NCBI GenBank assembly: GCA_010093605.1
Contig: MU004182.1
Coordinates: 1,211,032-1,275,031, forward strand
Origin: Lophium mytilinum
Taxonomy: Eukaryota
Direction of reading: 5' to 3'
Length of the DNA stretch: 64,000 bases
Part shown: piece by piece, positions 1 to 64,000 of the stretch
Position numbering within the stretch: position 1 is the stretch's first letter
How the letters are laid out: every line of letters begins with the position of its first letter
Made by a program: the position numbers and the translations under genes
The notes under the pieces: generated by a model
Databases searched by the model: none
What the model was told of the DNA's origin: nothing
Seen by the model: only the letters and a program-made list of their open reading frames with translations

Positions 1-2412
1 TGGTGGGGTGCGCTTGAGATCGGCGCAAAGGAAATATTGTACGCCCTCCGAGTACTTCAGGCCCTGTGTGTCGACGGATAGTTTTGAAAGGACCTGGAGG
101 ACGCCATACAGGAGAACCCATCGACCGAGACGAGATTCACGAGGGGATACGCCTTTAAGATCTGCTGCGAGCTCGAACTGCTCAAAATAATCAATAAGAG
201 CGTTGCCTATATTCGATATTAGTTATAGTCTAGAAAGGAAGGCGAAGGAAGGCGAAGGAAGACTAACCTGCAAAGGAGACCCCAAGCCTCTGGATGTTGG
301 TTGCATCGCTGAAGACAATAGAGAGTTGAAGATGGGTCTTCGCGTCTTTCGTGGGGTCGGTTTTTGATTTCTTCAGCGAACTGAAGAAGCTTTTCTTAGC
401 TTGAGCTTTCGGCGCGTTAACGAATCGTGGGAGAAGCGGATAAGGATGTGGTATATGCAAGTATCCGTGTTTGTTGTCGAAGCCAACCAGCATATCAGTC
501 AGAGGCAAGTCGGCAGAGTCAGCCTGGAATTCCTCCTCTGGGTCTCGATTGCTCATTTGCCATTTTTTCCCAGGCCGTTCTTCTTGTGAGTCCCAGACGA
601 CTTCGCGGTTTACAAGGTAGTCGTATAAAGCACCAAAGTCTTCTTGGAGGCTTTGAATGGCTTTTCGGTTTAGCCATCCTTTGTTGGGACTTGGTGGCCA
701 CACTCCATACGCCTCGACGTAGAAATTGAGAAGGAATTGCCGGAACGCTGTGAAGCTTTTGAAAATCGGGTTATTCGCAGAATTTTTTGGATCCTCCCAC
801 ATGTCAGAGAAGTCAAACGTAGATAACCTCTCCTCAGCTTCCAGGGTCCTTAGTTTCAATGTTTTGGCAGACATGCCTAGATTCCGCCTGGTGACGGGCG
901 ATAGTCGCCTAAACTCCGCCATAGCTTCAACCTCGGGGCTCATCATGCCAACAAGGTGAACAAATGATTCAATGTACCCGGCGTCCCATCTGATTGTGTC
1001 TTGCTCCGCCCATGCCAATAGACTGAGTGCACGCCGTCGACTATTTCTCAAGTCGTCGAGTTTCCGGCTAGACAGGTATTGGGTAATCATCTGAACACTC
1101 CGCATTCGAGCGCTCATCTGGGAATGCTCATTGTGATCTAGGTCATACATGACCTCAATCTCCGGCTGTAGGGTCGAAAGCATCTCGAATAGATCTCTGC
1201 CCACGATCGGCTGGTTCTGCAAAATGGCCAAAAAGTTGCGCACTGCTATGTGATGCAACCTGTATTCATGAACAGACCGCATATGGGCTGGTGCTGCAAA
1301 CCATATCTCATGCGTCGGCCGAATTGATTCGCGTTCATAGAACGATCCAGTTTCGTGGGAGCTCCCGGCTGTAGATGCTGGAGGAGTTGGGCCATTAAAA
1401 CCATTCTGTAGGTTACGGCGGCCTCCAGAATCCGCGGAATAGTATCCTCCATTCCTCGACGAAGATCGAGTAGGCGGCGCCTGCATGTAGTGATCTTGAA
1501 AGCCCTGGGAAGACAGGTGTCCTGGATCCATCCCATCCGGAAGATACCTTGAGTTTGTGTTCATACTCGAGTAGCGAGCGCCATAAGTCGATGATTCAGG
1601 ACTCATTGGAGGTGTCATTTCATCCTCAAACGAGTCGATCGCACCGAAAACTAGTTGATTCATAAGCCAAGAAGATCCTGAGGCCTCGAGCGCCTCGTAA
1701 CGAACGCGAAGCTGGGGCAGCGGATTATCGCTATTGGCCTGCTCCTCTTTGAAATATATCAACACGCTTCCATTTTGCATTTCTTCGTCCTAGGAATCAT
1801 AAGCTTGCTGACGTATACAGTACACGCTTCAATGTAACTTACATATTGGAAGCCACGATAGGGGCGGGCGCCATGATCGTTCCCATGCCAGATGGTGAAG
1901 TTTGCCCAGCTTCTGTCCGTCGCACCAGCAAGGGACGTGGATGAATCCGCCCTAGAGGATGAGTTGGCCCGCCTTGAGAGGGGCGGCGCAGAGCCACCTT
2001 TCTTGATTGGAACGCCGCCTCCTCGTCCTCTTGGAGCCTTGGTCTCTTTCCCTTTAGCCGCATACTTGGCCTTTTCTTTTGCTGAGGAGGTAGTAGAGAT
2101 GGAATTTGCAGACGAGGTCGTGGGGCGGTGGAAAGGCCTGAAGTCGCCGGACGTGGACGAAGTGATGGTGCCGGATCGGGTAGGCCTTATAGGTAGGTTC
2201 GTCGAAGGCAAAGAAGATGAAGACGTGATCTGGGACACTGCGCGCGAGGCATGACTGGTCTGTGGCTGCGGAGAGTCGTGGCCGCCCCAGTTGCTGAAGG
2301 CAGTTCCGGGACGGGGAAATGAGTCGGCATACTGTTTTGCGGCGGTTTTCTTCTCTTTCTTTTCAATGTCCTTGGTAACAGCCTTTCGACTCCGAGCGCC
2401 CCGTGCGGACAT
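1..2412 (-). CDS. Conserved fungal hypothetical protein (DUF8004-like); 3' end runs off the window
   Basis: ATG at 2412 (MSARGARSRK). GT-AG introns at 1842-1790 and 267-207 join the 1759..2517 and 263..1780 ORFs and a last exon reading GNALIDYFEQFE...RLGRWVLLYGVLQVL. The family name is from recalled motifs only. Confidence 0.7.
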
Positions 2413-4238
2413 AGTCACTAGGCGAATCAAAGGTGACTCCGCACTGAAGTCTGGAGAGTTGGTGATGGATAGAAAAGCTGGACGAAAGGATGGACAGCGG
2501 GATCTCAGCTGACGCACGGAAGTTGGCGCGGCTGTGACACGTTCCTTGAGTCTATATGCACTTCATCGGTGGTGAGGCCCCGGGCTGATCTGATTGGAAG
2601 TTGGGGGGGGCACACAGCGGACGGCTGAATGCACACAAATAAAGTTGGTTGGCACTGTCCGCTCCAGCCAGGCTGATAGACAGTGAAGATGCTCAGCCTT
2701 CAGCAACACATTTTTTATTTTGGGAATAGCGGAGAGGGGGGCAGAGAGGGCAGGGCATTAGTGAGGTGGTAAGCTGTTAAATGAGATATTCTGGAGTATC
2801 CTTGCAAGCATTAGAGCTTCTTAGAACAGCGCGTGGGCCCGAAGACGCGGTAACGGTTGACCATGGAGCACCCACTGTTCTTCTGATAAGGCCCCTCTGC
2901 CGGTGCCGTAACACCGCTTCGGGTGTCCAGCGCCGCCTGCTTACCCGCGAAAAGGGCATTAGAATCATGACCATCCCGGCTGGTACCTAGCCCGCAGGTT
3001 CCGCTGGGCACCACAGGGGCGTAGTGAGTTGTGCTCAAAGTTGAAGTGTTTCGGGGACAGAGAAGACACGCAAGACTTGCGCAACGTTTGGCCTAGAGTC
3101 AACGCCCCCAAGCACTCGCCGCGGCCGGGGGGGTTCGCGAACGCCTAGACGGCTGCGATAGCATGGGCCCTGGCCGCCGGTGGGACTCGGCTTGGGCCGC
3201 CGAGGTAAGGCGTAAGCAGCCTTATTAACCCTCCGCTTTGCTCCCTTGACCTGCCTGGAATGCAATGCGCTCTCTGTGCAGGCCCGGACGGGTACGGGGT
3301 ATCTCTCCGCCAAACCTCGATGCTGGGGAGCTGCAGCACTGCAGGACGATGCACTAGCAGACTGTCTTACCTGGCATGGCACGTCGAAACAAGCAGGCGG
3401 CCGCCAGAAGGAGCAAAGCAGCCAGCGCTATTAACCGATCCACACAGGGATATTGAGCAGTGCACGCTACTGGCGCGGGATGTCGGCGGGACGAATGGCG
3501 TGAATGCAAGCGGCAGGTCGCTCGGGCCAGTGAGAAAGGAGTGCCTGTCCAACGGTCGGCGCCTTCAAAGGAGCCCCGGCTCTCAGATAGGCGACGGGGG
3601 AAAATACATAATGAAAGTAGTAACACTCGGCCAAAGAAAACGATGATCCGTCAAACCTTTGGATGCAGTAGTATGATCGATGATGAGGATCATGAGCACG
3701 ACTCAGGGGGAAAGACAGTTGAGAGACCTCCACCCCCTAATGCGGCGGGACGCGTCCCAGTACCCAGCTCTGCATGGGCAAGGCAGCACGGCATGGACAA
3801 GTTGGCGATGGCGACTCTCTGTGGGGTGTTGGATTGCTTTTTGTCTCAGGTCCAGTGTGGCGTCGTGGTTGTCGTTGGGGGAGGCTGGAGATGTGTCACG
3901 TGCCCGCGAAAGTGGCTGGGCTCCCAGCCTTTCCTGCCCCGCAAACTTATTCGGTGGAAGCAACTTAACCCGGTTTCCATCCCACCAACCTTACAAACGT
4001 CACCATAGACTCCATCTCTCCTCGAGCTCCCAGCCTCCTTCAAAGCCTCCTGCCTGCGCAATTTCCTGCACTATAAGGCGCCGCCTGCCACTACTCGCCC
4101 GCTCATCGCGCAGCTCTCTCTCATTCTCGCCGATCGATCCCGCTATCACCATCATCCCGTGGTTGACGTCGATCAGACCCACCATCGCATCTCCATCCAG
4201 GCCCTGAGACCCTCAGCGCACCACTCGCTACCGCCAAC

Positions 4239-4915
4239 ATGTCCATCGCAGGCTTCTCTTTCTGGTTCTGGCGCATCATGGAGATCATCACCCTGATCCC
4301 GACGCTGGGCATGCTATCTTACTTCGTGCACGCCTACACCGAGTCGAATTCACTCACACCCACCTCCATCCTGGTGCTGTTCATAGTGTCAGTGCTGGGG
4401 GCAGTATGGGCCGTCGGGACACTGTTCCTGTACGCCCGCGCGAGGCACTCGGCCAGCTTCGTCGCATTCGTCGACCTGCTCTTCATCGGCGCCTTCATTG
4501 CCGGCGTGTATGAGCTGCGCGGCATCGCCAAAGCTGACTGCACCAATTTCACGGCTGGCGGCTTCTACTTCGATCTGGGCCCGTTGGGATACATTGGACG
4601 CAACTCGGGGAACAAGTGGGCAATCAATACGGACAAGAATTGCGCCATGTTGAAGGCATCGTGGGCCTTTGGAATCATGAATTGCATCTTCTTTGCATTG
4701 ACTTTCGTAAGTTTTACCTTTAATGCATTGTCTGTAGACCATTTACTAACAAGTCATAGTTCTTCGCCCTCCTCGTCCACCGCCATCACCGCGATGATCG
4801 CGTCGTTGTCAAGCGCGAAACCAGCCGCACTTCTCGTCACGGCACCCGAGGCCCCTCTTCCCGCAGCCCACGCCGTTCGCACCACAGCAGCAGGAGGAGC
4901 CACTACGTCGTCTAA
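4239..4915 (+). CDS. MARVEL/membrane-associating-domain four-TM protein
   Basis: Four hydrophobic segments and a C..LKASWAFGIMN motif. Intron 4707-4759 (GTAAGT...CTAAC...TAG) restores FFALLVHRHH... with a basic tail ending TAA at 4915. Confidence 0.75.
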
Positions 4916-5516
4916 GCTTCAGATGACGTTGTCACTTTCACGAGGATCTAGGGATCTGGCGCAGGAACTGGAGGGCAGGGATCTGGGATTAGGGACGGGA
5001 AATACTGGACTGCAAATACTTGCACATAAACCTGTTCATACTGCGGCATCAACACCATTGTTGGACGACCGACGGCTATGTATACATTTCACGAGATCAC
5101 GAATGGCTCTTTCTTTACTCTTTTAAAGCGATCTATCCTATACCCACTACTACAAATTCGAGAACTATTCAAATCATACATAATTGGCACGTTCAACAGA
5201 GTGACTAACCCATCTCAAATCTGATTAATACCTGACAAGTATCTGGAGCGTGGTCGCTCGGTGAGGACTTAGCTTAACACTGTGTAAACTGAATTCAATG
5301 TCGACTCGATGGTAGCCTTCTAAGTTCGCAATACTTTAGGTTGAAATATGGAGACAAGGTAAATTAAAAGAAACTGCAGTCCATGCCAGTTCAACTTCAT
5401 TTCAGCATGACATGCCAAATTGGACTATTAGAAAAGATCAATTTGATTCCGACTCCCTTTTGGCATATCTAGTCTCTTACACTCAGCATCAGGCTGTAGA
5501 ATCGAGGTACATTACA

Positions 5517-5800
5517 GTGCGGTGAGATGTAAAAACGGGAGCCAGTCCGTGCGATTTCAAGTCAGTTATAGCATATTATTGACAAAAGCGCAGAATTAGA
5601 CCATTGACTCTGTCCTAATCTGGCAATATACAGATGCTTGCTCGATTTGCGGCTTCTTTTGCCGTGTCGTATCCGGTGCGCTCTAAATCAGACTCTGGAG
5701 TTAGGGTAGATTTTGGTGCGGTGAGATGTATAAAGTGGAGCCAGTCCGTGCGATTCGTAGTTGTTTATGGCATGTTATTGGAACGGCGTGAGAATCGGAT
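5517..5800. repeat. Degenerate direct repeat, two ~85-bp copies 199 bp apart
   Basis: GTGCGGTGAGATGTA..A.GGAGCCAGTCCGTGCGATT at 5517 and 5716, with weaker similarity continuing downstream. Confidence 0.75.
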
Positions 5801-5931
5801 CCGTAGAAGCAGATTAACCTTAAGTTTGAGAAGTATGCCCGAGGGCTAGTCCGTGCAGCTCGCACATGTTTCAAGCACGTATTTGACATAGCCTGTATAT
5901 CAGACCTACACAACCGTTCGCAATCATCCTT

Positions 5932-7052
5932 CTACAACGGCCTCGCATCCTCCCCCGCCCACGCCCTCCTTATCAACTCCCTGACCGGCTCCCTCTCCAC
6001 CGGCCTCGGGTTATAATATGGATTTGACACCGCAATCTCCGCCGCCTTTTCCACATCCTCCTCCGTCATCCCATAATCCTTCAACGCCCGCTTCACCCCC
6101 AGACTCTTCAACAACACGTTCAGCCCCTGCACCGCGTCCCCCTCGCTCCCCGGCAGCACCGCCGCTAGCTTCGCCATCACCTCTGGTATCGCAGGCGCGT
6201 TATACGCCAGCGCGTGCGGCAGCACGATCGTGTGCGTCTCTGCGTGGGGGAGGTTGAAGGAGCCGCCGAGCGTGTGGCAGAGCTTGTGGTGGAGCGCCAT
6301 GCCGACGGTGCCTAGGCAGGTCGCGCACAGCCAGGCGCCGTAGAGGGCGGAAGAGCGGGCGGAAGTTGACGAGGGGTCTTTTACGAGGATCGGGAGGGAG
6401 GAGGCAAGGGCGCGGATGCCCTCCAGGGCGAGGAGGCTCACGACCGGGTTGGTGTTGCGGGCGTAGAGAGCTTCGACTGGGCGGGGTTAGCTATGCCGTC
6501 CTGAGGTGGGATGAGGAGGTACAGACCTGCGTGTGCAATGGCATTGATACCGCTCGTAGAGCTCAGCCCTACGGGCAGTGTCATAGTGAGGTCGACGTCG
6601 TAGATGACAGTCCCCGGGAGGATCTTGGGATCTGAGCGGGTTGTCTTGCAGCCTTCGGCGGTCTCCCCCAGAATGGGGGTCATCTCGCTGCCCGCATACG
6701 TCGTCGGGATGCAGATGTGTGGCAGGCCGGTTCTTATACTGATAGCTTTCCCTAGCCCGATTGTACTGCCGCCGCCAATTGACACGATACTGTCCGCCTT
6801 CTGCGTTTTGGTGTACTCGAGCGCTTTCTCCGTGATGTTTGTCGGCGTGTGCATTGTGGCCTCGCTGAAGAGGCCTGCAATCTTGCCATTGAGGATCTTT
6901 GTTAGGGCATCTGCTTGATCGGTTTGGTGGGGCCCGCTGAGTAGTAATGGCGCGGACACGCTCAGGCGGGCCAGTTCTGCTGGGAGCTTCTGGATGCTGC
7001 CGCTGCCGAAGACGACGCGGGCTGGGTTGGCGTTGTATTCGAAGGCGTCCAT
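5932..7052 (-). CDS. Maleylacetate reductase (iron-containing alcohol dehydrogenase family)
   Basis: Motifs GGGSTIGLGKA, IPTTYAGSEMTP and LHHKLCHTLGG. Intron 6526-6477 joins ...AIAHA|VEALYA. Confidence 0.9.
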
Positions 7053-8778
7053 GGTGGGGTTATAGAGGAGAGGAGGGGTGGGGTTAAGGGTCTATGAGCT
7101 TGCAAGGTCTTTAGAGAAGCCATGGTGGCTGGCCTTGGGTTTGCAGACGGTTGGACTTGGAAGGGTGGGCTCGGAGGACGTGACGTCTCGGCAAAGCGTT
7201 TTGCCAGACCTCTGGCAGAAGCTTTCTCCACAATCGAGTTCAACTTTCCGAACGTTCGTTTTCAAACAGATTCGCTTTGCAAGTAGATGCATGGCACAAG
7301 TTTATATTTAATCCCGTCAATTTTCAAGCGACTAGCCAGTCGAAGCGGCCAGCCGAATATTGAGAAGGCTAACTTTACCTTTGTACGTACTTTACGTATT
7401 CTAACCAGGCTAGGATTGATTGTGTTAAGCTTTACCCCTTGTACATACCAGCTAATAGGATCTTGCAGGTCTCGCATTGAATGTCAGCTCTAGAATAACG
7501 TGCAGAGCAAGCATCGTCAACCCACTAGCACTGTCTCTGTCCACCAACATCTAACCTACATATCTCTCTATACTGATGCCCCCTATTAATCTTCACCTTA
7601 TTTCCTTTCTATCATCTTATTAATAAAAAACAGAAGCCGTTGACGATCAAATCAAGAAGCAACCTTCATTCTGAGCGGTAGATATGATATTGTGAAAGGA
7701 AGATATCGTGTGGCTGATCTCTACACACTCCAATAATCTCAGTTACTTTGCAAAGGTTTAATTCCTCTAATTGCGCCTGAACAACTATTTAGTAGGCCCC
7801 GGCGTGGAATGATGATCATGGAATTCTTGGCCAGGCCCACTTTAGCCCGCCTCGGCCCCGTCCATCAACCTTTTCCAAACCTCATCCCATTCCACGACAG
7901 TTCAGTCAATACGTATTGGGCAGCTGCTTGCCTTTAACAGTATACCACTCACTCTGTTCAGCTATCGCTTTCACTGCGATTCGGGCTGCCTGGCGCTGTA
8001 TCCAGCATTGTCTTCCCCGTCGCCTACCTCCTCGAGAGAGCAGGCTGAGGCGTTCAATAGTATCAGCAGACCTTGTATACCTAGCCTAATGATAGGGTAG
8101 CGAGAGAGCTCGATGTGTCCGCCCAAAGCCTTACATCCCGCGTCTCTGGTTTCACGGCCGGATGCAGCCCGGACGCTTCCTGCAGGATAGTTCACTCTGG
8201 CAAGATAGGACAGCTGAGTGCCTCTCTGTTTTCTCAATAGGTGTGCCGCCTCCACCTACACGTCTTCTATACGGTTTGTTCGCGCACACCGGAAAGAGAT
8301 CTTATCATCCTCGATCTAACTACCCAACCCCGTTTCTTCTCAACATCGAGGGACACTTCACTTTGCCTGATTCAGCCAAACTTTTCGGATTTTCTTCAAG
8401 AACTGCCCTGTATCTAGTTCAGCCGCACGATAAAACTTGCCCCACCTCACTCACATCGCTTGGCAAATCTTCCTGCAGAGTGACAACCAATAAAAGATTG
8501 ATGTCCCGCTTCACACGTCGCCATGCGCTGCACACGGTCTGGAAGAGAGCGATTAGGCATTCGTTTGCCTGGTTAACGCCCGTCCTTGTGCAAGCCAGTC
8601 GCCCTCTCCGCGCCTTACATTATCCCTACGTCCCAACTCCCTGTGTATTTACAGCTAGTATCAGTGAGTAATCGGTCACAAGTATCCTTCCCATTTCTCC
8701 GAGTCAAGCATCTGACAACAAAACCTTCGCACTTCTATCAAGAACATCCCTATTTAAAGCGAAGTGCCTCTTTCAAGA

Positions 8779-10848
8779 ATGGCTCTCGCATTGCGGCAGT
8801 TTCAACAAGCCGGGCAGCAATTTTCTTACCACCATCTGTGTCATGGTCGTCGCGAAATTCGGCTGTTAGATCTCCTTCCGGGTCTTCCACTGCAACCTAT
8901 AGAGTGCGAGCTAAGAGTGGTTGCCCTGGATGACAAGCCGGAGTATGAAGCTCTCTCCTACGTGTGGGGAGACCCGACAAGGCTCACTACAGTCTCCCTT
9001 CTCGGCGTGCCGTTTCGAATAACAAAGTCTCTCGAATCAGCACTTCGTCGTTTGCGCAACCCTACGAAAACTCGCACACTTTGGGTAGACGCAATTTGCA
9101 TCAATCAATCCAATGATACGGAACGTACGGAGCAAATGGGGCGCATGAGAGAGATCTTCTCTCAGACAACGGAGTGCGCAATCTGGTTCGGCGAAATTAG
9201 TGACATACAAGAGCGCTACGAGGCTGGGGACAAAGCTGGTGGGAAGACGGAAAGGAACGACTCTTTCACTGAAGAAGAACGACATGGCCAGATGACTGCC
9301 GCTGCCGATCTACCTGACACTCGGTTCTTTAATGACGACAGAGACGATGTCATCTTGTCGAAGTACTTTGGACGTCATATTTCATTCACGCCAATCGACA
9401 AACGGAAACAAACAGTATATACACAAATGTATCTACCTTTTCTTGGCGTTTTCTGTCTGATGCGGTTCTTTGCGGCCAACGAGCATCTCCTCGACTTCCC
9501 CCTTTTTCAAGATACTGGATGCGGAACTCCCGAATGTTCGCAGCTATGGGATGAGATATGCTTCGGACTTTCACGCCTCATGTCCCTTCCATGGTGGCGT
9601 CGAATCTGGGTCATCCAAGAGGCAATCCTTCCATCAAGAGCTAGATTACACCTGGGTCCCATCTCCGCTCCATTTGAGATGCTCCATGTCGCGTGCTTGA
9701 ACTTTTCCAAGCACCAAGATGCATGTTGTGCGACTTCATTTTGTCACTTAGGGTATACCGAGTTACAAAACCTTCGCCACATAGCAATCCGAATGCGAAA
9801 GCTCTCCATTGCTAAAGAGGGATGGATCCATGAGGAGAAATGCTTCGATAGCGGCCTCTGGCGATATTTACTACTGCTAGCGACTACCGAAGCTACTGAT
9901 CCTAGGGACAAAATTTACGCCCTCCTTCCACTCATGCAGGACAGCTGGAAAGACTTGAAGCTCACCGTCTCTGACTACTCTCTTGACACTTGGCAAGTAT
10001 ACGCCCGTGCGACTCTACGAATGGTGCAGGTCGATAGATCCTTGACCGTTATTGGCGTGTCGAGAAAGAGAGACGAGACACTAAATTTACCATCATGGGT
10101 TCCAAACTGGGCGTCCTACCACCACAAAATGGCGCGTGACGATCATCCGAAAAAGCTCTACAACGCATCGGGTATCTTCCATGAAGACCCCGTATTGCAC
10201 AACGACCGACTCCTGCTTGTGCGATCTCGCGAATTCGATATCATTGCATTTGCAGGGAAAGGGTTTGGTCATGCATCTGATCGCACAGAAGTGGAGACCC
10301 TACTAGAGTGGCAGAGTCAAGCTCGGCTCTCTCGACTGGAAGACCATACCGAGTCTTATGTTGGGGGTGGCAGCCGGTCAGAAGCATTTGTCCGTACCCT
10401 GATGGAAAATTACGAGTATGTTCCGGGGAATGATTCACGGGACAGACACCAGAAAGCCACGTCCGCAACCGTGGAGCAATACAGGCAACTGCTTTTATGG
10501 GCTCATGCCAATCCTTCCAGACTCCATCAACGCGACATTCCTCCCCACTTACAGCACATATTTCATCACAATTTCTACCTGAGTGGGTTCCAATTTTTCG
10601 TTACACAGAAAGGCTACTTCGGTTCCGTGCGAGATGGAGCGCGTATTGGCGATCGGGTGGAGCTATTGATCGGGTCCTGTAAACTCTTCGTACTTCGTTC
10701 CGTAAGCTCCAGCGCTTTCGAAGAAAGTGTTGGTCCGTTTGATTGCTTCGAGGTAGTTAGCAGCTGCTATATTCATGGGCTCATGGATGGAGAACTAATG
10801 CGAGGGTATGACAGCAATACGGACCAGCGCACAATAGGCTTGCTTTGA
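8779..10848 (+). CDS. HET-domain (HET-6-like) heterokaryon incompatibility protein
   Basis: HET blocks YEALSYVWG, LWVDAICINQ and WWRRIWVIQE, plus ATDPRDKIYAL, LPSWVPNW and a C-terminal CYIHGLMDGE. Single exon; first ATG at 8779. Confidence 0.9.
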   Translation: MALALRQFQQAGQQFSYHHLCHGRREIRLLDLLPGLPLQPIECELRVVALDDKPEYEALSYVWGDPTRLTTVSLLGVPFRITKSLESALRRLRNPTKTRTLWVDAICINQSNDTERTEQMGRMREIFSQTTECAIWFGEISDIQERYEAGDKAGGKTERNDSFTEEERHGQMTAAADLPDTRFFNDDRDDVILSKYFGRHISFTPIDKRKQTVYTQMYLPFLGVFCLMRFFAANEHLLDFPLFQDTGCGTPECSQLWDEICFGLSRLMSLPWWRRIWVIQEAILPSRARLHLGPISAPFEMLHVACLNFSKHQDACCATSFCHLGYTELQNLRHIAIRMRKLSIAKEGWIHEEKCFDSGLWRYLLLLATTEATDPRDKIYALLPLMQDSWKDLKLTVSDYSLDTWQVYARATLRMVQVDRSLTVIGVSRKRDETLNLPSWVPNWASYHHKMARDDHPKKLYNASGIFHEDPVLHNDRLLLVRSREFDIIAFAGKGFGHASDRTEVETLLEWQSQARLSRLEDHTESYVGGGSRSEAFVRTLMENYEYVPGNDSRDRHQKATSATVEQYRQLLLWAHANPSRLHQRDIPPHLQHIFHHNFYLSGFQFFVTQKGYFGSVRDGARIGDRVELLIGSCKLFVLRSVSSSAFEESVGPFDCFEVVSSCYIHGLMDGELMRGYDSNTDQRTIGLL

Positions 10849-11157
10849 AGAGAAGAAACTAGAAGGGCGGGTTCACCTTCTCGAATAAATGCCACGGCCT
10901 TGCTCTCATGTTTTCGGGAGATTAGCGTGCATATGCAGCCTAAACCTAACAAGGCCATGGAATATTTGTTGCATAACAGGGCGTTACCCCGCTCTTCAGG
11001 AGCAAGGCCTTCACCCTTCGAACTTTCTAACCTTTTATCAATCCCACGTCTACCTTAGCCGAGACCCCGGAGTGCCTGGCCAACCTACGTGTTACAGAAC
11101 GGACAAGCGCTCACCAACGGCTTTCATGAGGTGTTAGTTCTCTACTAGTATTCCGCT

Positions 11158-12606
11158 ATGGACTCAACCTCCACAGCTGGCACATGGCTGCCCTTCACTA
11201 TAGTCACAGTATTCGGTATAGGCTCATTGATTTATTCTATGCGCCCTGCCACGAATGTGGCAGACCCTTTCCAGTGCAATAGCAATGCGAAACGCCTTGG
11301 AAGTTGGGCGCAATGGCAGAAGCCTCAAACCTCATGGCGGCGGGTTGCAAATTCACCTCTCCAAGGACCCACTATTGATGCCACACTTTCTGGCTTCTGT
11401 GGCGTTAATACTCTTCACCTCTCACGCCTTCCTCTGACGGATCACGGAGCAGCTGGGTGGACTGTCTTGCTATCAGTTTGTCATTCTCAGCCACCAGACT
11501 TAAGAGATCCCAACACCTCCGATCCGACTAGCAAAACATGTAGCAATGAGTGCGAAAAAAGTTGGCAGAAGATGCTCATTCCCAGTGCGCTCACTCCCCA
11601 TCGCGGCTTCGCATGCATCACAATTTCACGCGCGACGCTCATCACTCTCTTTTGCCTCACCAACGCACGTCCAGCCTTCCAATACAGCGGGCCTGCTGGA
11701 TTTCGGGCTGCGTACGCCTCATACTGTGGGCAATGGTATGTGACATGGCCTATTGGCGAGGCAGCATTTGTACACCTTGTACCGCATGACTCGCACAGCA
11801 CTGCGACAGATGTATACCCTTCTACTTTTGTTCAGCGCGTTGATCGCTGCGTAGAAATGGTAGTAGGGGTCATTACCGGACGAGAAATCCAGCTCGCGTT
11901 TTGTGGACGAAAGCCGCCTGGCGTATGGTTTCTTGAGTATGTCCCCAAGGGGTTTCCGGCTGCTCACGGTAGCCGCCACCTGTACAACATGATGGGCGGG
12001 AAGGTTTACGAGGTCGATTTTATGGCAGCACGGAAAAGAGATATTAGTGACCCAGACGGTATGCTTGAGCTACAGTTGCCGAGTACTGAAGAAGGCCGCC
12101 ATGTAACCATGTATGTGCCTGAAACGGAGGAAGCATTTATCAAGCACGCGCTAGATTGCCTTCCTTGGGCTTCGCTATCATGGAGCATACACCGCGGGAT
12201 GAGAGATATCCTTGTTGCGTACGCGAAGCCGGTGATGGACACCCACAGGAAAGAATTCGCCGCTATGCTGAAGGCCACCGTTTCAGACAAACCACAACTG
12301 CTCAATGCCAAGGGATGGAGCTTGTCCTTTGTATGCGACTCTATGGGAGACATGGCTGCAGATGCCGTTTTAGCTGGGAGGGGCAACTCGGGCGATTTGG
12401 TACGAGTGGTGACGGATATAGTCAAGGTAATCGCTACTGATTTAGCTGTGGACCCTCTGGATGAAAACTATTTTTGGAGAAGCGTAGATCGCCAGTTTGA
12501 TATTCAGGGCTTACTTGCGTTAACGAAACTTTTTGTACTTGAGTGGAGTGTGGACTTTGATTACCAGATGTATCACCATCTCCCAACATCATTATACTTC
12601 GGGTAG
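11158..12606 (+). CDS. Hypothetical protein, 482 aa, with an N-terminal hydrophobic segment
   Basis: Long intact ATG-started ORF; no domain recognised. Confidence 0.7.
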   Translation: MDSTSTAGTWLPFTIVTVFGIGSLIYSMRPATNVADPFQCNSNAKRLGSWAQWQKPQTSWRRVANSPLQGPTIDATLSGFCGVNTLHLSRLPLTDHGAAGWTVLLSVCHSQPPDLRDPNTSDPTSKTCSNECEKSWQKMLIPSALTPHRGFACITISRATLITLFCLTNARPAFQYSGPAGFRAAYASYCGQWYVTWPIGEAAFVHLVPHDSHSTATDVYPSTFVQRVDRCVEMVVGVITGREIQLAFCGRKPPGVWFLEYVPKGFPAAHGSRHLYNMMGGKVYEVDFMAARKRDISDPDGMLELQLPSTEEGRHVTMYVPETEEAFIKHALDCLPWASLSWSIHRGMRDILVAYAKPVMDTHRKEFAAMLKATVSDKPQLLNAKGWSLSFVCDSMGDMAADAVLAGRGNSGDLVRVVTDIVKVIATDLAVDPLDENYFWRSVDRQFDIQGLLALTKLFVLEWSVDFDYQMYHHLPTSLYFG

Positions 12607-13296
12607 ATATGACCACTTCCAACAACTCGTAGAGTTACTTTGGTGTCGAAGCGCCTTTACACATCCCAAGTAAGCACTTGGATGATAATATCATAACATC
12701 GCAGCAGTCGCTGTTATGACAATCATATTTCTGGCCTTAGCTTCGTCGCCATGCGCCGCGAGACACCGCTAGATCAAGGCGCGATTACTGCAGAGCATCT
12801 CTGGAATGCATCTTTTCGTTAGTTCGATGCCACACAGGAGGCAGGCATCGTTCCACATTGCTATGGTTGTGATCGCCCTCGCTACGCACCTCATTTCTGG
12901 ATTCGGGACATGGTGGGTGCGTGGCTCAGTTCGGCGAGAGAAAATGAAGTGTGGCGGGCGGCATTAGATTGATAACGTGGGGAAAAAAATGAAGGATAAA
13001 CTAGTTGAGGACCTGAAAAGCCTACGTATCGAGGGGCAAAAGCACGCCGGAGACGAGGAGGAAGTAGTTCGACCAACTGGCGCTGCTACTGAAGGCGATT
13101 ACACATCAGTGGGAAGCAACGACTAGGTCCTGTAGGATCAAATGGTTTACTCGTTCGACTAATGTAAGAGGTAGGAGAAGTAGGATGAGGTATACTGGGG
13201 AACTTTCGCGCTACACACGCCCCTTCTATTCAGTCAAAACCCCAGCCCTCCTTTCCAGTCGTTTGAATAATATCCGGTGATGTCCACCCACCCCTT

Positions 13297-16200
13297 TCAA
13301 TACCTGACGGGTACCTTGTAGAGCGGCACGTTCGAAAAATCGTTCTCGTCCCACCAGACTTTATTGCCCTCCAACCAAGCGCCTTGGTCCGTTGCGCTAA
13401 TCCCCGCAGCCTCGTTCTCCTCGATCTCGTTTTTACTCACCCCCATTTCATCTTTCGCCAACCACACCTTGGGCGTTTTGGAAGTAAACGCCGGATTTGT
13501 ATACGCGTTTTTGACATCGTCTTCTGAATACTCCGGCACCTCATCACCGGTGCCACCATCATCCGAAAGCCAGGTCTTCATTGCCTTGTGCGAGGCGAAA
13601 ACGTGAGGCTCAAAGAACTGCGCGACAGGGTCCACAACTTGCTTCGGGACTCTCATCTCCTGCCCGACACGCTGTACACGAGACGATGAGACATTTCCTT
13701 CTTCAGCGGCTGATAGCAGCGGAGTTTCTTCAGCTTCCTCGTCCGCCGCTTCGAGATCGGCCGGGAGGTACTTCTCGAGCGGGCTCAGTTGGTAATTCAT
13801 GGTGATGTTGTAGATGATGGTGACGCCAAGGAGAATAGCCGTCATCACGAGTGGCCCTGTGGCCTTGTGGATGCCGAACAGACCGATAAGGCACAGTTCT
13901 GCTACGTAGACTCCGGTGAGGAGCTGTTGGAGAGCACGAGTATAGCATTCGCCTTTCGTATCGATTTTGGTCTGGATCACGAAGAGCAAGTTGTGTCGGT
14001 AGCTGAGATAGTAAAAGAAGACACCGATGGCCGCAAATCCGAGGACAAGAGGAGCAATACAGGCATATGCAATGGCTAACATATATTAGATAAAGTAGCG
14101 AGAAGAAGTCGATGTATGATTTGACTCACCAATTATCGCAATATTTGTGAACTTAGGATACACATTACCCCATCCAATGCCTTTCAAGCTAGTATAACGA
14201 CTGTATTTCTGACGGGGTGTCTTGTCCATGAAGTAGTCGAAGAAGAGGTACGAGAAAAGGTCCGAGTAATTCAAGACATTCTTCGCGGCGGAGGCCGTTC
14301 CTTGAAGTATGATATACGTCAAGTAGAAATTTGACGCCTTTGGTATCTGCCTGGCGAGCATTTCCGGTACCCCGGCTGGATTTTGAGCAATTTGCGTTGC
14401 AACAGCAGCAGCCGCGGATGACAAAGATGTGACTAGAAAGACCTGTATGAATTGAAAGGCGTAGTACCAGTTTTGAACCTTTAATTCGGCTTGAGTATTC
14501 GTGGGTTGGCCACTTGACTTAGCAATCCCTAGAATAATAGCTTAGCGTGCAATTATTGTCTCTTGATAGCTTACTTACACCGGAAAATATTTGGAACATA
14601 GGAAACGAAGAGACTGGTCAAAAAGGGAGGCAGTAACCCGGTAAGGAGGCCAAGGATTGGAGCTGGTAGGTTGTTGATGAATCCCAGGAATTTGACTTTG
14701 TCTGTGAGATAATCAATATTAGAGATCGCTCCTATGACCGTGATAGGAATGGTCCAGAAGATGATAGTGGCCGCCACGAGAGCATTTGCAATGTAGCCCT
14801 GCGAGATACGACCAGCGGGATGAATAGTCAAGTTGTCCCAGATCACCTCTTTTGGCAGTACGCCAATGTATCTTGGGTTCATTGCGAGTACTTTGGAGGA
14901 AGGAAGCTGTTGGAACGCTTTCTGAGCGGCAGACTGTGTCGTAAACTCGACAAATACCGCGGAGTTACTGTGGTTGTCTGGTGCGGTATAAGACTTGCGA
15001 GCGTTCTCAACTTCGGAGGCTTTCTCCTCCACTTGCTTTCTCAACCACCCGATCTTATCAACCTTCTTCCCCGCGGGCTTGGTCAGGTATTTGGTTGGTC
15101 TTAATGACGTTTTGACTATGTCCGGAAGGCTAGCATAGTCTGGCGCTTCTCCGTTTCCTTGGCTTCTATTGGCTCGCACTTTTTTCTTATTCACGTTCGT
15201 CGACAATTCGAGTTCAGCACTCTCCAACTCTTCGACTTTTGAATTGCGACTTGACACTAAAGCTTCCAGAGCTTCAGACTTAGATACGGGCCAGAGTCTA
15301 GTAGCATCGTTGCCAAAGTTTTTGTGTAAGTTGTTCTCGTCGAGAGCAGACTTCGGAGCAGATAGAAACAGGACTGTCCGGGACGACAACCGAGTAGCAT
15401 TTGGTTTAGCTAGATGCCACGCCTGACGTAGGCCGACAAGCCATATGCGCTCGCGAGCTACCAAAAACATGATGAAGCCTGTACAGAAAGTAAGTGGGGT
15501 TCTCTTCGTATTGTTGCATCAACACCCTTACCAAAGAAGACCCATGCTATCACAGCGTGCGCATAAAGATGGCCGTTTTTGGCCTTGGCAACATTCCCGA
15601 TGGCAATTCTGTCCAATTGCTTGGCCTTCCCGCCTCCAGTATAATTCACAGGCATTAGTATCGGCCAGGTAAGACAAGCTCCCACAAAGCAAATGAAGAT
15701 GATGGTACGAAGGAATCGTAGGTAGAGATATGCATCGATCGACTGATGATGAAGCAGGAATTTATCGTCAAGAACTCTGAAAGTGTGTATCCAGTTGTAC
15801 CGTGACCGACTTGACAACGGTGTGCGGTCCCTTGAAGAGTCAGTGATGAGCATAGTTTTATAGTTTCTCGTACACTCACTTCTCTGGTACAATGCCGATG
15901 TAGGTTCTCGGCTTGTATATTCTGCGGTATCTATCCCGGATGAGGACGAATATAGCTAGGAATAATACAGCAGTCGCGACTGTTGGGATGAGTGTTGAAA
16001 CGATCGCAGTCAACGACGTCGAGCCCGGAAGCTAGATCTCAGTCAGTCTTTGACCATGCGTTTCGTTGTGTATAGGCATGGACGTAGGCGCATGAAGAAA
16101 CGACACTGACAGCACCCGAGGGGGAGTTCAAATGCAGTGATATAAGAAGTTCCGAACACGCATTCAACAGGCTGTTTCATTGAAACAGATTCACAAAAAA

Positions 16201-16300
16201 TATGTATCAAGATTGACTGAAAGCAAAGTGGAGAAAGATGCACAAGAAAAGCTATTGAATATACCTTTTTGTCCTTAGTATATGGTTCAAATTCGGCCAT
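13297..16300 (-). CDS. CSC1/OSCA/RSN1 (DUF221, PHM7-like) membrane channel
   Basis: Multi-exon gene. Start MAEFEPYTKDKK|LPGSTS (intron 16264-16032; an upstream ATG at 16348 is possible). Motifs IDAYLYLRFLR, AVFVEF, IPKASNFYLTY, IAYACIAPLVLGF and DTKGECYTRALQQLLTGVY. Confidence 0.85.
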
Positions 16301-16678
16301 GATGGCTGGACTGATGCCATCTGGGCTGAATAACGTTTGTGAAGCCATGATGTAGACGTGTTGAGCGCGAGGGCAGGGGTGCTCGATGATATAGGGAGGA
16401 GGCGATGGCAGCCTTGGAGGATGCTTAGAGCTGGGTAATCTGAAACAACCCAGACGTCATGGCAGAAACTCGTGCGCTCTCTAATGGAGTAGGAATGGGG
16501 CCCGAAGAGGATTCGCAGCAGTGTGTTTTCTTGAAGTGTTGATGGAATAGCAAGGCGCAGCTTGAGAGCAAGCTCAAGCTCACCAAAATAGCAATGACGT
16601 CTGAAGCTATCCAATTGGTCTGTGCCACCTGCCGCCTTTCATGAAACGCCTGACGCAGAATCCTACAACAGACCCACG

Positions 16679-17638
16679 ATGCCCTTCCGCGACCCAGTAG
16701 CCGCTCTCCTGGCGGAAAAGACGACTATCATACTCGACGGCGCTCTTGCGACGGAACTCGAGGCTCGCGGACTAGACATATCCTCCCCAGTGTGGAGCGC
16801 CGGAGCTCTCGTGACGCATCCGTCCCTAATACGCGACATACATTTCTACTACTACCGTGCCGGAGCTGACGTCGCAATCACTTGTAGCTACCAGGCTACT
16901 CCCCAAGGCTTCCGCGAACACCTTGGGCTCGACGAAGACACGTCCATTGCCCTAATCAAGAAGAGCGTCGACCTCGCGAAACAGGCGCGAGAAGACGCAC
17001 TCTTCAACGTCCCCCCTCAATACGCTCGAAAGCTGCTAGTAGCCGGAAGCGTAGGCCCATATGGTGCCTATCTTGCGAACGGGTCGGAATACACCGGGGA
17101 CTATAGTGTTAGTACGAAGGACATGAAGGATTTCCACCGAGGTCGGATACAGGCTTTAGTGGACGCAGGTGTCGACTTGTTGGCATGCGAGACTCTCCCG
17201 AAGCTCTCAGAAGCGTCTGCTCTGGTCGAGCTACTCTCTGAAGAGTTTCCTGAGGTCGCAGCTTGGATGTCGTTCTCTCTTCGGCCAAATGACCCAAGCC
17301 ACATATCAGATGGTACACCAGTGGAGGACGTTCTCAAAGCCCTGAACTCTTCTCCCCAGGTGGTAGCAGTGGGCATGAATTGCATACCAACGAATCTGGT
17401 GGTGCCAGCTTTAAAATTTTGGAAGAATTATACGTCGAAGCCCTTGCTCTGCTATCCGAATTCGGGAGAGCGGTTTGATGCGGTCACCAAAACATGGGAG
17501 GGCAAGCTCTCAGAGAGTGCAGTGGTAGCAGATCTGGTCATCCCAGGACGCAGACACGGAGCAAAACTTATTGGTGGCTGCTGTAGAACGAACGCGACCG
17601 ACATCGAGAATATAGTAGCGGCTTTGAACACTAATTGA
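16679..17638 (+). CDS. Homocysteine S-methyltransferase (SAM4/MHT1/MmuM family)
   Basis: Motifs ILDGALATELE, AGSVGPYGAYL, LACET, GMNC, YPNSGE and Zn-binding IGGCCRT. Single exon. Confidence 0.9.
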   Translation: MPFRDPVAALLAEKTTIILDGALATELEARGLDISSPVWSAGALVTHPSLIRDIHFYYYRAGADVAITCSYQATPQGFREHLGLDEDTSIALIKKSVDLAKQAREDALFNVPPQYARKLLVAGSVGPYGAYLANGSEYTGDYSVSTKDMKDFHRGRIQALVDAGVDLLACETLPKLSEASALVELLSEEFPEVAAWMSFSLRPNDPSHISDGTPVEDVLKALNSSPQVVAVGMNCIPTNLVVPALKFWKNYTSKPLLCYPNSGERFDAVTKTWEGKLSESAVVADLVIPGRRHGAKLIGGCCRTNATDIENIVAALNTN

Positions 17639-17953
17639 CCGGAAAGCCACGTAAGGACTCATAAGTACTAGCAATTCTCAAACATAACTTCGCAATTGGC
17701 ATGCTCTTGGCAAAGCTGATGTCTCTTCCCTCCAGTTGAGATCCTTCCCTACAAGTTAATACCCTTTTAATCCAGTGGAAAAACTCAATCCGTCTGCATA
17801 TGTCTAGCGAGTGAAGTTAAACGCGGTGCGTTATACACACATCGTCACTTTAATGATACTATTTGTAGTCTTTGTGGGGGATTACTCAACGCGTTCTACC
17901 CTTCCTCCATAAGAAGTAATCCCAGTAGTTGCGAGTATATCAGTTCGTCATTT

Positions 17954-18776
17954 TCAAAAGCTTCTCCTACCAATCACGTGGACTTGCTTGAGTAGAGACC
18001 ACCGCTTCTGTCCTTCAAGTCTCTCATCCTCCCTATGCTTCTTCAACTCTGGTGAACTCGCTTTAACTTTGAGCTTCATACCATACATACCTACAAACCT
18101 AACCATCACATCCCACCCGATTTCCTCCGGCAAATCCCCCTACTTCGATTTCCGAACCGACTCACTCGAGGCGATACTCATCATTACAACGACAAGTAGC
18201 CGCCTAATAGCGTTGGGGCCAGCCGTCCCTTCGTGGATCGTTCTGGCAGCATCGCACGGTAGTGTCAGCGCTATTTGGGTATTGTAGATATCGACGAGGG
18301 CGCTCAACATTGTGATTCGGAAGCTAACGTCTATCAACTTGTCGCCGAGGGTGTAGAGATCGCAGAGGGGCTCGACTATTGCCCGCCCACAATCTTTGAA
18401 CTCGGTCTCCTCGTCTCTCTCGTATGCAAAATCCCTGTCATTCTTTCAGGCGTCGGGGTCCCCAGACCGTAACTCCAGGTGCGCCATGTCCAGCGAGATC
18501 TTCCCTCTGTTGAGGTATCCGATATAGGAGGCGAAGACCTCGGGGTCGTTGGTCGGGAGGATGATGAGAGGTTCGTCTGATTCCCTCCAGAAGACATTGA
18601 GGGCGGCTTGAAGGACTTTCGGGGGACTTGTGCGGAGGATGCGCTCATGGAATGAGAAAGATTGTTGGGCTAGCTTTTCGGCGATGCGGACTTCGATGAT
18701 TTAGCCTCTGTGAAAGATGATAGGTTGGTGATGGGAGAGTGTGACCGAGGAAGCTGACGGACCGGAAGTATTTCAT
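17954..18776 (-). pseudogene. BTB/POZ-domain pseudogene
   Basis: One frame reads IIEVRIAEK..FSFHERILR...WRESDEPLIILPTNDPEVFASYIGYL...LYTLGDKL...IRRLLV, with in-frame stops at 18703-18701 (TAA), 18448-18446 (TGA) and 18142-18140 (TAG). Confidence 0.75.
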
Positions 18777-19385
18777 GTGGCGCACCCTGGAGTGTTTGAT
18801 GTCGGCAGGACGCGTGTCTGAGATTAGCGTAGGTTCTGCAGAGAAGGAGCGTGGGTAGTGTAAGAGGAAAATGTACCGTTACTGATCTTAGAGAGTTAGT
18901 TCAAAAGCTGATAATGTGAAAGTAGTAGTAAATTCTAGAGTTGAGGTGTTCTGTCATCTCTACCGTGGCAGGCCGCTTCATTGACCGCAGATCTTGAAAC
19001 TCTCCATATTTCAGGGGGCCGTTGTGAGCCGTGCCAGTGATGCGGCTGCCTTTCAGGTAGAAGACATTGTCCATAGATTACATCCTACTGCAAGGCTTCT
19101 GTGGGTCAGTCTTTCATCTTGTTGCTTTCAGGATGTGAGCAGTATTTCAGCTTGTAACATGAAGGAGGGTAACACGGAGATCTTTAAGGAGGCATATATT
19201 TGCTAAAGCCACCCAGGGTCACAAGTCTTCGTTTTCGTCGCACATGATACCCGCCCGCAAGTGATTCGCTTGATGCCTCGCTTTCGAATTACCCTTTCAA
19301 CATGGTTTGCCAATATCGGAATGTCCAACATGCCACCCATCCAGCCGTATCATCGAGTCTGGGGGCCTCGATATTCCAAAAGCGT

Positions 19386-20193
19386 TCACGTCGAAGGTCC
19401 GTTGATGGGACTCAGTTCATGGGTGTGAGTTTCGTTGTTCTCCTTTCGACTCTCCTGATTGACCGGCTCATGATATCTTTTCGTACCGACCCTCTTGAGC
19501 GGATCGTAGCTTGGCAGCGGTCGAAACTGCCCCATGCAGACGGCAAGGTCCCAAATGAACTCGACGGGGAATTCGTCTAGATTCCTGTCCTTGAGCCAGC
19601 TTCCAACAGTGTGATTTGTGAACATGTCGACAAGAAGGCGCCTTGCAGGAGACGATGCGAGAGTACCACTGTAGAAGGTCCTAATGCTGGAAGGTGCAGG
19701 ATAATAGAGCATGTCACCTTCTTTGGGATTCACGGTTGCTAGCATCCAATCGGTGATGTCATTCTTGCACTGAGGATCTTGCATCTTTTCCGCGAAGACG
19801 TAGAGCTTGCTCACAGCATTATAGTCTGCAGGTGCGTTCGAAGGCCGGTAATGGTCGAGAGATGGTTTGCCAAAGTAGAGATGTGCCACGTAGTCACGGA
19901 ACACGTTGGGGTCGTCATCGGGCAGCTTGATGATTCGATCATCGGATTCCTTCCATTTTCCGTTCAAGGCAACCGCAAAAAACTTCGACCGGGAGCAGAG
20001 CAGCGTATCATGAACCGAGAAAGCTTCCGCTTCTGCGCCGACCTGTACCATGACGGTTGTGTTGCCGAGTCTACTCAAGGGTTAGAATGTCGCCAGATCA
20101 TTCCCGAGTTGAACTGTTCAAATGCAATACGTACTCGGAGAATCCGTACTGGGAGAGCTTTCTCTTCAGACCCTGAGTCTGTTGGGGCGGCAT
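19386..20193 (-). CDS. BTB/POZ-domain protein
   Basis: Motif FSVHDTLLCSRSKFF...WKES...IKLPDDDPNVF. Phase-2 intron 20134-20071 follows a short first exon (MPPQQTQG). Confidence 0.85.
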
Positions 20194-21396
20194 GTTCGTC
20201 GCAACACGCCTCGGGCGAGGAGGTTGTGGTGGTGAAGTGGAAAGGAGAGATGAGATCGCTGATGCGAGTTGTTGATGGAAACGGTAGCCGCGCGGATCTA
20301 GCCGCGGATCCCTTTCACTTCACCTTGCCACGACTTCACCCACTCGCAATCTGGACTTGGTGACATGTCAAATGCTACTGCAATATTGCAGGACACGAGA
20401 CCCCGAAAGGAGGAAGTTGGTGGGGTGGAGGTGACTGCTCTGCCACGGATTTACGAGTCTCTAAGCGGATTGGATGAAAGTGAGCGAACAAATTTTGAGA
20501 AGATATCAGTACTTATTCTTGCTCTTCATAGCTTTATAGGGGTTCTCAGCCGTACAATCATTACTAATGCTCTCAATAGACAAATGTGCGTCACTGTTCC
20601 CTCCCCGTCCTATCTCGAACCTTCGCCAGGCCACTTCTTAATACGCTGGTTCACCCTCACGGGGAAGTTATGATGTCGGTGTCTAGATGCCTGGCTCAGC
20701 CTTTCAAGGGACAACATGACCGACGCGTTATGTCGTTGACCGCGTGAAAGTAGACCCTCTAGCACAACACGTAGTGGTTTGACGCGCAAATGTCAGTCCC
20801 AAAGAACCACAAAACAAGCGACTACCTGTGACTCAGGACTATGGATGAACGTGGAATACGAAGTACGAAGGTATTTACGTAGGAGATTGCTCAACACCCC
20901 TCTAAAGACCGACGACGCGAAGGGAAAGACCGGTGTTTGCGGTGATACTCGCCTTCGCGGCGGAAAATGGGCGGAACGGATTAATAAAGCCATGTTTACT
21001 CGCAATTAGCTTCTGAAAGCTTGGAGGTCCAGCTTTTGTACGAGCAGCTGAAGTAAAAGTGGGACCTGCTCGGCGTTCTTGTCCACGCACCAGGAGTTGA
21101 CCGCGGACATCGCTTCGGGGATGGCTGCCACGTTTTGTACAACCCCAAAAGTCCGGTCGGTCTTCGGGCACAAGCCGTCGCCCTTCGCTACCGCATCATC
21201 GAATGCAGCGAGACTAGGCGCGTACTAAGATCCTAGCAGCAGATATATGAACGCCTTTCCATCTGATACAATGCCATTATCAATTAACTACTAATCTCTC
21301 GCCTTCCATTGTCTTTTTTTCTAGATTTCCATTGCATCTTTGTCTTTCATACTTATACCCATCAGCAAGCATACAGCAATCCTTCTCTTCTCTAAC

Positions 21397-23060
21397 ATGG
21401 AACGCAAATCGGACGACATTGGGTCCAAATCCCAGCTGTCCATTGACTCGACCGCGCAGTCGGGTAACCGGACCCCTCTTCAAGACCCCGAGAAATTAGC
21501 CGTCGAGCAGAGCACCCAAGCGAACTCACAAATTGTGGAAGAGGGCACACCCGACCACTCCAAAAACCCCTGGCATCCATCACAGTTCCCAGATGGAGGT
21601 CTTGAGGCATGGGGCGTGGTTGCGGGCGCAGCATGTGGCATGTTCTGCAGTTTTGGATGGCTGAATGCCATCGGTGTCTTCCAAAGCTACTACGCAACCC
21701 ATCAACTCAAGGACTACACCTCGTCTGAAGGTAATATACCTCGGATGTGTTGTCTGATCACTGCTGACCTTGACAGTCGCGTGGATACCATCGTTGGAGA
21801 TATTCATGATGTTCATCATGGGTCCCCTGGTTGGATACGTCTACGACAATAGGGGTCCTAGGGAGCTGCTCTTAGTGGGAAGCTTTCTCCACGTCTTCGG
21901 CTTGATGATGACTTCAATATCGCACACCTACTATCAGATCCTTCTTGCCCAGGGAATCTGTAGTCCTCTCGGGCTCAATTGCATATTCAATGCATCCATC
22001 GGCTCGGTAACAACTTGGTTCTTCAAAAAGCGTGGTGCGGCTTTCGGTATCATGGTAGGCTACGATTCGCAGATTCCTCAGGTTTCATGCTAATGACTGT
22101 ATCTAGGCCGCGGGCTCGTCACTCGGCGGTGTTATTTTCCCCATCATGGTCAATCATCTTATCGAAGAGGTCGGATTTGGGTGGTCCATGCGGTATGTTC
22201 TCGACTGGTTTAATCGCAGCACACGCCTCTTACTAACTCTCTCACTAGTATTGTAGCTTTCATGATCCTCGGGATGCTGATCATTGCGAATCTCACCATC
22301 AAATCGCGACTGCCTCCGAAGAAGAGGGCCTTCAAGTGGATGCAATTTGTCACGCCTTTCAAGGATCTTAAATTCTCTGTTTTGACTGTTGCCTGCTTCC
22401 TCTTCTTCATGGGTCTCTTCATCCCGATCAACTTCATCGAGACACAAGCACTAGCGAGCGGGATGAGTCTGGGACTGGCTCAATACTTGATCCCGATCTT
22501 GAATGCTGCCAGGTAGGATCCCCCCGGTCACACGCACTCACCGCTGTAAAGCCTTTCTAACATCTGTGGCAGTGTTTTCGGTCGTGTCATCCCCGGTATC
22601 CTCGCCGACAAGTGGGGACGCTACAACCTGAACATCATCACCTCTTTCTTATCCGGCATTTTTACCCTCGCACTCTGGCTCCCTGCATCTGGAAATGCCG
22701 CCGTAATCGCTTTCGCTGCACTCTATGGGTTTACTTCTGGCGCGTTCGTATCACTTGCACCCGGCCAGATCGCGCAGATCTCGAAGGTCGAAGATATTGG
22801 AGTTCGTAGTGGTCTACTGTTCGCAGTGCTGGTGAGAAGAGCTACACCCTCGATCAAAAGTTGATTTGCTAACACCACTTCCCTTTCAGAGTTTTGCCGG
22901 TCTAGTAGCGAGCCCCATTGCCGGCGCTATTGTAAACAGTCAGAACGGCAGCTTCACAGGAGCGCAGATTTACGCTGGCGTTTTCATTCTCGCGGGCGCA
23001 ACTATGTTCATATTTGCGAGGGCCACACTAGTAGGTTTCAAGCTTGCTGTGAAGGTTTAA
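21397..23060 (+). CDS. MFS monocarboxylate-type transporter (MCH4/MCH5-like)
   Basis: Motifs [41 protein letters not shown] and ADKWGRYN, spread over about six exons with GT-AG introns. Confidence 0.85.
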
Positions 23061-23651
23061 TGGTCTAAGGGCACGGTCATTTGCCTCCCGCATAGAGTTG
23101 TATAGACAGGACTAAAATGGAGTGATTCACCTGGAGCGAGGCGAACCATTTCATAGTCGGATTGGGAAGGGCTGGACTGGAGTTTCTGGGCATTCAAGAT
23201 GTACTATATAGCCATTGGTGAAACCCACTCTTCGCAAATTTCTAGTCTAAGAACTGTCTGATTTGTTTTTGGCCTACCATTACTGCTGAACGGGTCCCTC
23301 ACACGCAATTTAAAGCTGATCCGGCCAAAATATTCATCAACCATTTCGAGAGACCTGATAAAAGAATCAAACCATCGTGAATACAATACTTGATCTAGGA
23401 CTACCACACGAGAAGGAAATTGACATGCTGGTCAGATTTTCTGACAGCTTCATTGCACGTCATCACGTGATGCTAGTCTCGGCCGTGACGCTCCTCGATA
23501 AGGCCGACACCGAACGTTGACTAATCTTGAAACCCCTAGTCATACTCATCGGCCGATTCGTCGTACAAAGTCCCTTCGCACCCTTGATACCTCTGCATGC
23601 TCCACACGCTCGGTCTATCCTCTATTGTTGTGTGTTCTATCCGTACTTGCC

Positions 23652-26265
23652 ATGCCTAAGAAACGGAACACTTGTACGAGATGCTCTATGCGGAGGCAGA
23701 AATGCGACCGGAACATGTAAGCCTTCCTATAACTCTTGGTACGATGCTTGCATTGAGCTCTGTGTGCATGTTACCAATGCTTGGAGTGCTTCAATATGGT
23801 TTCAAGAGACTGGCTGGGATATAAAGTTTATTGAGCCAAGTTTAGCACAAGTTATTGAAGCTCGGAATGCATTAGCTTGTCAAATAGCCAGTGGTCGGTC
23901 GCCAATTAGAAGAACATTCAAGCACTGGTGAGATTGTGTACACAGAGTCACAATCTAGTATTGTACTAAACTACTCTTTGTCTCGTACTTACTCTCTCTA
24001 GTCCTTGTGGAAGATGCATCCAGAACGGTGAGGCTAGCATATGTACGACCGAATGGCCGGATGGATACGATCCGCGAATTCATCGCAAGTATCCGACGAC
24101 GAAGGCAGATCATGAAAAGGAAAGTCCTTCGACGCAAGCTGGGTACCCAACGCCTATCGTAACGGACACGACGTCACAAACATCACAAACATCCCCCCCT
24201 CTCGTTTCAAATTCTACTAGTCAGCCGTTGGCAACCGCCAATCCATCTCCCGCCCCTGGACGGACTCAAGATCTTGAATTCATTACTTGGGGGCGCGCAA
24301 AACTTTCCGAGTTCAATCTTAATGGCAATTTTGCTGAGAGAGGCTTGGATACCAGAGTCCTCAATCTCGGAAATAGCTTTTGGCAAACAGAAGAAGACTC
24401 GTCTAACGACCTTGGCCCCCTTTCATCACCTGCACGATCTACCGAGATGAGCTATCTTCAGTCTCTTATACCCTCAAGAGAGCAAGTCTTTGCTATGGTG
24501 CAGTACCATGAGGATTGCTTATTGTGGCATCACGGCTCCTTCCATGGACCAGCCTTCCGTGAAGAGCTGACAAAGGTCTACAAGGACAATAGAATACTTC
24601 AGATTCGAGACTTGGACTGGAGGTGGACGGCGCTTCTATTTGCCATCCTTGCAGGCAGCTCTTTGTGTGCCCCAGACGGCATTGCTTACTCGTGGGGACT
24701 TACGAAACCGGAGAAGGACAGGCTGAGTAGGCAATGGTACCACGCGATCAATTCGAGCCTGATATTAGGGCAATACACGTCAAAGTATCACCTCTACACG
24801 ATCCAAGCTATAGCCACATCGTCGTTATCTGCGCACGTCTTGGGGTACTCTAAGCAACAACTTTCGCTTCTCAGTGTGTCAATCACTGTTGCTAGAGGCC
24901 TTAGTTACCACAGGATAGGTAAGGACGCTGAGCTAGAGCTTGATCGGGCTGGGCCAGATCTCACCCCAACCCAGCGGGAGGCAGTCATTCAGAGAGAAAC
25001 TGGTCGACGGCTATGGTGGCATCTCTGTACGCAAGGTAAGATAAAATCCCATCACTCCCATCACTCCCATTACTCCCATTACTCCCATTACTCCTATTAC
25101 TCCCATTACTCCCATTACTCCCATTGTTCCTATTACTTCCTACAGCTTTGCCTTTATTTCACATGAACTGATTCTAATACCAGACTGGCTCTGTACTACT
25201 ACGACGAGAATGTACTCAATACAAAGGCGACATTATACCACGACTGCGCCTCTCGACTACGATGACGAGACAATGAAACCTCTGGCGAAAGGGATACCTG
25301 GAATCACTCACTACACCAACCATTTACATAAGCTCGCCCGACTAAATGTGGAATTTTTCGAGGCCTTACAAGATGCCCAGAACGCTGAGGCCGAGTACGA
25401 CGTAGTGCTCAGATACGATTCTAAGATGCGCGCTTTGTACGCAGACGCCCCACCGTTCAAGACCACAAACCCTGAAGATGATCCTCGTCACCAATGGGTT
25501 CGGTGGGCCAACCGTGGTATAGAACTCTCCCATAACCATAAAGTCATCAAGGTCAACCAGTTTTTCCTGGGACGGAGCTTCTCGGAACCACGATACGCTT
25601 TCTCGAGATGGTCAACTATTACGGCGTCTAAGAATATCATCCAGATAATGTTAAAGGACTATGGAGAAGCGAGTCCGTGTTTCTGGATTGAGCAGGCTTT
25701 CTTGGTCACTGCCTGTATCAATCTCGTATTGGATATTTTGAACCGACCAGAAGAAGACAGCCCCGAAATCAAGGAACATTTGGCCTTGGTCCAGGCTGCC
25801 GTCAACACTCTGCAAAAATTCCCGAACAGCTCCATAGCTAGTCATGGAATCCATTTGCTCTCTACCTTGTCCAAGGACCGTGGCCGAAAACCAGACAAGA
25901 ACGACCAACAGCCCGAAGGTCAAAGTGCGACAAATTTCAGTAGCAATGTGCCTAGCGGCCAGGTATACCTACCGAATAAACGCCAGAAACGGTACAACAG
26001 CTCGATATTTCAATCTCCGTTCAGCACAGACATAGCACTTGCGAACCCCATGCCAGCCACTGACGGATCAACATCTATACCGAATATACTGAACCCAATG
26101 CAGTTTGATGGCAATGGAGACAATCTTAACATGCTCAATCAGTATCCATGGTATGCTAATGCTCACGATGTGGATTTCGGAGACATGCTCAATACATTTC
26201 CTCCCCAGTCAGGCTTAGAAGCAAACAATTTCTTCGAAGATGTCTTCAACCTCAATTTCTTCTAG
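23652..26265 (+). CDS. Zn(II)2Cys6 transcription factor with fungal middle-homology region
   Basis: CTRCSMRRQKCDRN|IPCGRCIQNGEASIC across intron 23717-24001, and ETGRRLWWHLCTQ|DW across intron 25036-25183. Confidence 0.88.
25047..25138 (+). repeat. Intronic 9-bp minisatellite (TCCCATTAC), about 10 units
   Basis: Directly visible tandem units inside intron 25036-25183. Confidence 0.9.
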
Positions 26266-26495
26266 CTAAGCTCGCTACCTGGATATTTCCGTCTGAAGTG
26301 ACCGGAAGAGTCCAAAGGACGACTTCCAATATTTGTCAGGTCCTCGAGACTAGTCCAAGCGACACATGCAGTGACAAGAGACTACACAGAAGTACAAAGA
26401 GAGAATGTGTTGTTATTGGACGCCATTTCTAGCCGCGTTTCGCGCTCGTCTTGAGTGCACGATTCGTGATACTGCACCGCGTTGACTTTCCAAAG

Positions 26496-26546
26496 TTCCA
26501 AAAGATTCTGGTTGTCAATCTTCCTTCACGTTCCGACCGCCGAGAT
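26496..26546 (+). pseudogene. Fragment resembling the N-terminal motif of a fungal GT25 glycosyltransferase
   Basis: Encodes FQKILVVNLPSRSDRRD after a TTGAC...AAG acceptor-like site; the similarity ends immediately. Confidence 0.5.
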
Positions 26547-26590
26547 GTAATCCAGAGCCTCCCTCTGTACTATCCCCTTCCTCCGGCCAG

Positions 26591-28138
26591 TCACGATTCC
26601 ATATCGTCCACGAAGACGAGTCTCGTACCATCTACATGCCATCTCCCAAGGTCCTCCAGCTCCGCGATTGCATCGTCAATCTCATCCTCGCGGTAATGAT
26701 ATCTCGATGCCATACCCTCCTTCAACAGGCCAAGCACCCGCTGATTATGGACCATCGAGAAGTCTTCGCTTCTGAACATGCCTAGAACTCTATTATAGAA
26801 CTCGCCACAGACCGTGGTTCTATTGTACAGCTCCCGAGCACACTGGAGTCTGACCTGTTTGCCAAACGCGACGCGTTCTAGCTCGGTGGGAGGGAATTCG
26901 GAACCTGCCATCGCCGATTCAACGGGATCGATCTTCGATAGCAAGCGAAGCGCAACCCAGACGCATATCGGCCCGCAATCTGTATTCTCCAAGCGCTGTA
27001 GAGGACACGGGCTCGCTATAACCTCGCGCCAGGTTGCTCGTCGAAAGAGCTCGTTTTGGGAGTCCTGGCTTACCGCTTCCATGAAAGTAGGAAGGAACTC
27101 TTTGGCGAAGGCAAGGCCGGAACCTCGGCCCACTTTATGGAACACAGCTGGGTTGTAGACTTCGATCATGCCGTGGACTTCGTCGGATCGTTCGAAGGCT
27201 GAGGCTCGAGCTACGATCCAATGATTCTTGGTGTTGAAGAAGAAGATCATCTGCGTCGCGTTTTCGGGAAGGTCTCGAGCTGGGAGATAATCTTCGAAAC
27301 TGTCAATCGTTGCGCCCTGATCTAGCGCTTGCACGATCCTCGCGACCTCGCCGATGGGGCAGAAGAATACTCCATTCTGAGTTTGGTTGTCAGGGAGGCT
27401 TAGTAGCACGAGCTCGTCCATTATGTTGTCTGCATACCACGAGTCTTCGACCCATTCATAGCCTTCGCATGTATCTGGTGACCGCAGCACCAGGGATAGT
27501 AACTCCAATGGAGTACTGTTCAGCTTAGTCGAGTTCAGCTCGTTGAGGACGCTGGTGGTAAGGGCAATAACTTCTGTCGCGCAGTGATCTCCTTGCTTTG
27601 CCAGTAACAGGACGTCAAGAAGCTTGCTTTTGTACTCCTTCGCGGCCTCGAGTTTTCTATCAGCCGATTCTGCTGCTCGGACGGCATCTTTGTTGGAGGG
27701 TTCAGACTTAGCTTTGGCGTGCTTTTGCTGAGCTTCGGACGCTGCTTTCTCGGCTTCTCGGAGTGCGTAGGCGGCAGGCGAAATGTGGTTTGCCTTTGGC
27801 GGTTTCCGTCGAATTGGTGCAGAGGTGATAGGGTTGGAACTGCCTGAATCGAGAGGTTGAGGCTGTGAGAAAGGGCCAACAGTGCCTGAGCCAGGAGGTC
27901 GAGTTTGTGAAGAAGCGCTAGGGCCGGAAGTCGCTGGAACAATGGAGTCTAGGTAGTTTCCTTCCACAGTCAAACGCTGCGCTGTGTCATGGTAATTAGC
28001 AACTTGCTTGCCGTCTTCTGTGAAGTGACCGCGATCGGTGGTTGGGAACACCATCTCATCAGGGCGCAGGCGATGGCGGCGAGGAGAAGAGGGGAGAGGA
28101 GGTGAGTCACAGCTCAGCTGCCGTTCTTTGGGCGCCAT
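26591..28138 (-). CDS. Ulp1-like (C48/CE clan) cysteine protease with a long disordered N-terminus
   Basis: Catalytic order NHWIV...IEVYNP...CPLQRLENTDCGPICV (His, Asn at the Asp position, Gln, Cys). Single exon, 515 aa. Confidence 0.65.
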   Translation of the reverse strand: MAPKERQLSCDSPPLPSSPRRHRLRPDEMVFPTTDRGHFTEDGKQVANYHDTAQRLTVEGNYLDSIVPATSGPSASSQTRPPGSGTVGPFSQPQPLDSGSSNPITSAPIRRKPPKANHISPAAYALREAEKAASEAQQKHAKAKSEPSNKDAVRAAESADRKLEAAKEYKSKLLDVLLLAKQGDHCATEVIALTTSVLNELNSTKLNSTPLELLSLVLRSPDTCEGYEWVEDSWYADNIMDELVLLSLPDNQTQNGVFFCPIGEVARIVQALDQGATIDSFEDYLPARDLPENATQMIFFFNTKNHWIVARASAFERSDEVHGMIEVYNPAVFHKVGRGSGLAFAKEFLPTFMEAVSQDSQNELFRRATWREVIASPCPLQRLENTDCGPICVWVALRLLSKIDPVESAMAGSEFPPTELERVAFGKQVRLQCARELYNRTTVCGEFYNRVLGMFRSEDFSMVHNQRVLGLLKEGMASRYHYREDEIDDAIAELEDLGRWHVDGTRLVFVDDMES

Positions 28139-28514
28139 CGTTAATTGGACGGTGAAGGTGATATCGGGGGTTTGGTTGGTGGAGGGTTGGTGTGGGCTTT
28201 CGCGAGGAGGGAGGAGACGAAGTATGTGCGGTGGAGTGCGAGGATGAATTCAGAGAGGTTGGTTGGGGTCGGGGGAGGTGGTGAGTTGGTGGCCGGATTA
28301 ATGTTACGAGTTTCCGAGAGGGGTGAATTGCTGGGTTGGTCTTTGTACACCTTTATGTCACTGTCAAGGGTACTTCATCAGGTTTCCAAAGATTTGAGTG
28401 AGACGTTTTTCTCGATGATTTATGGACTGTTCAGAGCGCCCCAAACGGCGTCAGTCCGCTGTAACTTCCGCATGCTCAACACGCCAGAACAGGACTGCTC
28501 CTCCGCCTCAATTG

Positions 28515-29230
28515 TTACTTAGAGTAGTATCGGTCCTTGACAGAAGACTCATCTACCCAGGGGCATCTGTCCAGCACTTTCGCATCCCGTAAACGGGAGA
28601 GAGCAATCGTGAGATCGACAAGAAACTCTCTCGGCCAAGACTCCTGCATTTCATCGCTCGCATACTCACGCTCGTCCCCGCAGTAGGCGTAGAAATCTAC
28701 TATCAGTTGGCGAAGAGGCGATCCACGAGGGGTGCGTTCGTATGAGACACATATTGAGTCGACGGATGGAAAGAAGCACGACTCATTGACGGTCGTCTCG
28801 GTGGTCGTGCGGATGATGGTGTCGACGACCGCGTTCTTGAAGTCATTGTCCATGAGTTTTTCTCCGAGACAATATGCTTTGCATGCTGGGAGATATTTCA
28901 TGATGGGTTCCTCGCGTTCGAGGTGGATTTGGCGCGAGTAAAGCCATTCTTGGTATAATGTGAATGACTCTGGATCGTCGTCGGCAAGCCGTAGTCCTCC
29001 TTTTTCGAACTCAGTCGAGCCTGGTTTCATGGCATTGTCGATGAATTTGGACGAAGAGCGAATGATGCCTTCGTGAATATGAAAGGTGGCCTCTTCGGGG
29101 CCGACTAGAACTTTGATAGGCGCACCGAATGGCCTGGATTTGGTGAGCAGGTGAGTAGTGATCAATCGCTATCGGGGACATACCTGGGTTGCTTTGCCAA
29201 GCTCGCACGCGTGCTGTTGTCCGACATCAT
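28515..29230 (-). CDS. BTB/POZ-domain protein
   Basis: Motif IKVLVGPEEATFHIHEGII...LADDDPESFTLYQEWLY. Phase-2 intron 29183-29134. Confidence 0.85.
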
Positions 29231-30169
29231 GCGGGACTTTACGATAAGTTGGGACGAGACTCGTGGGTAAGTGAGGTGCGTTGAGCCCAGTGGTAAGCTT
29301 TGTTGGTGGAGGGCAAGCTCTGTAGGTGGAGGACAGAAAGAAGATGCAGATATAGGTAAAAACATAAGCGCACTGGCCACACAAGGTTTGGCATCAATTC
29401 ACCTCCAACACTTTCGTGATTGCTCCACCAGGATTCCAAACCGCATATATGAGTTGCTCGTGCGTTCTCACCGTTTCAGACTAGTTCGGACTAAAGACCA
29501 CTCTCCACCTCCATCCAGCCCTTCCTCCGGCAGTTCCACTTTCGAGGTTAGTGATGCGATAGGTAGTCATGACGACTCTTGAACTAGTATTGCAGTCGAT
29601 CACAAGAGGCTACAATATAACGATCAGATGAAGCATTTTGAACATGGACTGTAGTGTGTGGGCGACGTTGAAGAAGTTGGGATGATCTCCGCCGGCTAGC
29701 TCAGGGGATCTCCGTGCAATCTAACTAAGTCCGGATGCTAGAAAGGTGGGTCGTCGCGGGGTTAGCCTGACCAGACGATACGTCTATCTAAACAACTCTC
29801 GAACATCACCATCTATGAAGATTAATATGATGACTAACATGGTAGTCTATGCATTATGAGAGGCCTACGTAGTGTGTGTTTTCTTGCCCAATTGCTCCGA
29901 ACCTCGATGCTCTGAAGAACATTCACGTTGACATCACGCGCTAAAACGCCGCGCTGAAGTCGAATGCGGGGAAAGCTTGGGCTGGTGCAGGGGTGCCCAG
30001 GTGGAATGGTTTGATGGCACACGAATGGCACGACGACAGGTGATCTGCTTTAGTTTGGTCACGGTGTCTGTAGGACCCCTCACCTTGAGCTTACTCCTCG
30101 TCTCCCACCGTCTCTCCTTGCTTCCATCCTTCAGCTATCCACTCCATCAAACAAACATCAACCGTCACA

Positions 30170-31243
30170 ATGAGTGCAATTGCGGATGAGAGCGCGTCCA
30201 CTGAGACCATCAAAGTGTTATTTACTCTGTATGAGGGCTTTGACACAATGAGCGTCGCTGGTCCGCTTGAGGCCTTGTCTCGAGCTCAGCACAATACCAA
30301 GGACACTGGTAAGCAGTCTCTTCTTTATGATCTCAACCCTATTATATATGCATCAATTGAGCTACACGCACATGAATCTTCTTTACTAAACCATACCTAG
30401 CCACAAAAGCCTTCGAATGCAGCTTCGTTGGCAACACCGCTGCCATGAAGTCTGCACAAGGTGCCACCTTCAAAGCCGACATGGACTACGAGGACGCCAC
30501 CGAAGACATCGAAGAGTTCGACGTGCTCGTAGTCCCCAGCGGTCCCACTAACGAGGTGATCGAATCCAAGGCCGAGCCTGTAAGCTCACTCCCTCCTCCT
30601 TTCACCTTTCTAAACCCTCCGTTGTATACATCGAAACCCTCTTAGTTTCCAAACTCTAACACCCCCCCAGCTCGCCCTCATCAAGAAGTGGGTCGACGTC
30701 CAAGAGAAGAACCCCGCCAAAGAGCGCACCATCATCGCCGTCTCCACCGGCACCCTCCTCCTCGCCGAGCAGGGCCTCCTCGAAGGCCTCGCCGCCACCA
30801 CCCACCCCGACTACTACACCCGCCTGGAGACGATCTGCCAGAACGCCTCCACGCGCGACCTCTCCGAGCGCACCGACGTCATGGAGGAGCGCTACGTCGT
30901 CAACAACGCCCGCTTCGACCTGGGCGAGAACCCGGACGAGAACCCATACATTGTGCGCAAGCGGCCGGACGGCGTTGCGGCGGGCCACGCGAGGCGGAAG
31001 AGCATCGCGCGCAAGGGCAGCAATGCGTGGAAGGAGAGCCGGCGCCGCGAGTCGATTGCGAGGCGTGCGTCCATGCCGCTGGGAGGCATGCGTGTTATCA
31101 CCACTGGTGGTGTGACGGCGGGTCTCGATGCTAGTCTGTACCTTGTTGCTTCGCTGGTCTCGCATGAGTCCGCCGAGGAGGTGGCTAGGGTCATGCAGTA
31201 TACTTGGATCAAGGGCGTTACGGTTGATGCAATTGACGTCTAA
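30170..31243 (+). CDS. DJ-1/PfpI (ThiJ, class I glutamine amidotransferase-like) protein
   Basis: Motifs AGPLEAL, FDVLVVPSG, AVSTGTLLLAEQGLLEGLAATTHP and ITTGGVTAGLDASL. Introns 30309-30400 and 30580-30670. Confidence 0.85.
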
Positions 31244-31549
31244 GCGGGCGTTCGGATTCCCCAAAAGCATGGGTACTGTATGGTATGGTACAGTACGGTA
31301 TCTTGTGGGTGAAATTAGTTTTTGTCCACTTGCTAAGGGATGGGTGGGATAGGCGGTGTTACATCCCTTCATGGCTTCTAGGCGTGACAGCGTCCGTCTT
31401 GAAATAGCTAAATGAATGAAATAAAGTCATGATTCATGATACTCAAACGGGCTATGCTATGCTGTGAGTCTTCTATGCTAATCCGCTTTCGAAATGCCTC
31501 CTATTCCCTCCCTTACTCCAAAAAATATTAAGAGAATCCCAGAGCTCCC

Positions 31550-32521
31550 TCAAACAGCCACCCCAACCATCCCCTTAATGATCCCATACCTCCCCATCAA
31601 CTCCTGCCCCAGCAAGTAACTCCCCGGCACTCCCGCCGTCGTCGGCATCAAGAACACATATCGCACCACCAACATCGCCTCATCCGGCACCACATACGTC
31701 CCCAGCCCGTTCCTACTCCCAAACCCCGCAATCTCGCACCCCAACAGCACCCTCATGTTCTTGAACGCGCTGTTCGGCCACCCGGGGTCCTGTATACAGT
31801 ACCCCAGCGACGCACTTGGCTCCTGGGCCGTGTAGATGCCACGACCAAGTGCGGCACCATTTGCTTCTAGCGGCGTACCGCTGCATACCTTGAGGCCGGT
31901 CGCGACGATGCTGTAGAGGCGGCACATGGCGGTCCCGTGGAAGACGACGCGGGTGAGGGGGTCGCGCTTAACGTGGGCGGCGAAGAGGGCGCGTTTGGCG
32001 GCGGGGGTGGCCATAGTGAACTGATGGGCACTAGCCATGCTGGGGATGTGGAGAGGCGAATCTACCGAGAGGGAGGAGAGGCCGTGTTGCATTGTGCAGA
32101 GCCAGGAGAGGAGGGTTTTGCAAGGGAGCGTGAGGTTGTGGAGGGCGAGGGAGAGGTCGGGGGCTGTTTGGAAGGTTGAGAGGGCAGGCATGTCGATTAG
32201 AGCTTTGGTGAGCGTCGTGGTGTTGTTGATTGGGCATTCGGGGAGGAGGTCCATACGGCGTGTTGTTATGGCGGCGTGGATGGAGACGAGGAGGAGGTCG
32301 ATGACGGTGGGGTCGTGGCGGAGGACGTTGAATCTCCATTCTAGGTTTGAGCGCCGCAGGATGAAGATGCAAGCGGTGGAGCAGGTTGCGCTGACCCAGT
32401 TGTACCATGTGTTTTGCTTCTTGAGCTTTTTCGCTTGTCGGACGTGCTTCCAGTTTGTGACTTCGATGACTTTTATGGACACTTGGGCTCTTTTTGAGCG
32501 AGGGCGGGAAAAGCTGCCCAT
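31550..32521 (-). CDS. PARP-catalytic-domain (ADP-ribosyltransferase) protein
   Basis: Motifs VVFHGT, NGAALGRGIYTA, SLGY, LLGCEIAG and YVVPDE..LVVRYVF. Start codon uncertain. Confidence 0.7.
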   Translation of the reverse strand: MGSFSRPRSKRAQVSIKVIEVTNWKHVRQAKKLKKQNTWYNWVSATCSTACIFILRRSNLEWRFNVLRHDPTVIDLLLVSIHAAITTRRMDLLPECPINNTTTLTKALIDMPALSTFQTAPDLSLALHNLTLPCKTLLSWLCTMQHGLSSLSVDSPLHIPSMASAHQFTMATPAAKRALFAAHVKRDPLTRVVFHGTAMCRLYSIVATGLKVCSGTPLEANGAALGRGIYTAQEPSASLGYCIQDPGWPNSAFKNMRVLLGCEIAGFGSRNGLGTYVVPDEAMLVVRYVFLMPTTAGVPGSYLLGQELMGRYGIIKGMVGVAV

Positions 32522-34009
32522 TTCGATAGGACCTGTGTCGGAATTTTTTTGGCAGCAGTTGGATTGCGACTTCTGAGGTCTCCGCACTGAGAATTAAGGC
32601 TACGGATTTGATGGGTTCTGATCCTAGAGCGGCTAAGGTTGGGCCTTAAGTTTGCTTGAAGGGAGCGATGCTGAACGTGCCACTAATTCATTGCTTTGCA
32701 TTAATGACAAACGATAGATAAAAATTAATGAGAGAAGAGCCTAATAGAAGGTAGAGTAGAAAAAGAAGTGAAGGAGGCTTGAGGACGAGAGTTGAAATAA
32801 AGTCATAGCCTAGCCTCAGCTGCAAAGCACTGACTAAAGGAGTGCTGCGGAGATAGGCTCCTCACGATCCACTGGTCGCAAGGCACGACGGGCAGGTACT
32901 CATCAAGCCATCGGTAACCCGAGTCGGCCTGGTAGGCCATTGGATAGGTCGCAAGTTGGGCCACCGGGGAGAAGGCTGAACCGCAGCATTCATGTAGGCA
33001 GCCATTATTGGACCAAGGTTAGGCAGACTCCAGACTCGCCTTGTACCCCACATCAACATACGAGAAACGGACCAATTCAAGTGAAAGGCTTGATGACTTT
33101 AAAAGGGCGACGCTGCCACGTTTGGTGGGATAAAAGCTGTGATGCGCCTTCGGGGTGCTTTGGCTGAAGCTCTGTCAAGGTTGTTTAAGAGGTGGCTTCC
33201 CGAGAAGCTCGATAGGATGTTGTAACCAATGACGAGATACATCAGCGAAGGCAACAGTGAGTAAGTACCAGGGAGGCTTCCATGCTCTGGTTCTGGTTGG
33301 TCTGCGGCTTGCATGCACAGCCTCTTTGGCGATACCAGTCGGATGGTGGTGGCTCGTCTACGGCATGCGCTGCACCTTCATGCTTATTATAATTCATAGA
33401 CTCATACTTGGGCTTGAAGACCATGTCTCTGCGCTTCTGGGGCCTGCTTGTTAATGTGACAAGGACTGATGTAAAACAGCATTGGTATTTGTATGTCCTA
33501 GTCAGAACACTGTTTCTGCAAGGCTGACAACAGAAACTTGGAGGAACAGCGGAGGTGGGCAATTTACATGCTGCAATCAATTGTCCTGAGAACTTGAATT
33601 ATCAGGTGCAAAGCCAGAGAGGGTAATCATAATTGAAGAGGAAAGAAGTTCTCCGGATTTTAGTGCCTCCGAGGTCCGAAAAATATTGCCGCCCTTGACG
33701 CTTCGTCTTCTTGAATCAACAAAACCTCGAGCATGACAACAAAGCACGCAGGTTCTTCCCGACACTGACACGAACTCATCATATCAAATGAGGATCTTTT
33801 GAACGCTCATTATGCCGAGCCTGGCGAAAGAGTGGTGCGCGGAGTGAATACTCGGAGCTCTCGGAGTGGTATCCGGAATGACTTCAAGTGGACCACGGAG
33901 TACGCAATTGGATTAATATATAAGTTAACCACTTCAATTCAGCGTCAACCCCATTTCATCTCAAGCAACAGAATACCTGCTCTCTTCTTTGTCATACAAA
34001 AGCTTCAAC

Positions 34010-35284
34010 ATGGCCACCAAGCACGAAATCCTCTCTGAAATAGATGCCAACTTCCCCCAATACTTGAACTTCCTTCAAACTCTCATACGCGCCGCGAGCC
34101 CTAGTCCACCAGGCGATACTACCGAAGCCGCGTCAGTGGTACTCGACTTCCTGTCCAGCCATGGAATCTCCGCCGACACAGTCGCGCCGCAGTCGCATAT
34201 GCCAAATATTGTGACCGACTTCGATGGCGGAGACAAATCAGGACCTCGCGTGGTCCTCAATGGCCACATTGATACATACCCGGTGGAGAATCCCGACAAG
34301 TGGAAGTATGGTGGACCGTACTCAGGCCATAACGATGAAGTGCAAATACATGGCCGAGGCGGGGTGGACATGAAGGCCGGGACCGCTGCGTCTATCATTG
34401 CATACATATTGCTCAAAAAGCGGGCCCAAAAGCTGAAAGGAAGTGTAGCTTTGACGGTTGTGTCGGATGAAGAGACGGGTGGAAAATGGGGGACACGCTA
34501 TCTCCTCGAACAAGGCGGCAAAGCGTCCCCATGGAGAGGGGACTGCGTGATAAACGGAGAACCTGGCGGCCTCCAGTCAATACGCTTTGGGGAGAAGGGG
34601 ACGTTGAGACTAACTTTCACAGTGCGGACAAAAGGAGGAAACGGGGCCTTCAGACAGCTTAGTCGTGGTGCTAACATCGTAGCTGCTCAACTAATACAGA
34701 GGCTACTGGAAATTGAGAGTATGACGCCACATCTACCCGAAGAATTACGCAAACACTTCGACAATCCGGAGGTCCGCCTTGCTGCCGACGAGATCATGGG
34801 GCCTGGCACGGCTGAAATACTACTTGCTACTACTGTCAACGTAGGCACCATTCGTGGTGGCCTCAAGGTCAATGTAATTCCAGAAGAGTGTGTATTCGAA
34901 GCCGACATTCGCCTTCCGATTGGCCTGCTCGCAGAGGAGGTCTTGGATCATATATTTTCCATCTTGAAAGATTTCCCGGAAGCGTCCGTGTCCAAGCAGG
35001 AAGCAGCCAGCAATCCCGCCAATTACTGCAGTGTGGACCACCCTTTCGCCAAGCACATTGCAGACACTACTGAAGGAATCACAGGCCGTCGACCCGTACA
35101 GCTTGCTGGGCTTGGTGGAACTGACTGCAAGTTCTACCGCTATCTTGGTATTCCTGCGTACGTGATCGGGCCATCACCGCATTCTATGGGCGCAAGTGGA
35201 GAAGCAGTCGATATCCCAGAGTTCAAGGCGCTGATCAAGATTCATACGCTCGCGATATGGAATTACCTTGGTGGTGAGACCTAA
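34010..35284 (+). CDS. M20 family metallopeptidase/deacylase (ArgE/DapE-like)
   Basis: Motifs LNGHIDT, GRGGVDMKAG, SDEETGG, GEP and NVGTIRGGLKVNVIP. Single exon. Confidence 0.9.
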   Translation: MATKHEILSEIDANFPQYLNFLQTLIRAASPSPPGDTTEAASVVLDFLSSHGISADTVAPQSHMPNIVTDFDGGDKSGPRVVLNGHIDTYPVENPDKWKYGGPYSGHNDEVQIHGRGGVDMKAGTAASIIAYILLKKRAQKLKGSVALTVVSDEETGGKWGTRYLLEQGGKASPWRGDCVINGEPGGLQSIRFGEKGTLRLTFTVRTKGGNGAFRQLSRGANIVAAQLIQRLLEIESMTPHLPEELRKHFDNPEVRLAADEIMGPGTAEILLATTVNVGTIRGGLKVNVIPEECVFEADIRLPIGLLAEEVLDHIFSILKDFPEASVSKQEAASNPANYCSVDHPFAKHIADTTEGITGRRPVQLAGLGGTDCKFYRYLGIPAYVIGPSPHSMGASGEAVDIPEFKALIKIHTLAIWNYLGGET

Positions 35285-35796
35285 GAGTACACGTACGGAT
35301 GCGAAAATGTGACAACGAGCGTCGCTGATATCCAACAAACTTCACAATTTGCGCCTTTATTATGCAACCTGATTGCTGGCAGAATTGCCAAGACAGTGAA
35401 CGGAGTGAGCTGAACATGAGGATATATTGATAAGACTACGTGTGCTTATATAGGTTGTGCCAAGAAAGCTACATAGAAAGGACGGAACGGCTACGTAAGC
35501 GCACCGTATATATAGGCTTCCAGCCTATATACAAATCCACGGATCAAAGCTATATATAGAGGGCCTAGCCCGCAATCACAACCTCCATGTGCATTGAAGC
35601 ACCACAAACAGCGGCTATGAATTCACTAACAGCCTCGCCATCGCATGCTTACTCCTAGTGATTTAAACAGTTGCGCAGTGCAAGACATAAAAAGCCTGAC
35701 CTCCCCTTTGACCTCCTCAGCCTACAACACAGCTCACCCACAACAAAAGTACCACTCGAAGCATTGAATGCTCATTCCACATTCATCGAAGGAGCG

Positions 35797-36830
35797 ATGA
35801 TGGCGGAAATACCAACGGATCCTCGGGTTCTCCCCGATAACGCTATTAAGTAAGTCACTTAACGTTTGTTTACATCTAGGGCACAAGTTGGGGCACACGG
35901 ACTCATTACAGCTCGGCTCCAACTTGCCCACTCAACACCACTGTTGGGGGTAGCCTGGCTGCTGAGCAGGCAAGTGGTCGAGAGGCAGTCTAATCTGCAC
36001 TGCTTGAAACTTGACAATCGCCTTTGAGTACTCAAAACCTTATTGGAGTACCCCAAACAGCGGCGTACCAGTGTGCCCAGACTTGTGGCATGTCACTGGA
36101 GAATGACGATAAGAAAGGCAATACTTACTATGATGGCAGGGTGAAAGGTCCTATGGTTGCAGTCGCCGTTGGCGCAGGCGAGACGAAAACCATGTTCTAC
36201 GTCCATGAGGAGCTCATTTGCGCACATTCTCCCTTCTTCAAGAATGCTATGAAGCCGGAATGGGCTGAGATGCGAAGCGATCCACGAGCTGTTCACATGC
36301 CCGATGACGATGCCGAGGCGTTCGAGTTGTACATGCAATGGCTTTATGTCAAGCACCTGCCAATCAGAGACGATGAGAGTCCCGACAAGGAGTATCTTCT
36401 GCTAGCGAAGGCCTTCGTTCTAGGCGAAGAAGTGTTGGACGATGGATTCAAACAGTTTCTAATAGATGCAATCATTGCGAGATCTAAGGTCCGCGTCGGG
36501 AAGGGAAAGAAGACGTATTTCCCTGAAGCGAAGGTAATCAGCGTTGTATATCAGGGTACGCCTGATGGCTCTCCTATTAGACGTCTCTTCGTTGACTTTT
36601 GGACATGGATCGCTCATGCAGATTGGATGGAGCCCTTGGCCGTCGAAGACTATCCACCAGATTTGTTGTTCGAAGCTATGAAGTCGATGGTAACGGTCCG
36701 CGATGCACCAACTACGGCAAGACCATGGCTCGAGGGGGCTGAAAAGTCTCGTGTAGGTGGTGAAAAGGTGGATATTGGCGAGGGCGGCAATGCGAAGGGC
36801 GACGACAGTGAGGCTGGCAAGGAGCAGTAG
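35797..36830 (+). CDS. BTB/POZ-domain protein
   Basis: Motif FYVHEELICAHSPFFKNAM...MPDDDAEAFELYMQWLY. Probable first exon MMAEIPTDP... with phase-2 intron 35850-36139; an unspliced start at 36090 is an alternative. Confidence 0.8.
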
Positions 36831-37010
36831 TCAACTTGCTCACTTGACACCACCGAGAGGAGTAGCCCAGCCAGCTAACATGCGGTCAGTTACGTAGCAG
36901 TCTGATTTGCACTGTCTGGAACTTGACATGGCGGCTAGAGCTTTATAACTTATCGGAGTACCCCAAGCAGTGGCGAAACAGAGTGCGCAGACTTCTGGCT
37001 TGTGACTGTA
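35920..37010. repeat. ~180-bp degenerate direct repeat (35920-36100 and 36832-37010) flanking the BTB exon
   Basis: Shared blocks CAACTTGC.CACT..ACACCAC, TGCACTG....AACTTGACA, GGAGTACCCCAA.CAG.GGCG and CAGACTT.TGGC.TGT.ACTG. Confidence 0.75.
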
Positions 37011-37209
37011 TCATCAAGGACTCAGTGATTTTCCAGGGGGATTAGACAGGCGGAATAGCCCGTTCTAATCACACTACAGACCAATGCAATATCAAAACGC
37101 CTCAGTGATGCACTATGGACAGCTTTCAGACCCAGCAAAGCACCTCCAACGCCACATAGAAACATGCCAAACTCCACGCTCCGTTCCTTAACAACCTTGT
37201 TGCCCTCAA

Positions 37210-40200
37210 TCAAACCCCATCCACACACTCCTCAACCACACTCGCTAACATCCCCAACCCAAAAAAGCTTGCCACACTCCCGTAAACCCCCAACCGACCT
37301 CTAACATCCTCCCTCTTCCTCGTCCCCACCCACTCCCCAGCACACGCACAATGCTCCATAAACTCATTCGCCCGTAATCTCGAACACTTCCCGCACTTCA
37401 GATCCTGCGTGCACCACTCCACAACCATCTTCTGCACCTCCGCCACGAGCCGCTCCTCAATACGCAAGCGATCATACGGCGTATTGCACATCTCACACTT
37501 CCACTTCGGCAGCGCAGGCACCACAGCATCCGCCTCTCCACTCGCCGCAGGGGGTGGCAGCAGTTCAGCAGCTCGGCAGAGGTCCAGGTCGCGGACAGCG
37601 GTGCATTCTTCGCAAACTAGGCCGCGGACCCAGAGGCTGCGGCTAGGATTCACAAAAGCGGCCTCGCGGCTGAATTCGCGGATCTCGAAGAGCTGGAGGA
37701 GCTCCTTGCGGAGGAGGCGGGCTTCGAGCGTGATGGTTTTGTCGAGGCTGAGGACTTGGGTTATGCTTTTCACGAGTTGGAGGACTGGGTTTGAGAGGTT
37801 GAGATGGGAGCCGGGGAGGGAGGGGAAGATCCAGTCTGAGACGAGTTCGGCGTGGAGGGATTCGGTGTGCTGACGGCGTAGTAGAGCTCCGATCTGCTTG
37901 AAGAGCGGTTTTGTGAAAGATTTGGGGAGGACTTGGGTGTTGTCGGTTGGGTCGATGGTCAGTGACCGCAAGGGTAATTGCGTCGCCCTTGGAGCGACGC
38001 CATCGATGGCTGCAGGACGTTTGCGCCCGTGCATGACATCGATGAAGTCGACGACGGTATCGTGGAATGCCGGTTGTAGCGGCGCGGGCAAAAAGGATGC
38101 GAGCTGCCAGCACATGATGGTATCAAGCTGCTGCTGGTCCGCCTCGACGACCTTGGCGCAGCCTTTACCTCCATAGTTGAACTCGTCATACCACGCCAAG
38201 TAGTCCCAATACTCCCGGATCTCAAGGTCGAGGAACTGGAAAAGCGGCTTGGCCTGTACCGTCTTGAGGATGTACTGACTATACGCGAAGGCATTTCCGA
38301 CCTCTGCCTTCGTCGTTTGTAGAAGTAGCCGATTCGCACTTGCGAACACAATATGCGATCCCACACGCCTGAAGTCCGTCATCAGTTGTTGTAATGCTTT
38401 CCGGCTCATCATCTGTACGTAGTAATGCAGGCTTCTGTCGTAGAGGAAAGACCCAGGGCTTTCCACCCATCGCACCAGGTGTTGGACCATGACGTCGGCC
38501 ATGTACCCTCCTCGCTCGGCTTCGTGCCACCAGGCCTTCACCATTTCACGGAGGACCATGATGCCGGCAGTGGCAAAAGCGTTGTCGGCGTATATGACAT
38601 TTGTGCCGTCGTTCGGGGCATCGTAAGCAGGTGCGGCAGGGTTGAATGAAATAGAGTCGGAACCTTCGGCTTCGTTGATAACAGAGGAAGAGAGAATAGT
38701 GTTGATTGCAAGGTTGCGGAGGGTGAGATCAATACAGACGGAGGAGTAGGTCCCGGGGTTATTGATAGAAGGCATCTCAACAGTCTCCATGGGAGCTAGA
38801 ATGTCGTCTTTTTCATAGCCTGCATGATCAGGCTTAGGACCACCAGACCACCACAGAACGACTTTCTCTTTCCGCAACCTCCGCGCATAAGCAATATCGA
38901 TGAGGAAACGGGGGTCGTTGCTTTCAAGATTGCAGAGCGGGATGTCTCCATAACGAGCAAGTTCTACTAGATGTGATATCCAGGAGCCCAAGTCCAAGTA
39001 ATGAGTAACAAGACGTTTTGCAACGAACGACTGCCAGCCGAGAGGAGGCAACTGCTTGTCGGATTCGTCCGGTTTAAGTGGCAGGATTGGTAGGTCTTTG
39101 AGGATTGGAACCTCATGAGATAGTAGATTGTGATTCTGCGATTGAATGACCAGGACCAACGGTTTTCCTTCATCTGTCTTCATCTTCTTGATAGCATCTC
39201 CAATTTCGAGATGCGCCTTTCGTTTGGTGGTGACTTGAACGGTCCGGAAATGTATGTCGGTTTGATAGTCGAAACACTCCTGCCAAGGTTCCCCGCCAGA
39301 CTCTTCCAAGCGCCGAGCAAACATGTCTTTATAGATTCGATCAACATTCGGCATGCCCTGGACATCTTTGGACTTTGTTTGAATGATTACATGGGCGGTA
39401 TTCTTCGACGTCGAGAACAAGGCAAAAATCTGTCGATCCCCAGAACTGACGTGATAGAGGTAGATAAAACCGAGTGAAGTCTGGCTGAGATACGGATCTG
39501 GCGCCGGCACTCTTCGAAGAGCAGACAGGTCGAATCCTTGTTCCAAACCCTTCCCAAGAACACCTTTCTGAGTCTCGTCGAAGGTGCAAATACTACCAAG
39601 TTCGAGAACCGCTCGAACGTTCAGTGGTACCTGCTTCTCGTAGACACCCTCAACACTGGGGTGATTGAATAGGACAGAGAGCTTTTTTGACTCGCTGACA
39701 TATACTTGCTCGGGCATCAGCAGCTTGAACAAATGTACCGACGGATGTCCATTGGGGAGAGTATGATTTAGGACTTTCTCCACTGAACAACCATCAATAG
39801 AAACGTCAGGTAGATCGTCTCCTCGCAGATTTAGATAGATCTGCCGAGGCACAATGACCCTTAAGGAGTGAATTTTCTTGTCGATCAAGACGAAAGCTCT
39901 CACCTCTCCAGGCGTGTCGGTGTCTCGAAGTTGAACCAACTGCCACGTGCTGATATACAACATCTCTGCCTGGTTTCTGAAGAAACTTCCGATCGCATCC
40001 GATGAATCTGTCTGCTTCTCGCCAAAGAGCTGTCGTCTCCGCTTTAGGGCTTGCTTCTGGATCTTCCACTTCTTTTTTTGATACTGTAGCCACCCGTTGT
40101 AGTCTTCGGTGATGGATGGCATATACTTAGGTAAGCTTGCAAAAGGATCGGCAGGTACAGCAGGTTCGGGTTGCTTTCGTTTCTGGACCATCTTCGTGAC

Positions 40201-43200
40201 TACTCCTCTCTTCGCTGCCACCGCTTGAGAAACTTGAGTCATCTTTGAACCACCAAAATCTTCCAGATCGAGTACCCGGTTTTGAAGAATATTGGTGTCC
40301 ACGTCGACTAGAGTCTTCTTGTCAAACATATCGGTCATCTTCTTCTGCTTCATGACATCTTCCTTGATTCGAATCCTTCGGGCTAGCCAATCCGGGTGAG
40401 GAACTCGCGGAACGGGATTTTCCACTTTCTGAAGAGCGGCCGGTATCGTGATAAGCTTTTGAATGACGGAGCCGAGACGTTCCATGTAGTAGCTCCAGTC
40501 AATAATCGATCTAGGGTCCATATCTCCAGGATCTTCTTTCATCCATTTCCGTAAGAAATAGGTTTTGACTGATTCTTCAGCAGAGAATATGGCCACCGGT
40601 ATGGCTCTCTCTGTAACAGGTGCATTTTTCGGCCGAGAAGAAATAATGTACTTGCAGTTCAAGCCCTTATCCTTAATCATCTGCTCGCCAAGGAACTCTG
40701 CAAGTCTCTTTGCTGTCGTGATAGCAGTTGACTTCTGAGCTCCGTATTCCTCAAGGGTCTTGGCCATATTTTTATTCTCGCAGATCAAGTCGATGAGTTC
40801 TTCGTCAGCAAGTGTGGAACCATGCTGATCAAGTACATCTAGCCATCGATTCGCAACCTTGGCGACGGCTCCATAAGTCTCCGTCAGAGTTGTGCCCTCC
40901 AAGAAGAATTTGAAAATTTGAGTTTGGAAGATCTTGATAAGCTTCAACTCTCCTCTCCGCTTAACTTCGAACCCCTTCAACTCAGCTAGACTGCCGTCGT
41001 GATTGAAGACCGCATAACGCTTCTTCAAGTTCTTGTCTTCTTCCTTGGAGGTGGGTAGGATCATAGCCTTGTACGGACCGTCGACCTCGAAGAAGATGGT
41101 GTTGTCGCTGTGCGTCTCGTATCGGAATGTTGAGGAATCTACAAGGGTCTGGTATTGATGGTTCGTGAATTGGGCATGGACGTGGTGGTTCAACATGACA
41201 CAAGGATATGAGATAAACACGTTCTTGCCGTTCTTGAGTTTGAATGAGAAGTTCTCTGGAAATGTTGCGGGTAGAATGCACCAGATGCCGTCGGTGTCCA
41301 GTTCCAGAGGGCGTCCAATTCTGTCTACGAGCTGTCTGGCCATTTGAATGATCTTGGCTCCAGTCAAGCAAGTAACACCGGCCATTTCCATGGAGTACCA
41401 ACGAGACCCTTTTCTCATAACGTAGCCGTAAAAGCTGTTTAGAATGACTTTATGGGCCAACTGAAGTGAGTCGAACAGGATAATCATTTTCTTGGCTTCA
41501 TCAATCTCCGCACTAGGCGCACCGGCAGACTTGAGCGCATCCGTCTTGCCTTTCCAGACTTTCTGCTTGCCCTTGAAGTCATATCTTCGATCTCGGAAGT
41601 CTTTGACAGTATCCACGTAGAAAGGATTCTCCCTCTGACAGATGATAGCTTCTCGCTCGATTGTCTTCGTGTCATGAATCTTGTGGTAGATCTTCTTACT
41701 GTACTCCGTCAATCGCTTCTTGACCATGGTAGCCTGTTCGTCCACTGGCAAATCCTGGAAGGTCCGGATGGGGCCAGTTTTGTACTTCGGGGGAAAACGC
41801 TCATTTTCCAGGGCATGCCGTATCATGTTGTACTCGTCTCGTTTAGCTGGCAAGAACTCACCTCTCCAGGACCACGGCATCCTTCGATCGCATGTTTTGC
41901 CTGGGCGGTTGAAGTCGCAGGCAGCACAATCAGCTTCTTCGATCATGGAATCCGGCTGTAACCGATTCGTCGTCATGATGTTTGGATACATGGAGGCGAC
42001 GTCCAGATGGTATATCGAAGGGTTCTCGCTCCTGTTAGGAGTATTCTTCAGCTTCAACAGTTTCTCGACGATTTGGGCCTTGACTTCGTCATAGTTTACG
42101 ATGTCCTCGACTTGCTTCTTCTCTTCCACTACAATACTGAACTTGAGGGCCGCGTCCAAATCATCGATGAGTTCATCAATGGCGGTTGGATCAAGAGCAA
42201 AGTTGCAAGGGATATCGCTTCGGAAGACACCTGCTTCAATACTCTCGACGTGACCTCCCACATACGTCTCTGAGTCCAGGAGATGGCCATCCCAGAATGC
42301 TTCTTTGGGTGCTTGATGTTTATTTGGCAGTACGATGCCCTTCTGGTACGCTTGCACCATCAGTAACATCTCGCAAAGAGTACCAGTTCCCTTTCGTAGC
42401 ACGTCGTCCGGTCCAAGGGGAATAATCGTACATAGCGAGAAGATGAAGGGATGGACGTATTTCATGTACAAGTAGTACGTAGCAACTGCATCTGAAACGG
42501 AGTATTCTGCTAACGTTTGGGGCCGTTCGCTTGCGTATGGAGTCATGAGCTCTGGATCCAACTCATCTGGATCGTAGCCCAATTTTGCTACCGTGACGGC
42601 TTTCAAGCCTCGACTTCCTTGCGGGAGGTAACTGTCTCGATTGACCCACGCAAAGGCATCCATGTGAGCACAGTAGTTGGACTGGTAGACGTCTTCGCTG
42701 TTTTTCCGGAAACCGATCTCCTGGTACATATCGATTCCTAGAACGCTTGCACGTGCCTCCACGAATGGCCAATCGAAGAAATCTCCGTTGTATGTTACAA
42801 TGACCGTTGGTTTTGCCTCTTTGATATGCTCGAAGAAACGTTCTAAGAGGCCCTTCTCATCCGGCTCGTTGAATATTATGAAAGGCCCATCGTACTCCGG
42901 CTTGGGTGTATAGTCGAAGTCTGAGATGTCTTCCGAGACAATTTCGCGGTTCGTGATCAGAAACCCCTGGCCATCGATCATGTACGAAATCATCATGATC
43001 TGGTCGACTATCGCATCCGGAAACTTCAAGGGGAGCTTCGTACACTCAATATCGAATGCCATGACGACAGGATCGGCGCGCTGTAATCGCTCTTCTATGC
43101 ATGTCAATGAAACAACGCCGTGTTTCGCTTCTACAGTGTACCATTTTCCAATGCGAATATCTACAACAGTCAGCGAGCCCGTCTAACTAAGTCAACATAT

Positions 43201-44066
43201 CCTACCTTTATCAATCGCAACCCGAACGTGGTAGGGTACGTCGTACTCTCGTATATCAACAATGAAATCACTCGCGTCCTGTATGCCATTAGGTCGTTTC
43301 TCGTAATCTTGGTCGTCATCAAAAATATCAAAGCCAGCATTTGCGCTGTAGTCCGTTAGCAAGCAAAACAATATAGGCTAAGATGTACCTACCTAGCAAC
43401 TTCCGCATATGTATCCATTGCGTTCATCTTCTTCTTGTTCTTCTCCGCCAGGGGTGTAATGACTTTCCGCACCCCTAAAAGATCTCCCACATTCGCAAAT
43501 GAAAGCTTCAAGAATGTTCTCCGGTAGCCCAGAAGATGATTTGGCTGCCTCGTATCAGCATGCTTCTCCTATGGTACCAAATGTCCATATCAGGGACTCA
43601 CCATCTGCAAATCCTCCTTCTCGATCCGCTTCACACCCTTCACTAAGCCCTCAAAAGCTCTCCGACACCACTCTTCCACCTCCGGCTCTTTCCCCCTCTT
43701 GACCGCAATTAGGAAGTACGGATCATATTCCACCGTCGCCTTAAAAGTGCCTCCATCCTCCTCGATGAAGAAGAAGTCCACGCCGGCGCGCCCTCCAGGT
43801 ACATTCTCGTCCTCCACATTTGTAGAGTGCATGTTGCACAGCCACCCGACCTTCTTACGTCCGGCATCGTAACGCGCAAAGCCCATAGACTCATCGATAG
43901 TGTTCGCGAGCCGCGTCGACTCGAGCTTCTCGGCCAGCGAGCTGGCTTCCGTGTTGCGGAGAGTGGAGGCGTCGATGGTCTTCGGTTTGCGGGAGGAAGA
44001 GGAGTAGGAGGATTGGCCTTGCTTGCCTACGCGCCGGAAGGGCTGTCCGCCTCGGCGTGGTGCCAT
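37210..44066 (-). CDS. POL2: DNA polymerase epsilon catalytic subunit
   Basis: Exo I FDIEC, polymerase motifs HLDVASMYPN and ELDTDGIW, and C-terminal CysA/CysB. Introns 43601-43545, 43392-43346 and 43205-43161. Confidence 0.98.
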
Positions 44067-44276
44067 GGTATGAGAGGTGAGGGGGGAGGTTGCGCGTTGG
44101 AGTTGCGGGAGTGTATGAGATTTCGGGTACAGAGGTTAGGGGAGTTTTTGGGGTATCATTTGTGTTTGGTGTCGTGATTAGGGCTGTAAAAGTGCTAAAA
44201 GAGAGAATCTGAAGGGTGGGTATAGTGAATTGGGGAAGTGTTGAAGCAGTGTGGATTTAGTGGAGGAGTGGGCGGT

Positions 44277-44295
44277 GTCGCGTCAAAGTCGCGTC
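44277..44295 (-). promoter_or_regulatory. Twin GACGCGAC (MCB-like) elements in the POL2 promoter
   Basis: GTCGCGTC-AAA-GTCGCGTC about 210 bp upstream of the POL2 ATG. ACGCG cores are typical MBF sites of fungal S-phase genes. Confidence 0.5.
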
Positions 44296-45176
44296 GGCCA
44301 ATAAAGTGCAAAAGTGCCAGGGCTGTCACGGGCGTCCAGCTCTCAAATCGTGAATGCATGTACCGTATACTTTCGCAAAAGAGAGACGCCAGGCTTGGCA
44401 GCGCTAGTAGGGGGCTCTAATTTTAATTCCTTATCCGCCGCACCCGCTTAGTGCCTTAGTACATCAATCCTCTATATAAATGTACTTAAATCTATATATC
44501 TTTCTATTTAATAATGGCCTATACAACCGTAAATAAAGCCTTAATTACCTTAGGGGAATTTAAGGTAGTTTATACGTGTTTTTTCCACTTTTCTTATATA
44601 TTACTTTACTAATTCTTATCTTATAGACGCTACACATAACTATATTAATTCTCTACGCTTTAAAATAGATAAGAAGTATATCCTTATCTATTATTAGCCT
44701 ATAGATTAGATATATAATGCATCTAGAGGTTCTAGGATCTCTCTCTAAGATGCTAAGGGACAACACTAAGGTTGGGTAAAGGAAGAGAATCGCGTGCCTA
44801 TTAATATACGCCTGCAAGCTGGCAGGCGTGTTGTTGGACGTGTAACACGCCTAGGCCGAGGCTATAAGCGTCTAGATAGCCGCCTTAGTATTAAGTAGAA
44901 GATAAAGTTTAGTATAATAGTAGTACATATTTTGCTAAGTTTCTAAGTATAGATTTCTACCTCTATAATAGTTGTATAGAGTTCTACTTTAAGTAGTAAA
45001 TAGATTAGATAAACGCAATTAATTTAGTCCTAATTTAAATAAAATTAATGGAAATTTAAATAAGTTATAATTTTTTTTATAATAGACTGCATAAAACGGG
45101 AAGTCTATAGAAGGGCTGCGCAGCCTTACTATAAATCTGCTTAAGAGCAATAACTCGGTTAATTATTATAGAATAG

Positions 45177-45778
45177 TTACGCGCTTTTAACAGGTTAACG
45201 GCGTATATACGGGCTAACAGCGCGCTTAATTATAGCTAGATTGCCTTAGTAGATTTAAGAGATTCACGGTTTAAATAAGGTGTATAGGCCTGGAGCATAA
45301 AAACGGTCCGCGCCTCCAGCTATTATACTTTCTTTAGTACGCGAATCTCTTAAATCTACTAATACAATCTAGCTATAATTAAGCGCGCTGTTAGCCCGCA
45401 TGCACGCCGTTAACCTGTTAAAAGCGCGTAAGGATTAATAAATATTTAAGTAAAAAGAAAGCGGTCTAGCTAGGAATTAAACTGCAAAAAGAGTGCTACT
45501 AACCCCCTACTCCCTGTGCTTCTGCAGTTTAAATTTCCGTAATAAAAGCTCCTTAAGCTTATTGCATTAAGAATTTAAACTATAGAAGCACTATACTAAC
45601 TACTAAGCTATACTAGAACTAGATGAATTTGCTTATAAAATATTCTATATATATATACCTTTAAACTGCAAATCTCTTAAATCTACTAATATAATCTAGC
45701 TATAATTAAGCGCGCTATTTGCCTATGTATATGCTGTTAACCTATAAAAAGCACGTAAGGATTAATAAATATTTAATT
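45177..45778. repeat. 92-bp inverted repeat (45177-45268 / 45340-45431) plus a third, more mutated direct copy (45671-45778)
   Basis: TTACGCGCTTTTAACAGGTTAACGGCG... and its reverse complement are both directly readable. Confidence 0.88.
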
Positions 45779-46399
45779 AAGTTGTTGCTCTCAAGTAGAT
45801 TTATAGCAAGGCTGCGCGGCCCTTCCGCATACTTCCTATTTCCTTACAATACACTCTCGGCAGCTACCGCCGGAGGACGTGGAACAGCTAATATTAGACG
45901 GATTAGAACGCGCTTTTAGATAGAATAAGGTAGAATATATTATAATTAATTAGCTGTAACTCTAGGTAGGAAATATATAGTATATAAATTAAAATTAGTG
46001 TTCGCGATAAAAAGAATAAAAAATTAGCCCCCCTCCCTCTTATAACTCTAGCCCCTCTCGGGCGCCCTCTATTTACTCCGCGCATTTACCCTGTAATCCT
46101 AAACTGCTATAACTCCTCTAAAAAGCGTTGTATCTAGATTCTAAGACAACAGAGTTATTGCTCGAGCTGCCAGCTATAATACTAGAAGTTCTTAGACTCT
46201 TATTCTTTATTTTTGTAAGATTAATGGGGTTATCGGGAGTATTTAAATGGCCCTTAAGAATTAAGCCGCGGCGCTCTAGATTATACGCCATTAGCCTCTC
46301 TATAAGCTACTGCTTTCTAAGCCTAGAGTACTTCTTTATCTGCCGCCTCTTATATAATATTCTAAGCTACTTTACTATTCTATCCTTATACTTATAGCT

Positions 46400-47971
46400 A
46401 TTAATATCCTTATCTTAGTTAATAAACTTAAGCCTATTATTATTAAAGTTTACCTTCTACTTAATATATATTAGGATTTTAGGTGCATTAGCCTATATAG
46501 AGAGGTCCTATTTCTTAGGCCTATAGCCCTTAATATAGAGCTTACTATCCTTACTTCTATCGGCTGCTAGCGAGATTTCTATGTCTTGGAATGCTTTAAT
46601 AACGAGCTTCGGCCGTAAATTAAGTATCTTTTAAGCCGTTAAGACTACCTAAGTGGTAAGAATTCTCTTGTTAATAGGCTTATCTTTCTTAGGATTCTTA
46701 CTAGCCGCATACTGAGCCTTAATTCTCTTTTCTACGTCCTCCGTAATCCACTCCTTATACGGCTTATTAATAGCTGTATTAAGAGGCTATAGATAGCTAG
46801 TACAACCTCTAGAAATTATAGAAATAAACACCCAATTTAATATTAGGAGGTCCTTAATGGCCTCCGTCTTATAGAACGCCGCAGCGTTAAGTAAAAGGAG
46901 ACTCTCTAGCGGCTTGCCCTTAGCGTCCTTATTAGCTGGAAGGTATACTTCCTCTATCTAGAAATAGAATAGCGTCTTATTATTGTAGGCGTGTTCGTTA
47001 ATGTGCATAATTACGTCCTTAGCGTACCTCTCTTGTTTATTTTTAATAATAGTTCTAGCCTTAGAGGATAATCCTTTAAATATAATAATAGAATTATATC
47101 GCCTAATACTATCTGCGCAGATATAGAGTATTAGAGTAGCCTGGCGCTTATTATAGCTACTCTTAAAGACCTGGGCAGTTACCTTAATAGAGCCCTTAAA
47201 GTTATAGGTATACTAAGTAAGCTACTTAAACGGAATAGGCGTCTTATTAAGGTTAATAATTCGTAAAGGAGGAAATTAGTATTAGAGAGGAAAGGAATTA
47301 AGTAAGCTGCTAAGAGCTATCTTAAAGAAAGCGCCTATAATAACGGGTTGCGTAATCCTCCAGTTATATAGTAGAAACGCTAGTATATACTTATAGAGGA
47401 AAATAGGGGGTTTAGAGGCCTTCTTTATAACTGCCCGGTATAAGATTCTTAATTAGCTAAGGAACCCGTTGAACTACCCTTTTAAAAAGAAGAACTTCTC
47501 TTTCTTATTAGGATAGACCTCTTTAAAGAGCTCTATTAAGCGCCTGCGGAACTAATAAAGGCGAATTTATTAGCGCCTTAATTATATAGTTATAAACTCT
47601 ATATATAACCTTTCTTTAAGTTCTTTCTATTTATAAGAGTAGTCTATATAAGCTAGTTTACAGCTAGAACGGCGGCTTTATATAAGTAAATCCTTCTGCA
47701 ATAACTACCTAGCTATATCTACCCTAGCGATCTTCTAGAAGGCTTCTACCTTATTAAATATTAGTTTCCGTAGGTTACAATTCCGTATATAGAGAAGTGA
47801 ACCCGGAAATATATAGTTTCTCTCGTAAGGTTTAATTTCTATCCGGGTTTAGTGCCACTAGGTAAGAACCTAGAGCTTCTTAGTGATAGAATACGACGTA
47901 AGCTTTTATTTAATAGGCGTAGATCTCTTAGCGAGTTTCCTGGCGTCTAATTCTATCTTTTTTCGTCCCAT
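46400..47971 (-). pseudogene. Decayed DDE_1 (pogo-like) transposase
   Basis: Starts MGRKKIEL at 47971. Remnant motifs INLNKTPIPF (ancestral NLDETP), LLNAAAFYKT (D...FH) and GCTSYL*PLNTAINKPYK (LQPLD..NKPFK), with many TAA/TAG stops. 3' end approximate. Confidence 0.85.
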
Positions 47972-48731
47972 TCATTAAGTAATTGATTTCTCCGGTCGCT
48001 TTAGAGATCGGCCGGAAATAATATTTAGATCTAGTTCTTAGAGAGGCATTGTATTACAGAATAAAAGGGCTTAGTATAGTAATAAGTATTAAGGAAGTTA
48101 TAGTAAAGTAATGGAGGTAAGTTAAAAAAAGGGGGTTTATTATTGTTTATAATTATTAGCTACCCGCACGTTCCCCCCAGGGAGATTACACCGAAAATTA
48201 TCTACGTCTTAATTTTAACCCGATTTTTGTAATTCTAAGCGCAATTAATAGGAAATCGCGAGCTCTACAACTCTTATTATATATATATAATTAAAAAGCG
48301 ACATTTTAGTAGTAAGGTTGTGGGCGTGGAAACGGGTAATGAGGGGACTCGCGAAAATCTAATATAATTTTCTTATCTGTTATCTATACACTAAACTACA
48401 CTACGTTACCTGCCGATTACCCCCCTTGAAGCGTGCTAAGAGTGGCGTCTCTCTTTTGCCAGAGTATACGGTATACAGCACTTTGACAAATAGCATGATT
48501 TTGTTTAGCGAAAGACTGCAAAGCAGTCTATACTCAGAAAATAAAGTCGGCACCTATTTATCCTTCATTTCATCGAGAAGCTCATCAGAGAATAAATCTA
48601 CCCCATCTAGCTAGCCTCTCCGCAATATACTCGGTGGGTCCAAATTCTTCCAGAACAGCCCAGACGACATCACCACTCCCGAAGCACCACCAAACACACC
48701 CTCCGCCATTGCCTTCATCACAACACCCGCA

Positions 48732-49396
48732 ATGGCAGACGATACTCGGCAGAGCTCCCCCGCCTATCCCACGCCTAAGGCGGAGGATGTCGCGAAAGAA
48801 GCTGCCCGCTACCGCACGCCCGCGAACACCTTGCCCGGCGGGACCGCCAACACCGCCGGGGGCGAGAAACTCGACGACCAGTCGCTGCTCACGAAAGCCG
48901 TAAAGATGATTACCTGGGACGACTGGAAAAACATTGGGAGGATGCCATGCGCGAAAGATTCGCTGATGACGGGGATACTGTCGGGGTTCGTTATGGGAGG
49001 CATGATGGGGTTGGTTGGTCGTAAGTGTTTCCTGATCTATTGTGGGTAGGAATTCTGCTATCTTCATTGGGAGTCTCTAGTGTAGTAGCTAATGAGTATG
49101 CTTCTACAGGAAGCGTATGGACTGCCTGCAACATCTCCGTCGGCGCCTTTATGCTTTCCTCCACAGGCGGCTACACCTACTGCCAATATAGGCGGGGTAT
49201 AGAACGGGATGGCTTGCGACAGGTACAAGCAGTAGCCTCAGCTAAGAAGGCTGAACACGAGGAGAAGAGACGCAAGGCGATAGCGAAGAGGAGAGAAGAA
49301 GAGCGGATCATGAAGGAAAAGCTAGAGGAAGAGAGGAGAAAGTCTTGGTCTTACTGGGCCTCCCGGAATCTGAAGTTCTGGGGTAGTGACAGATGA
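48732..49396 (+). CDS. COX20: Cytochrome c oxidase assembly protein Cox20
   Basis: MPCAKDSLMTGILSGFVMGG...R|SVWTACNISVGAF...YTYCQYRR. Intron 49021-49109. Confidence 0.8.
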
Positions 49397-49714
49397 GAAT
49401 ATGGTATGAATGGCAGAGGGGATAATGGATATTGATTGTACATGTGTGAGTGTATTATAGAAGCGCTGCATACGCCAAAATGGATGCTTGGAATGGAGTT
49501 GTCATATATGGGATGATTCTACTCCAAAACCATTCGGTTCGCCATGCATCCAACATAACCAATTGGGAAAGGAGGGTATCCAACAAACCCCCTCAAACTC
49601 CGCGTGATCATAAAAGTCGTACATGTCCATGCCCATACCGGATATCCAGACACCCGTGATGCCGTACATACCCAATTTGAACCTGGTGCGCCCCATTTCT
49701 ACCCAAATAACTCC

Positions 49715-50602
49715 TCAAGCAAATCTGACGATTCTCCTCGAACCCTCACTTCCTGCATCCTCCGGACCTGACACATTACCACTCCCTACACTTCCTACAC
49801 TTCCACCTCTCACGCCCATACCAACACCTCTCGTTCTTCTCTCGCTCCGCTTTGCTCGTGCCTCCTTTGCCTCGCGAGCCCTCCACGCCTGCACCTGCTG
49901 CCTTCTTTTCTGCGCTCTGGCATATGCCATTGCGGGCGTGGGCCTGAAACCCACTCCATTGATTCCCGTTCCGTCATCATCAGGGTCCTGGGCCGGTCCA
50001 ATCAAGTGACCCGTGATTTCGTTGTCTTGCCAAAAAGAGTCGAGCGGCACGGGCGGGGACGGAGACTTCTTGCGTAAACGGGCTGCGGGCAGAGGCTGCG
50101 TAGGCGGATTGACATGTAGTGCGCCCGTAGCGCCTTCGCCATACTCTTCTCCAGCTGTATTAACGAGCGTGTTCAATGCGCCTGATGTTTTCGTCGTCTT
50201 AGTCGTTGGCTGCGGGGTTTCCGGGACCTCTGAGCATATCCGCATATTCCGAAACCCATCCAGCTCCTCTCGTCCGCTGTTCACGCTGTCGCTCCTCTTC
50301 GCCCTCTTCCTCTCCTCCTTGTCCTCTGACCCGTTCCCTCCAGCCCCGCCCCCAGCGCCAAAGTCAACCGGTATCGGCGCCTTCAGGTTCAAATCGCGAA
50401 ATTGGTCTGCGACTGCTGTCCTGGGACTGCTCTCGCCCGCTCCAGGCGGCGGCGTGCTTGTAGGCGTGAAGACATAATTCGAAGTGGCGGTGGTCGTCAG
50501 GCGGGGGGCGAAGGGAGCCACAGAGGCGGGGTCTGCGTATGGATCGCGTTTACGCTTGGGGGAGGCGGTGGAGGCGGCGGCGGAGGAGAGAGTCGCCCGC
50601 AT
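49715..50602 (-). CDS. Conserved fungal hypothetical protein
   Basis: 295-aa ORF with an ordered-looking C-terminal block WQDNEITGH...DPDDDGTGINGVGFRPTPAMAYARAQKRRQQ. Confidence 0.7.
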   Translation of the reverse strand: MRATLSSAAASTASPKRKRDPYADPASVAPFAPRLTTTATSNYVFTPTSTPPPGAGESSPRTAVADQFRDLNLKAPIPVDFGAGGGAGGNGSEDKEERKRAKRSDSVNSGREELDGFRNMRICSEVPETPQPTTKTTKTSGALNTLVNTAGEEYGEGATGALHVNPPTQPLPAARLRKKSPSPPVPLDSFWQDNEITGHLIGPAQDPDDDGTGINGVGFRPTPAMAYARAQKRRQQVQAWRAREAKEARAKRSERRTRGVGMGVRGGSVGSVGSGNVSGPEDAGSEGSRRIVRFA

Positions 50603-51043
50603 CTTTCAGGATGAAGCCGTGAGAGACATTTGGGAGGATTACATTTGCTTGGCTGGCGGCGGTGTGGGTGAGTGGGAGTAAGATTTCGGTTTGTGGTGTT
50701 GCTTTTGGTGTTTAAATGTGGGCCCTGCACCTTTTGGTGTTCGTCGATCGCCTACCTAGCGGTTCTGGAGCAGTGGGGGGTGCCGATCTGCACATTCACT
50801 GTTTGTTTATGCGCGCATGTGATAGCAGTGGTGGCAATATGAGAATGGCATGGTTTGTTATTTCTCCTCCTTCAAATAGGACGCTGGAGAAAAAATGCAA
50901 GAAATCAGACAGAGACCTCGCCTCACGCATATAAGAAGACTTTCCCAGCATCCAAAAAGTCGTCGAGATTCAACGCTTCATTTAACCCATACGCGCATAA
51001 CGGAGAAAGTAAATGGAAGTATCTTCAATACCATTACAGTAGC

Positions 51044-51934
51044 CTAGACGACGACATCGTTCAAGGCTCTGTAGAAGACGCCATAGTTACCAATGCCCTC
51101 CTTTCCTCCTCCCTTGACATTGTCGAGCACCGCAAACACGATGTCCTCCCACCAACCCCCTTGGAACTCCCCCTCGCGGAAGACTTCCAAATAGCATTCA
51201 GCCACGTCTTTGGGTGGGTTGCCGAATGCGCCACATCCAAGAGCACCCAAGACGAGCTTCGTGTGCCCGTTTCGGGCAGCCATCCGCAGAGTGACCCGGA
51301 TTTTGCTCTTCATAAGCTCACGATCGCCATTGAAGAAGTAAGTCTGGTCTCTCGAGACCATAGGTCCGCGAGCGGCTGCCACCGTGAGAACAGAAGTAAC
51401 GGCGAGTTGTTTGGCATCCGTCCCTGGGACGAGCGGTCCATGGCCGCGAGCCAGGGCGTCGCGAATGATGATGACGGTAGGAGAGTAGACGCTGCTGAGA
51501 GGTGGAATCGGATAGTACTCTGGCTTGAGGGTCAGGTAGAGTGAAGAGCGGTAGCACAAAGCTTCCTCCTGGGCAAGTGCACCATTCTCCCATCCACCGC
51601 CAGGGCGGCGCTCGCTAGCTAGATTTTGAACAGCAACAGGCTTCCTAGAATCACCTATGGTAGTACCGGGCTGAAGAGCGATCGCGGCATCGAAGCTGTC
51701 TTGATCGAAGACCCTAATGCGCGTACCGAGCCTGCCTGTCTCGATATCATTCTCGCCGAGTCTGTGCTGGGGGCACGTTGAAGGGTCGAGAGGCTGGAGA
51801 TCTTGAAAATGATAGCGAGTGGACGTAGTCGTGTCGACAGGCTGCAGCTGCTCTAGAACGAATGGCAACAGTTTCTTCGTTTCTTGAGCGACTAGCTTGA
51901 GGTCGTTATCTTTCCTTCGCGTTGGGAAAGACAT
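51044..51934 (-). CDS. Microbial-type PARG / TIGR02452 (DUF2263) macrodomain protein
   Basis: NLAS...PGGGW..GALAQEEALCYRSSL (GGG-x-QEE catalytic loop) and LVLGALGCGAFGNP. Confidence 0.88.
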   Translation of the reverse strand: MSFPTRRKDNDLKLVAQETKKLLPFVLEQLQPVDTTTSTRYHFQDLQPLDPSTCPQHRLGENDIETGRLGTRIRVFDQDSFDAAIALQPGTTIGDSRKPVAVQNLASERRPGGGWENGALAQEEALCYRSSLYLTLKPEYYPIPPLSSVYSPTVIIIRDALARGHGPLVPGTDAKQLAVTSVLTVAAARGPMVSRDQTYFFNGDRELMKSKIRVTLRMAARNGHTKLVLGALGCGAFGNPPKDVAECYLEVFREGEFQGGWWEDIVFAVLDNVKGGGKEGIGNYGVFYRALNDVVV

Positions 51935-52660
51935 TGTGAGTGAGAGGGTGTTTGGTGTCAGGTGGTAAGGTGTCAAGGTGTACAGAGCTCCATGTCGGAC
52001 TACCTACATTTATGGTAAAAGGGGTTCCTCGTAGAGGTGGAAGGCCAGAGTCACATCCACCAGGCAGTCGCGGAGTTGCTAATCCTATTGGCGGAGAGGA
52101 GGCTCGTGTGCGTGCAAGTTGGAGGCAAACATCGGGAGGGAATTCACGCGAAAGCTCTCTAGAAAACGAAAGCTGTTTACCTCCACGTCTAGCCTTGTTT
52201 CATCCCAGCTTCGCTCAAGCTCCAGCTTTTTTTGAGTCGTCTGTCAAACTGCACCAACAGTTCCTCGTTAGGGCTAGAGCAATCGCAAGCGCTAATTGAC
52301 AGCGCTGATTGACAGCGCGAATGACAACTGATGTTCTAACCTCTCCACATCTCTACTGAAAGGTTCATGTAACTCTTCATCGACCTCAGGTGCCGCCATC
52401 AATAGTTCATGAAGCCGGATTCGACAGGTAAATTCTAGAGCTAGCGAATCTACGTCTGCAGTGCAGCGTCTTTCTGCAGGCGGCTTGCATAGTGGCTGAG
52501 GCTGTGCCCTCAGCGTCAAGCAGCCGCCTGCGAGCTGTGAATCTCGAGGGTTGTCTGTGCCGGATTTCTCATTTACTCCATCCAAGCTTGCATAACCTCT
52601 TTCCTCTTGACTGGTTGCAAATCTGATATCAAACATACCTCATAATTCTAGCGGAACGAA

Positions 52661-53909
52661 ATGTCTTCGAATGCCATGACAGATGCCGGTAGACAGAATT
52701 TGAAGAGGCTCCTTGATATGTTAGAAGAGATGGATGATCTGGTTCTCGATGCATGTCGAGACGGCATGAACTACCGCTCAGATAGTGGTGTAGAGTTATC
52801 TATTCCAGTGACCGAGCTGGATTTGCGTCTCCTCGAAACCTCTCGCCAAGCCTATCGTAACTCTGATTATAAGCAAAGCGATATGCTTACACACATTTCA
52901 GCCATGCCATCGTTTACGAAGAATTATAACTCTGTCACTCTAGCGGTCCTTCGTTATCTCGCGAACACTCTACCGGTGCAGGCTCGCGAATGGAAACTAC
53001 GAATGGGTAATCTCCAAACCACGGGTGACCGAGCTTGGAGGCTTGCTGTGCCAGCAAGTCAACCAATCACTGCGGGAGGTGATGCGAAGGGTTTGAATGC
53101 TCTCATTGACTGAGTTGGTCTTTATGATCGTCTCCTCGATCAGCTGTATGCGGATTTAGAATCGCAGCAGAGAGACAAGTTCTCATATGAATTGAGAGAT
53201 ACTTTGTCAGTCATCTCCTCTTAACGCCTACTTCTACTAACCGGGTAGCTAGGAATGCCATATATGCTGTAATACAGACGCAAGGGCCTGAGGCGAGCTA
53301 AATGAAAACATAGTCAGCCTGTTCAAAGCCGAGATTCGGCTTCGAAGAGGAGCGCAAGGCTTGAACACGATTTCTCAAGAGACAGAGTCCGAAACCTCAC
53401 TGGCAGTGGCTGTAGAAACACATGCGGAGCCTAGTGTTGAAACGGGGAAGGTAGGAATTCCTGGACCTTATACCCACTAGCCATTATCTCTAACGTGGAA
53501 TAATTACCGCAGTACAACTCCACCATAAGCGCTTTTTTTTGCCATGACATTGCTATCAGCGCTCCTAGTAGCTCCAGCATTCGAGTATTCTTCACACCAA
53601 CCGGGTACTGTCAAAGACTCAGACTTTTGGTCCTTGGTCCAAAGCTCCACCATGCAAATTCTCGGACTAGTCGCAATCGCATTTCGCCTGCTGTCAGCTC
53701 CAAAGCTACCCAAACAGGCCTTGTTTTGGATTTGGGTGTTTATAGTCACTGCCTTCACTTGCCCCACCCTAGCGATTCCGTTTTATCTGTACTATCCAAC
53801 GGAGTGGAGTTCGGTGATGGCTTTCATCGGTTCTGCGGCGCAGGTATTTGTTCTCTTGCAGGCCATGTTTGAAACATCTCCAGCGGGCCCCAAACCGAAG
53901 AAAGAGTAG
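52661..53909 (+). pseudogene. Probable disrupted gene for a membrane protein with C-terminal TM segments
   Basis: The coding-like frame continues past TGA 53111-53113. Intron-like segments at 53206-~53250 and 53451-53512 link it to the hydrophobic 53544..53909 ORF, but further stops remain with either acceptor. Confidence 0.45.
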
Positions 53910-55492
53910 TATCGGGAGACGACTTTCCGCCAATCAAACTACCCGATAGGTTTGCGGTATAACTACCACGGCTTCTACTTGACTTGGATAGTGTGCTTCG
54001 ACGGCTCACAGTGCTTGCAGATCGACCACATCAAGCACCGAGTATGAAGGTGCAACGGTATCAATATTGAGGGAATGTGGGCTATATAGATGCTGACCTC
54101 AGCACATAGCCGACACGGCTGGGATTCTGTTACTCAAAACAATACTACTTCGCGATATCAAGCACTCTTCCTTTACTCGATTTATTCATCCACAAACCCG
54201 CTTTGTCGAAGCCACATTTAGGCTCAAACGCTATAATTACAAGCTCTCATCTCACGCCGATCGTTGCTTATCGCTCGCGACTGACAGGCCAAAAAACCAA
54301 CACAAGCTATTTGTGTTGTCAGCTCGGGATTGCCTACAGGCATCAGACGCCTGCTTGATTCGACGCGATGAGCAAGGATACACAAAAGACAAATCCATCC
54401 CTGCCGAATACGCAGTACGCCGATACAAAGGTACGCAGTAGGCACGACTGTCCTACCTAGGGGTTCACCAAAGCTATTATGCAGGCGAACTCTTCTACCG
54501 CATTATCACTATAATTCCACATGTAGCCCTCCGATATGGAGCAAGATCCTTCCAATCCAAGGGTTGGTGGTATGCAGCTCGTCAGACTTCGGAACTCAAC
54601 ACAGCTGAGGCATAATCAAATTAGCATTGCCTTATGATTTTCCAAGCCTGGCATCTCAGTAGCACCAGGACCGCTTACTCGCCTAGAAAGGCCCCCCCAT
54701 CAGTTTCGTATAATAATCCAGAACCGCGCCACACTGTTGGGCTGTGTATCTTCCTCGAACAGCCGGCGGAGTCTGAAATAAGATGCCGAGCTAGCCCGAG
54801 CGCATCTTAACCTATTTCAAGGACGACACCCCGTTTGAGACTACTGACCGAGGCATCGATCCAATTGACCGCCGGACAGTTAGTGCTTGCAGCTAGCACC
54901 ATGGATTCACACGATCGACGCTATTATCCTGGCACTGCACCGTGTAGGGATTCGCGGCTGGTGTCAGCCTCGACTGCTTGAGGACTGGACTGCGAAGCCA
55001 ACCCCGACTGCTTGATGATTCGACTGCATTGTCATCGCTTTGGCCACAGCTTTTTCCAGTTCCGCTAGTGGTAAGACGTGATACCCGGCGCTTTCTAACC
55101 CCCGACGCGCTTTTTACAGCCTCTGGCCGCATTTCGTGATTGGCGTGCAGGTGGCTGCGAGGGTAAGTTACGGTACTGGAAGCTGATGAGAGATATTCTA
55201 CTGGCCGGGGTAGCTTTTGCAGGGTTAAAGAGACTTCTATTACACGGCATCTGCGAGATACGCTAGCCACGACATGCGGCCATGCACTGTACCCCATATG
55301 AGGGGGGTCGAAAGCGCCTGGTATGTGGGCCTGCTATTTTAGTACCTAGACTTTGTCCGCCTCTATAAAGGGTGGAGGGAAGGGACGTTGAGGGCCTTTA
55401 ACTTGTAATCTAACTGCACCCCACCACTTCAACTACCTAGGAATTGCGACCACGTCTCTTGGCCCTTGATACTTTGTTCTATTGCCGTGGAA

Positions 55493-56899
55493 ATGTATAG
55501 TCTCACTGAGAATTTCACAGAGCTGGCGGCTCAAATTGCTTCAAACACCGCTATCATAACCGAGTATCTCAAGAAAAACGGTCTTCCCGAGCCTGATTTC
55601 ACGGTCGATGCTGCAGGGGAACTACCTCAGGTACCAGAAGTACAAGAAGCGCGCCTGAACTTGATCGATGCTACCTCCAAACTCCGCCATCTCGCTACCG
55701 GCGCGGATGAGTACCTTCGGACAGAATCCTTCATTGTAAGACAGCGAGTTCAGAAGCTGGGTCAATAAACTGACTTAAACATTAGATGCACCACGACGAA
55801 GCAGTCTTAAACGTTTTTACGCAATTCAATGTCTGGTCTGCGGTCCCACAGCATGGCAGTGCACCAGTCGCTTCCATCGCATCGACCACGGGGTTACCCG
55901 AGGAAAAGCTCCGCCGCCTACTAAAGCACGCATTCACGATGGGACTCTTTGCTGAGACCTCACCGGGATCATGGGAGATCGTGCATACAGGAAGCTCGGC
56001 GTACACGTATAGAAACCCTTTGATTAAAGCCTGGGTTGGCCATAACCTCGAGGAATGCCTGCCAGCGTCCATCCGCCTACCAGACGCACTCCGCAAGTAT
56101 ACTGACAGCCAAGAGCCGGCGCACTGTGGCGTTGCTGTCAATTTCTACCCCGACGCTCCGTCAGATACGACGCTCTTCAACTGGTTTGAAGCCGCTCGTG
56201 AGGGAGAAGAGACCGGCTGGCGGGCTCGACGCTTCGGGGAAGCTATGGCGAGCTTTTCTGAAACAGGCAGTGCGGACATCGCACACGTTAACGCTGGATT
56301 CGACTGGGACAGTCTCGGCGAGGCAACCGTTGTTGATGTACGTCTCCTCACCCCCGAATGCGCTCACATTCATACTAAAACACTCTCAGATCGGCGGCTC
56401 TATCGGCCATGCTTCCATCGAGCTGGCTTCCAAACACCCGAAGCTCAAGTGCATTATTCAAGATTTCCCAGAGCTCGAATCGCGAGCCGACGCTCTCGTC
56501 CCCGCCGCACTCAAATCGCGCGTCACGTTCCAGGCCCATAACTTCTTTGAGCCGCAACCCGTCGTTGCGGAAGTGTATTTCTTGAAGCACGTTCTCCACG
56601 ACTGGTCTGACAAGTATGCTATCAAAGTCCTGAGGCAGCTCGTCCCGGTCTTGAAGGCGGGCTCGCGCGTCATCCTTATGGAGTGTATTGTGCCACCGCG
56701 TGGTGCAGTGCCGGATTCGATTGGGCGAAATATATCCGGGCTGGATCTGCAGATGATGGTGATGGCTAATTCCAAGGAGAGGAACCCGGAGGAGTGGACT
56801 AAGGTAGTCAAGGAAGCGGATGAGAGGTTCGACGTAAAGGCGTTCGTGCAGCCACCTGGGAGCGCGGCGGGAGTGATCGAGATTGTTTGGAAGGGCTAG
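55493..56899 (+). CDS. SAM-dependent O-methyltransferase (family 2, secondary-metabolism type)
   Basis: Motifs VVD|IGGSIGH, IIQDFP, AHNFFEPQP, YFLKHVLHDWSD and KER. Introns 55736-55785 and 56338-56389; TATAAA at ~55364. Confidence 0.9.
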
Positions 56900-58037
56900 G
56901 AAGCTCAGTTGTGGTTGTCTGCTGATGGGGGGCATACATACGAGAGCGAATGATTGCCAGGAATCTCTGGCAATCATGTTTTTTGCGAATCTTTAGAAGC
57001 CAAATCTATGAGCTCAGGATCATGGCTCGTCTTTAAGAAGGGAATTGATCATACAATGAGATTACTGGTTCTCTGACTGAGGTCTCAACGATCGGCAAAC
57101 TGGTAGAGACCTTCGAGTTGACGAACAATGGCGCGGTGCCTGATCGGTTGCTGCAAGCCTTGCCTTCTTCAAATGAGCTGGATTCCGGGCTCAGCAATGG
57201 CTTTGTTTCCAACCGTTTCAGCTCTTTGTATTTGCTACTTCTGTATGGGTATCCAGCGTTGGCTCTCCTTTATTGAACCTAGCAACGTGATCATTGCGAG
57301 AAACATCACCGAACATTTCTGAAGGCCGAGCATATGTCATTGGTAGTATAGAAGGTGTGCTTCTTCTGGGATCTAGATGAAAACAGTCGTGGTTTGCTTC
57401 GCGGTGATTGTGACAAGCTCCTCTAGTAGTATACCAGCCCGAGCCCTGTAGTCCCTTCCCGCGCATGTGTACCCTTCCTCGTCATTATATAGCATCGTCC
57501 CCATCAATTAAACAGCAGAGACGAGTAAGCTAGGTCCAGACGCGCCCAGGTACTATCAATCGGGTCCAGGGGTGTTGGTTCCGGCATGGGAGCTGTATTG
57601 CGAGACCGTTCAGCTTCGTTACCAAAAAAAGGTCTTCGCAGTCATTCCATGGCGGAGTGTAGTCTTTGGTGATCCTTTATTATCCACGGAGCGGAGGCAT
57701 CGTGGAGACGTAGGAGGCGCTGAGACGCAAGTTGAGGTAGGCTACTAAAATCGTCGAGTCTCCCTAAGACACCGTCAGTGAACTGTTTTCTGCGCCTTCG
57801 AAGACAGACGCCAATTTCGCGTATTGCAACTTCAATCTCCTGGGCGAAAGATGTTCCTGTTGAAAGAGAGAGCCGTTGGGGGTGAAAGTGGTTGTGTTCT
57901 GAGCTTTGATGTTCGTCCCCCACACACGTCCCTGCCGCTAACACTCAAATTGGAGCCTGGCCCCATTCTTTCGCCTGTCCATTTTTACAAAGCTTATATA
58001 CTGATATTTTTTGGCCACAATCAAAATCACCCAGTAA

Positions 58038-58180
58038 GGTCTGTTGGTCTAGTGGTATGATTCTCGCTTAGGGTTCACCTTAAGTCGTTTGCGAGAGGTA
58101 AGCATCATCATCAAATCACTATTCAGCATTCCATAACTAACAACCTCATCAGGCCCCGCGTTCGAGTCGCGGACAGACCC
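58038..58180 (+). tRNA. tRNA-Pro(AGG) with canonical intron 58074-58089 and a second, spliceosomal-type intron 58098-58152
   Basis: The spliced product GGTCTGT TG GTCTAGTGGTATGAT T CTCGC TTAGGGT GCGAG AGGCC CCGCG TTCGAGT CGCGG ACAGACC C is a fully paired 72-nt cloverleaf. T-run terminator from ~58193. Confidence 0.9.
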
Positions 58181-58891
58181 ACAATCTGATTATTTTTTGC
58201 TTTTTTTTGGTGCTCTATATCATATATAGATATTAAGCAGTGTGTGTGTGTGAGAGCGGCATGTCTTTTTAGAGGTTAGATGGGATAGAAGAACAACCAG
58301 GGAATTCATTTTGTGGAAGTGTTACGGAGGTTCGCGTTTCGTGGTAATCTTTTGTAAGATGGGGTGCACTTTACGTAGACAGAGGAGTTGTGTCGCCCTG
58401 GAAAACGTAGCACAAGCCTTAGCAGCTTCTTGAGAGGCGTCTTTATATTTTCTCGAGGGGTGAGTCTAAACCTGTGCTGTATGTAACTCTAAGGCGAAAG
58501 CATTTCTTCGAGTTATCTAGCTTCGGACTTAATCTATAACCCTTAATTAAAAACGATATCTAGTTCAGCGGTAATGGCTATATCACAATGAAAGTGCATG
58601 TGGATCAAGTAGAGGATGCCCCGGCGTGGCATTACTCTTAAAGTCACTAATCGAGTCATAGATCTGTCAAGCACATATGGAGTTTGTTCACGACGCAGAA
58701 GTAAAGTGATGAAAGGTATGAACAAGAATTCGAGTACTCTATATATACCTTGATTGTTACAATACACTATGCCCGTCTTGGTCTAAAAATCCCAGGAAAG
58801 GTGGTATTTTGGGAGTTCGAATTAACTACCCTTAGTGTCTACCTTCTTAATCATGCGATATGGTTTCACGCACAAAAGAAGGCTGGCGGCC

Positions 58892-60140
58892 TTACTCTGC
58901 ATCCGTCGGCGCTACTGGAGGCGTGTCATTGACTTGAATACCGCCCCTCTTCTTTTCCTGGCTATCATGGAATGGTAGCTTCCATCCGCCCTCTGCCTCT
59001 GGCGTGCTCAACCATAGCCGCATCAAGTGACGGCGCGGAGCTGGGGGCGGGTAGTCCTTGTATGCAGTCCTAGCGTGTAGAACATGCTCGTTGGAGAGGA
59101 ATTGAATGTCGCCGATATCTAGAATCATATGCAAGCTGAGACGCACACAGGTGTCCTCAAGAATTTGGGCAGCACGTAGCTGAGCAGGCGAGAGTGGAGG
59201 AATGCGGCCGGCATCAGAGAAGCGGGTAAGAGATTTGACGTAGTAGGGATCCCATCTATGAGGTGAATTAGCTTTTGCGTGTGGTACAGCTTGGGCTTTC
59301 ATACTTGGAGTACACCCTCGGGTTCTCCCCTTTCTCCAAATAGAAGACCGACGTCTTTATCCACTCCTCCTCTCCCTTGCTGGTCTCCCCTTTGCGATCG
59401 AAATACCATTGCGGCTTCACTAGCTCCTCCGCAACATCCGGATGCTCCTGCTGCAGCACATTCCACACATGATGCGAACTCACCAGATCGCTTTCTCCGC
59501 CCTCGAGTGCTTTTGCTACGCAGAGAAGTCCTACGAGGTCACTGTCGTCGGCATGGAAGAATTGGCGCGCATTTGTGCGGTAGATCCGCACTTTATCGAT
59601 CTGGCTGCTGTCTTCTCCGAGATCCTTGACATGACCTAGGACGTGTCCGCGGCCGTTTTGAGATACGAAGTAGCCCAGATAAGTTCCTAGACCCATGTAT
59701 GCGACCGCGGATTTGCGAAGACCCCATTCGTCCACCGGAAAGCCTTTGAAGAGGAGGAATCCTTTGCCGTTGAGCAATTCGTGCCTCAAACTTTTAAGAA
59801 ATGTGCTGAACTCTGGGAGTGTGAAGTTCGACTGCGAAATCCCGGTCAACGGGGTTCCGGAGGCAATGAAGGCATCGGCGGCAGCGCTGATTTCAGCAAT
59901 CTCGGAGGCAGAAAAGGGGTGAGTCCAGCGTTCGGGGTTGCTGGCATAGTCTGCGGCGTCCCAGACTGTGGGGCCGGTGATGGTCTTGGGGAAGGCGGAG
60001 TAGGGTTGGAGAAGGTCGTAGAGGGGAGGGTGCTGGCCCGAAGTCTTGATGCCGTCTGGGAAGATGGATTTGGGGGCGGTAGACGGAGAGGAGAGAGTGT
60101 GAGGGGGTGCAGGTGCGGAAGCTGTAAGTGCTGGTGCCAT
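58892..60140 (-). CDS. TauD/TfdA (clavaminate synthase-like) 2-oxoglutarate/Fe(II) dioxygenase
   Basis: FHADD (HxD), GGES, GDIQFLSNEHVLHARTAY and RHLMRLWL. Intron 59304-59256. Confidence 0.9.
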
Positions 60141-60849
60141 TATGGGGTTTGGCTGTGGAGAGTTGACGTTTGTAACTGAATTAGATGAGTGACAGCAACA
60201 ACCAGTGATATCGAAGGTTGTACGAGTTTTACTTGTATTCAAGATGCAATTGAGAGTAAAGAGAACACAAGGGTTTTATATATCGGAGTACGGAAATGAC
60301 GCGACTCTTGCACATCCAACAAAGGGCGTCATAAGGCTTTTATGGAAAAAAGCATCTTACCCCTCCATCCACCCTTGGTACTACCGATGGCGAAATCTCC
60401 GAAGCACGAGCGAAGCACGAGCGAAGCACGATAACGGCAGATTTGTCCATGTAACTGCGTAGGTGGGATTGCGTGATTGAGACCTTGTCAGCACGAGATG
60501 GACCACTACTGGCGTAGTGGAGAAAGGGCGCGATGAAGTCAACCAAGGGTCCAAACCATGCCCCGCACCGAGCCGGACTATTCTGTGTGCCAAGAGGGGT
60601 GCCCTTGCCGGACTGCTTTGGAGGGGGGCGGGGAATGCTGGTACTCGTTAAAGTCTCGCGTCGTGACACAGTCCACCGCGCCACCATCACTTCGCAATTA
60701 TGAGTCAACGCCATATTCGTCTCCGTCCGCGCTTTGCAAAGAGATTTCAGCGGACTCAAAACCTTCTGAAGTGATGCAGCTTTCGGCTACCTCGAGTTCT
60801 AACTGTATAATGATTAGATAATTTTGACCAACTTCAAAAACATCAGTTC

Positions 60850-60991
60850 GGCCCAATGGTCTAGTGGTATGATTCCTGCTTTGGGTAGCACACGCTCATG
60901 ATTGCAGGAGGCCCGTGAGTACACACCACACCATCATGCTCCGGACTCATTGCTAACCATAACACAGCGCGTTCGAATCGCGGTTGGGCCC
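60850..60991 (+). tRNA. tRNA-Pro(TGG) with canonical intron 60886-60902 and a second, spliceosomal-type intron 60915-60967
   Basis: The spliced product GGCCCAA TG GTCTAGTGGTATGAT T CCTGC TTTGGGT GCAGG AGGCC CCGCG TTCGAAT CGCGG TTGGGCC C is a fully paired cloverleaf. T-runs follow from ~61001. Confidence 0.9.
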
Positions 60992-61258
60992 CGAAAATGA
61001 TTTCTTTTTGCATTTTTTTAGACCTTTATGCTTCTCCATCGTGAGCGGACAAGATGCGCATTGAAACTGGGGCTGCATTTTTTATGGGCCATGCCAAGAG
61101 GACTAGCTTAACTGATAGTTCTATGAAAACAAACCTATGCACCAAGCTTTCCCACATTCTTCATATATCCGCTACACCCAAATCGCCCCCGTTTTTACAT
61201 CCGAGATGCTCAATAGCAGTCTAAATATGGGCTGTAACTTCATCGGGCAAAAGAGAAC

Positions 61259-61282
61259 GGACCCAACCGCGATTCTAACGCG
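61259..61282 (-). other. Inverted copy of the 3' exon of tRNA-Pro(TGG)
   Basis: Minus strand reads TAG|CGCGTTAGAATCGCGGTTGGGTCC versus CAG|CGCGTTCGAATCGCGGTTGGGCCC at 60965-60991 (22/24 identical in the exon). Confidence 0.7.
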
Positions 61283-61947
61283 CTAGTATGTTTCAATTTC
61301 AATCAGACATTACAGACCACCTCCGACAATACTATGTGACTGGCAAAGCAATAAATACTCACCTTACTCAGGGTTTTCCAACCCCCCTGCTACGCAGAGG
61401 GGTTTCAAGACCAACGGCTTATAACAACCGTTCTCGACTTTTTTAGACACTTGAAAGACGCCAGACAGTGTTGAAAAGACGGCAAGGAGTACGAAAACAC
61501 ATGTCAAATTCAAGAGCCGAGCAGAACCTGTCGCGACGGGTGGTTGAACTCTGCCCCTTTCAATTCACTCCCTCAAACTCTTTACGTCGTGCTCGAATCG
61601 TGCATAATGTCCCAGGACACCTCAAACGCCGCTTTTACACAGATATTTCACTAAAGATACCTCTCAGATTCCAGAGTAGCGCAATACCATCCCTGAAATA
61701 CGCTCCAATCAGACCCCTTCTAATTCATGAACTACAATTCTTTACGTCCCATTTATCTCCCCTTCAACTCCACGAAGCCACTCGAACGCCGCTCTCAAGC
61801 ACGCAAGTCTCTTAAGAAAACGTCTCGAATTCAACCGCAGAGAATTCGTTTCTTAGACAGGAGCTCAATCTCGCAGCTGGGCACACACCGTTTGGCACTC
61901 GTTTAGCACTGCTTGGGGTACTTCTACCGGCTCTTAGAAAAGCCCCA

Positions 61948-62700
61948 TGATGTAAAGATTTACAGCTTGAAAATTGAGCTGTCTATTGACTGCCTAGCTA
62001 CTTCGTAACTGGGCTGCTCCCTGCAGTGGTATCAAGCGAGTAAGAGAGGAGCTTTTGTAGAGAGATTTTCAATGTGCTGGAAGTTATGGCGAGAAATATG
62101 ATGTAAGTTCGGCGCAGTGGATATTAGACTGCCTCTTGACTAGCCGGCGACACACTAGCTGAGCTACTCCTTACAGGGGTGAGGAGCGAACAAGAGTGGC
62201 GCGTTTGTAGAGAGATTTCAATGTGCTGGAAGTTATAGCATGTTCGTGTAATGTAATTTTGAGGCAGTGGAAATCGAACTACCTCTTAGCTTGCCAGCGA
62301 CACACTAGCTGGGCTACTCCTTACAGTGGTGTCAAGCGAGCGATAGGGAAGCTTTTATAGAGGTATATCTAAGGCGCTGAAATTCATGGCATATTCATGT
62401 GATGTAAAATTTGAAGCTGTGGAAATCAGACTACCTTTTGGCCGACCGGCTATACTCTAGCTGGGCTGCTTCTTACAGTAGCGAGGGGCGAGCAAGAGTG
62501 AAGGTTGAGTAGGGCAATATGCAATGTGCTAGAACTCATAGAATGTTTATATGATGTAAATTTAATGCAGTGGAAATCTGATTACCTCTTGACTGGCCGG
62601 GTAACCGCTCGCTGGAACACTCCTCACATTGGTAAGAAGTGAGCAAGAGTAGAGCTCGAGCAGTGGCATACCCGTGTACACTGACTTATGACATATGATG
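61948..62700. repeat. Degenerate tandem array, ~151-bp unit, about 5 copies
   Basis: T(G/A)ATGTAA recurs at 61948, 62099, 62248, 62400 and 62552, with shared GCAGTGGAAAT, CTAGCTGGGCTACTCCTTACAG and CAATGTGCTGGAAG blocks. Confidence 0.85.
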
Positions 62701-63090
62701 CTATATCAAAATCTGCGTACACTTTGTGGCGGTTGCGTGGGGAGATCTTATGCACTCAGGGATGCGAAGAAATAATGCTTCTACTTTTTTTTGAATATTC
62801 ATAGATGACACCGTCTGAGGTGGCCTGGCAGAGTCTTAGGATGCTCCAAACGATTCACTTACGCCTACTTCAGTTTTTTCGAAAATGCATCAGGGGACCT
62901 CAGACCGTGGCACCCAGGTGTACGCAGAACTGTTGCAGATGGAATTTATCGTTTTTGGTATTATTCCCGAGCCTCTTTGATAATTCGAGGGTCTCGTTAG
63001 CTAACGCCGTGTGTCTTTATAACAGACACCATGTGAATTAACTCTCCGCAGTGTGAGCCATTTCAGAAACCATTCCCAGAAGCCATCTCC

Positions 63091-63757
63091 TCAGAAGCCA
63101 CGTCCTCCACCGCGTCCACGCCCCCGGCCACCTCCGCCACCGCGACCACCACCCCGTCCTCCCCTGGGACCACCACGGCCGCCTCGTCCTCCCCTGTCAG
63201 CTGCCTCCTTCCGCGCCTTGTTCTTCGGTTTCGGCTGATCGTCCACGAGCAGCGTGTCTAGTGGGAGACTGTCGGGTAGGATGAAGTATCGGATGGTTGA
63301 GCCGCGTAGATTAATGGAATCGAGGGCGACTGGCTCACGGCCTTTCTGCGTCATTTTGACGGTTCGGAGGGCGGTGTTCATCTGAGGCGTAACAGAAGCG
63401 ATAGTGCCGTGGATGACAGTTCCTATAAACGCGGTTAGTCGCGCCGACACATCCAAAAGCCTTTACCTGAACAGGATTCGCTAGATTATATTAGTTGCCC
63501 ATGCGCTAGGCCTCGAGGTTGCGACCAAGGGCAGAACTGAAAGGTCCGGGAAACAAGTGGGCAGAAGACATGATAGAGCAGTATTACCATTCTTCAGTTC
63601 AATCGTGACTGTTTCGTTCGCGCACTTCATCAGGAATCTGAACACCAGAGTCGTCAGTCACAATTCGCATGTCGGCGGGGGAAGCCTGGGGTAGAAAGCT
63701 CAGCTTGGGCGCCGCCTATGGAACAGCAGAGTGGGTAACTTGCCGTACGAGCTTCAT
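63091..63757 (-). CDS. SMD1: Small nuclear ribonucleoprotein Sm D1
   Basis: [27 protein letters not shown]...[20 protein letters not shown] with an RG-rich tail. Intron 63743-63638 is GC-AG; intron 63587-63423 is GT-AG. Confidence 0.95.
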
Positions 63758-64000
63758 GGTGACCTCTACTTCTCTTCGAAGCTCTTCTCGTCCTCGCGGA
63801 GTGGTGTTTTGGTTGTGTGATGGAGGTGAGGGCGGTGTGGTGAGGTGGAGGGGAGCTTGCGCGAGAGTCGCGGTGATTTTGATGTTGGCGGGTCGGGTGG
63901 TATTTTATCCGGTTATAGATTAGCGTGGTGAGTCACTAGTATATTACAGTCTTCACCACGCTCCGCGATATTCAATGCAACAACATTTAGGTTGGTAGGG

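Follow-up and report, generated by a model that had tools for sequence, protein, structure and literature searches.

Two proline tRNA genes in the window, as we call the whole 64-kb stretch of DNA analysed here, are each interrupted twice: once by a canonical tRNA intron at position 37/38, and once more, elsewhere in the tRNA, by a short insert that carries the splice signals of an mRNA intron. Judging by their sequences, these second inserts are probably true spliceosomal introns lodged in working tRNA genes. The first-pass annotation of this DNA had proposed a spliceosomal intron for one of the two genes, and that prediction now gains support from the other gene, from interrupted genes in metagenomes, from the conservation of the splice signals and from one contig of a sequencing run (X9) presumed to be RNA.

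Two doubly interrupted tRNA-Pro genes in the window

The first of the two genes, tRNA-Pro(AGG), reads in the sequence as it had been described, with a 16-nt intron at 37/38 and a 55-nt insert of the form GTAAGC..ACTAAC..CAG. Its parts are the following:

57995-58000, plus strand: TATATA box, 38-43 nt (about 43-44) 5' of the mature end and 23-28 nt before 58023, the start of the organism B contig described below
58038-58073, plus strand: exon 1 of tRNA-Pro(AGG), positions 1-37, with the acceptor 5' strand, the D arm with the A box and the 5' strand of the anticodon stem
58070-58072, plus strand: anticodon AGG, within exon 1
58074-58089, plus strand: canonical tRNA intron of the TSEN (tRNA splicing endonuclease) type, 16 nt, at 37/38 after G37 (ARAGORN)
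58090-58097, plus strand: middle exon, 8 nt, positions 38-45 (sequence and ARAGORN)
58098-58152, plus strand: spliceosomal-type intron, 55 nt, at 45/46 in the variable loop (sequence, excision tests and relatives)
58098-58103, plus strand: 5' splice site GTAAGC of this insert
58136-58141, plus strand: its branch sequence ACTAAC, with the branch A at 58140, 12 nt from the 3' end
58150-58152, plus strand: its 3' splice site CAG
58153-58180, plus strand: exon 3, positions 46-73, with the rest of the variable loop, the T arm with the B box, the acceptor 3' strand and the discriminator C
58193-58208, plus strand: Pol III terminator, T6 at 58193-58198 and T8 at 58201-58208, the T runs lying 13 and 21 nt past the gene

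In a fold of the gene, the 16-nt canonical intron is complementary to the anticodon loop.

Standard tools did not recognise the interrupted gene. ARAGORN in its default mode reported no tRNA in the intact 64-kb window, and neither did Rfam at its gathering score; when Rfam hits with E up to 10 were admitted between 57000 and 62000, there was again no tRNA, the single match being a chance sRNA (E 0.31). With introns allowed, ARAGORN forced the intact AGG span into a tRNA-Gly with a 59-nt intron, a nonsense call that was discarded. After in-silico excision of 58098-58152, the same program returned a tRNA-Pro(agg) of 72 bases with a 16-nt intron at 37/38, in which all four stems were intact, those of the acceptor, anticodon and T arms being perfect and the D arm of the usual Pro type; the earlier claim that exact GT-AG removal restores the stems was thus borne out. 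Owing to the AG/G repeated at the exon ends, an identical mature product results from four registers of the insert (start shifted from -2 to +1), of which only one is GT..AG.

The specificity of this pattern was assessed within the window, on both strands. A 5' splice-site pattern, followed by CTRAY 6-30 nt from the end and by a terminal YAG, was found in just one of 127,890 segments of 55 nt, presumably the AGG insert itself. Removal of candidate GT..CTRAY..YAG segments created a tRNA spanning the junction in 2 of 172 cases, and random removals of the same lengths did so in 0 of 860. Chance is excluded as the source of the pattern seen in the AGG insert. The insert also equals the likely mRNA introns of the window, which were defined by an ORF-joining heuristic and not by transcripts, in both size and signals, as the first-pass annotation had noted: these heuristic introns measure 49-91 nt and use GTAAGC, GTATGT, GTGAGT or GTACGT at the 5' end, CTAAC, CTGAC or CTAAT at the branch and YAG at the 3' end. 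The genes of the window include O-methyltransferase-like and TauD-like ones, its G+C content is about 50%, and its general look is that of a filamentous ascomycete. This placement draws on gene content and the style of the introns; a database match for the TauD-like protein narrowed the taxon no further than Ascomycota or bacteria.

A second Pro 5' half, lying about 2.8 kb downstream on the source DNA contig, led to the other interrupted gene, tRNA-Pro(TGG), at 60850-60991 on the same (plus) strand. It does not figure in the first-pass annotation. Its parts are:

60850-60885, plus strand: exon 1 of tRNA-Pro(TGG), positions 1-37
60886-60902, plus strand: canonical intron, 17 nt, at 37/38
60903-60914, plus strand: middle exon, 12 nt, positions 38-49
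60915-60967, plus strand: spliceosomal-type intron, 53 nt, at 49/50, where it splits the 5' strand of the T stem
60915-60920, 60952-60957 and 60965-60967, plus strand: signals of this insert, GTGAGT, GCTAAC and CAG, respectively
60968-60991, plus strand: exon 3, positions 50-73
61005-61019, plus strand: Pol III terminator, T5 at 61005-61009 and T7 at 61013-61019, 14 and 22 nt past the gene

The branch A within GCTAAC lies 11 nt from the intron end, and a TATA-like box is found about 43-44 nt upstream of the gene. Only a single register of the TGG insert restores the tRNA, and excision of both introns gave a tRNA-Pro(tgg) in ARAGORN. When the GT-AG insert alone was excised, the program reported a long-arm tRNA-Gln, which we rejected as a mis-parse. 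Both ARAGORN and Rfam miss the two genes of the window, and annotations of such fungi may accordingly lack whole tRNA families, an absence that would distort analyses of codon usage and tRNA supply.

Interrupted tRNA-Pro genes in metagenomes

Metagenome contigs were scanned for the D-arm and T-loop motifs of Pro tRNAs with 85-115 extra bases between them, a pattern that preselects Pro genes carrying that many additional nucleotides, and at least 118 stretches were obtained. A solver then searched each stretch for one excision, unrestricted in its location and its ends, that would restore a Pro cloverleaf with an optional intron at 37/38. The 119 pattern matches evaluated comprise these loci (at least 118) and the two window genes, minus those short of flanking sequence. 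Solutions were filtered by demanding 7/7 acceptor pairs and by excluding cuts adjoining 37/38. These filters removed tandem tRNA pairs (L003, L027, L037 and L091), which the solver had resolved by deleting half of each gene, as well as degenerate solutions obtained where a gene has a single long canonical intron.

Among the matches listed, 30 of the 119 evaluated, window genes included, had 7/7 acceptor pairs, the remainder being mostly tandem tRNA genes. One long intron at the canonical position explained 16 of these 30 listed genes, although L066, counted among the 16, really consists of two tandem Pro genes. A second excision was needed in 13 of the 30 listed genes, 11 from metagenomes and the two of the window; L018 is identical to L104. 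One further locus, L015, gave no solution: it carries a GTGAGT..CACAG insert without a valid tRNA after its removal. Three additional genes with 6/7 acceptor pairs (L011, L014 and L081) have a GT-AG insert at 53/54, again with the full set of spliceosomal signals.

The solver placed no demand on the ends of the excised segment. Even so, all 13 second inserts among the matches listed had GT-AG ends, a 5' splice-site consensus (GTRNGN), a CTRAY motif 9-20 nt before the 3' end and a terminal YAG, which was CAG or TAG in every case and CAG in both window genes; their lengths ranged from 49 to 64 nt. Each of these 13 listed genes also has a canonical intron of 11-19 nt at 37/38. Conversely, none of the 29 introns at the canonical position among the matches listed had GT-AG ends (0/16 of the long and 0/13 of the short ones). 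Seven tRNA positions are occupied by second inserts among the matches listed:

27/28: L001, L080
28/29: L009
33/34: L021, L077, L082
45/46: window AGG gene, L039
49/50: window TGG gene
52/53: L033
53/54: L018/L104, L036

Exons were flawless, with all stems paired, in 13/13 two-insert genes among the matches listed; a run of at least 5 T's followed within 40 nt downstream in 12/13, and a TATA element stood at -31 to -46 in 7/13. Where the insert lies at 53/54 or 52/53, the final G of the intron occupies in the DNA the place of the B-box G53 or G52, and the internal promoter would therefore be little disturbed. The longest T run within the inserts is 2-4. Avoidance of T runs was considered as a signature of Pol III and dropped, the likely mRNA introns of the window being equally poor in T runs (3 at most), so that the feature does not discriminate.

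Identity between the AGG and TGG inserts was 0.64, against a mean of 0.61 (sd 0.04) after shuffling, and no pair of inserts rose above the shuffled background except the duplicate L018/L104. Multiplication in the manner of introner-like elements, or copies of one mobile intron, was therefore rejected as their origin, similarity among the inserts of the window and the scanned loci being at background level.

Copy number, conservation and a candidate spliced transcript

Evidence from sequencing runs was drawn from assembled Logan contigs that passed the filter, not from reads. In the DNA run that probably represents the source organism (X1), the AGG gene is crossed by one single-copy contig at a depth of 160. 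The intact identical copies that the first-pass annotation had envisaged as another source of this tRNA did not appear: the filtered contigs of X1 contain no second gene with the 5' exon of the AGG gene. Besides the TGG gene, these contigs include just one more Pro-like 5' half, which has 3 differences and sits on a separate contig. Judged from the filtered X1 contigs, the AGG gene of the window may thus be the only one.

Nor were the splice signals lost in a relative, another outcome that had been foreseen. A DNA run of a sister organism, B (X3), covers 58003-58180 of the orthologous locus, and the insert is in place there. Seven substitutions and one deletion are listed relative to the window, all of them within the insert (9 other letters are recorded, 2 of them unlisted). 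None of the listed changes touches GTAAGC, ACTAAC or CAG, and none falls in the exons or the canonical intron. The TGG gene of organism B lies about 2.7 kb away; there, too, GTG follows the exon, and its canonical intron is different. A further version of the AGG insert came from a soil contig of an RNA-labelled library (X5, record 11), with 12 substitutions and 6 indels. Its 5' site is another form of the consensus, its branch is ACTAAT and its CAG is kept, with no exon difference listed. This insert, the only one met in an RNA-labelled library, is unspliced, at a depth of 6, and the library holds many ordinary Pro precursors or genes; the contig may stem from RNA or from DNA carry-over.

A contig of 376 nt and depth 39 from X9, a run with the organism B label that is RNA by guess, joins 58095/58097 to 58151/58153. 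It skips exactly 55 nt (GT..AG) and keeps the 16-nt canonical intron, with 0 other letters in its aligned parts. No joint skipping the insert was present in X3, the DNA run with the same organism label. The contig has its oddities: 15 A's that are missing from the DNA of organism B precede 58023, and 258 nt extend past the T runs, its 3' side aligning to the window over 30 letters only. That X9 is RNA is suggested by those 15 extra A's, by the unequal depths of two loci, by the absence of the TGG gene among the X9 contigs examined and by the short records. These two loci, single-copy in the DNA runs, had depths of 39 and 79 in X9, compared with 160/159 in X1 and 148/134 in X3, and the longest record reached 11 kb in X9, whereas the DNA runs had records of up to 62 and 82 kb. 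The contig itself could alternatively derive from an intron-less DNA allele, from a Pol II or read-through transcript, or from a merged assembly.

Alternative explanations for the inserts

The insert might be spliceosomal and yet be spliced out of Pol II or read-through RNA alone, with little or no tRNA being produced, or with the tRNA being released from a Pol II host by RNase P/Z. The X9 contig, which runs 258 nt beyond T6 and T8, would be abnormal for a Pol III transcript, and recruitment of the spliceosome is as a rule coupled to Pol II. Nevertheless, we hold this explanation to be improbable. Among the matches listed, T-run terminators stand behind 12/13 of the two-insert genes, both internal boxes, A and B, are intact and a TATA element is found near -40 in 7/13, features that are kept only by Pol III genes. 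Moreover, contigs can merge overlapping transcripts, and the long 3' extension need not belong to one RNA. A precedent also exists in fission yeast, where the Pol III-made U6 precursor is spliced, as set out in a passage of PMC5855946.

It is very unlikely, in our estimation, that an insertion has turned the locus into a tRNA pseudogene, with tRNA-Pro(AGG) being supplied from elsewhere. Decayed copies may exist, as L015 with its GTGAGT..CACAG insert and lack of a valid tRNA illustrates. Against this, both window genes have perfect exons and an intact terminator, and terminators are likewise intact in 12/13 two-insert genes among the matches listed. Organism B retains the insert, with changes confined to places outside the signals, and the filtered X1 contigs include no other copy sharing the AGG 5' exon. 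Finally, random insertions would not be expected to bring a complete set of splice signals in 13/13 genes among the matches listed.

The positions of the inserts in the window, 45/46 and 49/50, are not the TSEN position 37/38. A detector of bulge-helix-bulge (BHB) motifs gave hits in 0/13 GT-AG inserts, a result without power, since its positive control was weak (2/13 canonical introns, in relaxed mode). The AGG insert is poor in G, and minimum-free-energy folds of the precursor show no helix joining its ends, although one of these folds was only partly constrained and had its D and anticodon-stem pairs mis-set. That the inserts are tRNA introns at a non-canonical position, cut by the endonuclease through a BHB-like fold and with merely incidental GT-AG ends, is extremely unlikely: ectopic tRNA introns do occur in a few eukaryotes and many archaea (as parts of PMC3978253 relate), and the AGG pre-tRNA in any case depends on TSEN to remove its 37/38 intron, but a structural motif does not predict splice-signal sequences, which in four kinds mark 13/13 second inserts, versus GT-AG ends in 0/29 canonical introns, among the matches listed, and the X9 contig, RNA by guess, lacks the GT-AG insert and has the canonical intron.

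Proposed maturation pathway and its implications

Returning to spliceosomal introns in working genes, we propose that both Pro genes of the window are functional nuclear tRNA genes whose precursors would contain two unrelated introns. Pol III would transcribe each of them from its intact A and B boxes, aided by the upstream TATA, and would end at the T runs. In the AGG precursor, U1 and U2 would recognise GTAAGC and ACTAAC, and the spliceosome would join 58097 to 58153, by analogy with U6 of fission yeast. The mRNA-type intron, a candidate of the U2-type GT-AG class at 45/46 (AGG) or 49/50 (TGG), would in this way be taken out by the spliceosome, and the 37/38 intron would be cut by TSEN and sealed by tRNA ligase. 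The cloverleaf body could form only after GT-AG removal, with TSEN cutting the canonical intron afterwards; TSEN would act second because it measures from the mature domain, which is foldable only once the GT-AG intron has gone. The single X9 contig, RNA by guess, likewise suggests that GT-AG removal precedes removal of the canonical intron.

The trait can be regarded as inherited and recurrent, because similar predicted introns are found at seven Pro tRNA positions in many environmental contigs. On balance we lean towards a lineage, probably of ascomycetes, in which spliceosomal introns have repeatedly colonised tRNA genes and single-copy essential tRNAs need the spliceosome first and then TSEN and ligase. 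If so, the supply of tRNA would depend on spliceosome activity, precursors made by Pol III, uncapped and about 150 nt long, would be regular substrates of the spliceosome, and standard tRNA annotation would miss whole isoacceptor families in such genomes. Provided that the inserts are spliced as their signals say, tRNAs would become hosts of spliceosomal introns, one small RNA would need both machineries, and the substrates of the spliceosome would include Pol III transcripts beyond U6. Intron gain could then also be studied in a gene of 72 nt in which every position is constrained.

Comparison with known systems

Our search of the literature, which covered open full text, retrieved no description of a tRNA gene with a spliceosomal intron, in line with the first-pass annotation, which knew of none in tRNAs. 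In the relevant passages of PMC12530127, the three nuclear intron types are presented as unrelated and spliceosomal introns are placed in Pol II transcripts, and in those of a tRNA review the spliceosome is mentioned purely as a contrast (PMC10275265). Removal of tRNA introns is described in passages of both, and of PMC13149111, as proceeding without the spliceosome.

The nearest parallels are found in other non-coding RNAs. The hosts of spliceosomal introns named in the corresponding part of PMC5855946 are the U6, U2, U5 and U1 snRNAs and rRNA, a list in which tRNA does not appear. They include mRNA-type introns in the U6 genes of Schizosaccharomyces pombe and other fungi, and in U1, U2 and U5 of Rhodotorula, for which that part of the text gives Tani and Ohshima (1989, 1991) and Takahashi (1993, 1996) as sources. 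Like the fungal snRNA introns, the tRNA inserts are GT-AG introns with a branch site inside a small, structured non-coding RNA gene, and U6, as a known system, is itself transcribed by Pol III. In the snRNAs the introns occupy different positions from one species to another, as though inserted independently, and the tRNA inserts give a similar picture. Unlike in the snRNAs, the host is here a tRNA and the same precursor also bears a TSEN intron, so that two splicing systems would meet on one RNA. Reverse splicing into a neighbouring snRNA is not directly applicable to tRNAs, because these are not components of the spliceosome.

Spliceosomal introns in the rDNA of ascomycetes have reportedly been described by Bhattacharya et al. 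in 2000, a study cited in PMC5855946. The tRNA inserts resemble them in being of the spliceosomal type, in interrupting a gene that is not transcribed by Pol II and in occurring in ascomycete-like fungi. The rDNA introns, however, sit in large rRNAs made by Pol I, whereas the tRNA inserts interrupt a tRNA of 72 nt whose gene is followed by a Pol III terminator. The introner-like elements of fungi are near-identical spliceosomal introns that multiply, and such elements could be one way for new short spliceosomal introns to reach unrelated genes. In contrast to them, the tRNA inserts resemble one another no more than shuffled sequences do, L018/L104 excepted.

Among tRNA genes themselves, ectopic introns of the BHB type are known from the red alga Cyanidioschyzon merolae and the nucleomorph of Guillardia theta, as described in part of PMC3978253. 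According to that part of the paper, tRNA genes of these two and of archaea can hold more than one intron, located in the anticodon stem, the variable region or the T arm, and are missed by standard tRNA finders, both of which recall the genes studied here. Their introns adopt a BHB fold and are cut by the endonuclease; the inserts described here instead have GT, a 5' consensus, CTRAY and YAG in 13/13 genes among the matches listed. Each of the two window genes also has one intron like the canonical eukaryotic 37/38 introns, which passages of PMC10275265 and PMC12530127 assign to TSEN and ligase. The second insert departs from these canonical introns in lying elsewhere in the tRNA and in following a different sequence grammar. 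What is new here, and what the sequence comparisons support, is a predicted spliceosomal-type intron in a new class of host, the tRNA, where it would act in series with the tRNA endonuclease.

A second proline tRNA gene in the window

The window was found to carry, on the same strand as the tRNA-Pro(AGG) gene (58038-58180) and 2.8 kb downstream of it, a second proline tRNA gene with a TGG anticodon, which none of the tRNA finders run on the window had called. This gene harbours a canonical (TSEN-type, 37/38) intron of 17 nt and a 53-nt GT-AG insert at position 49/50, within the T stem. The AGG/TGG pair is also present in the sister organism B, with a spacing of about 2.7 kb. The other features of the neighbourhood are listed together with the TGG gene:

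55409-56899, + strand: O-methyltransferase-like gene with short introns (e.g. 55736-55785)
58892-60140, - strand: TauD/TfdA-like dioxygenase gene with short introns (e.g. 59256-59304), its protein being assigned to the TauD family in Atlas with very high confidence
60850-60991, + strand: tRNA-Pro(TGG) gene

A short (GT)n microsatellite (58241-58256, + strand) was also observed, some 60 nt past the 3' end of the AGG gene.

Outside the window, a third Pro-like 5' half was detected on a separate contig of the probable source DNA run (X1 record 2), with three differences over 58041-58073, and again in the DNA run of organism B (X3 record 4) and in X9 (record 14), a run labelled organism B and taken by guess to be RNA. 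Beyond the 5' half, this sequence runs on for 30 nt or more that are unlike the normal continuation of the anticodon stem; it may represent a third proline gene with a long or unusual intron, perhaps with a CGG anticodon.

Ends of the X9 contig

The X9 contig in which the exons of the AGG gene are joined across the GT-AG insert (record 13) aligns to 58023-58180 of the window. On the sense strand, 15 A residues precede 58023, which are not found in the DNA run of organism B, and the contig extends 258 nt beyond the T6 and T8 terminators (T runs) behind the gene.

Insert positions in metagenomic proline tRNA genes

Among the matches listed from the metagenome scan, L022, L028, L031, L071, L073, L074, L089 and others contained one canonical-position intron of 60-88 nt, in each case devoid of GT-AG ends; these genes belong to other organisms. 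In the 33/34 class (L021, L077 and L082 among those matches), the spliceosomal 3' splice site and the 5' cut that releases the canonical intron lie just 4 nt apart, the micro-exon between them consisting of the anticodon AGG and G37. Another Pro-like locus, L015, pairs at 7/7 acceptor positions, and its anticodon loop is interrupted by an insert of the form GTGAGT..CACAG, the removal of which leaves a loop too short for a tRNA. The acceptor and T arm of L015 resemble those of L021, and the locus may have arisen by decay of a gene related to the 33/34 class; alternatively, it may have an architecture outside the coverage of the solver.

Finally, inserts at 53/54 or 52/53 split the B box in L011, L014, L081, L018/L104, L036 and L033, again among the matches listed. 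In the DNA, the final G of these introns stands in for G53 (or G52), and therefore a near-consensus B box can still be read across the 3' splice site.

What the first reader, a model, noticed from the sequence alone, without database searches (positions are those of the whole stretch)
58038..60991. Both tRNA genes in the window carry such introns, suggesting a lineage-wide spliceosome-dependent tRNA system
Seen: the two inserts are unrelated apart from splice signals, sit 4 nt apart in tRNA numbering (45/46 versus 49/50) and occur in different isoacceptors with covarying stems, which suggests independent gains in functional genes. Both lie between the A box and B box, leaving the internal Pol III promoter intact. 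Both are A/C-rich with no T run longer than 2, unlike some mRNA introns here (e.g. GTAAGTTTT at 4707), as expected if Pol III must read through them. Inference: such genes may be common here and missed or called pseudogenes by standard tRNA annotation.
Basis: partly seen in the sequence, partly recalled or inferred. Interest (0 to 1): 0.9.

Follow-up and report, generated by a model that had tools for sequence, protein, structure and literature searches.

The report
Spliceosome-type introns inside tRNA-Pro genes
Two proline tRNA genes of a filamentous fungus each carry, besides the usual small tRNA intron, a second 53-55-base insert built exactly like a messenger-RNA intron, and the same design recurs in other fungus-like DNA, which would mean the mRNA splicing machine helps to make a tRNA.

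Summary
The window has exactly two tRNA genes, tRNA-Pro(AGG) at 58038-58180 and tRNA-Pro(TGG) at 60850-60991. Each has an ordinary 16-17-nt intron at 37/38. Each also has a second insert (55 nt at 45/46; 53 nt at 49/50) with GTAAGC/GTGAGT, CTAAC 11-12 nt before the end, and CAG. Removing both inserts gives perfect 72-nt cloverleaves. ARAGORN and Rfam miss or miscall the genes.

One metagenome scan for long tRNA-Pro genes found 13 more genes of the same design. They carry 11 independent insert sequences, and with the window there are 7 positions between 27/28 and 53/54. In all 15 genes, one of the 1-5 boundaries that the cloverleaf allows is GT..AG with a CTRAY branch motif. None of 32 genes with a single long 37/38 intron shows this.

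The inserts lack the bulge-helix-bulge motif. Three orthologous loci keep all 72 exon bases identical while the inserts differ by 8-19%.

Best reading: real spliceosomal introns in Pol III tRNA genes, comparable to fission-yeast U6. No RNA evidence was obtainable. The T-run argument is not significant, and only tRNA-Pro was tested. Ten literature searches found no prior report.

The parts
58038..58180 (+). tRNA-Pro(AGG) gene with two inserts (143 bp; mature 72 nt)
   Evidence: perfect cloverleaf (score 26 of 26) after removal of both inserts
58074..58089 (+). canonical tRNA intron at 37/38, 16 nt (boundary may shift by 1 nt)
   Evidence: outer helix 3 of 3 and central helix 2 of 4 in the BHB test
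58098..58152 (+). spliceosomal-type intron, 55 nt, between tRNA positions 45 and 46 (variable loop): GTAAGC ... ACTAAC ... CAG
   Evidence: unstructured on its own (MFE 0.0); no other copy in the window
58193..58208 (+). T6 and T8 runs 13-28 nt after the gene: Pol III terminator-like
57995..58017 (+). upstream TATATA (-43..-38) and TTTTGGCCA (-29..-21), both shared with t2
   Evidence: a promoter role is inferred
60850..60991 (+). tRNA-Pro(TGG) gene with two inserts (142 bp; mature 72 nt)
60886..60902 (+). canonical tRNA intron at 37/38, 17 nt
   Evidence: BHB test central helix 3 of 4, outer 3 of 3, inner 3 of 3
60915..60967 (+). spliceosomal-type intron, 53 nt, between positions 49 and 50 (5' strand of the T stem): GTGAGT ... 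GCTAAC ... CAG
   Evidence: (the only boundary the cloverleaf allows is GT..AG)
61005..61019 (+). T5 and T7 runs 14-28 nt after the gene: Pol III terminator-like
60806..60830 (+). upstream TATAAT (-44..-39) and TTTTGACCA (-28..-20)

Best explanation
Both loci are functional nuclear tRNA-Pro genes of a filamentous ascomycete, and each is interrupted twice. One interruption is an ordinary 16-17-nt tRNA intron at 37/38, which the tRNA splicing endonuclease and tRNA ligase remove. The other is a genuine U2-type GT-AG spliceosomal intron: 55 nt in the variable loop at 45/46, and 53 nt in the T stem at 49/50.

Most likely route (inferred). RNA polymerase III transcribes the whole unit, using the internal A and B boxes and an upstream TATA-like element, and stops at the oligo-T run. 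The insert keeps the variable-loop/T-arm region from folding, so the enzymes that need the L-shape cannot act yet: RNase P and RNase Z, and the endonuclease, which measures from the mature domain. The spliceosome therefore removes the insert first, in the nucleus, as it does for the Pol III-made U6 snRNA of fission yeast. The cloverleaf then folds, the ends are trimmed and the 37/38 intron is cut out.

The introns probably arose repeatedly, plausibly by reverse splicing into tRNA followed by reverse transcription and recombination.

Shown here: the anatomy, the signals at structure-dictated boundaries, recurrence in other organisms, exon conservation, and the absence of the endonuclease motif. 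Inferred: actual splicing, the polymerase, the order of steps and the origin.
For: 1. After removal of both inserts, both genes give perfect 72-nt tRNA-Pro cloverleaves. Twelve of their 14 differences are compensatory.
2. Signals match the host's own introns. The 5' ends are GTAAGC and GTGAGT, CTAAC lies 11-12 nt from CAG, and the lengths are 53-55 nt. Eight ORF-supported putative mRNA introns in the window are 47-91 nt long. The two inserts are 2 of only 3 strict-consensus matches in 128 kb of both strands.
3. Recurrence. The pattern started at 126 places (118 metagenome loci plus the 2 window genes). Of these, 55 were ordinary tRNA-Pro genes beside another T loop, 9 had no matching acceptor strand, and 62 were long-insert genes, 48 of them unique. 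Of the 48, 32 have a single 30-96-nt insert at or next to 37/38, and 0 of 32 allow GT..AG. The other 16 have two inserts. Fifteen of the 16 score 26 of 26; each has exactly one GT..AG boundary among its 1-5 structure-equivalent boundaries and a CTRAY motif 8-22 nt from the 3' end.
4. The 15 introns are 49-64 nt long. Their 5' ends are GTAAGT x5, GTAAGC x3, GTAAAT x3, and GTAAGA, GTGAGT, GTATGT and GTACGT once each. The branch A lies 9-17 nt from the end. Positions are 27/28, 28/29, 33/34, 45/46, 49/50, 52/53 and 53/54.
5. Apart from one orthologous trio, no two inserts are alike (z<3). That gives 13 independent sequences sharing only the signals.
6. In the trio L014/L021/L108, exons are 72 of 72 identical in all three pairs. 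The insert is 81-92% identical, the canonical intron 84-89%, and the downstream flank 83-89%.
7. BHB test (central helix >=3 of 4 and outer helix >=2 of 3). Long 37/38 introns pass in 26 of 33 cases (the 32 single-insert genes plus L022), the short canonical introns of the two-insert genes in 6 of 15, and the GT-AG inserts in 1 of 15.
8. Pol III hallmarks. The A-box and B-box regions are uninterrupted. T runs of 5 or more follow within 40 nt in 14 of 15 genes, at 13-28 nt in the window. Both window genes share upstream TATA-like and TTTTGRCCA elements at the same distances. No insert has a T run of 5 or more.
9. Precedent. The U6 review lists spliceosomal introns in fungal U6 (a Pol III gene), in U1, U2 and U5 snRNA genes, and in ascomycete rDNA (PMC5855946, passages read).
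Against: - There is no RNA evidence of any kind for expression, splicing, lariats or mature tRNA from these genes.
- No genome is held. It is therefore unknown whether intron-less tRNA-Pro(AGG/UGG) copies exist that could make these copies dispensable.
- Spliceosomal processing of Pol III transcripts is documented only for a few snRNA genes. I recall, without having checked here, that mammalian Pol III transcripts were reported not to be spliced.
- The organisms behind the metagenome contigs were not identified. 'Fungus-like' rests on the intron style and on near-identity of the tRNA exons to the window's.
- One of the 16 two-insert genes (L022) does not restore a cloverleaf (22 of 26, no anticodon loop). 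Some such copies therefore decay.
- T runs are not significantly depleted.
- The search pattern could only detect inserts between positions 27 and 53/54 of tRNA-Pro. The rule that inserts lie between the boxes is therefore not independently tested.
Confidence: 0.72

Rival explanations
1. Silent or decaying copies. The two loci are tRNA-Pro pseudogenes, or dispensable paralogues, that happened to acquire intron-like inserts. Working tRNA-Pro comes from intron-less genes elsewhere in the genome.
For: No expression data exist. No genome is held, so paralogues cannot be counted. One related metagenome gene (L022) is degenerate. A. niger tRNA-Pro(AGG) genes are listed at 91 bp with only a 19-nt intron (PMC6108506, Table 1 passage), so intron-less-at-45/46 versions do exist in related fungi.
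Against: Fifteen of 16 two-insert genes restore a perfect cloverleaf only at a GT..AG boundary. Exons are 72 of 72 identical across an orthologous trio whose inserts and flanks differ by 8-19%. Acceptor and anticodon stems covary perfectly between genes. Terminators and upstream elements are retained.
Confidence: 0.1
2. The introns are spliceosomal, but the genes are read by RNA polymerase II. The tRNA would be released from a spliced Pol II transcript, so no Pol III-spliceosome coupling is needed.
For: Splicing is normally coupled to Pol II. Upstream TATA-like elements exist. Polymerase occupancy was not tested.
Against: The internal A- and B-box regions are intact. T5-T8 runs follow 13-28 nt after each gene, and T runs of 5 or more follow in 14 of 15 genes overall. 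The TATA-like element sits at about -40 from the mature 5' end; I recall this as the position of upstream TATA elements of fission-yeast Pol III genes.
Confidence: 0.1
3. The inserts are non-canonical tRNA introns removed by the tRNA splicing endonuclease through a bulge-helix-bulge motif, as in Archaea, Cyanidioschyzon and nucleomorphs.
For: Non-canonical-position tRNA introns are known (PMC3978253, passages read). The same scan also met a T-loop insert and a permuted tRNA-Pro in marine contigs.
Against: Only 1 of 15 inserts passes the BHB test, against 26 of 33 long 37/38 introns. The inserts are unstructured (MFE 0.0 and -3.9 kcal/mol, no lower than shuffles). This reading leaves GT..AG plus CTRAY in 15 of 15 genes unexplained.
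Confidence: 0.03
4. The inserts are copies of a mobile introner-like element or another short repeat that landed in tRNA genes.
For: Introner-like elements are known in some fungi (recalled). tRNA genes are common targets of mobile elements.
Against: No second copy of either insert was found in the window or in the 118 loci. Inserts in different genes are unrelated. Neither window insert shows a consistent target-site duplication (read from the sequence). The whole genome could not be searched.
Confidence: 0.03

Closest known systems
mRNA-type (spliceosomal) introns in fungal U6 snRNA genes (Schizosaccharomyces pombe, Rhodotorula hasegawae and others; Tani & Ohshima 1989/1991 and Canzler 2016, as cited in PMC5855946, passages read)
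   Same: A short GT-AG intron with a branch motif sits inside a small, highly structured RNA gene read by Pol III. Positions vary between species, and gains are thought to be repeated.
   Different: The host is a tRNA, not a spliceosome component, so 'proximity to the active site' cannot explain the gain. The same 72-nt RNA also carries an endonuclease-type intron, so two splicing systems must act on one molecule. Splicing is shown for S. pombe U6 but not here.
Spliceosomal introns in rDNA of ascomycetes, and in U1, U2 and U5 snRNA genes (Bhattacharya 2000; Takahashi 1993/1996; as cited in PMC5855946)
   Same: mRNA-type introns in non-coding RNA genes of ascomycetes, including genes not read by Pol II.
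   Different: Different polymerase (Pol I or Pol II) and much longer exons. None is a tRNA.
Non-canonical-position tRNA introns with a bulge-helix-bulge motif (Archaea, Cyanidioschyzon merolae, nucleomorphs; PMC3978253)
   Same: tRNA genes with more than one intron, at positions such as the variable arm, T arm and anticodon stem.
   Different: Those introns are defined by the BHB motif and cut by the tRNA endonuclease. Here the BHB test fails in 14 of 15 inserts, and GT..AG plus a branch motif is present in 15 of 15.
Canonical eukaryotic tRNA intron at 37/38 (review PMC10275265, passage read)
   Same: Each of the 15 genes also has one (11-19 nt).
   Different: The second insert is elsewhere and is 49-64 nt long, with spliceosomal signals. 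In the passage read, the review mentions the spliceosome only to contrast it with pre-tRNA splicing.
   Same: A spliceosomal-looking intron in a nuclear tRNA gene.
   Different: A different kingdom and isotype. I did not examine it.

Membership tests
U2-type GT-AG spliceosomal intron | GT at the 5' end and AG at the 3' end, at the boundaries needed to restore the host RNA | tested here: met
t1: 1 of 5 allowed boundaries. All 15 two-insert genes: exactly one GT..AG boundary each. Single-insert controls: 0 of 32.
U2-type GT-AG spliceosomal intron | Extended 5' splice site like the host's (GTRNGT-like), and a branch motif CTRAY shortly before YAG | tested here: met
   GTAAGC and GTGAGT; CTAAC with the branch A 12 and 11 nt from the end. 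The window's putative mRNA introns show the same signals, although they were selected using them.
U2-type GT-AG spliceosomal intron | Length within the host's intron range | tested here: met
   55 and 53 nt, against 47-91 nt for 8 ORF-supported introns and a 49-nt intron skipped by RNA-like contigs.
U2-type GT-AG spliceosomal intron | Removed by the spliceosome through a lariat | not testable with these tools
   No RNA data cover the loci.
Pol III type-2 (tRNA) gene | Internal A-box and B-box regions, an oligo-T terminator, and a cloverleaf product | tested here: met
   Positions 8-19 and 52-62 are uninterrupted in both genes. T6+T8 and T5+T7 runs follow downstream. The product is a perfect cloverleaf. 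The box numbering is recalled, and polymerase occupancy was not tested.
BHB / endonuclease-type tRNA intron (for the long inserts) | Two 3-nt bulges separated by a 4-bp helix at the splice sites | tested here: not met
   1 of 15 inserts passes a relaxed test, against 26 of 33 long 37/38 introns. t2's insert scores central helix 1 of 4. The single pass is t1, at an alternative boundary (after position 43).
Introner-like element / repeat family | Multiple similar copies | tested here: inconclusive
   No copy was found in the 64-kb window or in the 118 loci, and inserts are unrelated between genes. The genome was not available.
tRNA pseudogene | Broken cloverleaf, with no constraint on the exons | tested here: not met
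   Stem, loop and variable-region score 26 of 26. Differences are compensatory. Exons are 72 of 72 identical in the orthologous trio. Expression was not tested.

The most novel reading that the evidence does not exclude
In a broad group of filamentous ascomycetes the spliceosome is a routine, obligatory step in making tRNA-Pro, and perhaps other tRNAs. Spliceosomal introns have entered Pol III tRNA genes many times independently: at least 13 unrelated introns at 7 positions. They sit beside a canonical endonuclease intron in the same 72-nt RNA. Decoding of proline codons would then depend on two unrelated splicing machineries, and on Pol III transcripts being handed to the spliceosome. Current tRNA annotation of these genomes would be systematically incomplete.
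Probability: 0.35. Interest if true: 0.93.

Novelty: new variant of a known kind. Interest (0 to 1): 0.85.

Why it matters
- **tRNA biology.** Textbook accounts keep the two nuclear splicing systems apart: the spliceosome for Pol II transcripts, and endonuclease plus ligase for tRNAs. A tRNA that needs both would be a new host class for spliceosomal introns. It would also be a second, much more widespread, natural case of the spliceosome acting on Pol III transcripts.
- **Intron gain.** The exons are 72 nt long and almost invariant, so many independent insertions can be dated and compared. That makes intron gain into abundant structured RNAs directly testable, including the reverse-splicing model.
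- **Annotation.** ARAGORN and the Rfam tRNA model miss these genes or give them wrong isotypes. tRNA gene counts, and codon-usage or tRNA-adaptation analyses, for such fungi may lack whole isoacceptor families.

Tried and rejected
- **RNA evidence.** The look-up of sequencing runs listed 7 runs and no RNA holder. I laid X3-X6 on 56500-62500. X3's contigs skip the mRNA introns 59256-59304 and 61286-61371, so they behave as RNA. No contig of any of the four runs lies on either tRNA locus.
- **Whole genome.** None is held. Copy numbers, other isotypes and introner families could not be checked.
- **Metagenome records behind the loci.** They cannot be searched by handle. Neighbouring tRNA genes on the 138-kb and other contigs were therefore not examined. 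Within the 300-nt flanks of the 14 two-insert loci there is no other tRNA gene.
- **Taxonomy.** Pfam shows a HET-domain protein, the Pol epsilon catalytic subunit, a TauD-family protein and an O-methyltransferase. Together with the short CTAAC introns this points to a filamentous ascomycete. The protein atlas gave no useful taxon.
- **T-run depletion.** Tested and not significant.
- **BHB/endonuclease reading.** Rejected.
- **Repeat/introner reading.** No support in the sequence available.
- **Chance.** Rejected.
- **Literature.** Ten full-text searches found no paper describing spliceosomal introns in tRNA genes. I read passages of PMC5855946, PMC3978253, PMC3879985, PMC6108506, PMC10275265, PMC11146597, PMC6619189, PMC8007984 and bioRxiv 10.64898/2026.07.09.736142; none mentions it. 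Subscription journals are not covered, and no supplements were opened.
- **Earlier notes of this scan.** Nothing for this genome or these sequences. One unchecked note on an algal tRNA-Ala gene turned up.
Full report
**What is in the window**

The region holds two genes on the + strand, 2.8 kb apart. They are the only tRNA genes in the 64 kb.
- ARAGORN with default settings reports none.
- The Rfam library reports nothing at gathering thresholds, and nothing at E<=10 on 57900-61100.
- ARAGORN with its intron option miscalls the first gene as tRNA-Gly with a 59-nt intron. It finds the second gene only at a lowered threshold, miscalled as tRNA-Gln.

Reading the sequence and removing segments by coordinates in a script gives two clean genes.

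| | t1, tRNA-Pro(AGG) | t2, tRNA-Pro(TGG) |
|---|---|---|
| Gene | 58038-58180 | 60850-60991 |
| Exon, positions 1-37 | 58038-58073 | 60850-60885 |
| Canonical intron at 37/38 | 58074-58089 (16 nt) | 60886-60902 (17 nt) |
| Middle exon | 58090-58097 | 60903-60914 |
| Long insert | 58098-58152 (55 nt) | 60915-60967 (53 nt) |
| Last exon | 58153-58180 | 60968-60991 |

With both inserts out, ARAGORN calls tRNA-Pro(agg) and tRNA-Pro(tgg), 72 nt each. They matter, because each gene carries two different kinds of intervening sequence.

**Are the long inserts intron-like beyond chance?**

- t1's insert starts GTAAGC, has ACTAAC with 12 nt after the branch A, and ends CAG.
- t2's insert starts GTGAGT, has GCTAAC with 11 nt after the branch A, and ends CAG.

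I enumerated every way of removing one or two segments. Each result was scored only on tRNA features: anticodon-stem and T-stem pairing, the two loops, and the variable region. For t2 the cloverleaf allows a single boundary for the long insert, and it is GT..AG. For t1, five boundaries are equivalent and one is GT..AG.

A strict intron pattern (GTRAGY, 20-45 nt, CTAAC, 6-14 nt, YAG) matches only three places on both strands of the window: an mRNA intron at 4707 and these two inserts. Simulated windows gave 0.58 matches on average.

Eight ORF-supported putative mRNA introns in the window are 47-91 nt long and show the same signals, which were also used to select them. RNA-like contigs of run X3 skip a 49-nt intron at 59256-59304 and an 86-nt intron at 61286-61371.

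The two mature tRNAs differ at 14 of 72 positions. Twelve of these form six compensatory pairs.

**Does it occur elsewhere?**

No genome is held for this window. I spent the single metagenome scan on a pattern that does not presuppose splice signals: 18 nt of the tRNA-Pro D arm, a 65-125-nt gap, and a T-loop motif.

With the two window genes, the pattern starts at 126 places:
- 55 are ordinary tRNA-Pro genes followed by another gene's T loop.
- 9 have no acceptor-matching 3' strand.
- 62 are long-insert genes, 48 of them unique.

The 48 unique genes fall into two sharply different classes.
- **Single insert (32 genes).** One insert of 30-96 nt at or next to 37/38. None allows a GT..AG boundary, and only 1 of 32 has a CTRAY motif at the right distance.
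- **Two inserts (16 genes).** A short intron (11-19 nt) at 37/38 plus a second insert of 49-64 nt. Fifteen of the 16 score 26 of 26. Each has exactly one GT..AG boundary among 1-5 equivalent boundaries, and each has CTRAY 8-22 nt from the 3' end. The sixteenth, L022, does not restore an anticodon loop and looks degenerate.

The 15 good genes (t1, t2 and 13 metagenome genes) place the insert as follows:

| Insert after position | Genes |
|---|---|
| 27 | L002, L105 |
| 28 | L012 |
| 33 | L028, L102, L110 |
| 45 | t1, L053 |
| 49 | t2 |
| 52 | L042 |
| 53 | L024, L048, and the trio L014/L021/L108 |

- The 5' ends are GTAAGT x5, GTAAGC x3, GTAAAT x3, and GTAAGA, GTGAGT, GTATGT and GTACGT once each.
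- The branch A lies 9-17 nt from the end.
- Apart from the trio, no two inserts resemble each other (z<3). That gives 13 independent sequences that share only the signals.
- Neither window insert has another copy in the window or in the loci.

**Are these working genes?**

- L014, L021 and L108 are orthologous loci from three contigs. The exons are 72 of 72 identical in every pair. The GT-AG insert is 81-92% identical, the canonical intron 84-89%, the downstream flank 83-89% and the upstream flank 45-81%.
- Acceptor stems differ between genes but always pair.
- T runs of 5 or more follow within 40 nt in 14 of 15 genes. In the window, T6+T8 and T5+T7 runs lie 13-28 nt downstream.
- Both window genes share a TATA-like hexamer at about -43/-38 and TTTTGRCCA at about -29/-21.

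**Which machinery?**

I applied a relaxed bulge-helix-bulge test: central helix at least 3 of 4 and outer helix at least 2 of 3, taking the best over equivalent boundaries.
- Long 37/38 introns: 26 of 33 pass (the 32 single-insert genes plus L022).
- Short canonical introns of the two-insert genes: 6 of 15 pass.
- GT-AG inserts: 1 of 15 passes.

The two window inserts are essentially unstructured. Their MFE values are 0.0 and -3.9 kcal/mol, no lower than shuffles. The endonuclease reading explains none of the GT..AG and branch signals. Spliceosomal removal is therefore the best-supported mechanism.

The closest precedent is the mRNA-type intron of the Pol III-transcribed U6 snRNA gene of fission yeast and other fungi. 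Related cases are the spliceosomal introns of U1, U2 and U5 snRNA genes and of ascomycete rDNA (PMC5855946, passages read).

An insert in the variable loop, T stem, anticodon stem or anticodon loop prevents the mature domain from folding. I therefore infer that the spliceosome acts first, and that end trimming and endonuclease splicing follow. This order, the polymerase and the act of splicing itself are all inferences. No RNA data cover the loci.

- **T-run depletion.** It is true that neither window insert has a T run longer than 2. None of the 15 inserts has T>=5; two have T4. But composition alone predicts only about 0.9 inserts with T>=5 among the 13 independent ones. The summed longest runs are 30 against 37.0 expected, and no single insert deviates (P 0.18-0.89). 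The window's 8 putative mRNA introns also have no run above 4. The data are compatible with Pol III read-through but show no selection for it.
- **Between the A and B boxes.** This is true for all 15 genes. However, my pattern required positions 9-27 and 53-61 to be contiguous, so it could not have found anything else.
- **Lineage-wide system.** The claim is supported only in that tRNA-Pro genes of this design recur in several contigs of fungus-like origin. Other isotypes, and the presence of intron-less tRNA-Pro copies, are untested. The window's organism is a filamentous ascomycete, judging from a HET-domain protein and the intron style. The organisms behind the metagenome contigs were not determined.

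**Comparison with the known, and novelty**

Ten full-text searches found no description of spliceosomal introns in tRNA genes.
- In the passage read, the 2018 U6 review lists snRNA and rRNA genes as non-coding hosts of such introns, not tRNA genes.
- The 2023 tRNA review mentions the spliceosome once, as a contrast to pre-tRNA splicing.
- A review of disrupted tRNA genes treats only BHB introns.
- An A. niger study lists tRNA-Pro(AGG) genes of 91 bp with a 19-nt intron. It discarded 14 ARAGORN models whose introns exceeded 100 nt.
- One unchecked note of this scan (e1-4091646) reports an mRNA-type intron in an algal tRNA-Ala gene.

The library lacks most subscription journals, so an earlier report cannot be excluded.

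I rate this a new variant of a known kind: spliceosomal introns in non-coding, non-Pol II genes, here in a new host class. The unprecedented feature is coexistence with an endonuclease intron in the same small RNA.

**Verdict**

I put confidence 0.72 on the best explanation, real spliceosomal introns in functional tRNA-Pro genes. The main open points are direct RNA evidence and the breadth across isotypes and lineages.

Noticed in passing
L007 and L043 (metagenome loci, marine contigs): A tRNA-Pro(CGG)-like gene carries a 26-nt insert inside the T loop, after about position 59. It has no GT..AG, so it looks like a non-canonical-position endonuclease-type intron in a marine eukaryote.
   Followed up: no
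L116, minus strand, about 400-490 of the oriented locus: A 3' half of tRNA-Pro (anticodon-stem 3' strand through the acceptor end) lies directly upstream of a 5' half. This is the layout of a circularly permuted tRNA gene, next to an ordinary intron-containing tRNA-Pro.
   Followed up: no
window 57995-58017 and 60806-60830: Both tRNA-Pro genes share a TATA-like hexamer at -43/-38 and the motif TTTTGRCCA at -29/-21 relative to the mature 5' end. These may be upstream Pol III promoter elements of this fungus.
   Followed up: partly
L022 (metagenome locus): A tRNA-Pro-like gene has a GTGAGT...CACAG insert after about position 32, but no anticodon loop can be restored (score 22 of 26). It is probably a decayed relative of the two-intron genes, and it still has an oligo-T run downstream.
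   Followed up: partly
window 59256-59304 (-), 61286-61371 (+), 60176-60360 (-): RNA-like contigs of run X3 skip these stretches. The first lies in a TauD-family dioxygenase gene located between the two tRNA genes. The third joint is marked 'between: not known'.
   Followed up: no
window 25036-25183 (+): A putative 148-nt intron consists largely of tandem 9-nt units (CCCATTACT-like).
   Followed up: no
L105, within its 64-nt insert: The GT-AG insert contains a B-box-like GTTCAATTC flanked by a short inverted repeat. This may be coincidence.
   Followed up: no
L014, L021, L108, L024, L048 (inserts at 53/54) and L042 (52/53): The intron's terminal AG abuts TTCGA/TTCAA. At DNA level the B-box region therefore still reads (A/C)AGTTCRA, with the intron's last G standing in for G53. 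My pattern could only find such cases, so whether this is a constraint is open.
   Followed up: partly
metagenome loci with a single insert (e.g. L037, L062, L061, L099): These carry very long canonical 37/38 introns (up to 96 nt) in tRNA-Pro genes. Most have strong BHB-like pairing (26 of 33).
   Followed up: partly

Follow-up and report, generated by a model that had tools for sequence, protein, structure and literature searches.

The window, meaning the whole 64-kb stretch of DNA analysed here, encodes a HET-domain protein and DNA polymerase epsilon, and two tRNA genes were detected in it, both of them bearing an insert. The gene of main interest is a tRNA-Pro(UGG) gene with two introns, one at the canonical position and one of spliceosomal type inside the T stem. 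Its parts and the elements that flank it are the following.

60806..60811, + strand: TATAAT, a TATA-like hexamer 39-44 nt 5' of tRNA position 1 (sequence only)
60850-60991, + strand: tRNA-Pro(UGG) gene with two introns (sequence, and ARAGORN after intron removal)
60850..60885, + strand: exon 1, tRNA positions 1-37, with the 5' strand of the acceptor stem, the D arm and box A, the 5' strand of the anticodon stem and TGG
60886..60902, + strand: canonical intron of 17 nt at 37/38, of the type cut by TSEN (ARAGORN: at 37, 17 nt)
60903..60914, + strand: exon 2, positions 38-49, with the 3' strand of the anticodon stem, the variable loop and the first base of the T stem
60915..60967, + strand: spliceosome-type insert of 53 nt between C49 (60914) and C50 (60968), uniquely placed (n_equiv 1)
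60915-60920, 60952-60957 and 60965-60967, + strand: insert signals GTGAGT, GCTAAC and CAG, respectively (sequence)
60968..60991, + strand: exon 3, positions 50-73, with the rest of the T stem, the T loop and box B, the 3' strand of the acceptor stem and the discriminator C
61005..61019, + strand: Pol III terminator-like runs, T5 at 61005-61009 (+14 nt) and T7 at 61013-61019 (+22 nt)

The second tRNA gene, a tRNA-Pro(AGG) gene, lies 2.7 kb upstream and is built in a similar way.

58038..58180, + strand: tRNA-Pro(AGG) gene (ARAGORN, parser)
58074-58089, + strand: canonical intron, 16 nt
58098-58152, + strand: insert of 55 nt in the variable loop, at 45/46, reading GTAAGC..ACTAAC (58136-58141)..CAG
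58193-58198, + strand: T6 run 3' of the gene

The tRNA-Pro(UGG) gene and its host introns

The 53-nt insert has the extended 5' GT consensus, the CTRAY branch motif, the YAG end and a length within the host range that are looked for in a U2-type intron. Its putative branch A is 60956, 11 nt from the 3' end, and its longest T run is 2; in the 55-nt insert of the neighbouring gene the branch A stands 12 nt from the 3' end. TSEN-type introns are placed at 37/38, where the 17-nt intron is found, and the 53-nt insert at 49/50 lies away from that position. The regions of box A (60857-60869) and box B (60969-60980), assigned with consensus sequences that we take to apply to this gene, each lie inside one exon.

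When both introns are removed by script, a 72-nt RNA remains that ARAGORN reads as tRNA-Pro(tgg), a cloverleaf with an NGG anticodon and with every stem paired. The initial annotation had described this locus as a second tRNA-Pro (TGG) with a spliceosomal-type insert at a site different from its neighbour's, and the two sites do differ (49/50 versus 45/46). Its coordinates for the insert (60915-60967, 53 nt) and the GTGAGT, GCTAAC and CAG signals all matched when the sequence was re-checked, its canonical intron was found again by ARAGORN at 60886-60902, and its statement that exact excision restores a CCGCG/CGCGG T stem is borne out by the scripted removal, after which this stem is fully paired. 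The further claim that the T arm cannot form before the insert is removed was overstated, as 4/5 T-stem pairs sit within one exon. Positions 50-53 of the T stem, the T loop and positions 61-65 are all contained in the 3' exon. When the 142-nt precursor is folded to minimum energy, a 4-bp T hairpin is retained together with the acceptor stem. The insert at 49/50 interrupts just the 49-65 pair and the connection with the variable loop.

The two genes also stand out when the window is searched for removable segments of this kind. Among all GT..AG deletions of 35-130 nt on both strands of the window (n=46,021), only 4 yield a tRNA that spans the junction, and all 4 fall in the tRNA-Pro(UGG) gene or in the gene at 58038-58180.

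For comparison with introns of the host, contigs from a public run (X1, assumed by guess to be RNA) were placed on window positions 55000-64000, where their junctions define four introns.

55736-55785, + strand: host intron, 50 nt, beginning GTAAGA (X1 contig junction)
56338-56389, + strand: host intron, 52 nt, beginning GTACGT (X1 contig junction)
61286-61371, + strand: host intron, 86 nt, beginning GTATGT (X1 contig junction)
59256-59304, - strand: host intron, 49 nt, beginning GTATGA (X1 contig junction)

All four end in TAG or CAG and have longest T runs of 2-3. When read by eye, each also shows a branch-like motif that lies some 10-12 nt before the 3' end. Judged by size and signals in the sequence, the 53-nt and 55-nt tRNA inserts are indistinguishable from these host introns. 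In the same region no X1 contig lies over either tRNA gene, which is uninformative for or against expression. The nearest downstream contigs begin at 58201 and 61013, 21-22 nt past the tRNA 3' ends and within the T runs, and the contig that starts at 61013 is part of a + strand gene having the GT..AG intron at 61286-61371 and an ORF whose ATG is at 61054. The host is taken to be a filamentous ascomycete, a group marked by HET domains; its placement among the fungi draws on the HET domain encoded in the window and on the short GT-AG introns listed above. In a protein atlas the only clusters retrieved were M20 peptidase clusters dominated by bacteria.

Insert boundaries in metagenome relatives

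Relatives were collected from metagenomes with a pattern in which tRNA-Pro positions 8-27 are fixed and are followed by 75-105 nt and then by the T-loop motif, which returned 112 loci. The pattern demanded an intact A-box sequence and covers tRNA-Pro only, with 53-83 nt extra between positions 27 and 53, and it gives no frequency estimate. The 112 loci and the two window genes (114 genes in total) were then parsed with no use of boundary letters. Deletions of 25-124 nt were tried exhaustively along each gene, together with an intron of 0-44 nt at 37/38, and a solution was accepted if it yielded a tRNA-Pro of 72 nt in which no more than one of the 17 stem pairs was mismatched. The outcomes were distributed as follows.

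No second deletion, intronless (the match extended into the following tRNA): 37 genes
No second deletion, canonical intron alone (21-78 nt): 40 genes
Second deletion required: 32 genes
Unparsed: 5 genes

The best placement is bounded by GT..AG in 26 of the 32 genes that require a second deletion (24 metagenome loci and the two window genes). Five others are marine loci (L004, L020, L060, L083 and L098) with a 26-nt T-loop insert that has no GT..AG, and the remaining locus, L081, was rejected as spurious. Because the marine loci gave an insert with other boundaries, the parser does not impose GT..AG.

The 26 genes make up 15 families, defined as distinct mature tRNAs, and carry 21 different insert sequences of 48-78 nt at nine sites (27/28, 28/29, 30/31, 32/33, 33/34, 45/46, 49/50, 52/53 and 53/54). 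The 5' hexamers are GTAAGT, GTGAGT, GTACGT, GTATGT, GTAAGC and GTAAGA, all GTRNGY-like, or GTAAAT in one family, and every insert ends in CAG or TAG (26/26). In 25 of the 26 inserts the branch A of the CTRAY motif chosen by a motif scan stands 9-13 nt from the 3' end; in the last, L047, the scan chose a later CTGAC at 6 nt, and the TCTAAC common to its family is present at 11 nt. A run of T5 or longer begins 2-26 nt past the discriminator in all 26 genes and occurs inside none of the inserts (0/26). The A-box is unbroken throughout. So is box B, apart from the 53/54 families, in which the terminal G of the insert replaces G53. Stem cells are paired across the inserts in 253 of 255 cases, a count that is partly circular because the parser permitted at most one mismatch, and among the 15 mature sequences both sides have changed in 12 of the 17 pairs.

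Boundary placement was evaluated for each family. In tRNA-Pro(UGG) the single zero-mismatch solution is the GT..AG placement, and no shifted placement is equivalent to it; in tRNA-Pro(AGG) four placements tie for the best solution, one of them GT..AG. Placement is unique in 8/15 families. In the other seven (L013/L112, L045, L049, L072, L108, L024 and the window gene at 58038) moving the boundaries by 1-3 nt gives the same score at the cost of a changed anticodon loop or variable loop, and the placement that preserves the loop consensus was chosen. Equivalent placements over the 15 families total 28, from which about 0.11 GT..AG families would be expected by chance, and GT..AG was observed in 15/15. 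Well under 1% of random insertions would combine GT..AG ends with a branch motif at the right distance. Since 24 further genes in the metagenomes have inserts of the form GT..CTRAY..YAG, chance is a very unlikely source of the arrangement in the window.

The insert at 49/50 has no counterpart among the scanned loci, and it draws its support from those 14 families that have inserts elsewhere. The nearest relatives of tRNA-Pro(UGG), judged by acceptor stem and T arm, are L029 and L044, which have a long canonical intron only. Flanks of about 300 nt were inspected around 27 loci (the 24 GT-AG loci, L109, L011 and L097), and no neighbouring split tRNAs were found in them. The flank search of these loci returned merely alternative misreadings of each same gene.

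Standard tools miss or mistype genes of this kind. On the whole window, default ARAGORN reports 0 tRNA genes, and Rfam gives 0 tRNA matches both at the gathering score and at E<=5. Run with the intron option, ARAGORN again overlooks tRNA-Pro(UGG), misreads tRNA-Pro(AGG) as tRNA-Gly and assigns 11 of the relatives to Leu, Lys, Thr, Tyr, His or Cys. The available text on tRNAscan-SE 2.0 describes a search for non-canonical introns in archaeal mode only (PMC8450103). If the inserts are spliced, fungal tRNA gene sets would be under-counted or mistyped.

Several further identities for the inserts were considered and rejected. As copies of a mobile element they would be expected to resemble one another, and among the 21 distinct inserts blastn-short finds similarity within two families only and none between families. 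No second copy of either window insert exists within the 64 kb. An introner or introner-like element is set aside on the same observations, namely no near-identical copy in the window, no similarity between families and no target duplication. The unique placement in 8/15 families means that no border base is duplicated, which argues against cut-and-paste movement with target duplication. Exact insertion without duplication fits reverse splicing or another exact route, so far as the sequences reveal it. Whether a lack of T runs in the inserts marks Pol III genes was also considered, and the argument was dropped: T5 or longer occurs in only 1 of the window's 25 intron-like regex matches, and because host intron-like sequences so rarely contain such runs, their lack in the inserts is non-discriminating.

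Selection, removal and alternative explanations

The clearest view of selection comes from a family of eight loci whose insert lies at 53/54 (L008, L010, L047, L066, L070, L103, L104 and L105). These loci have flanks in common and are therefore copies of one locus in related genomes. Identity over their 28 pairs differs by region.

Exons, 72 positions: 2016/2016 identical, 100%
Canonical intron: 91.4%
GT-AG insert: 84.0%
33 nt upstream: 87.3%
40 nt downstream: 82.2%

Within the insert the invariant parts are GTAAAT, the CT and the A of the branch motif (CTAAC, CTAAT or CTGAT) and TTTAG. By this comparison the exons are under purifying selection, evidently for a tRNA that would come into existence only after the insert is removed. 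Bases have been lost from the anticodon stem or the variable loop of two relatives of L072, namely L011 and L097, which look like decaying intron-bearing copies.

To our knowledge the spliceosome is the only machine that uses GT, a CTRAY motif at a fixed distance from the end and YAG, and the inserts are read as spliceosome-removed because no other known machine does so. Comparison among the sequences gives good support to the reading that a spliceosome-type intron resides in a live tRNA gene. For the window gene itself, tRNA-Pro(UGG) is probably a working Pol III-type gene, the extra intron of which is removed by the spliceosome and the 17-nt intron of which is removed by TSEN and ligase. Reading by Pol III would rely on the internal A and B boxes of the gene and extend to the T runs close by on its 3' side. 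The 53-nt intron, of U2 type, would be recognised through GTGAGT, the GCTAAC branch site and CAG and excised by the nuclear spliceosome, and the 17-nt intron at 37/38 would be cut by the tRNA splicing endonuclease and joined by ligase, probably as the second step. As to origin, a free intron may have been reverse-spliced into the nuclear pre-tRNA and then copied back to DNA, as proposed for U6. Pol III transcripts are said, on the strength of early work, to be poor splicing substrates in animal cells.

An unlikely alternative accepts the insert as spliceosomal and holds that the tRNA is cut from a Pol II transcript, namely the leader of the downstream gene, and is freed by RNase P and RNase Z. 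Coupling to Pol II is normal for splicing, and such a leader would agree with the contig starts shortly after both tRNA genes and with the intron and ORF of the contig that begins at 61013. However, a start near 61013 requires no co-transcription, because tRNA genes often adjoin Pol II promoters. The T runs that closely follow all 26 genes are a Pol III trait for which a Pol II leader has no need, and the unbroken A-box in every gene (a feature that the scan pattern required), with box B likewise unbroken outside the 53/54 families, also speaks against it. It is improbable, too, that the locus is a dead tRNA-Pro copy that a stray insertion resembling an intron has inactivated and whose decay is pending. 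The 49/50 insert was found once only, and L011 and L097 indicate that insert-bearing copies can decay; yet the stems of tRNA-Pro(UGG) are free of mismatches, its canonical intron and terminator are intact, and both tRNA genes in the 64 kb have such inserts. Fifteen families retain perfect or near-perfect cloverleaves across the insert, exons of the 53/54 family are fully identical while insert and flanks diverge by 13-18%, and a stray insertion would show the GT..AG ends and the spaced branch motif only at the very low rate given above.

Removal by a protein endonuclease and ligase, in the manner of the bulge-helix-bulge introns of archaea, red algae and nucleomorphs, is very improbable here. 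Non-canonical introns of that class are described for nuclear tRNA genes of Cyanidioschyzon merolae in the portion of PMC3728597 at hand, and the five marine loci with a T-loop insert that has no GT..AG could point the same way. Against it, a strict bulge-helix-bulge at the window inserts reaches at most 4/7 pairs, a weak test because the canonical introns themselves scored just 5/7 (UGG) and 4/7 (AGG). An endonuclease route also has no need of GT, CTRAY 9-13 nt from the end and YAG, which recur in 15/15 families, and the eukaryotic TSEN, according to part of PMC10539383, measures from the mature body to the anticodon-intron helix.

With removal of the 53-nt insert by the spliceosome and of the 17-nt intron by TSEN as the preferred reading, the order of the two steps may be considered. 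In the sections available, PMC10539383 describes contacts of human TSEN with the D arm, the anticodon stem, the acceptor stem and the elbow, and a spliceosome-first order would be reasonable because the enzyme grips these parts. The order spliceosome then TSEN is plausible for tRNA-Pro(UGG), and it is not forced at 49/50 because most of the tRNA body still folds. In fungi, both tRNA splicing and tRNA export act upon folded tRNA bodies. In L001, L007, L099, L013, L045, L049, L072 and L108, where the insert interrupts the anticodon stem or loop, the sequences make the same order close to compulsory. Two introns stand just four bases apart (the anticodon and position 37) in L013, L112, L045 and L049.

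A wider reading of the sequences, towards which we lean slightly when all of its parts are taken jointly, is that in a filamentous-fungal lineage the maturation of tRNA-Pro routinely needs both the spliceosome and the endonuclease. Pol III pre-tRNAs would then be regular spliceosome substrates, and the supply of tRNA would be tied to spliceosome activity. Reverse splicing into intron-containing pre-tRNA in the nucleus would have brought in spliceosomal introns again and again, at ten or more sites, and a layer of tRNA genes would be invisible to current annotation tools or mistyped by them. If the inserts are spliced, a single 72-nt RNA goes through both splicing systems, and the natural substrates of the spliceosome include Pol III transcripts beyond U6. 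In that case tRNA genes would also offer a clean test bed for intron gain, because the exon bases are all constrained and the insertion point is exact.

Comparison with known systems

Reviews keep the two types of intron apart. In the passages available, PMC12530127 (2025) calls them 'completely unrelated' and assigns spliceosomal introns to Pol II transcripts, and a 2023 review (PMC10275265, in part) places eukaryotic tRNA introns between N37 and N38, where TSEN cuts. The 17-nt intron conforms fully to this canonical arrangement and the 53-nt insert at 49/50 departs from it, so that some tRNAs may need the mRNA splicing machinery to mature. A literature search whose coverage left out most subscription journals returned no description of spliceosomal introns in tRNA genes.

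The inserts can be compared with introners, which they resemble in being a recent gain of short spliceosomal introns. Fungal introner-like elements and algal introners form families of near-identical copies. The tRNA inserts differ in having no sequence common to the families or to the rest of the window. A second comparison is with the tRNA introns of Cyanidioschyzon merolae, nucleomorphs and archaea, which according to the parts available of PMC3728597, PMC4090602 and PMC3978253 likewise lie off 37/38, are sometimes multiple and are missed by ordinary finders. As these sources describe them, such introns are marked by an RNA fold at their borders and removed by the tRNA endonuclease, whereas the inserts described here have GT, a branch motif and AG and no such fold, subject to the weakness of that test.

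The closest likeness is to U6. The single U6 gene of Schizosaccharomyces pombe contains an intron excised by the spliceosome, and mRNA-type introns also occur in the U6, U2, U1 and U5 genes of Rhodotorula hasegawae (both from excerpts of PMC5855946); U6 itself is a Pol III transcript (10.1101/2023.01.27.525755, in part). By this precedent a Pol III transcript can be a natural substrate of the spliceosome. As in S. pombe U6, the intron considered here is a GT-AG intron inside a small structured non-coding RNA gene read, as we propose, by Pol III, and the origin proposed for the U6 intron, reverse splicing followed by reverse transcription, would also explain insertion without target duplication. 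The host in the present case is a tRNA, so that the likeness is one of mechanism and not of membership, and the argument from the place of U6 in the catalytic centre leaves the targeting of tRNA unexplained. Unlike U6, tRNA-Pro(UGG) also has a TSEN-type intron, which would bring two splicing systems to one 72-nt RNA, and unlike the U6 introns the inserts occupy at least nine sites within one tRNA type. A spliceosomal intron in a Pol III gene is thus known from U6; what is new is its presence in a tRNA, beside a TSEN intron.

Placement of GT-AG inserts relative to the anticodon and box B

Among the metagenome tRNA-Pro loci collected in the pattern scan (L numbers), the GT-AG insert of L013, L112, L045 and L049 lies at 33/34 and is separated from the canonical intron at 37/38 by only four bases. 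These four bases are the anticodon AGG and G37, so the sole spacer is a 4-nt piece of tRNA flanked by introns of different types. In a further set of loci (L008, L010, L047, L066, L070, L103-L105, L012, L058, L089, L022 and L101), box B is split by an insert at 53/54. The final AG of the 53/54 inserts places a G immediately 5' of TTCGA or TTCAA, and a box-B-like GTTCRA element is thus contiguous in the DNA.

A triply interrupted gene and automatic tRNA detection

Three interruptions are present in L109, a metagenome tRNA-Pro(UGG) gene located on the minus strand of its locus and followed downstream by a T5 run. Its structure was read by eye, as the automatic parser is limited to one extra deletion.

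Interruptions of the L109 tRNA-Pro(UGG) gene
Insert 1: anticodon stem, 30/31; 54 nt; GC..AG ends (GCGAGT..CCTAAT..TAG)
Canonical intron: 10 nt
Insert 2: 3' acceptor strand, 69/70; 56 nt; GTAAGT..ACTAAC..AAG

ARAGORN was run with its intron option on 27 related loci, consisting of the 24 GT-AG loci together with L109, L011 and L097. No tRNA was found by this search in 15 of the 27, and 11 were wrongly assigned to Leu, Lys, Thr, Tyr, His or Cys and given odd introns; L097 was typed as Pro with its intron misplaced. Similar mis-calls of tRNAs may sit in genome annotations.

Sequence features in and around the window genes

Each of the two tRNA-Pro genes of the window has the hexamer GTATGA in its D arm, and a verified host intron starts at its 5' end with the same hexamer:

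60867-60872, GTATGA in the D arm of tRNA-Pro(UGG)
58055-58060, GTATGA in the D arm of the neighbouring tRNA-Pro(AGG)
59304-59299, minus strand, 5' start of the verified host intron

The presence of the hexamer in the D arms may be due to chance, or may be a reason for pre-tRNA-Pro to meet the U1 snRNP.

In X1, a public sequencing run taken as RNA by guess, the nearest contigs downstream of the AGG and UGG genes start at 58201 and 61013, respectively, 21-22 nt past the tRNA 3' ends and within T runs. These starts could reflect a shared promoter region, an assembly break at the T run or co-transcription. The GC content of the window drops to 0.37 at 44001-48000, versus approximately 0.50 in the remainder.

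Related genes lacking a GT-AG insert

The acceptor stem and T arm of the tRNA-Pro(UGG) genes at L029 and L044 are identical to those of the window gene; both loci lack the GT-AG insert, and their canonical intron, at 72-73 nt, is unusually long. In five marine contigs (L004, L020, L060, L083 and L098), the T loop of tRNA-Pro(CGG) contains a 26-nt insert without GT..AG ends. This insert may represent an algal non-canonical intron of the endonuclease type.
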